Shown: positions 1 through 10,920 of the stretch, piece by piece
Layout of the letters: each line of letters starts with the position of its first letter
Position numbering within the stretch: position 1 is the stretch's first letter
Virus record (IMG/VR): IMGVR_UViG_2526164651_000001
DNA length: 10,920 bases
DNA from: a virus
Taxonomy: Duplodnaviria > Heunggongvirae > Uroviricota > Caudoviricetes
Strand: one strand, 5' to 3'
The notes under the pieces: model-generated
Seen by the model: the letters and a program-made list of their open reading frames with translations, nothing else
Told to the model about the DNA's origin: nothing
The model's database searches: none
Made by a program: the position numbers and the translations under genes

Positions 1-101
1 GATGGACTGACCTGATCCAACCACTGCAAAAACCAGTAGCCGGCACTGCCGGCGGCGGTGCCGTAGGCAATGCCCGTTGAAATTTTGTCCATGGATTTCA
101 T
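1..101 (-). CDS. Phage-21 S-type holin (pinholin class), 5' portion only; gene continues past window start
   Basis: Minus-strand translation from ATG at 101..99 gives [33 protein letters not shown]..., matching the dual-start (Met1/Met4) N-terminus of phage 21 S holin as I recall it. GGAGGTGAGG Shine-Dalgarno lies just upstream (plus 104..113). Shorter than the ORF-track cutoff, so found by hand. Confidence 0.7.
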
Positions 102-393
102 AGCCTCACCTCCGCAAATAACGGATGGCGTAGTTTTACACTGAGAAATGAAAGGGATTTGAAAAGAAAAAAACGCAAAAGCGGGCGAAACGATATATAC
201 AGTAAGGAAAGCACTCTATCCAACAAACCACCCACAGTTAATCGGAATAAAAGCAGAGTGCTTATGAATGATCGCACGCCCGAAGGTTAGTATTTCTGCA
301 CAGCAATTTTGCAAAAAAAGGCGATCATTCATAACTTAAACGTCTTTCAGTCACTCCGGGATTTCCCATCATCGCAGACTGAAAGACTCTGAC

Positions 394-468
<75 letters not shown>

Positions 469-471
469 ATA

Positions 472-547
<76 letters not shown>

Positions 548-549
548 GC

Positions 550-626
550 TGGCCCACCACCGAGGACTCGAACCTCGCACCGTCAACTTAGAAGGTTGAT
601 GCTCTATCCGGATGAGCTAGTGGTGG
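550..626 (-). tRNA. tRNA-Arg (anticodon UCU, decodes AGA)
   Basis: Reverse complement CCACCACTAGCTCATCCGGATAGAGCATCAACCTTCTAAGTTGACGGTGCGAGGTTCGAGTCCTCGGTGGTGGGCCA: perfect 7-bp acceptor stem (C1-G72), D-stem GCTC/GAGC with A20, anticodon stem TCAAC/GTTGA, loop CTTCTAA, T-stem CGAGG/CCTCG, encoded CCA. Does not match host argU as I recall it. Confidence 0.75.
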
Positions 627-627
627 T

Positions 628-704
628 TGGTGGCCCTTGCTGGACTTGAACCAGCGACCTGGCGATTATGAGTCGCTCGCTCTGACCAACTGAGCTAAAG
701 GGCC
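628..704 (-). tRNA. tRNA-Ile2-like (anticodon CAU, probably lysidine-modified, decodes AUA); elongator Met not excluded
   Basis: Reverse complement GGCCCTTTAGCTCAGTTGGTCAGAGCGAGCGACTCATAATCGCCAGGTCGCTGGTTCAAGTCCAGCAAGGGCCACCA: perfect acceptor stem with C4-G69 and C5-G68 (TilS determinants in E. coli tRNA-Ile2), anticodon loop CTCATAA, T-arm GCTGG/TTCAAGT/CCAGC as in ileX. Roughly 90% similar to host ileX by eye. Confidence 0.8.
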
Positions 705-713
705 GGAGGCAGA

Positions 714-742
714 ATAATAACCATATGTCATCACATCTGCAA
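714..742 (-). promoter_or_regulatory. Candidate sigma70 promoter for the tRNA array
   Basis: On the minus strand: TTGCAG (plus 742..737), 17-nt spacer, TATTAT (plus 719..714), then 9 nt to the mature 5' end of the first tRNA at 704. Pattern only. Confidence 0.3.
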
Positions 743-792
743 ACTCATCTGACCACCAGCGCGTTTAACGCCCTGTGCCATTTTTCAGGCAC

Positions 793-820
793 AAAAAAAC
801 CCGCATAAAGCGGGTTCTTT
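793..820 (-). terminator. Rho-independent terminator (bidirectional hairpin, stronger on minus strand)
   Basis: AAAAAAACCCGC-ATAAA-GCGGGTTCTTT. Read on the minus strand the GC stem is followed by a 7-U tract. It lies 93 nt downstream of the minus-strand ORF ending at 913. Confidence 0.5.
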
Positions 821-912
821 CAAGTGTCCATGTCTGCTATTCGCCTCGCGATACAGCTTTGCGGAGCTTACCGGAATTGAAGCAGTTTATGTGCAAAAAT
901 GCAAGAACTTTT

Positions 913-1422
913 TTAAAGCTGCATCAACCTTTCCACCAGTTTATCTCTGCGAACAACAAACCAACCATTGGCTCTCGCCAGTTCCAGCCATGACTCAAGG
1001 GAAATAACAATATCATCATCCCGTAACTGAATTGTGGAAACAGTGACACCGCCTCTCTGATAACAGAGAACTCGCGTGTCGTAACTTTTCTGGCATGAAA
1101 CTGGCGTTGACGGATCCTTTTGACTGAAATAGCAGTCTTCCAGTTTTTCGAACACATCCCACGCCTGATCGGTTTCGAGCATTTTGGCGTGGCGTGCTGC
1201 GCCTCGTTCTGTCCAGAGGATGAGGGAGCGGGCTTTGGGTGAAACTGGATTTTGTGAGTAGTTTAAAGCGACCCGCAATTCTTTAAGGTCATTACCAACA
1301 ACTTTGAAAAAGTGTTTCCCTTCAACGAAGCGTACTTTGTTCTCATGATGATTCTGGCGAATACGCACCGGCTCAGTGCCGTAAAGCTGCGCCAAAAGTT
1401 CGGTGGTAATAACAGGAATCTG
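913..1422 (-). pseudogene. Prophage late-region gene of unassigned family, distal (C-terminal) part; split by IS600
   Basis: ORF 913..1395 (160 aa in the track; its first codon is TTG). The same frame stays open through 1396..1422 up to the IS600 end. Joined to 2686..2736 across the insertion it reconstitutes a ~186-aa protein MTTQISVETLSPITHNQIPVITTELLAQLYGTEPVRIRQNHH... No family recognised. Confidence 0.55.
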
Positions 1423-1464
1423 TGAGGTGTACTGGCAATAGCGGACACTACCATTTGTTCTTTT

Positions 1465-2283
1465 TTAAGCAGCCATCTGATGATATTTTTCCCTGAAGGC
1501 TGCCAGGGAGATATTCCCCAGACGAGAGTGACGACGCTGACGATTGTAGAAAATCTCAATGTATTCCCGTATTACTGAGATGGCTTCATCCCGGTTATTA
1601 AAACGATAGTGGCTCAGGCTCTCATTTTTCAGCGTTCCCCAGAAGCTTTCCATCGGAGCGTTGTCGTAACAGTTACCTTTACGCGACATTGATGTTTTCA
1701 GACCAAACTGCTCCTGTATGACCCGGTAATCGTATGCGCAGTACTGTGAACCTCGATCAGAGTGGTGGATTAGCCCGGCAGGTGGGCGCTGGCTCCTGAG
1801 CGCCATAAACAGGGCTTTACCTGTCAGCTCTTTTGTCATGCGCTCTCCCATGGCGTAGCCGACAATTTCGCACGTATAAACATCTTTGATGCCAGCGAGG
1901 TACAACCATCCCTCCTGTGTGGCAACATACGTCAGGTCCGCCACCCAGACCTGATTTGGTGCTGTAGGAGCGAACGTCTGGTTCAGCAGATTTGGCGCAA
2001 CTGGCAGATTGTGGTTCGGGTTCGTAGTCGCTCTGAACTTGCGTTTCTGCTTACAGCGTAGCCTTAGCTCCTTACAAAGACGTGCCAGTCGGTCACGACC
2101 AACGATGATGCCATTCTCTGCCAGCTCCGTCTGGAGCCGCCGGGTTCCATATGTTTCGCGAGTGCGGATATGTGCCACCTTAATCTCCAGTTTTAGCCGC
2201 TCATCACTTTGTTTTCTGTCTGAGGGTTCATGCTGTACCCAGTTGTAATAACCGCTCCTGGATACACCAAATACCTGACACAT
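1465..2283 (-). CDS. IS600 transposase OrfB (DDE catalytic domain); made as an OrfAB fusion by -1 frameshift
   Basis: 272-aa ORF with IS3-family DDE motifs (WVADLTY ... HHSDRGSQY ... [11 protein letters not shown]). Its frame is open upstream to the A7 slippery run (plus 2364..2370, minus AAAAAAA within ILKKA of OrfA) and is -1 relative to OrfA. Confidence 0.85.
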   Translation of the reverse strand: MCQVFGVSRSGYYNWVQHEPSDRKQSDERLKLEIKVAHIRTRETYGTRRLQTELAENGIIVGRDRLARLCKELRLRCKQKRKFRATTNPNHNLPVAPNLLNQTFAPTAPNQVWVADLTYVATQEGWLYLAGIKDVYTCEIVGYAMGERMTKELTGKALFMALRSQRPPAGLIHHSDRGSQYCAYDYRVIQEQFGLKTSMSRKGNCYDNAPMESFWGTLKNESLSHYRFNNRDEAISVIREYIEIFYNRQRRHSRLGNISLAAFREKYHQMAA

Positions 2284-2318
2284 CGCTTCAATGGGAAATT
2301 GTTGTCGCCATTGTTCGA

Positions 2319-2621
2319 TTAACGCGTATTTTTCAGCGACTCCTGTGCAAAATACGCTGTTGCTTTTTTTAATATATCTCGCTCAAGGCGAGCTTCATTT
2401 AACGCCTTACGCAGTTGCAGAATTTCAGATTCCAGTTCAGCCACCGTGCGGGAACCAGGAGTACCGAGCCCTTTTCTGGCGGCGGTAACCCATTGTCCTA
2501 AAGTGCCTTCAGGAAGAGATAATCGGGAAGCGCCTTCACTGATCGAAAGTTGATTTTCAAGAACCGTTCTGACAGCTTCGGCTTTGAACTCTTTAGAGTA
2601 ACGTTGGGTTTTTCTGCTCAT
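2319..2621 (-). CDS. IS600 OrfA (helix-turn-helix / leucine-zipper transposase N-terminal protein)
   Basis: 100-aa ORF MSRKTQRYSKEFKAEAV...; ends just past the A7 frameshift site; typical IS3-family orfA/orfB arrangement. Confidence 0.85.
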   Translation of the reverse strand: MSRKTQRYSKEFKAEAVRTVLENQLSISEGASRLSLPEGTLGQWVTAARKGLGTPGSRTVAELESEILQLRKALNEARLERDILKKATAYFAQESLKNTR

Positions 2622-2685
2622 TATTAGCTCCTTCTGATGCCATTCTATTTCAGGAAGGAGTGTCCGTTAAACTCAGGCTACCTCA

Positions 2686-2736
2686 CTGGTTATGGGTGAT
2701 CGGGGAGAGAGTTTCAACAGAGATTTGAGTGGTCAT
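2686..2736 (-). pseudogene. Proximal (N-terminal) 17 codons of the IS600-split late gene
   Basis: ATG at 2736..2734 preceded by GGAG with an 8-nt spacer. Codons MTTQISVETLSPITHNQ run in frame into the CTG target duplication and resume at 1422. The longer track ORF 2683..2868 is this frame over-extended upstream and terminated by a stop inside the IS end. Confidence 0.5.
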
Positions 2737-2900
2737 AACGATAACTCCGTACATTTGGAAATTATCGCCACCGACGACGCCAATCGAACTGGTGGCGAAC
2801 TGTGCAGGGTTGGCGTAACCGGGTACGGAAACCGGCGAGCCTTTCGGCTCCCCCACACAGCCCGCCATAAATCGCGAATGTGACTGTGCAAACGATATGA

Positions 2901-2920
2901 AAAAAGACGCGGGCGCGTCT
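2901..2920 (-). terminator. Candidate tR'-like intrinsic terminator
   Basis: Minus strand: hairpin AGACGCG-CC-CGCGTCT (plus 2905..2920) followed by a U5 tract (plus A-run 2901..2905). About 75 nt downstream of the candidate promoter. Confidence 0.4.
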
Positions 2921-2982
2921 CATATCGCTCCGTAAACATCCGGGACGCCAATCCCGACGCCAGATTTTGCTGGCGCGTGAGG

Positions 2983-3012
2983 AATATAGCCCCGGATAAC
3001 AGATTGAGTCAA
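2983..3012 (-). promoter_or_regulatory. Candidate late promoter (pR'-like) immediately downstream of the Q-like gene
   Basis: Minus strand: TTGACT (plus 3012..3007, overlapping the Q-like stop codon), 18-nt spacer, TATATT (plus 2988..2983). Position and short-transcript/terminator layout resemble lambdoid Q-pR'-tR' modules. Motif-based only. Confidence 0.4.
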
Positions 3013-3563
3013 CAAACGGTTTTTAGATCCCCGGAAGAGAATGCATCACGCATCGGTAGATAGAGCATATATTCAGCAAGATTTAGCCATACATCTACCC
3101 GACTGCAGCACGTCCGGAAACACCACTCAGGGTGTGCGTCATTCAGCAATTCAGCCATTTTACGCTTAGTCATCCCCCGCCCTTCATACCGTTGCCGGAG
3201 GACACTAATCAATCCAGGATGCTCTGCCAGCACCTCACTTATGACTCTATCAATACATAACGCCTCTGCATCAGTACAATGCGCCAGCCAGGTCTTTTGC
3301 TTGCCATTGATCATCTCTCGCAAAAACGCTTCCAGCTCAGGTTTCTCTATTCCCGCTTTTTTCATCCTGCGCAGGGCTTCATTGACGGCTGTTTTCGTCA
3401 ATTTTTTGGATGCCAGCAACTGGTTAAACATATTTCCCGCCTTACCGCCGCCAATATACGACCAGCGCCCCCACATGCGCAGTTTTCCCTGAATCCAGAC
3501 ACTTTCCAGCGTGGTGAGACGAAGGTGTTCCCCGCTTTTGCCTGTATTTGTTGGGTAAATCAT
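3009..3563 (-). CDS. Putative late-gene antiterminator Q-like protein (phage-82/QuuD-type family suspected)
   Basis: Preferred start is ATG at 3563, which has an AAGGAAGG Shine-Dalgarno and overlaps the upstream stop as ATGA. Product ~184 aa, MIYPTNTGKSGEHLRLTTLESVWIQGKLRMWGRWSY..., with a W-G-x-W motif reminiscent of QuuD. Sits directly upstream of the candidate promoter/terminator pair. The track ORF (224 aa) over-extends upstream. Confidence 0.5.
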   Translation of the reverse strand: MIYPTNTGKSGEHLRLTTLESVWIQGKLRMWGRWSYIGGGKAGNMFNQLLASKKLTKTAVNEALRRMKKAGIEKPELEAFLREMINGKQKTWLAHCTDAEALCIDRVISEVLAEHPGLISVLRQRYEGRGMTKRKMAELLNDAHPEWCFRTCCSRVDVWLNLAEYMLYLPMRDAFSSGDLKTVC

Positions 3564-3850
3564 AAATAACCTTCCTTTCTCCAGATTTCTTGTGTGCGAA
3601 AAACACCTTCTGCATGCATCAGGCGTAATTCTTCTTTGGTGTAATCGCTGGTTTTTACCCGCCCGTCGATTAAATCGTGGCATGAGCTACAGGCAATCGC
3701 TGCCTGCATATCGTGTGGTTTTGTCGCTGTTCCGCACGTCCCCGCCAGCCTGTAATGCGCCAGCACAGAAGTTTCGGGATTGTGATTGCAGTAGCCAGGG
3801 ATTCTGACGGTGCACATCTGCCCCCGCGCCGCTTTACGTAAATCCACCAT
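3560..3850 (-). CDS. YbcO-like prophage protein (DUF1364, Cys-rich putative nuclease)
   Basis: 96-aa ORF MVDLRKAARGQMCTVRIPGYCNHNPETSVLAHYRLAGTCGTATKPHDMQAAIACSSCHD...; closely resembles DLP12 YbcO from memory. Start overlaps the upstream stop (TAATG). Confidence 0.75.
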   Translation of the reverse strand: MVDLRKAARGQMCTVRIPGYCNHNPETSVLAHYRLAGTCGTATKPHDMQAAIACSSCHDLIDGRVKTSDYTKEELRLMHAEGVFRTQEIWRKEGYL

Positions 3851-4449
3851 TACGCAAACTCCAGTAACTGCGCGGCCACATTTTCGACTTCCTCCGGAGA
3901 GGAAAATTTACGGAACAGGATCCAGTTCCACAGCACATTCAGTACAGATTTATAAACCTGCTGAAACTCGGTTTCGTCCATGTTCGCAAATGCGATAGAT
4001 TTTGCCCTGCGCCCACGACTACCATCAGGATAAATATGCTCGGTGTAAAATCCGGCCTGAATGGTTACCCACTCGCGGAAAGCGTCAAACGACTTTAGCA
4101 ATGCCGTATCCCGGGTTCTGCATGTCGCAACTGTATTAAGGTATTGCTCTGCGGCATCACTCAGGGCTGGAGTGTGTTCCCGACCTACTGATTCGCACAG
4201 GTAATCAACGAAGCCTGATACCAGTTTTCGTTCGCGAGGCGTGATCGCCCCACCGACCGGAGTCCAGTAATCAAATCCCAGTTGCAGGAGTTTGAAAAAA
4301 CGCTTGTGGAATGCGTAGTTACGCACACGCTTAAAGTCTGCGTGTATCCACTCACCTATTTTGATTTGATGCAAAAAATCGCAACTCTCCGGCGTCGCCG
4401 GGAGAAGTAATCCGGAAGAGGTTTGTTTGACCAGTTGTATATGCGCCAT
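3850..4449 (-). CDS. YdfU-like lambdoid prophage protein (DUF1367 suspected)
   Basis: 199-aa ORF MAHIQLVKQTSSGLLLPATPESCDF... with GGAG Shine-Dalgarno 7 nt upstream; first gene of a tightly coupled three-gene block with the YbcO-like and Q-like genes. Family assignment from memory. Confidence 0.65.
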   Translation of the reverse strand: MAHIQLVKQTSSGLLLPATPESCDFLHQIKIGEWIHADFKRVRNYAFHKRFFKLLQLGFDYWTPVGGAITPRERKLVSGFVDYLCESVGREHTPALSDAAEQYLNTVATCRTRDTALLKSFDAFREWVTIQAGFYTEHIYPDGSRGRRAKSIAFANMDETEFQQVYKSVLNVLWNWILFRKFSSPEEVENVAAQLLEFA

Positions 4450-4582
4450 CGTAGTTCTCCGCTGGCGCAGTAGAATGGGTGTTCAGCCCGTTATGTAGTA
4501 TACCAGAATTAATGCCAATACTAACAGGGTAATGCTGCCAACTTACTGATTTAGTGTATGATGGTGATTTTAAGGTGCTTGC

Positions 4583-4858
4583 GTGGCTTCCATTTCCATC
4601 AGATGTCCTTCCTGCTCCGCTACTGAAGGCGTGGTGCGTAACGGCAAAAGCACTGCCGGGCATCAGCGCTATCTCTGCTCTCATTGCCGTAAAACATGGC
4701 AACTACAGTTCACTTACACCGCCTCTCAGCCCGGTACGCACCAGAAAATCATTGATATGGCCATGAATGGCGTCGGATGTCGCGCCAGTGCACGCATTAT
4801 GGGCGTTGGCCTCAACACGGTTTTACGTCACTTAAAAAACTCAGGCCGCAGTCGGTAA
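4583..4858 (+). CDS. insA: IS1 InsA
   Basis: 91-aa [42 protein letters not shown]..., the canonical IS1 InsA sequence. Confidence 0.9.
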
Positions 4859-5280
4859 CCTCGCGCATACAACCGGGCAGTGATGTGATTGTCTGCGCTG
4901 AAATGGACGAACATTGGGGCTACGTCGGTGCTAAATCACGTCAGCGCTGGCTGTTTTACGCGTATGACAGGATACGGAGGACGGTTGTGGCGCACGTCTT
5001 CGGTGAACGCACTCTGGCCACACTGGAGCGTCTTCTGAGCCTGCTGTCGGCCTTTGAGGTCGTGGTATGGATGACGGATGGCTGTCCGCTGTATGAATCA
5101 CGCCTGAAGGGAAAGCTGCACGTTATCAGCAAGCGTTACACTCAGCGCATTGAGCGACATAATCTGAATCTGAGACAACATCTGGCAAGGCTGGGACGGA
5201 AGTCACTGTCGTTCTCAAAATCGGTGGAGCTGCATGACAAGGTCATCGGGCATTATCTGAACATAAAACACTATCAGTAA
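4777..5280 (+). CDS. insB: IS1 InsB reading frame (expressed as InsAB' transposase by -1 frameshift at the A6C motif)
   Basis: 167-aa ORF in the -1 frame relative to insA; canonical IS1 insB sequence ending ...HYLNIKHYQ. Confidence 0.85.
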
Positions 5281-5489
5281 GTTGGAGTCATTACCCGCAA
5301 TTCATCCAGCAGTTTATCATTTCCCATAATGTCACTTACCCTCATCGGTAAAAAAATTGCCTTTCGACCATTACGATACATTATTGATTTTGGGGTTTCA
5401 GGGAAGTAATCCATTTCGACTATAACTGACAGGTCATCACGACGTATGACTGCGTATTTGCTACTAAATAGTTTCTTTATTTTTTCCAC
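5274..5489 (-). pseudogene. Hypothetical small protein gene whose 3' end runs into IS1
   Basis: Best start is GTG at 5489 preceded by GGAGG (4-nt spacer), giving (M)EKIKKLFSSKYAVIRRDDLSVIVEMDYFPETPKSIMYRNGRKAIFLPMRVSDIMGNDKLLDEL... The last ~7 codons and the stop are IS1 sequence. Occupies the position of rem in the K-12 Qin layout, but sequence identity is unverified. Confidence 0.3.
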
Positions 5490-5673
5490 GATGCCTCCAG
5501 GTTTATAAGTACAAACGGTTATATCCACATAGAGACAAAAATATTAATCTGAAAAACATTTATTTCACGCCGTATATTTGATTGTTTAATGTGCAAGTAC
5601 AATGACTTTTATTTTTGTTGTGTATATAATCAAATATATGGTTATTTTTCACCCTGCGTATTCAGCACGCAAC

Positions 5674-5696
5674 AAAAAACCCGCCGAAGCGGGTTT
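5674..5696 (-). terminator. Rho-independent terminator downstream of hok
   Basis: AAACCCGC-CGAA-GCGGGTTT. On the minus strand the stem is followed by a U6 tract (plus A-run 5674..5679). About 70 nt downstream of the hok stop. Confidence 0.5.
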
Positions 5697-5763
5697 AGTG
5701 CGGGTGCGTTGAGGATGCCTGACACATGAGAGGTGGCGAGGGATTTCTCCCCCGCCTGGTCTC

Positions 5764-5919
5764 TTACTCCTCAGGTTCGTAAGCTGTGAAGACAGCGACC
5801 TCCGTCTGGCCGGTTCGGATTCGTACCTCGCAGAGGTCTTTCCTCGTTACCAGTGCCGTCACTATGACGGTTAAACAGATGACGATCAGGGCGATTAACA
5901 TCGCCTTTTGCTGCTTCAT
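5764..5919 (-). CDS. hok: Hok/Gef-family type I toxin (HokD/RelF-like), 51 aa
   Basis: MKQQKAMLIALIVICLTVIVTALVTRKDLCEVRIRTGQTEVAVFTAYEPEE. ATG at 5919 preceded by AAGGAG with a 9-nt spacer. The track ORF (70 aa) starts at an upstream in-frame ATG that lacks a ribosome-binding site. Confidence 0.85.
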   Translation of the reverse strand: MKQQKAMLIALIVICLTVIVTALVTRKDLCEVRIRTGQTEVAVFTAYEPEE

Positions 5920-6256
5920 AGCCTGCTTCTCCTTGCCTTTCGGCACGTAAGAGGCTAACCTACATTTGTGAGACATAGATTGGGCCTCAGATTAATGTTA
6001 AGCGTCTTGCAGGACGCGTAATGTTAACTGGGGCTTTTCTCTGTCTGCCTTACAGTGGCATGCCCGAGGCAGACAGCCTCAAGCACCCGCAGCAATCTTA
6101 CCGATACCGATAAGAAAACGCTATTTTTTATTGCCAGCACCTTCTATCCAGGCTAATTTATCTGCGTCAGAACGGCGCAATGCGCTCGCCTGAGATACGT
6201 TTACTTGCCATGGTAACAACAGGTAACGGCAATTGCTGTTTCTGTTTTGTTTCCTT

Positions 6257-6288
6257 CAAAAACCCCGGACCATCAATCCGGGGTTTTT
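6257..6288. terminator. Bidirectional intrinsic terminator
   Basis: AAAAA-CCCCGGA-CCATCAA-TCCGGGG-TTTTT: 7-bp GC stem with an A-run on one side and a T-run on the other. On the minus strand it begins 5 nt after the stop of the 27-aa ORF. Confidence 0.5.
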
Positions 6289-6293
6289 GTTTG

Positions 6294-6377
6294 TTAACCC
6301 CAACGGCAAATCGAATACACCACCATCGCCATCGCCATCGCAATTCCTACCGTGGTGAATGCCTCAGGCCAGGTCAT
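6294..6377 (-). CDS. 27-aa hydrophobic mini-protein (candidate membrane peptide)
   Basis: ATG at 6377 preceded by AGGAGGTG (5-nt spacer). MTWPEAFTTVGIAMAMAMVVYSICRWG, stop at 6296..6294, then the terminator. Start overlaps the upstream mini-ORF stop as ATGA. Below the ORF-track size cutoff; found by manual translation. Confidence 0.4.
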   Translation of the reverse strand: MTWPEAFTTVGIAMAMAMVVYSICRWG

Positions 6378-6463
6378 TGATTCACCTCCTGCGGTGGTTC
6401 CGGTAGCGGCATCCAGTGAGTTGAGCTCTCTACTTCAACGCCGTCTTTGTCCACAAAAGCCAT
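6374..6463 (-). CDS. 29-aa acidic mini-ORF, translationally coupled to the 27-aa ORF
   Basis: ATG at 6463 with a weak GGGA-type Shine-Dalgarno. MAFVDKDGVEVESSTHWMPLPEPPQEVNQ. Its TGA stop overlaps the downstream ATG. Confidence 0.3.
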   Translation of the reverse strand: MAFVDKDGVEVESSTHWMPLPEPPQEVNQ

Positions 6464-6579
6464 CTTATTCCCGCCACGAGTGGGGCAAAAAACCTTATCC
6501 CAGGAACCGGGGAATACATTCCCGAGATCATCGAGAAGAATCACATCGCAATATTCAGCAGGAACTGCATCACTACAGC

Positions 6580-6735
6580 TTATCCAGCTAGAGTTACCGG
6601 AGAGTTGCCAGCCTTACGCATGGCCATTTCCACGATTTCAACCATATCTCCTGGTGGAATTTTACAAAGTTGCCCAATACATTTCTGCTGCCTGGCATAT
6701 TCGAGAATGTGCTCCAATTTGGTTCGATTAATCAT
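6580..6735 (-). CDS. 51-aa hypothetical protein, last gene of the HNH operon
   Basis: ATG at 6735 overlaps the stop of the 221-aa gene (TAATG); GGGAG Shine-Dalgarno 7 nt upstream. MINRTKLEHILEYARQQKCIGQLCKIPPGDMVEIVEMAMRKAGNSPVTLAG. Not in the ORF track because of size. Confidence 0.45.
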   Translation of the reverse strand: MINRTKLEHILEYARQQKCIGQLCKIPPGDMVEIVEMAMRKAGNSPVTLAG

Positions 6736-7400
6736 TATTTATCTCCCTTAAGCATGGCAGCGCGGCAGGCGTTCCAGCCATCAACATAATCAAACGTATT
6801 ACTATCGTTTGGCCCGATTTCATCCGGCACTATCGGCTCTGGTTGGATAGTGACGTTGGCAAAGGCAGCACGCAAACCGGTTTTAATTTCTTCGATTTCA
6901 TCAGAGCCAAGCGATGAATCTGACAGTGCGTGATGGAATGCGTAAGCCATGTCGTCGTTTACTGCAACCGGTACTGCCGGCGCTGCGTAAAGCGGTGTTA
7001 TATCTGCCCGAAAATCACATGCTTTATGCAGTCGTACCCAACGCTCAACTTCCGCTTTGTCAAAATATATAGCAGTGAACGTATTAGATTCCTGGTCAAC
7101 TTGAGTAAACGTCACCTTCCACGCTACAGCTACGGCTTTCCATCCATCAGGTTGTCGCATTCGCGGGGCAGCATAAAGCTCATGCATTCCATCAGGCAGC
7201 GAGTGACCCACATACTCACCGAACCCGTCAATACACATGCCCCCATCTTCAACAATGCATTCCGCTACAGGCTCTGCTTCCAGTGATGCCAGAGCGATAA
7301 GCGCCAGTTCACGAATTTCACCGCCGTCTATATCGTCAATATCATCGCGGCCAGAAATGTTAGCCAGCCATTGCAGTCGCTCTTTGGTAATAGTGGTCAT
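6735..7400 (-). CDS. Acidic 221-aa hypothetical prophage protein
   Basis: MTTITKERLQWLANISGRDDIDDIDGGEIRE...; rich in Asp/Glu, with an internal repeat (HELYAAP ... PLYAAPAVP). ATG overlaps the HNH stop (ATGA) and has a GAAGGGG Shine-Dalgarno. Family not recognised. Confidence 0.7.
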   Translation of the reverse strand: MTTITKERLQWLANISGRDDIDDIDGGEIRELALIALASLEAEPVAECIVEDGGMCIDGFGEYVGHSLPDGMHELYAAPRMRQPDGWKAVAVAWKVTFTQVDQESNTFTAIYFDKAEVERWVRLHKACDFRADITPLYAAPAVPVAVNDDMAYAFHHALSDSSLGSDEIEEIKTGLRAAFANVTIQPEPIVPDEIGPNDSNTFDYVDGWNACRAAMLKGDK

Positions 7401-7762
7401 GCCGTAGCCCCTTCTTGATATTTTTCAAACCAGAACACAACCGGGTCAGATTTCATTTCAACCAATCCCATACGAACCAGCGCTTTGCCTTTCCCGGACG
7501 CAAGGAATTCACGACGACCATCACTGATAATTCGTCGATAATCTTCCAGGCTACTGCAATGCTTGTGCAGATTGCATGGGTGGCATTCTGGTACCATGTT
7601 GGATATATCGTCACGTTCCTGGTGAAGCATATTTCCATCAAAACGAATGACCGGTTTTACATGGTCTGCATGCCACTTTTCGCCAAGTTCGCAGCCGCAA
7701 TAAGCGCAGCGACCACCGAACTTAATGCGCAGTTCTGCACGTTGTTTTTTCGTCAGTGCCAT
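7397..7762 (-). CDS. Small HNH endonuclease (~121 aa)
   Basis: Preferred start is ATG at 7762 (AAGGA Shine-Dalgarno, 8-nt spacer): MALTKKQRAELRIKFGGRCAYCGCELGEKWHADHVKPV...ECHPCNLHKH... This carries the CxxC...H-x-D-H...N...CxxC..H HNH/zinc-finger signature. The track ORF (151 aa) over-extends upstream into the neighbouring gene. Confidence 0.8.
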   Translation of the reverse strand: MALTKKQRAELRIKFGGRCAYCGCELGEKWHADHVKPVIRFDGNMLHQERDDISNMVPECHPCNLHKHCSSLEDYRRIISDGRREFLASGKGKALVRMGLVEMKSDPVVFWFEKYQEGATA

Positions 7763-7763
7763 A

Positions 7764-7963
7764 TCAGCTTTCCTTATACGGATTAATTTTATTGTGCAGT
7801 GTGTTGAATGACGCCCATACCACGTCGTTATACAATTCAATAACTGGCTCAATTATTTTTCCGATTATCCAGACAAAAATTAGCGGGGATATCGGTGTCA
7901 TCAACACGATAAACAGAATGAGAAACAGGAATTCTGTTGTTCTACTCTTTCGCGGATATTTTT
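7764..7963 (-). pseudogene. Small single-pass membrane protein gene (reconstructed 71 aa), distal part; split by IS1
   Basis: Flanking frame encodes ...KYPRKSRTTEFLFLILFIVLMTPISPLIFVWIIGKIIEPVIELYNDVVWASFNTLHNKINPYKES. Joined across IS1 and its 9-bp duplication to 10008..10026 it reads MVTLFRKKYPRK... AT-rich; stop is 1 nt before the HNH start. The track ORF 7764..8138 is this frame running into the IS1 end. Confidence 0.5.
7955..7963. repeat. 9-bp target-site duplication (left copy) of IS1 copy 2
   Basis: GATATTTTT, repeated exactly at 9999..10007. Confidence 0.85.
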
Positions 7964-8018
7964 GGTAATGCTGCCAACTTACTGATTTAGTGTATGATGG
8001 TGATTTTAAGGTGCTTGC

Positions 8019-8294
8019 GTGGCTTCCATTTCCATCAGATGTCCTTCCTGCTCCGCTACTGAAGGCGTGGTGCGTAACGGCAAAAGCACTGCCGGACATC
8101 AGCGCTATCTCTGCTCTCATTGCCGTAAAACATGGCAACTACAGTTCACTTACACCGCCTCTCAGCCCGGTACGCACCAGAAAATCATTGATATGGCCAT
8201 GAATGGCGTCGGATGTCGCGCCAGTGCACGCATTATGGGCGTTGGCCTCAACACGGTTTTACGTCACTTAAAAAACTCAGGCCGCAGTCGGTAA
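8019..8294 (+). CDS. insA: IS1 InsA (copy 2)
   Basis: 91-aa ORF identical in protein sequence to copy 1. Confidence 0.9.
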
Positions 8295-8570
8295 CCTCGC
8301 GCATACAACCGGGCAGTGATGTGATTGTCTGCGCTGAAATGGACGAACATTGGGGCTACGTCGGTGCTAAATCACGTCAGCGCTGGCTGTTTTACGCGTA
8401 TGACAGGATACGGAGGACGGTTGTGGCGCACGTCTTCGGTGAACGCACTCTGGCCACACTGGAGCGTCTTCTGAGCCTGCTGTCGGCCTTTGAGGTCGTG
8501 GTATGGATGACGGATGGCTGGCCGCTGTATGAATCACGCCTGAAGGGAAAGCTGCACGTTATCAGCAAGC
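8213..8570 (+). pseudogene. insB: IS1 insB, 5' part, disrupted by IS600 (3' part at 9835..9983)
   Basis: Track ORF 8213..8617 matches InsB up to ...HVISK and then reads into the IS600 end. The remainder of insB ([15 protein letters not shown]...HYQ) resumes at 9835. Confidence 0.85.
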
Positions 8571-8613
8571 TGAGGTGTACTGGCAATAGCGGACACTACC
8601 ATTTGTTCTTTTT

Positions 8614-9432
8614 TTAAGCAGCCATCTGATGATATTTTTCCCTGAAGGCTGCCGGGGAGATATTCCCCAGACGAGAGTGACGACGCTGACGATTGTAGAA
8701 AATCTCAATGTATTCCCGTATTACTGAGATGGCTTCATCCCGGTTATTAAAACGATAGTGGCTCAGGCTCTCATTTTTCAGCGTTCCCCAGAAGCTTTCC
8801 ATCGGAGCATTGTCGTAACAGTTACCTTTACGCGACATTGATGTTTTCAGACCAAACTGCTCCTGTATGACCCGGTAATCGTATGCGCAGTACTGTGAAC
8901 CTCGATCAGAGTGGTGGATTAGCCCGGCAGGTGGGCGCTGGCTCCTGAGCGCCATAAACAGGGCTTTACCTGTCAGCTCTTTTGTCATGCGCTCTCCCAT
9001 GGCGTAGCCGACAATTTCGCACGTATAAACATCTTTGATGCCAGCGAGGTACAACCATCCCTCCTGTGTGGCAACATACGTCAGGTCCGCCACCCAGACC
9101 TGATTTGGTGCTGTAGGAGCGAACGTCTGGTTCAGCAGATTTGGCGCAACTGGCAGATTGTGGTTCGGGTTCGTAGTCGCTCTGAACTTGCGTTTCTGCT
9201 TACAGCGTAGCCTTAGCTCCTTACGAAGACGTGCCAGTCGGTCACGACCAACGATGATGCCATTCTCTGCCAGCTCCGTCTGGAGCCGCCGGGTTCCATA
9301 TGTTTCGCGAGTGCGGATATGTGCCACCTTAATCTCCAGTTTTAGCCGCTCATCACTTTGTTTTCTGTCTGAGGGTTCATGCTGTACCCAGTTGTAATAA
9401 CCGCTCCTGGATACACCAAATACCTGACACAT
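8614..9432 (-). CDS. IS600 transposase OrfB (copy 2)
   Basis: 272 aa; differs from copy 1 at two residues (C/R and L/P). Confidence 0.85.
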
Positions 9433-9467
9433 CGCTTCAATGGGAAATTGTTGTCGCCATTGTTCGA

Positions 9468-9770
9468 TTAACGCGTATTTTTCAGCGACTCCTGTGCAAA
9501 ATACGCTGTTGCTTTTTTTAATATATCTCGCTCAAGGCGAGCTTCATTTAACGCCTTACGCAGTTGCAGAATTTCAGATTCCAGTTCAGCCACCGTGCGG
9601 GAACCAGGAGTACCGAGCCCTTTTCTGGCGGCGGTAACCCATTGTCCTAAAGTGCCTTCAGGAAGAGATAATCGGGAAGCGCCTTCACTGATCGAAAGTT
9701 GATTTTCAAGAACCGTTCTGACAGCTTCGGCTTTGAACTCTTTAGAGTAACGTTGGGTTTTTCTGCTCAT
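9468..9770 (-). CDS. IS600 OrfA (copy 2)
   Basis: 100 aa, identical to copy 1; A7 frameshift run at plus 9513..9519. Confidence 0.85.
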   Translation of the reverse strand: MSRKTQRYSKEFKAEAVRTVLENQLSISEGASRLSLPEGTLGQWVTAARKGLGTPGSRTVAELESEILQLRKALNEARLERDILKKATAYFAQESLKNTR

Positions 9771-9998
9771 TATTAGCTCCTTCTGATGCCATTCTATTTC
9801 AGGAAGGAGTGTCCGTTAAACTCAGGCTACCTCAAGCGTTACACTCAGCGCATTGAGCGACATAATCTGAATCTGAGACAACATCTGGCAAGGCTGGGAC
9901 GGAAGTCACTGTCGTTCTCAAAATCGGTGGAGCTGCATGACAAGGTCATCGGGCATTATCTGAACATAAAACACTATCAGTAAGTTGGAGTCATTACC

Positions 9999-10007
9999 GA
10001 TATTTTT
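9999..10007. repeat. 9-bp target-site duplication (right copy) of IS1 copy 2
   Basis: GATATTTTT. Confidence 0.85.
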
Positions 10008-10026
10008 TTCTAAATAATGTAACCAT
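10008..10026 (-). pseudogene. Proximal 5' end (first ~7 codons) of the IS1-split membrane protein gene
   Basis: ATG at 10026..10024, preceded by an in-frame stop; MVTLFRK then continues through the duplication into 7963. Confidence 0.45.
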
Positions 10027-10118
10027 TCATTACCGCCCTTTCGGGCGGTCTCCTGATGATTTGAGGGTGCAGAAATCCCTCCGGTTAGAGATCAAATTTT
10101 TAACAGTGCTAAATTTAA

Positions 10119-10343
10119 TTATTCAGTTCTGGATTTTGTCGCCCTGCGTATCCGCGCTTTCGCATTACGCTCAATCTGTATCAGCTTTTCTATATTTCTC
10201 CGCCTTTCCTGTTCCTCCTGGCGCAATAGCCTTACATCATCTGCCAGTCTGGTTTCTCTTTTTGCCACAGAGAGCATCCAGTCAAACGGCTCCACAACCG
10301 CACCGCAGATTTTACAGCAGACCTGACGCTCTTTTTCGTAACC
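10119..10343 (-). pseudogene. 5'-truncated ORF fragment abutting the IS911-like end (Cys-containing, basic coiled C-terminus)
   Basis: Track ORF 10119..10358 starts inside the IS terminal repeat, so its true start was probably removed. Flank-encoded part: GYEKERQVCCKICGAVVEPFDWMLSVAKRETRLADDVRLLRQEEQERRRNIEKLIQIERNAKARIRRATKSRTE. Confidence 0.25.

Positions 10344-10920
<577 letters not shown>

Follow-up and report, generated by a model that had tools for sequence, protein, structure and literature searches.

The stretch of DNA analysed here, hereafter the window, comprises 10,920 nucleotides of a Caudoviricetes record (IMGVR_UViG_2526164651_000001). Read along its minus strand, one end of the window carries, in this order, the gene of a Q-like antiterminator, a pR'-like promoter, a tR'-like terminator, a gene of the ORF6N family that is split by an IS600 element, an intrinsic terminator, a promoter-like site, four phage tRNA genes and the beginning of a holin gene (Table 1).

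Table 1. Coordinates of the features at and around the interrupted ORF6N gene, in the order in which they are met on the minus strand
Feature	Position	Strand	Remarks
Q-like antiterminator gene, 184 aa, intact	3009..3563	-	Pfam DUF1133, PHROG 753
pR'-like sigma-70 promoter (predicted)	2983..3012	-	TTGACT-18-TATATT; 10/12 consensus matches
tR'-like intrinsic terminator (predicted)	2896..2921	-	GAGACGCG CCCG CGTCTT then T-run; from scan
ORF6N gene, 5' fragment	2686..2748	-	GGAG, ATG 2736, codons 1-17; 2686-2688 is one CTG copy
IS600 copy 1 (IS3 family)	1423..2685	-	orfA 2621..2319, orfB 2283..1465; orientation of the late operon
CTG, second copy of the target duplication	1420..1422	.	single CTG in the intact allele
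ORF6N gene, 3' fragment	913..1422	-	codons 17-185 and stop 915..913
Intrinsic terminator after ORF6N (predicted)	793..816	-	AACCCGC UUUAU GCGGGUU then U-run
Promoter-like site ahead of the tRNA array	714..743	-	TTTGCA-18-TATTAT; from promoter scan
Phage tRNA array	394..704	-	CAU, Arg-UCU, Thr-UGU, Gly-UCC
Class II holin gene, 5' part	1..101	-	ATG 101..99; cut by the window edge

The Q-like protein belongs to Pfam DUF1133 (E 4.5e-108) and to PHROG 753, 'anti-termination protein Q-like' (E 1.5e-80), and differs at 12 amino acids from the copy found in E. coli FDAARGOS_944. The pR'-like site, which is the best sigma-70 match of the region, overlaps the stop codon of this gene (3009-3011) and is followed by a leader of about 80 nt that ends at the tR'-like terminator. 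Specifically, the leader (2980..2890) is predicted to fold with a free energy of -38.7 kcal/mol (z -3.5) and to end in a hairpin with U6 behind it, and the predicted terminator behind the ORF6N gene folds, in the segment 840..785, at -22.3 kcal/mol (z -5.5). The first tRNA of the array, with anticodon CAU, is called Met by ARAGORN and Ile by RefSeq.

The arrangement of promoter, leader and terminator matches the pR'/6S/tR' layout of lambda. In the same way, the annotation of phage VT2-Sakai holds features that resemble those described here, that is, a late promoter, a Q-utilisation site, terminators, a 'putative tRNA promoter' and tRNAs. The succession of Q, promoter, terminator, accessory gene, tRNAs and holin is also that of the lambdoid accessory (moron) slot, which in Stx phages is occupied by stx and tRNAs and in which an Ile(CAU)-type tRNA likewise comes first. 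In contrast to the Stx phages, the cargo is here a putative regulator rather than a toxin, and the antiterminator is of the DUF1133 type.

The original prediction had described the split gene as a late gene lying between pR' and the tRNA and lysis genes. The anatomy agrees with this placement, as the gene lies downstream of the Q-like gene and of the pR'- and tR'-like sites and upstream of the tRNAs and holin. Judging from this position, transcription of the ORF6N gene would be late and dependent on Q, with the qualification that the Q-like protein is a DUF1133 protein that barely reaches the cutoff of the Phage_antitermQ model (27.5 bits against 26) and that no Q-binding or pause element was recognized. 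In addition, a GATAAT motif, spotted by eye about 30 nt before the ATG, may act as a weak private promoter of the gene.

The IS600 element and its insertion point

The ends of the inserted element can be read directly from the sequence and delimit a copy of IS600 of 1263 bp, which starts with TGAGGTGTACTGGCAATAGC... at 1423 and finishes with ...CCGTTAAACTCAGGCTACCTCA at 2685. On the plus strand, the left junction (1420-1423) reads ...AACAGGAAT CTG, followed by TGAGGTGTACTGGCAATAGCGGACAC..., and the right junction (2685-2688) reads ...CCGTTAAACTCAGGCTACCTCA, followed by CTG GTTATGGG... The element is therefore flanked by a direct repeat of CTG, at 1420-1422 and at 2686-2688, which represents a target-site duplication of 3 bp and of which either copy can be assigned to either side of IS600. 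The insertion point falls in codon 17 of the ORF6N gene, and IS600 is oriented like the gene that it interrupts.

When 1423..2688 is excised in silico, the two flanks join in a single minus-strand frame of 185 codons plus a stop, which opens with the ATG at 2736, has its last codon at 916 and is closed by the stop at 915..913. Accordingly, the clean insertion with duplication of CTG that had been proposed is confirmed both by the junctions and by the excision, and 2736..2686 joined to 1422..913 is, as anticipated, open throughout. The reconstructed product had been given as about 186 aa; it has 185 residues, the count of 186 including the stop codon. Moreover, the good ribosome-binding site that had been noted for the start at 2736 is borne out by a putative GGAG at 2748..2745, 8 nt ahead of the ATG. 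Neither of the two fragments present in the window has gained a stop or a frameshift. The rebuilt frame is not a product of chance, since the rebuilt locus of 1134 bp matches that of E. coli FDAARGOS_944 (NZ_CP065613.1) over its whole length with 98.6% identity.

An in-frame ATG lies further upstream, at 2868, and is used by some gene callers to give a form of 229 aa (clusters P0064 and P0112). This start was rejected: inspection by eye finds no Shine-Dalgarno motif before ATG 2868, the GGAG precedes ATG 2736, and within the 120 closest clusters the majority of annotated alleles begin at the equivalent of 2736 and have lengths of 185-203 aa.

IS600 is an insertion sequence common in Shigella, and the element found here is a typical member of its kind. 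Copy 1 shows 99.2% nucleotide identity to elements that numerous complete E. coli genomes carry under the annotation 'IS3-like element IS600 family transposase', and 99.7% identity to copy 2 of the window (8571..9834, 1264 bp). Its ends are imperfect inverted repeats beginning with TGAGGT, with TGAGGTGTACTGGCAATAGCGGACAC and TGAGGTAGCCTGAGTTTAACGGACAC at the two extremities. Its reading frames, orfA (100 aa) and orfB (272 aa), have counterparts in related loci (L006-L008) in which the same IS600 genes carry Pfam HTH_Tnp_1 and rve. An A7G run on the minus strand (about 2366-2373) is a candidate site for a -1 frameshift; the RefSeq annotation notes a 'programmed frameshift'. Both copies are flanked by target-site duplications of 3 bp, CTG for copy 1 and AGC for copy 2. 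In other words, the element is like the IS600 of Shigella and E. coli prophages in its identity (99.2-99.7%), its TGAGG repeats, its orfA/orfB organization and its 3-bp duplication, and shows no difference of kind from other copies, apart from having one T fewer in a homopolymer just 3' of orfB. In particular, the T-run at 1459-1464 counts 6 T instead of 7, and for this reason copy 1 measures 1263 bp and not 1264. The missing T may be a genuine deletion of 1 bp or may reflect an error in sequencing the homopolymer.

Another prophage IS600, adjoining ninF, is found in E. coli FORC_028 and related strains. Alignment of the ends of three IS600 elements (copy 1, copy 2 and that of FORC_028) shows identity through TGAGG and unrelated flanks outside; the boundary of IS600 is fixed by the fact that the three copies diverge exactly at this point. 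As megablast matches to O26 genomes run 19 bases past the end of the IS, a shared flank or a longer IS600 was considered and rejected, the alignment identifying the 19-base extension as a chance run into ninF.

Family and intact alleles of the interrupted protein

The family of the interrupted protein, left without assignment by the original prediction, is ORF6N / PHROG 2379 'anti-repressor'. Profile and homology searches with the rebuilt 185-aa protein recover a phage family at two levels. Pfam ORF6N (PF10543) covers residues 12-97 (E 2.7e-20; 72.9 bits against a cutoff of 27.8), and PHROG 2379 is matched over the full length (1-185 of 187; E 3.2e-94). No NCBIfam model matches the rebuilt protein, and a PDB sequence search with it returned nothing at E up to 1. 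AlphaFold2, run on an alignment of 23 sequences whose homologues are 85-97% identical, gave an unusable model (pLDDT 40.8, pTM 0.28). A homologue search collected 4743 proteins at E up to 1e-5, and the closest clusters listed are 'ORF6N domain-containing proteins' of 185-203 aa from E. coli, E. albertii, Salmonella enterica and Shigella.

The protein appears to be composed of two parts. Its N-terminal ORF6N domain belongs with the KilA-N/Bro-N domains, to which DNA or protein binding is generally ascribed. Residues 100-185 form a separate and rare C-terminal module, with 28 matching representative clusters among 1.84 billion. This module is met in ORF6N fusions, in a Phage_pRha fusion, in a Bro-N+ORF6N fusion and as a free-standing protein of about 85 aa. 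Domain shuffling of this sort characterizes the phage regulators of the Bro network, the Pfam domains of which are enumerated in PMC10111431. The C-terminal module probably gives partner specificity. As regards the activity of the protein, the term 'anti-repressor' is a name transferred by homology. An anti-repressor role would be the most likely single function, a tentative proposal that draws on the annotation of the PHROG family and of relatives in many phages; DNA-binding activity would be consistent with the domain. If it were an anti-repressor, the protein would strengthen the commitment to lysis or target co-resident prophages. A literature search returned no experiments with this ORF6N protein, nor any on anti-repressors encoded in a late operon.

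Relatives of the protein are known from Stx phages. H0107 of VT2-Sakai ('similar to TP901-1 Orf6'), Ant of CP-1639 and Ant of PA28 share the same Pfam domain, and their N-terminal 100-120 residues are 74-83% identical; however, for the Stx-phage homologues listed the match is confined to the N-terminal 56-66%, the C-termini being different, and query coverage reaches at least 80% in only 4 of the 368 matching phage records. The genomic position differs as well. In VT2-Sakai, H0107 belongs to the nin region, between ninE and roi and upstream of Q, and is therefore delayed-early and not late, whereas the ORF6N gene of the window lies downstream of the Q-like gene. It follows that the late position goes with the prophage family that has a DUF1133-type Q. 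In a prophage family common in E. coli and Salmonella and endowed with this type of Q, the first slot of the late transcript would be filled by a Bro-network regulator. This late-slot regulator, whose function is read from sequence similarity, is biology of only mild interest, and lies upstream of the insertion finding itself.

An uninterrupted allele exists in a related prophage, that of E. coli FDAARGOS_944, so that the lack of an intact homologue, which would have spoken against the original prediction, does not apply. The intact protein (WP_001343833.1) has 185 aa and differs from the rebuilt one solely by V76I, and at the insertion point its gene carries one CTG (AACAGGAATCTGGTTATGGG; locus L001, 6711). 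The gene order of the FDAARGOS_944 prophage is collinear with the window, with DUF1367, DUF1364/YbcO, DUF1133 (Q-like), ORF6N, four tRNAs and class II holin genes; after the holin gene come a hypothetical gene, lysozyme, lysis protein and terminase. The locus of WP_001343833.1 (cluster P0001) thus has the same gene order on both sides as the window, but is uninterrupted and has a complete lysis cassette and terminase genes. When the entire window is compared with this locus by blast, it proves to be the same prophage segment with IS elements added. Moreover, an uninterrupted locus (at least 80%) is present in 126 of 5426 complete E. coli genomes, O157:H7, O121 and O111 strains included, and the 20 best of these 126 are annotated 'ORF6N domain-containing protein | DUF1133 family protein'.

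Inheritance of the insertion and fate of the prophage

The insertion is not private to the window. Both junctions are found exactly in the complete genome records CP007037.1, CP020339.1 and CP001383.1. These loci were reached through a 215-aa chimeric ORF (P0050), composed of about 46 IS600-encoded residues and of ORF6N residues 17-185, which is annotated in all three records; their assignment to Shigella flexneri is by the label of this protein. P0050 occurs on 105 contigs and bears the NCBI label 'putative bacteriophage protein [Shigella flexneri]'. The contig AFGX01000042.1 (GCA_000213715.2) has the same left junction, with 2 differing positions across its 1.68-kb overlap with the window. 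The exact left junction has no match in a scan of a contig collection holding one genome per species, and, among the best matches in complete E. coli RefSeq genomes, none covers more than 85% of the interrupted query. The exact junctions in three complete records show that the insertion is old, inherited and already in public annotation. Very probably, the chromosome that hosts this defective prophage is that of S. flexneri. The insertion would then be a fixed and inherited pseudogenisation in an S. flexneri lineage, one of several IS insertions in the remnant, and it is an instance of ordinary IS-driven prophage decay already visible in public S. flexneri genomes.

We consider it very likely that the locus belongs to a defective lambdoid prophage in which an ORF6N regulator gene, the first of a Q-dependent late unit, has been pseudogenised by IS600 at codon 17. 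In the intact phage, the Q-like protein would modify RNA polymerase at pR', and the first protein produced from the late transcript would be a small Bro-network regulator, the ORF6N protein. IS600 has inserted itself into codon 17 in the same orientation as the gene, duplicating CTG, and has parted the ribosome-binding site and the first 17 codons from the remainder, so that no normally translated product would be expected. The failure of the prophage to lyse would, however, have a cause other than this insertion.

On this last point a broader effect had been predicted, namely that the element, through its internal terminators, would be polar on the tRNA array and on the holin and would block lysis. 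IS600 does lengthen the distance from pR' to the downstream genes by 1.26 kb, and one terminator-like hairpin lies within it on the relevant strand (2103..2084). Yet this one minus-strand site inside the IS has a T-poor tail (ACGTCTTTGT), and the 8 terminator-like sites of the region (3.8 +/- 2.0 in shuffled sequences) are mostly on the other strand or outside IS600, so that polarity by IS-internal terminators finds little in its favour. In addition, even the uninterrupted path already contains two good intrinsic terminators (2921..2896 and 816..793), and expression of the downstream genes must therefore rely on antitermination. RNA polymerase modified by Q of lambda resists terminators, and antitermination by N and Q of lambda suppresses both terminators and the polarity of insertion sequences. 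Furthermore, a promoter-like site (743..714) directly precedes the first tRNA and could serve the array separately.

A different origin for the loss of lysis is indicated by the contig AFGX01000042.1, which shares the junction. There, directly behind the holin gene lies a C-terminal piece of a tail-fibre gene, which matches positions 748-922 of the 1376-position profile of PHROG 454, followed by a tail-fibre assembly gene, a second tail-fibre gene, a DUF4376 gene and a gene with a NEL domain (IpaH-type E3 ligase). Endolysin, spanin, terminase and head genes and most tail genes are absent from this contig, the window itself ending within the holin gene. The missing endolysin, spanin, terminase, head and tail genes suffice to abolish lysis. 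As a consequence, the view that the prophage can no longer lyse is probably true, whereas its proposed cause has to be changed from IS600 to deletion: loss of lysis is probably better explained by deletion than by the insertion, and we regard a block of lysis through IS600 polarity as unlikely.

A further alternative concerns the interrupted gene itself. ORF6N residues 17-185, fused to the roughly 46 residues contributed by IS600, might stay functional and be expressed by read-through from the transposase promoter, which would put the regulator under the control of the IS. P0050, present on 105 contigs, indeed shows the 215-aa frame to be open in many S. flexneri genomes, and IS600 and the ORF6N gene share the same orientation. 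Moreover, the invariant columns of the close-homologue alignment, which consists of sequences 85-97% identical, two of them S. flexneri ORFs devoid of the native N-terminus, begin at P19, which suggests that the conserved part is hardly reduced. Against this, the start of the chimeric frame is a TTG inside orfB (as read in IS600 copy 2, 8562..8708). In the window, furthermore, the T6 run at 1459-1464 shifts the frame, and the open remnant is reduced to 160 aa, with a TTG start and without residues 1-25; the same 160-aa ORF occurs in AFGX01000042.1. We therefore hold a functional fusion to be highly improbable and retain pseudogenisation as the preferred reading, with the specification that the alleles of sister genomes with T7 in the IS600 end keep residues 17-185 in frame (P0050), so that their loss of function may be incomplete. 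Equally improbable is a selective scenario in which a late anti-repressor would lock in the commitment to lysis or induce co-resident lambdoid prophages in trans and in which its loss by IS600 insertion would have been selected, stabilising the ipaH-carrying remnants in S. flexneri.

The significance of the insertion reaches little beyond annotation, as one further example of IS-driven prophage decay in Shigella. In this respect, the rebuilt ORF supplies the exact ancestral sequence, and the 'putative bacteriophage protein' and the 168-aa 'ORF6N domain-containing protein' of S. flexneri can be recognized as remnants of the gene split by IS600.

Downstream boundary of the tRNA array

Three complete genome records (CP007037.1, CP020339.1 and CP001383.1) have the same IS600::ORF6N junctions as the window. 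In the loci taken from them, at about 11167-12886, the homology to the window breaks off precisely where the prophage-borne tRNA-Gly(UCC) has its 3′ end, at window position 394. The place of the holin is taken, after this tRNA gene, by a gene coding for a 534-aa tyrosine integrase, with a Phage_integrase domain and a faint DUF6538 match. Together, the position of the homology stop and the presence of an integrase instead of the holin suggest that an integrative element has inserted into the phage tRNA gene.

The first tRNA of the array (628..704) is assigned to Met (CAU) by ARAGORN, while the identical E. coli gene is annotated as tRNA-Ile in RefSeq. Presumably, it is of the lysidine-modified Ile2 type, like ileZ of Stx phages.

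AFGX01000042.1 is the contig that also contains the left IS600/ORF6N junction of the window. Here, the region 1581-5897 is a prophage remnant with an ipaH-type gene: a tail-fibre fragment adjoins the holin, and the end of the prophage is occupied by a gene whose product has a NEL (IpaH-type E3 ligase) domain.

Further insertions and the toxin gene

Besides the tRNA array, the window includes a toxin gene and several other mobile elements.

Features of the window outside the interrupted ORF6N gene
Feature	Position	Strand	Context
tRNA array (CAU, Arg-UCU, Thr-UGU, Gly-UCC, in order)	394..704	minus	between ORF6N and holin
Further IS1 copy	4528..5295		upstream of DUF1367 gene
Hok/Gef-family toxin gene	5764..5976	minus	nin-like region
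IS1 of nested insertion	7964..9998		split by second IS600
Second IS600 (copy 2)	8571..9834		within IS1
Part of another IS3-family element	10344..10920		right end of window

In the nest, a DUF4014-like gene is interrupted by IS1, with a 9-bp duplication (GATATTTTT), and this IS1 is in turn split by the second IS600 (1264 bp, 99.7% identical to copy 1), with the 3-bp duplication AGC. No target duplication is evident around the further IS1 copy; about 8 bp of the E. coli FDAARGOS_944 reference locus (8563-8570) fall outside the flanking blast alignments on both sides, and all three complete genome records carry an IS1 at the same site. For the IS3-family part, the collinear position in E. coli FDAARGOS_944 holds a transposase pseudogene of the 'ISEc52 family', with 95.8% identity. 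The toxin gene bears the same annotation in the collinear E. coli locus, with a PF01848 match in the three complete genome records.

The putative pR′ leader and a T-run in IS600

A putative pR′ leader about 80 nt long (2890..2980, minus strand) folds into three hairpins (z -3.5). In lysogens, the Stx-phage leader is reported in the abstract of PMC7547250 to be set free as a small RNA, and the leader in the window could have the same fate.

Finally, a run of 6 T at 1459..1464, in the end of IS600 copy 1, corresponds to 7 T in copy 2, in an E. coli IS600 and in the otherwise near-identical contig AFGX01000042.1. With 6 T rather than 7, the chimeric IS600::ORF6N ORF annotated in other strains is broken in the window; the missing T may be a homopolymer sequencing error.

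Follow-up and report, generated by a model that had tools for sequence, protein, structure and literature searches.

A hok/mok/sok toxin-antitoxin module from the nin region of a lambdoid prophage rich in IS elements

Described hok/sok systems and the extent of the module

The hokW, mokW and sokW genes are all annotated in the Stx2 phage 933W (AF125520), and the hokW/sokW locus of the Sakai prophage Sp5 has been demonstrated by experiment to be a type I toxin-antitoxin (TA) system (Takada et al. 2021, PMC8621323). According to that work, HokW is toxic and is counteracted by sokW, sokW is lost after mitomycin C treatment, and the hokW/sokW locus doubles the release of Sp5 phage (PMC8621323). 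Expression of sokW was abolished by mutating a -10 hexamer homologous to the one described below, the primers YO-421/422 changing TAGGTTA to CCGGCTC on the hok strand (PMC8621323). Against this background we analyzed a viral sequence of 10,920 nucleotides (IMG/VR record IMGVR_UViG_2526164651_000001), referred to here in its full length as the window. Positions 5672..6100 very probably comprise a complete, sequence-intact hok/mok/sok type I TA module of the hokW/hokD subfamily, situated within the nin region of a lambdoid prophage rich in IS elements. Modules of this type are already known and very common, and nothing in this copy is unusual; the module was annotated in 933W in 1999 and examined experimentally in Sp5 in 2021, and is of small value as a discovery.

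The closest described relative is the hokW/mokW/sokW locus of 933W, which shares 92.8% DNA identity with the window over ~400 bp, the same order of elements, and a 70-aa Mok in frame with a 51-aa Hok. In 933W/Sp5 a 71-nt Sok occupies the homologous position behind an identical -10 hexamer (TAACCT), and the tac, ucb and fbi boxes are likewise identical. The two loci differ at seven amino acids of Mok/Hok, with a Hok C-terminus of FTAYEPEE in the window and FVDYESEK in 933W, and at 7 of 24 nucleotides of the target of the Sok 5' tail. Moreover, the window has a canonical terminator directly 3' of fbi, where the 933W sequence diverges, and its module lies in the nin region, whereas that of 933W is found close to the right genome end. 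The hok/sok (parB) locus of plasmid R1 follows the same logic with the same elements, i.e. tac/fbi, ucb, dcb and mok coupling, and its Sok is likewise a cis-antisense RNA over the mok translation start (PMC9841398); our naming of ucb and dcb and the scheme of closed and open forms follow the description of R1 in that source. The R1 and window loci share their Pfam and Rfam families, and their Hok proteins are ~41% identical; HokW has been reported as 44% identical to R1 Hok (PMC8621323). The R1 locus is plasmid-borne, whereas the window copy is prophage-borne. In the K-12 hokC/mokC/sokC (gef) locus, mok is in frame with hok and tac is identical (GGGUGCUUGAGG), as in the window, and HokC is 82% identical to the window Hok. 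However, the sokC hairpin is shorter, and an IS186 sits 20 bp beyond the hokC stop codon, at the place expected for fbi; in the window fbi is intact.

The toxin gene itself is readily recognized. The hok CDS (5764..5919, minus strand) encodes 51 residues that match PF01848 (Hok/Gef) with an E-value of 3e-23 and 81.6 bits against a cutoff of 22, and PHROG 251 ('MokW-like host killing'). The protein is identical to E. coli K-12 HokD (RelF) at 51 of 51 positions, in agreement with the first-pass annotation, made from the sequence alone, which had described it as HokD/RelF-like. Its Shine-Dalgarno (SD) sequence, AGGAG, can be read at 5929..5933 (minus strand).

Upstream of the toxin gene, the RF01794 ('sok') covariance model matches 6088..5914 with 118.1 bits (gathering score 59) and an E-value of 5e-27, over model positions 1-157 of 157. 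Although this family is titled 'sok antitoxin', the matching strand is that of hok (5914..6088, minus strand) and the consensus finishes at the hok AUG; RF01794 is therefore effectively a model of the hok mRNA leader, and strand calls based on it are misleading. When 5640-6300 was compared with complete E. coli genomes by megablast, 4722 of 5426 were matched, with a common block of ~6096..5671 in most of the matches listed. The 162-nt leader by itself was found in 4279 of the 5426 genomes (about 79%), at 8690 places with a median of two and a maximum of eight per genome, and at none of these 8690 places was it annotated. By contrast, the flank at 6097..6300 was found in just 39 of the 5426 genomes, without annotation, and in the alignment with phage 933W the sequence upstream of ~6096 is missing. 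Membership of 6097..6256 in the leader was rejected given these counts (39 genomes, against 4279 for the leader) and the absence of this stretch from 933W. Because genome-wide conservation and the Rfam match both begin at ~6088-6096, the functional leader, i.e. the predicted hok 5' UTR, comprises ~169 nt (6088..5920), about half of the ~340 nt proposed at first.

By homology, the full-length hok mRNA would measure about 417 nt (5672..6088, minus strand) and run from tac to an intrinsic terminator, which a terminator scan places at 5677..5696 (minus strand; 8-bp stem with five GC pairs, followed by a T-run). The putative -10 element of the hok promoter, TAAGAT (6095..6100, minus strand), lies 6 nt before the GGGUGC at the predicted 5' end. 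Most of 102 unique related modules, collected from 80 IMG/VR loci and from genomes, feature a TAGAAT-like hexamer separated by six nucleotides from GGGTGC, and the TAAGAT seen here is a rarer, weaker version. No convincing -35 was found upstream of TAAGAT, and a generic sigma-70 promoter scan of the window called neither the hok nor the Sok promoter; the placement of both draws on homology, family-wide conservation and the published -10 mutagenesis in Sp5.

The mok frame and the hok mRNA switch

A 70-aa mok ORF (5764..5976, minus strand), 90% identical to MokW of 933W, begins at an ATG at 5976, 57 nt upstream of hok and in the same frame. This ATG had been recognized as in frame with hok, but the accompanying claim that it lacks a ribosome-binding site does not hold, because GAGG (5985..5988, minus strand) is located 8 nt upstream. 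Nor is an in-frame upstream ATG an oddity, since mokW and mokC are annotated in frame with hokW and hokC, respectively. The mok-type coupling frame that was expected but could not initially be placed is therefore that at 5976..5764, with its own SD sequence upstream and a frame that runs across the hok start. In the 102 unique related modules the mok ATG and the GAGG are essentially invariant, with an entropy of ~0 for the latter, and in 101 of them the ORF from the mok ATG extends to the hok start. The frame in which it does so differs. A spacing of 57 nt, giving 70 aa in frame with hok, is found in 88 of 102 modules; nine have a spacing of 56 nt, such that the ORF ends at a TGA overlapping the hok ATG; and three have a spacing of 58 nt and a 68-aa ORF out of frame with hok. 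These differences in frame argue that the conserved feature is translation into the hok start rather than the Mok peptide, and therefore favor coupling over a functional Mok peptide.

The leader and the 3' UTR feature the complement of pairing elements known from R1, all on the minus strand. The tac box, GGGUGCUUGAGG, occupies 6077..6088 and is followed by a 5' stem-loop, CUGUCUGCC...GGCAGACAG (6041..6076), that is present in the minimum free energy (MFE) fold and features covariation. The ucb or anti-SD box, AAAAGCCCC (6030..6038), is predicted to mask the mok SD in the full-length mRNA and to pair with tac in the truncated mRNA. For dcb, GCCUC (5951..5955), constrained folding gives an open form in which its partner is the mok SD region. 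Finally, fbi, CCUCAACGCACCC (5702..5714), is the predicted 3' partner of tac. An early approach to this long-range pairing, duplexfold of 160-nt upstream against 220-nt downstream segments, produced long meaningless duplexes and was dropped; a 14-nt tac probe was instead tested on the 3' UTR alongside shuffled sequences as controls.

The MFE fold of 6088..5672 features the tac-fbi pairing, with 12 bp and a 1-nt bulge at -21.5 kcal/mol, and the two boxes keep their relative position across four subfamilies. The fbi/tac-type pairing that had been suggested as a check on the folded minus-strand transcript is thus present. The same fold pairs ucb (6034..6030) with the mok SD, and contains both stem-loops noted at the outset, at 6076..6041 and 6017..6002, the former with four compensatory pairs. 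Shorter transcripts are predicted to behave differently. In a nascent RNA of 35-50 nt, tac pairs with 6069..6060 to form a metastable hairpin, and the first 60 nt fold into a tac-ucb stem. Forcing the tac-ucb pairing costs +13.2 kcal/mol in the presence of fbi, but just +0.4 kcal/mol in an mRNA shortened at its 3' end to 5716. In constrained folds of this open form, the mok SD pairs with dcb and closes the Sok-target hairpin (5988..5951). The unconstrained MFE fold of the 3'-trimmed mRNA does not produce the open form, and there the mok SD stays masked. The open form of the truncated mRNA is thus modeled as near-isoenergetic rather than favored, and it is on calculated energies that the locus appears to possess a refolding switch, in which tac and ucb pair alternatively and ucb masks the mok SD.

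To place these predictions in a comparative context, 77 hok loci were fetched, with one genome per species. A tac-like box is present in hokD/W-, hokC-, hokB- and Enterobacter-type loci, and its best complement is found 46-56 nt after the stop codon in nearly all, with compensatory changes such as GGGUGCC/GGCACCC to GGGCGCC/GGCGCCC. The regular expression used for tac misses R1/plasmid-type loci (MKLPRS... Hok), which leaves 40-odd loci outside the covariation sets; this omission reflects a limit of the method and is no evidence that tac is absent there. In 26 distinct leaders, RNAalifold recovered the tac-ucb stem with a UA to CG compensation at one pair, and the hairpin at 6076..6041 has 88% of its cells paired, with four pairs changed on both sides. 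The closed-form leader structure as a whole has 80.4% of its cells paired in the 26-leader alignment, against 37-43% for slid controls, and features 14 pairs with both sides changed; none of 500 shuffles reached its covariation score. The earlier suggestion that the locus might be no more than a remnant, had it no conserved hok mRNA fold, therefore fails, because the leader structure is both conserved and covarying across these leaders. Moreover, across the 102 modules the hok synonymous sites, tac, ucb, fbi and the SD sequences all have near-zero entropy. Leaders identical to that of the window were found in E. coli ECMA0423 and Shigella flexneri SFBU1023.

The predicted Sok RNA and its variable target

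On the opposite strand, homology points to a Sok promoter at 5933..5961 (plus strand), comprising a -35 TTGCCT (5933-5938), a 17-nt spacer and a -10 TAACCT (5956-5961). The -10 agrees with the consensus at just three of six positions and the promoter is a weak match to consensus; the complement of the -35 (GCAAGG) is invariant in the 26 leaders. The promoter overlaps the hok SD. An overlap of dcb with the Sok -10 region has been described for R1 (PMC9841398), and the same overlap is seen in the window. The predicted Sok RNA of ~71 nt (5968..6038, plus strand) is the positional equivalent of the annotated sokW of 933W (AF125520), from which its coordinates were transferred by alignment; K-12 sokC begins 8 nt inside mokC, which would give the same Sok start, 5968. 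The RNA is predicted to begin with an unpaired 5' tail of ~14 nt that complements the mok ATG/SD region, followed by a long terminator hairpin and a U-run, with a folding energy of -30.4 kcal/mol (z = -5.25). The promoter hexamers, the start and the terminator hairpin are all homologous to those of the annotated sokW and sokC. The first-pass annotation had anticipated an antisense Sok-like RNA of 60-70 nt on the plus strand between 5920 and 6080, and the gene predicted here by homology lies within that interval at close to that size.

In hokD/W-type leaders the ucb/Sok hairpin is lengthened at its tip by 18-20 nt (CGCGUCCUGCAAGACGCU; ~6017..5998 in the window) that are missing from hokC-, hokB- and Enterobacter-type leaders. 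This stretch corresponds to the second of the two hairpins noted at first, and accounts for a Sok of ~71 nt here against the 57-59 nt annotated for sokB and sokC.

Within this otherwise constrained leader, one patch is hypervariable. At 5983..5969 (15 nt) we found at least 19 alleles among hokD/hokW-type modules that are otherwise ~95% identical, so that its diversity is nearly saturated. Of the 330 14-nt windows scored across the 102 modules, the one at the patch has the highest entropy (0.98; median 0.16). The patch covers the nucleotides that separate the mok SD from the ATG, together with mok codons 2-3, which is exactly the pairing target of the Sok 5' tail. Three copies of the module in S. 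flexneri SFBU1023 (loci L010, L012 and L019) have three different tails. It is conceivable, though we hold it rather doubtful, that the patch is a specificity determinant under diversifying selection that prevents Sok cross-protection between co-resident prophage copies; if so, each co-resident element would stay individually addictive. Alternatively, the patch may merely be the sole unconstrained stretch of a densely overlapped leader. Allele-specific searches for three tails found 752 places among 706 genomes for the first, 726 among 626 for the second and 577 among 536 for the third, which correspond to 46, 100 and 41 same-allele extra copies within genomes, respectively. For these three alleles there is no clear signal that genomes avoid shared Sok tails, since the duplicates roughly equal what random assortment would give, an estimate that uses a guessed copy-number distribution and a comparison confounded by prophage type.

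Function, relation to K-12 hokD and prophage setting

Taken together with work on R1 and Sp5, from which the biochemical steps are drawn, the computed folds are consistent with the following cycle. A weak promoter would yield the ~417-nt hok mRNA, whose 5' tac box would be held in a local metastable hairpin while the transcript is nascent. In the complete transcript, the tac-fbi pairing, together with ucb lying over the mok SD, would render the mRNA inert. Slow 3' trimming would then take off fbi and allow tac to pair with ucb, such that the mok SD is freed into the target hairpin (5988..5951). As long as Sok is present, its 5' tail would bind over the mok start and block mok translation and, with it, the coupled translation of hok, and the Sok-mRNA duplex would be degraded. 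Once Sok decays, Mok and Hok would be translated, and the 51-aa Hok would damage the inner membrane. For the prophage, a putative role in lysis and phage release on induction, as shown for Sp5, or in prophage stabilization, is likely.

These roles presuppose an active locus, and intact sequence is no proof of activity, since chromosomal hokA, hokB and hokC are cited as giving neither post-segregational killing nor a response to rifampicin (in bioRxiv 10.1101/2025.08.07.668861). We therefore considered that the locus, though complete in sequence, is physiologically silent or non-addictive, a passive prophage passenger without a phenotype in its host. The inactivity of those chromosomal loci in killing is consistent with silence, as is the hok -10, in which TAAGAT is weaker than the family's TAGAAT. 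Two IS1 copies and IS3-family elements interrupt the prophage around it, and induction-linked roles may therefore be moot. However, all regulatory elements are intact and constrained, with near-zero entropy in the 102 modules, and the 93%-identical module of Sp5 is reported to function as a TA system and to promote phage release (PMC8621323). On balance, silence is a possibility to be taken seriously, albeit one that we consider improbable.

Still less probable is that the main role of the module is neither maintenance nor aid to lysis but defense against superinfecting lytic phages by abortive infection. R1 hok/sok on a high-copy plasmid lowers the plating of T4 (cited in PMC8621323), but hok is reported not to be enriched near defense systems (bioRxiv 10.1101/2025.08.07.668861), the effect demonstrated for the closest relative is a twofold increase in the release of the phage's own progeny (PMC8621323), and the window holds nothing that bears on the question.

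The identity of the toxin to HokD invites comparison with the relB-relE-hokD locus of the K-12 Qin prophage, in which the hok SD, CDS, 3' UTR with fbi, and terminator are ~98% identical to the window. In K-12, however, relE lies directly upstream of hokD, and homology to the window starts exactly at the hok SD, at 5933. Because all homology ends there, the K-12 hokD locus lacks tac, ucb, mok, the Sok promoter and the Sok RNA, all of which are found in the window. Conversely, when the K-12 proteins were searched against the whole window by tblastn, no RelE or RelB homolog was detected (best E-value 2.7); relB and relE are absent upstream of hok, as had been noted at first, and the arrangement is not that of the relBEF operon. 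Among the genome matches listed, K-12-type relBE-hokD loci align just from 5933 downward. The complete form is the norm, and K-12 hokD the exception, a 5'-truncated derivative of such modules. The idea that the window itself holds a regulatory-element-free remnant like K-12 hokD beside hairpin-rich DNA, to which a Hok identical to that of a locus without Sok, mok and tac might lend credence, is refuted by the match of RF01794 to the leader at full model length, by a tac, ucb, mok SD, mok ATG, dcb and Sok promoter that are present, conserved and covarying, and by the 4279 genomes that share the leader upstream of the point where K-12 homology stops. The first-pass annotation thus named the right family, but gave the leader too great a length and did not recognize elements that are all there. 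The practical value of a complete hok/mok/sok assignment is in annotation: RefSeq names such loci 'hokD' alone, without mok or Sok, and thereby invites confusion with the K-12 relBEF arrangement.

The module is flanked by a DUF551 gene and by DUF1367, YbcO and Q-like (DUF1133) genes, which together identify the nin region of a lambdoid prophage, and a near-identical, uninterrupted prophage region is found in E. coli AVS0790 (98.6% identity). An IS1 at 4528..5295 is separated from the hok stop by 468 bp, close to the ~470 bp first estimated, and from the hok terminator by ~375 bp; the parallel that was drawn with K-12 hok loci is superficial, because this IS1 lies outside the unit, whose fbi and terminator are undisturbed. 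The ends of a second IS1 lie at 7964 and 9998; it is broken by an IS3-family element with orfA/orfB at 9770..8614, of which a further copy lies at 2621..1465, and a transposase fragment is found at 10352..10873. The IS load of the window is Shigella-like. Rfam matches at 2788..2989 and 397..704 (both minus strand) comprise C4 antisense RNA, isrK and the c4 a1/b1 targets, all beside the Q-like gene, and a cluster of four tRNA genes; C4/isrK matches and a tRNA cluster are typical of the region downstream of Q in lambdoid and Stx-type prophages.

Upstream of the module, an unannotated ORF of 27 hydrophobic residues (6377..6294, minus strand; MTWPEAFTTVGIAMAMAMVVYSICRWG) features a strong SD and an ATG that shares an ATGA with the stop codon of the preceding DUF551 gene, and is followed by a bidirectional terminator-like hairpin (6257..6289). 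It has no match in Pfam, PHROG or NCBIfam, and is kept with mostly conservative substitutions in 933W (L001, 1384-1467, unannotated), AVS0790, and loci L007, L012 and L030.

Several short contigs carry hok loci of the kind found in E. coli and on enterobacterial plasmids, within assemblies labeled Veillonella parvula, Acinetobacter idrijaensis, Xanthomonas pisi, Streptomyces morookaense and Oscillibacter (loci L015, L024, L030, L036 and L037). L015 and L030 are 100% HokD-type and L024 is 96%, whereas L036 and L037 are R1-type at 43%; enterobacterial contamination of these five assemblies is the most likely explanation.

A last observation concerns the hok coding sequence. The tetranucleotide UACG is the A-to-I editing motif of TadA. 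In the window, hok codon 46 is UAC and is followed by G, so that the motif spans 5784..5781 (minus strand). Recoding of the hokD mRNA to Cys at position 46 has been reported (bioRxiv 10.1101/2025.08.07.668861).

Follow-up and report, generated by a model that had tools for sequence, protein, structure and literature searches.

A 27-codon frame on the minus strand of the analysed stretch (hereafter the window; 10,920 nt of the Caudoviricetes record IMGVR_UViG_2526164651_000001 from IMG/VR) is, judging from the comparison of its homologues, a genuine and conserved protein-coding phage gene that is nearly always exactly 27 codons long. Its product is a predicted single-pass membrane helix. Taking all lines of evidence together, we regard it as quite probable that this is an intact phage gene for a 27-residue membrane helix, an 84-nt module coupled to the preceding gene, which would be accessory and act by helix packing. 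The features of the window that bear on this reading are listed in Table 1.

Table 1. Features of the window in and around the 27-codon gene (positions are those of the window).
Feature	Position	Strand	Basis or remark
27-codon small ORF and TAA stop, product MTWPEAFTTVGIAMAMAMVVYSICRWG	6294..6377	-	ORF list, homologues, purifying selection
Shine-Dalgarno sequence AGGAGGTG	6383..6390	-	5 nt 5' of the small-ORF ATG
ATGA start/stop overlap, DUF551 frame and 27-aa ORF	6374..6377	-	upstream TGA 6374-6376, small-ORF ATG 6375-6377
Perfect hexamer repeat (GCGATG)3, codes for AMAMAM in the predicted membrane helix	6324..6341	-	substitutions at 6332 and 6326
DUF551 C-terminal fragment, 56-aa GTG ORF; contains the 29-aa frame 6374-6463	6374..6544	-	PF04448
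DUF551 N-terminal fragment, 51 aa	6580..6735	-	ends at premature TAA (6580-6582)
221-aa hypothetical protein gene, same operon, upstream	6735..7400	-	Av-05 homologue, 45 % identity, E = 3e-51
HNH endonuclease gene, first of the remaining operon fragment	7397..7762	-	L001 homology breaks just upstream, 7766/7767
Bidirectional intrinsic-terminator hairpin (A-tract, CCCCGGA…TCCGGGG, U-tract)	6257..6289	.	between small ORF and hok/sok
hok/sok type I toxin-antitoxin module: mok 5764-5976, hok 5764-5919, sok/hok-leader 5914-6088	5764..6088	-	RF01794, 118 bits

Comparative evidence for a 27-codon gene

Within the window, 27 ORFs of at least 20 aa overlap the 1.1-kb stretch around the small ORF. Chance ORFs of such size are common in a single sequence, and the evidence for the 27-codon ORF is therefore comparative. 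The initial annotation had proposed a pair of overlapping mini-ORFs at this place; for the 27-aa member of the pair, reading-frame conservation in homologous regions proved clearly positive. Over codons 8-27, column entropy was 0.49, 0.29 and 0.84 at codon positions 1, 2 and 3, respectively, and pN/pS was 0.42 in the ORF frame (a value that indicates moderate constraint) versus 0.71 and 1.73 in the other two sense frames. Among 17 representatives less than 90 % identical, 67 amino-acid differences from the consensus were observed against 98.5 ± 4.8 under random placement of the substitutions, with none of 5000 simulations reaching 67 (P<2e-4), and the chance of all 17 staying stop-free was 0.0036; as the sampled sequences are related, such shuffle P-values overstate independence. 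Indels keep the frame, giving in-frame length variants of 25, 29, 31, 33 and 35 aa, and the stop codon alternates between TAA and TGA at the same position among homologues. Even at DNA identities as low as ~70 %, every copy has an open frame of 27 codons.

The near-consensus Shine-Dalgarno (SD) sequence and the ATGA overlap that had been described for the 27-aa ORF are both present on the minus strand (Table 1). The SD is embedded in the final codons of the DUF551 frame that lies upstream (…PPQEVNQ) and is partly paired in the minimum-free-energy fold of the window transcript. An SD-like motif lies 5' of 123 of the 124 homologous copies. The ATGA overlap is found in the window and in loci L001, L002, L004, L006, L007, L250 and L251, and VT1-Sakai reads ATGATGA at this position (second ATG). 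Also borne out was the hydrophobic core with its (CATCGC)3 repeat, which is the plus-strand reading of 6324-6341. The perfect (GCGATG)3 repeat of the coding strand is specific to the window lineage, where it results from the two substitutions given in Table 1; the common allele is GCGATGGCGGTGGCGCTG (AMAVAL), and the hexamer tract is expanded in-frame in other genomes.

No Pfam, NCBIfam or PHROG family covers the 27-aa ORF, in agreement with the initial annotation, which had not recognised it as a known E. coli small protein, and searches of Pfam, NCBIfam, PHROGs and PADLOC returned nothing usable for the peptide. The peptide string was not found in the searchable literature, and the literature on the peptide, on DUF551 and on small ORFs of the exo-xis region contains no description of it. 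It is likewise absent from the supplements of a ribosome-profiling paper on small genes of EHEC Sakai (PMC5597208), under whose conditions prophage early genes would be silent.

Distribution in phages and E. coli

A tblastn search placed the peptide in 94 records of phages, among them 933W, VT1-Sakai, VT2-Sakai, BP-4795, Min27, ArgO145 and the virulent myovirus Av-05. At the DNA level, 1541 of the 5426 complete E. coli genomes searched with blastn (~28 %) contain the 82-nt body of the ORF, at 2484 places, 161 of them on plasmids, and genomes that have the small ORF often have several copies. A scan of IMG/VR with a pattern that specifies codons 1-7 together with the A of ATGA gave 120 loci, 107 of which carry a hydrophobic ORF of 20-40 aa. 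When the IMG/VR loci were combined with annotated phage and E. coli loci and with the window, exactly 27 codons were found in 111 instances, corresponding to 58 distinct DNA sequences and 38 distinct peptides. Because codons 1-7 and the A of ATGA are fixed by the pattern, the conservation of those positions and of the overlap is partly circular in this set, and independent support for the overlap and the first codons comes only from the loci derived from tblastn and blastn.

A motif scan of bacterial genomes (596 Gb) with ATGNNNTGGCCNGARGCNTTY returned almost only chance matches, 4 of 120 being small and hydrophobic; it is too unspecific for a taxonomic survey and serves here as a negative control. 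Its one plausible relative is in Candidatus Erwinia dacicola. Remote relatives found with an HMM retain W-P-E-A-x4-G-x-A-x-A-x-A. As a separate observation, a WPEAF-type small ORF closes an operon of a high-GC prophage (L091) in which DUF551-like genes abound.

The genes upstream of the small ORF vary and comprise DUF551 proteins, a 131-aa zinc-ribbon/coiled-coil protein, a 114-aa protein and the 220-aa protein of Av-05. The same ATGA overlap follows unrelated upstream genes in 933W, ArgO145, Av-05, L001 and L002. Between contexts the ORF is 71-93 % identical, and its flanks go down to a background of 45-55 %. The alignments show homology that goes no further than the borders of the 84-nt ORF, and a gene that moves between phages as an 84-nt module. 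In phage-like plasmids, the small ORF exactly fills an 82-nt gap, not accounted for otherwise, between two annotated genes on the same strand; its position is immediately 5' of xis-int in VT1-Sakai and behind Ea22-like and DksA-like genes in 933W. It is absent from phage lambda between 27,000 and 36,000 (int to N) and from the K-12 prophage CPS-53 downstream of the DUF551 gene yfdS. The orf28 of lambda encodes an acidic peptide that is unrelated to the 27-aa peptide.

Features of the predicted membrane peptide

The best 19-residue Kyte-Doolittle window of the peptide (AFTTVGIAMAMAMVVYSIC) has a mean of 1.89, and hydrophobic character is kept in 17 of 17 representatives. The conserved pattern is WPEAF…G-x-A-x-A-x-A…Y-S-x-C-R-W-G. 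Outside the part fixed by the search pattern, the most conserved residues among the 38 peptides are G11 (37), A15 (36), A17 (35), Y21 (37), C24 (35), R25 (33) and W26 (37). Net charge is close to zero on both sides of the helix, and the positive-inside rule therefore leaves its orientation undecided.

Other readings of the peptide were considered and rejected. The peptide does not have the features of a lipoprotein or signal peptide: Y-S-I-C forms no lipobox, a positively charged N-region is missing, and one clade has F in place of C24. A programmed frameshift joining DUF551 to the peptide was also discarded, as the small ORF lies in the -1/+2 frame, out of reach of a prfB-like +1 shift, the stop is not preceded by a slippery heptamer, and the same ORF also follows genes other than DUF551.

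The upstream frame belongs to a DUF551 remnant

The acidic 29-aa partner in the proposed pair of mini-ORFs fared differently. This frame (MAFVDKDGVEVESSTHWMPLPEPPQEVNQ) opens with an ATG at 6463, ends with the TGA at 6374-6376 on the minus strand, and consists of the last 29 codons of a frameshifted DUF551 gene, so that of the pair only the 27-aa ORF stands as a genuine conserved unit. The 56-aa fragment that contains it matches Pfam PF04448 with 44.4 bits (cut-off 22; E = 3.1e-11) over profile positions 22-68 of 68, and retains the terminal HWMPLPEPP motif of DUF551. The premature TAA of the N-terminal fragment is due to a 4-nt deletion and a substitution at ~6589-6591; the deletion falls at ~6590/6591 relative to L001, an E. 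coli locus 99.4 % identical to the window in which the DUF551 gene is intact (121 aa, 69.9 bits against PF04448). On this comparison, the window DUF551 gene is a frameshifted pseudogene and the 29-aa ORF is no independent gene.

The 27-aa ORF itself has no similarity to DUF551. In a protein database it falls into a cluster of DUF551 proteins, and at NCBI the name 'DUF551 domain-containing protein, partial' is attached to a few calls made in its frame at contig edges; we take the clustering and the names to be labelling artefacts.

A homologue of the 221-aa protein gene directly precedes the small ORF in the virulent phage Av-05. The window prophage is degraded by IS elements, and its operon lacks the upstream part. 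The upstream frame is broken ~200 nt before the small-ORF ATG and can no longer be read from its own start codon, and coupling is therefore lost in the window; this copy of the small ORF may be silent.

The downstream terminator and hok/sok

An intrinsic terminator had been described immediately after the 27-aa ORF. The hairpin is real, but it is no part of a small-gene unit, since a terminator-like hairpin lies within 60 nt downstream in only ~15 of 120 homologous copies. It is G+C-rich (dG -23.7 kcal/mol, z = -4.3), begins 4-5 nt past the small-ORF TAA, has its U-run on the minus strand and is a terminator also when read on the plus strand. Judged by its occurrence among the homologues, it belongs to the window context, as the border of the hok/sok module, and not to the small gene.

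Within 5500-6800, only one Rfam match exceeds the gathering score, namely the sok of hok at 5914-6088. The possibility that the small ORF is part of hok/sok was rejected: the sok/hok-leader match ends at 6088, and the small ORF has 64 downstream contexts, mostly without hok.

Comparison with known small proteins

KdpF, AcrZ, MgtS, PmrR, CydX and MgrB, bacterial single-pass membrane proteins that work by attaching to larger membrane proteins, are like the 27-aa peptide in being shorter than 50 aa, in having one hydrophobic helix with short polar ends, and in often being missed by annotation. The helix of the peptide scores 14.7 bits against KdpF (TIGR02115; cut-off 26.85, E = 0.024), and the peptide is not a member of that family. 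Unlike proteins of the KdpF/AcrZ/MgtS type, it is phage-borne and has no linked transporter or sensor gene. To our knowledge, the WPEAF and YSxCRWG motifs have no counterpart in any of these six families. Weak helix matches to phrog_4612 and phrog_38566 (E = 0.019 and 0.01) are not significant for an alignment of the helix only; different peptide variants match different PHROGs, and membership in either cannot be claimed.

With Kil, CIII, Orf28, Orf60a, Orf61, Orf63, Ea8.5 and Ea22, the 27-codon gene shares the lambdoid early-left/exo-xis/nin neighbourhood, and probably also the timing of expression and a non-essential accessory character. These lambda proteins are soluble or amphipathic, whereas the 27-aa peptide is a predicted membrane helix. 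It is mentioned neither in a modelling paper on the exo-xis region (PMC8614690) nor in the Ea22 structure paper (PMC10834534).

Alternative explanations

Foremost among the alternatives, although we think it unlikely, is that the peptide is a membrane tether or partner of the upstream protein (DUF551- or Ea22-type), made in a fixed ratio by translational coupling, that brings a soluble protein to the inner membrane. The small ORF always overlaps the stop of the preceding gene, and about two thirds of the upstream genes end in the DUF551 motif …HWMPLPEPP; the DUF551-like-rich operon of L091 fits the same picture. In three database proteins the peptide is fused in frame to an upstream protein: P0086 (78 aa), P0089 (143 aa) and P0093 (206 aa, Ea22-like). 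Such fusions are rare, however, and P0093, the sole one looked up, is on a single contig. Its junction, the only one read at the DNA level, retains an internal SD and ATG, and P0089 retains an internal Met. Upstream genes drawn from four or more unrelated families speak against a specific partner protein, and the association with DUF551 could be a matter of history, given that the SD falls within codons for the DUF551 C-terminus.

More doubtful is the idea that the peptide is a small membrane-damaging toxin, either type I-like or a host-killing peptide of the kil type, in line with the initial annotation, which had likened the layout to small membrane toxins or regulatory peptides. As in Hok/Gef, TisB, DinQ, ShoB, Ibs and Ldr, we are dealing with a tiny hydrophobic peptide of prophages: it has 27 aa and one hydrophobic helix, and is close in size to TisB, DinQ and ShoB. 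Its gene lies in prophage accessory regions and often adjoins hok/sok, as the window copy does, or other toxin-antitoxin modules. Yet the peptide has no sequence relationship to type I toxins, nor homology at meaningful E-values to toxin families in Pfam, NCBIfam, PHROGs or PADLOC, and its gene lacks a conserved antisense or flanking regulatory RNA. No Rfam family lies over the small ORF, and with homology reaching no further than the ORF itself, a conserved antisense promoter, RNA or mRNA-fold element is absent. In contrast to type I toxins that are silenced at the level of translation, the 27-codon ORF has a strong SD, unoccluded and constitutive in appearance, and is coupled to ordinary genes. 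In phage-like plasmids it lies in the middle of an operon, a poor fit to a product that needs tight repression.

It is very improbable that the act of translation alone matters, with the ORF serving as a coupling spacer or leader that hands ribosomes on or controls a terminator, and the peptide being functionless. In many copies the next gene starts 2-4 nt past the stop, as in a chain of coupled genes, and elsewhere a terminator follows within a few nt. Against this, amino-acid sequence, length and hydrophobicity change well below the neutral expectation, and the 64 downstream contexts are distinct, hence offering no common regulated target.

Finally, a chance ORF in DNA that is conserved for another reason or recently shared is hardly credible: the ORF is short, 27 codons are common by chance in one sequence and RefSeq annotates it in none of the 60 genomes listed, but third-position periodicity, the deficit of amino-acid changes, frame-preserving indels, open copies at low DNA identity and homology bounded by start and stop all speak for a gene.

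Proposed mode of action

For the accessory membrane-helix gene that we favour, the following course of events can be envisaged. The peptide would be made together with the preceding protein by termination-reinitiation at the ATGA overlap, the SD sitting in the last codons of the preceding gene. Its synthesis would take place when the early or accessory operon of the phage is transcribed, after infection or induction. The peptide would then enter the inner membrane as a single helix and, by analogy, may act by packing its helix against another copy of itself or against a membrane protein of the host or the phage. The contact surface would be formed by the small-residue stripe G11, A13, A15 and A17 together with the interfacial motifs W3-P-E-A-F7 and Y21-S-x-C-R-W-G27. 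Its function is likely to be accessory and non-essential.

Implications for annotation and phage biology

RefSeq and every curated family library checked have missed a conserved gene that ~28 % of complete E. coli genomes possess and that the reference Shiga-toxin phages 933W, VT1-Sakai and VT2-Sakai carry as well. Two lessons for annotation can be drawn: exact gene-sized gaps after DUF551 genes conceal a real gene, and calls of the type of the 29-aa ORF can be pseudogene fragments. With its clear motifs, natural length variants and rare natural fusions, the 27-aa peptide is easy to test.

Small membrane peptides are a growing class of regulators. The small ORF is located in accessory regions (exo-xis, nin-like), and genes of these regions are reported to affect the lysogeny and induction of Stx prophages (PMC3824215, PMC10834534). 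A far-reaching and, in our view, rather improbable extension is that WPEAF-helix peptides constitute a widespread early effector of temperate and virulent phages, in hosts ranging from ~29 % to 66 % GC and beyond the phages of enterobacteria. Such an effector would work with the coupled DUF551- or Ea22-type proteins, drawing them to the inner membrane or blocking a conserved membrane protein of the host, and might in Stx phages bear on the lysis-lysogeny decision, on superinfection or on the physiology of the host. If true, this would give a first function to a gene that essentially every annotation lacks, and would assign the enigmatic DUF551 and Ea22 proteins a place in the cell.

Genomic Setting of the Small ORF

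The genes surrounding the 27-codon small ORF (sORF), which encodes a predicted single-pass membrane peptide, lie on the minus strand throughout. At L001 (NZ_CP065613), an E. coli locus 99.4% identical to the window, the annotated order is HNH endonuclease, 221-aa hypothetical protein, 121-aa DUF551 protein, Hok/Gef, hypothetical protein, DUF1367, DUF1364, DUF1133 and ORF6N, and the sORF region is the accessory, nin-like part of a lambdoid prophage. In the window, IS elements interrupt this shared backbone, and the homology to L001 breaks directly upstream of HNH. The 27-aa ORF, the 29-aa acidic frame, their ATGA overlap, the Shine-Dalgarno (SD) sequence, the hexamer repeat and the post-stop hairpin reported in the initial annotation are all present (see table).

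A four-tRNA cluster at the left end of the window is close to the prophage's ORF6N and Q-like late-regulatory region. The second IS3-family copy is inserted in an IS1 copy, whose InsB frame halts at 8617 and resumes at 9786, and there is an additional rve-type transposase fragment; this heavy IS load suggests a Shigella-like genome. The 84-aa ORF, flanked by hok and the DUF1367 gene, adjoins the IS1 copy by its 3' end, and appears equivalent to a 70-aa hypothetical gene of L001 (positions 4076-4288 there).

Features of the window around the sORF and in the flanking prophage and IS regions
Feature	Position	Strand	Basis or remark
tRNA cluster (Gly-TCC, Thr-TGT, Arg-TCT, Met-CAT)	394-704	-	
IS3-family element, two near-identical copies	1465-2621, 8614-9770	-	orfA (100 aa) and 272-aa transposase
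IS1-related stretches	4583-5280, 8019-8617, 9786-9983	+	4583-5280 is an IS1 copy
84-aa ORF	5274-5528	-	
IsrK-like match	5674-5755	-	Rfam, sub-threshold
hok/sok module	5764-6088	-	
sok	5914-6088		Rfam, 118 bits
Strong hairpin	6257-6289		begins 4-5 nt past sORF stop
27-aa sORF	6294-6377	-	ORF listing
(CATCGC)3 repeat	6324-6341		sequence
ATGA overlap, 29-aa frame stop / sORF start	6374-6377	-	sequence
DUF551 C-terminal fragment, 56 aa	6374-6544	-	Pfam DUF551 match
SD AGGAGGTG	6383-6390	-	sequence
ATG opening 29-aa frame	6463	-	frame ends in TGA of ATGA overlap
DUF551 N-terminal fragment, 51 aa	6580-6735	-	L001 alignment
221-aa gene	6735-7400	-	
79-aa ORF	10119-10358	-	
rve-type transposase fragment	10352-10873		

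The sORF Is a Conserved Coding Module

A motif scan of IMG/VR with the first seven codons, ATGANNTGGCCNGARGCNTTY, returned at least 120 loci, and among the matches listed 107 of 120 carry a hydrophobic ORF of 20-40 aa. In a comparable control scan of 596 Gb of bacterial genomes the matches were essentially chance, with a small hydrophobic ORF in only 4 of the 120 listed. Pooling the IMG/VR loci, those fetched earlier and the window, the ORF has exactly 27 codons in at least 111 instances (58 distinct DNA sequences, 38 distinct peptides). The scan fixes codons 1-7 and the A of ATGA, where independent support comes only from the tblastn and blastn loci; the codon tests cover codons 8-27, free of the search pattern. 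There, column entropy at codon positions 1, 2 and 3 was 0.49, 0.29 and 0.84, and pooled pN/pS was 0.42 in the ORF frame vs 0.71 and 1.73 for the two remaining sense frames. One antisense frame scored similarly and has its wobble positions in common with the ORF frame; by position arithmetic it is that of the plus-strand ORF 6352..6591, which first opens within the sORF and is thus not open across it in the window.

Seventeen representatives (<90% identical) showed 67 amino-acid differences from the consensus, against 98.5 +/- 4.8 when equal numbers of substitutions are placed randomly (0 of 5000 simulations got down to 67), and the probability that all 17 remain stop-free was 0.0036; the shuffle P-values are optimistic because the sampled sequences are related. 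Indels keep the frame, with variants of 25, 29, 31, 33 and 35 aa and one blastn-found copy with an in-frame 6-nt deletion. Across contexts the ORF is 71-93% identical while the 100 nt on either side are at the 45-55% background, and outside the ORF only the SD-bearing 20 nt are sometimes common between contexts. The 27-aa ORF is therefore a conserved peptide-coding module, and its gene is widespread and under selection.

The 29-aa partner has another origin. Followed further upstream, its frame starts with a GTG at 6544, and the resulting 56 aa match Pfam DUF551 at 44.4 bits (gathering score 22; profile positions 22-68 of 68), including the family's terminal HWMPLPEPP motif. The L001 DUF551 gene is intact, with a start equivalent to window position 6735. 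Alignment with it revealed a 4-nt deletion and one substitution at about 6589-6591, which shift the frame to a premature TAA at 6580-6582 and so split the gene into an N-terminal and a C-terminal piece. What had been described as an overlapping pair of mini-ORFs was accurately observed, and is really one genuine small gene and one pseudogene tail.

Distribution and Genomic Contexts

The peptide was found by tblastn in 94 of 50,697 phage records, including 933W, VT1-Sakai, VT2-Sakai, Min27, BP-4795 and ArgO145, as well as Av-05, a virulent member of the Vequintavirinae. The ORF body, queried by blastn minus its first two codons to avoid counting the overlapping upstream gene, is carried by 1541 of 5426 complete E. 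coli genomes at 2484 places (161 on plasmids); no annotation lay beneath any of the 60 matches listed. Conservation, proposed initially as a check on both frames, thus holds for the 27-aa frame, the other being the DUF551 tail.

All six annotated contexts have 27 codons, and five show the ATGA overlap with the preceding gene's stop; the VT1-Sakai junction is ATGATGA, in which the upstream ATG overlaps the stop. The preceding genes vary, encoding DUF551 proteins, a 131-aa zinc-ribbon/coiled-coil protein, a 114-aa protein or, in Av-05, a 220-aa protein 45% identical to the window's 221-aa protein. In two phage-like plasmids, one of them with a gene for a DNA polymerase III theta subunit as well, the 82 nt separating a DUF551 gene from the following gene on that strand are exactly filled by the sORF. 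The sORF lies in early or accessory operons: in VT1-Sakai, for example, xis-int comes directly after it, and in 933W the genes before it are Ea22-like and DksA-like.

The Av-05 homologue of the 221-aa gene (L007, 842-1504) is nearly identical in its C-terminal 60 residues, which shows that temperate and virulent coliphages have exchanged an accessory block of a 221-aa-type protein and the sORF; the window lineage has the DUF551 gene in between these two. The window's 79-aa ORF, adjoining the transposase fragment, is homologous to the 131-aa protein (33% over 70 aa, E = 4e-11), which in locus L002 directly precedes the sORF; no sORF lies behind the window ORF. Viral contigs of 40-66% GC likewise carry WPEAF-type sORFs that overlap an upstream ORF; one of these contigs (L091) is the end of a prophage, where several DUF551-like genes accompany an integrase, and a further relative is on a 29% GC contig (L253). 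Judged from these contigs, the family may range far beyond enterobacterial phages, the short-motif relatives being less certain.

The sORF is very often directly upstream of hok/sok (L004, L254, L255, L256 and the window), about a quarter of the downstream contexts sampled open with the same hok-type leader sequence, and in L002 and L006 the neighbour is another toxin-antitoxin pair; such modules seem to insert preferentially at the end of the sORF operon. The hairpin after the sORF (-23.7 kcal/mol, z = -4.3), with an A-tract ahead and a U-tract behind that would allow termination in both directions, is the border to the hok/sok module. The terminator noted beside the sORF is real and recurs in L001 and L002, but it rarely accompanies the gene, a terminator-like hairpin lying within 60 nt of only about 15 of 120 copies among the matches listed. 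Directly downstream of hok is a match to the Salmonella prophage sRNA IsrK (30.6 bits vs gathering 50, E = 2e-4), which may be due only to the 3' fold or terminator of the hok mRNA.

The Window Copy and Its Repeat Tract

Seven substitutions and the 4-nt deletion separate the window from L001 over 1.6 kb. Of these substitutions two, at 6332 and 6326, fall inside the 84-nt ORF and change GTG and CTG to ATG, yielding a perfect (GCGATG)3 and converting AMAVAL to AMAMAM. As they sit in the tract and perfect the repeat, homogenisation of the repeat seems a better account of them than two separate point mutations. The exact window peptide was not found in a collection of 15 billion proteins that holds the common allele. 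Its frame is intact and its SD present; the upstream frame, however, stops about 200 nt short of its ATG, and a search of the minus strand between 5700 and 7500 gave no sigma-70-like promoter, so this copy may be silent.

The (GCGATG/GCGGTG)n tract lies inside the predicted membrane helix and is a slippage hotspot; database alleles with in-frame expansions reach 29, 31, 33 and 35 aa (e.g., …GIAMAMAMAMAMAVAL…; P0049, P0054-P0058, P0060-P0063).

Peptide Properties and Possible Function

Averaged over 19 residues, Kyte-Doolittle hydropathy is highest in AFTTVGIAMAMAMVVYSIC, at 1.89; both ends of the peptide are roughly neutral, so charge gives no topology call. Among the 38 distinct peptides pooled above, the best-kept residues beyond those fixed by the search are G11 (37), A13 (33), A15 (36) and A17 (35), and at the C-terminus Y21 (37), C24 (35), R25 (33), W26 (37) and G27 (32). 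G11/A15 and A13/A17 form small-xxx-small pairs, which usually mark packing between membrane helices, and may act likewise here. An HMM built from database variants and searched against 1.84 billion representative proteins gave 49 matches at E <= 1e-3, all but three <90 aa; of the longer three (143-206 aa), two are peptide fusions. Several remote relatives among the sequences read retain W-P-E-A-x4-G-x-A-x-A-x-A (MNITNWPEAFTYIGCAFAIAIIFYSMFRWG, MEISWPEAIMWIGIAFAAALAIYSIMRWGD, MTWPEAFAFVGVAVAAFGALALIVRSVLNSGRDDDA).

An SD with start/stop overlap is the classical layout of termination-reinitiation coupling. Peptide and upstream protein would be made together once infection or induction has taken place; the peptide would then insert in the inner membrane and probably work via helix packing, with itself or a membrane protein as the partner. 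It might instead tether the protein encoded upstream to the membrane, in keeping with the obligatory coupling, with how often the upstream gene is of the DUF551 type and with the three rare in-frame fusions P0086, P0089 and P0093, but the diversity of the upstream genes makes this unlikely. The fusions join the peptide to the upstream protein's C-terminus (Ea22-like in P0093), a possible "Rosetta-stone" hint at functional linkage; the P0093 junction (L252, 156-776) retains GGAGAA-N7-ATG, so that free peptide could still be produced. The toxin suggested initially is more doubtful still, having only small size and hydrophobicity in its favour; the flanks show no conserved RNA element, no Rfam family falls across the ORF, Pfam, NCBIfam, PHROGs and PADLOC give no toxin-family match, and in phage-like plasmids the ORF has a mid-operon position with a strong SD.

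The common allele is sporadically called in GenBank (79 contigs) as "hypothetical protein" or "bacteriophage protein", a variant extended at its C-terminus to 40 aa appears as "putative prophage protein", and the name "DUF551 domain-containing protein, partial" is attached to a few calls made in the sORF frame at contig edges. None of these names or the other sources examined assigns a function, and no precomputed Pfam domain covers the peptide itself. The initial view that this is not a recognised E. coli small protein holds: it has no family in Pfam, NCBIfam, PHROGs or PADLOC, and its string is absent from the searchable literature and from the supplements of the EHEC Sakai small-gene study (PMC5597208); a membrane sORF is unmentioned in the exo-xis modelling (PMC8614690) and Ea22 structure (PMC10834534) papers. 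The product fits best among the small phage-encoded membrane proteins, as a member that is uncharacterised and all but unannotated. Unannotated phage sORFs are common in general. What distinguishes this one is that it is very widely distributed and is carried by medically important Stx phages; it also has clear motifs, natural variation in length and rare natural fusions to the upstream gene, and these traits make it easily testable.
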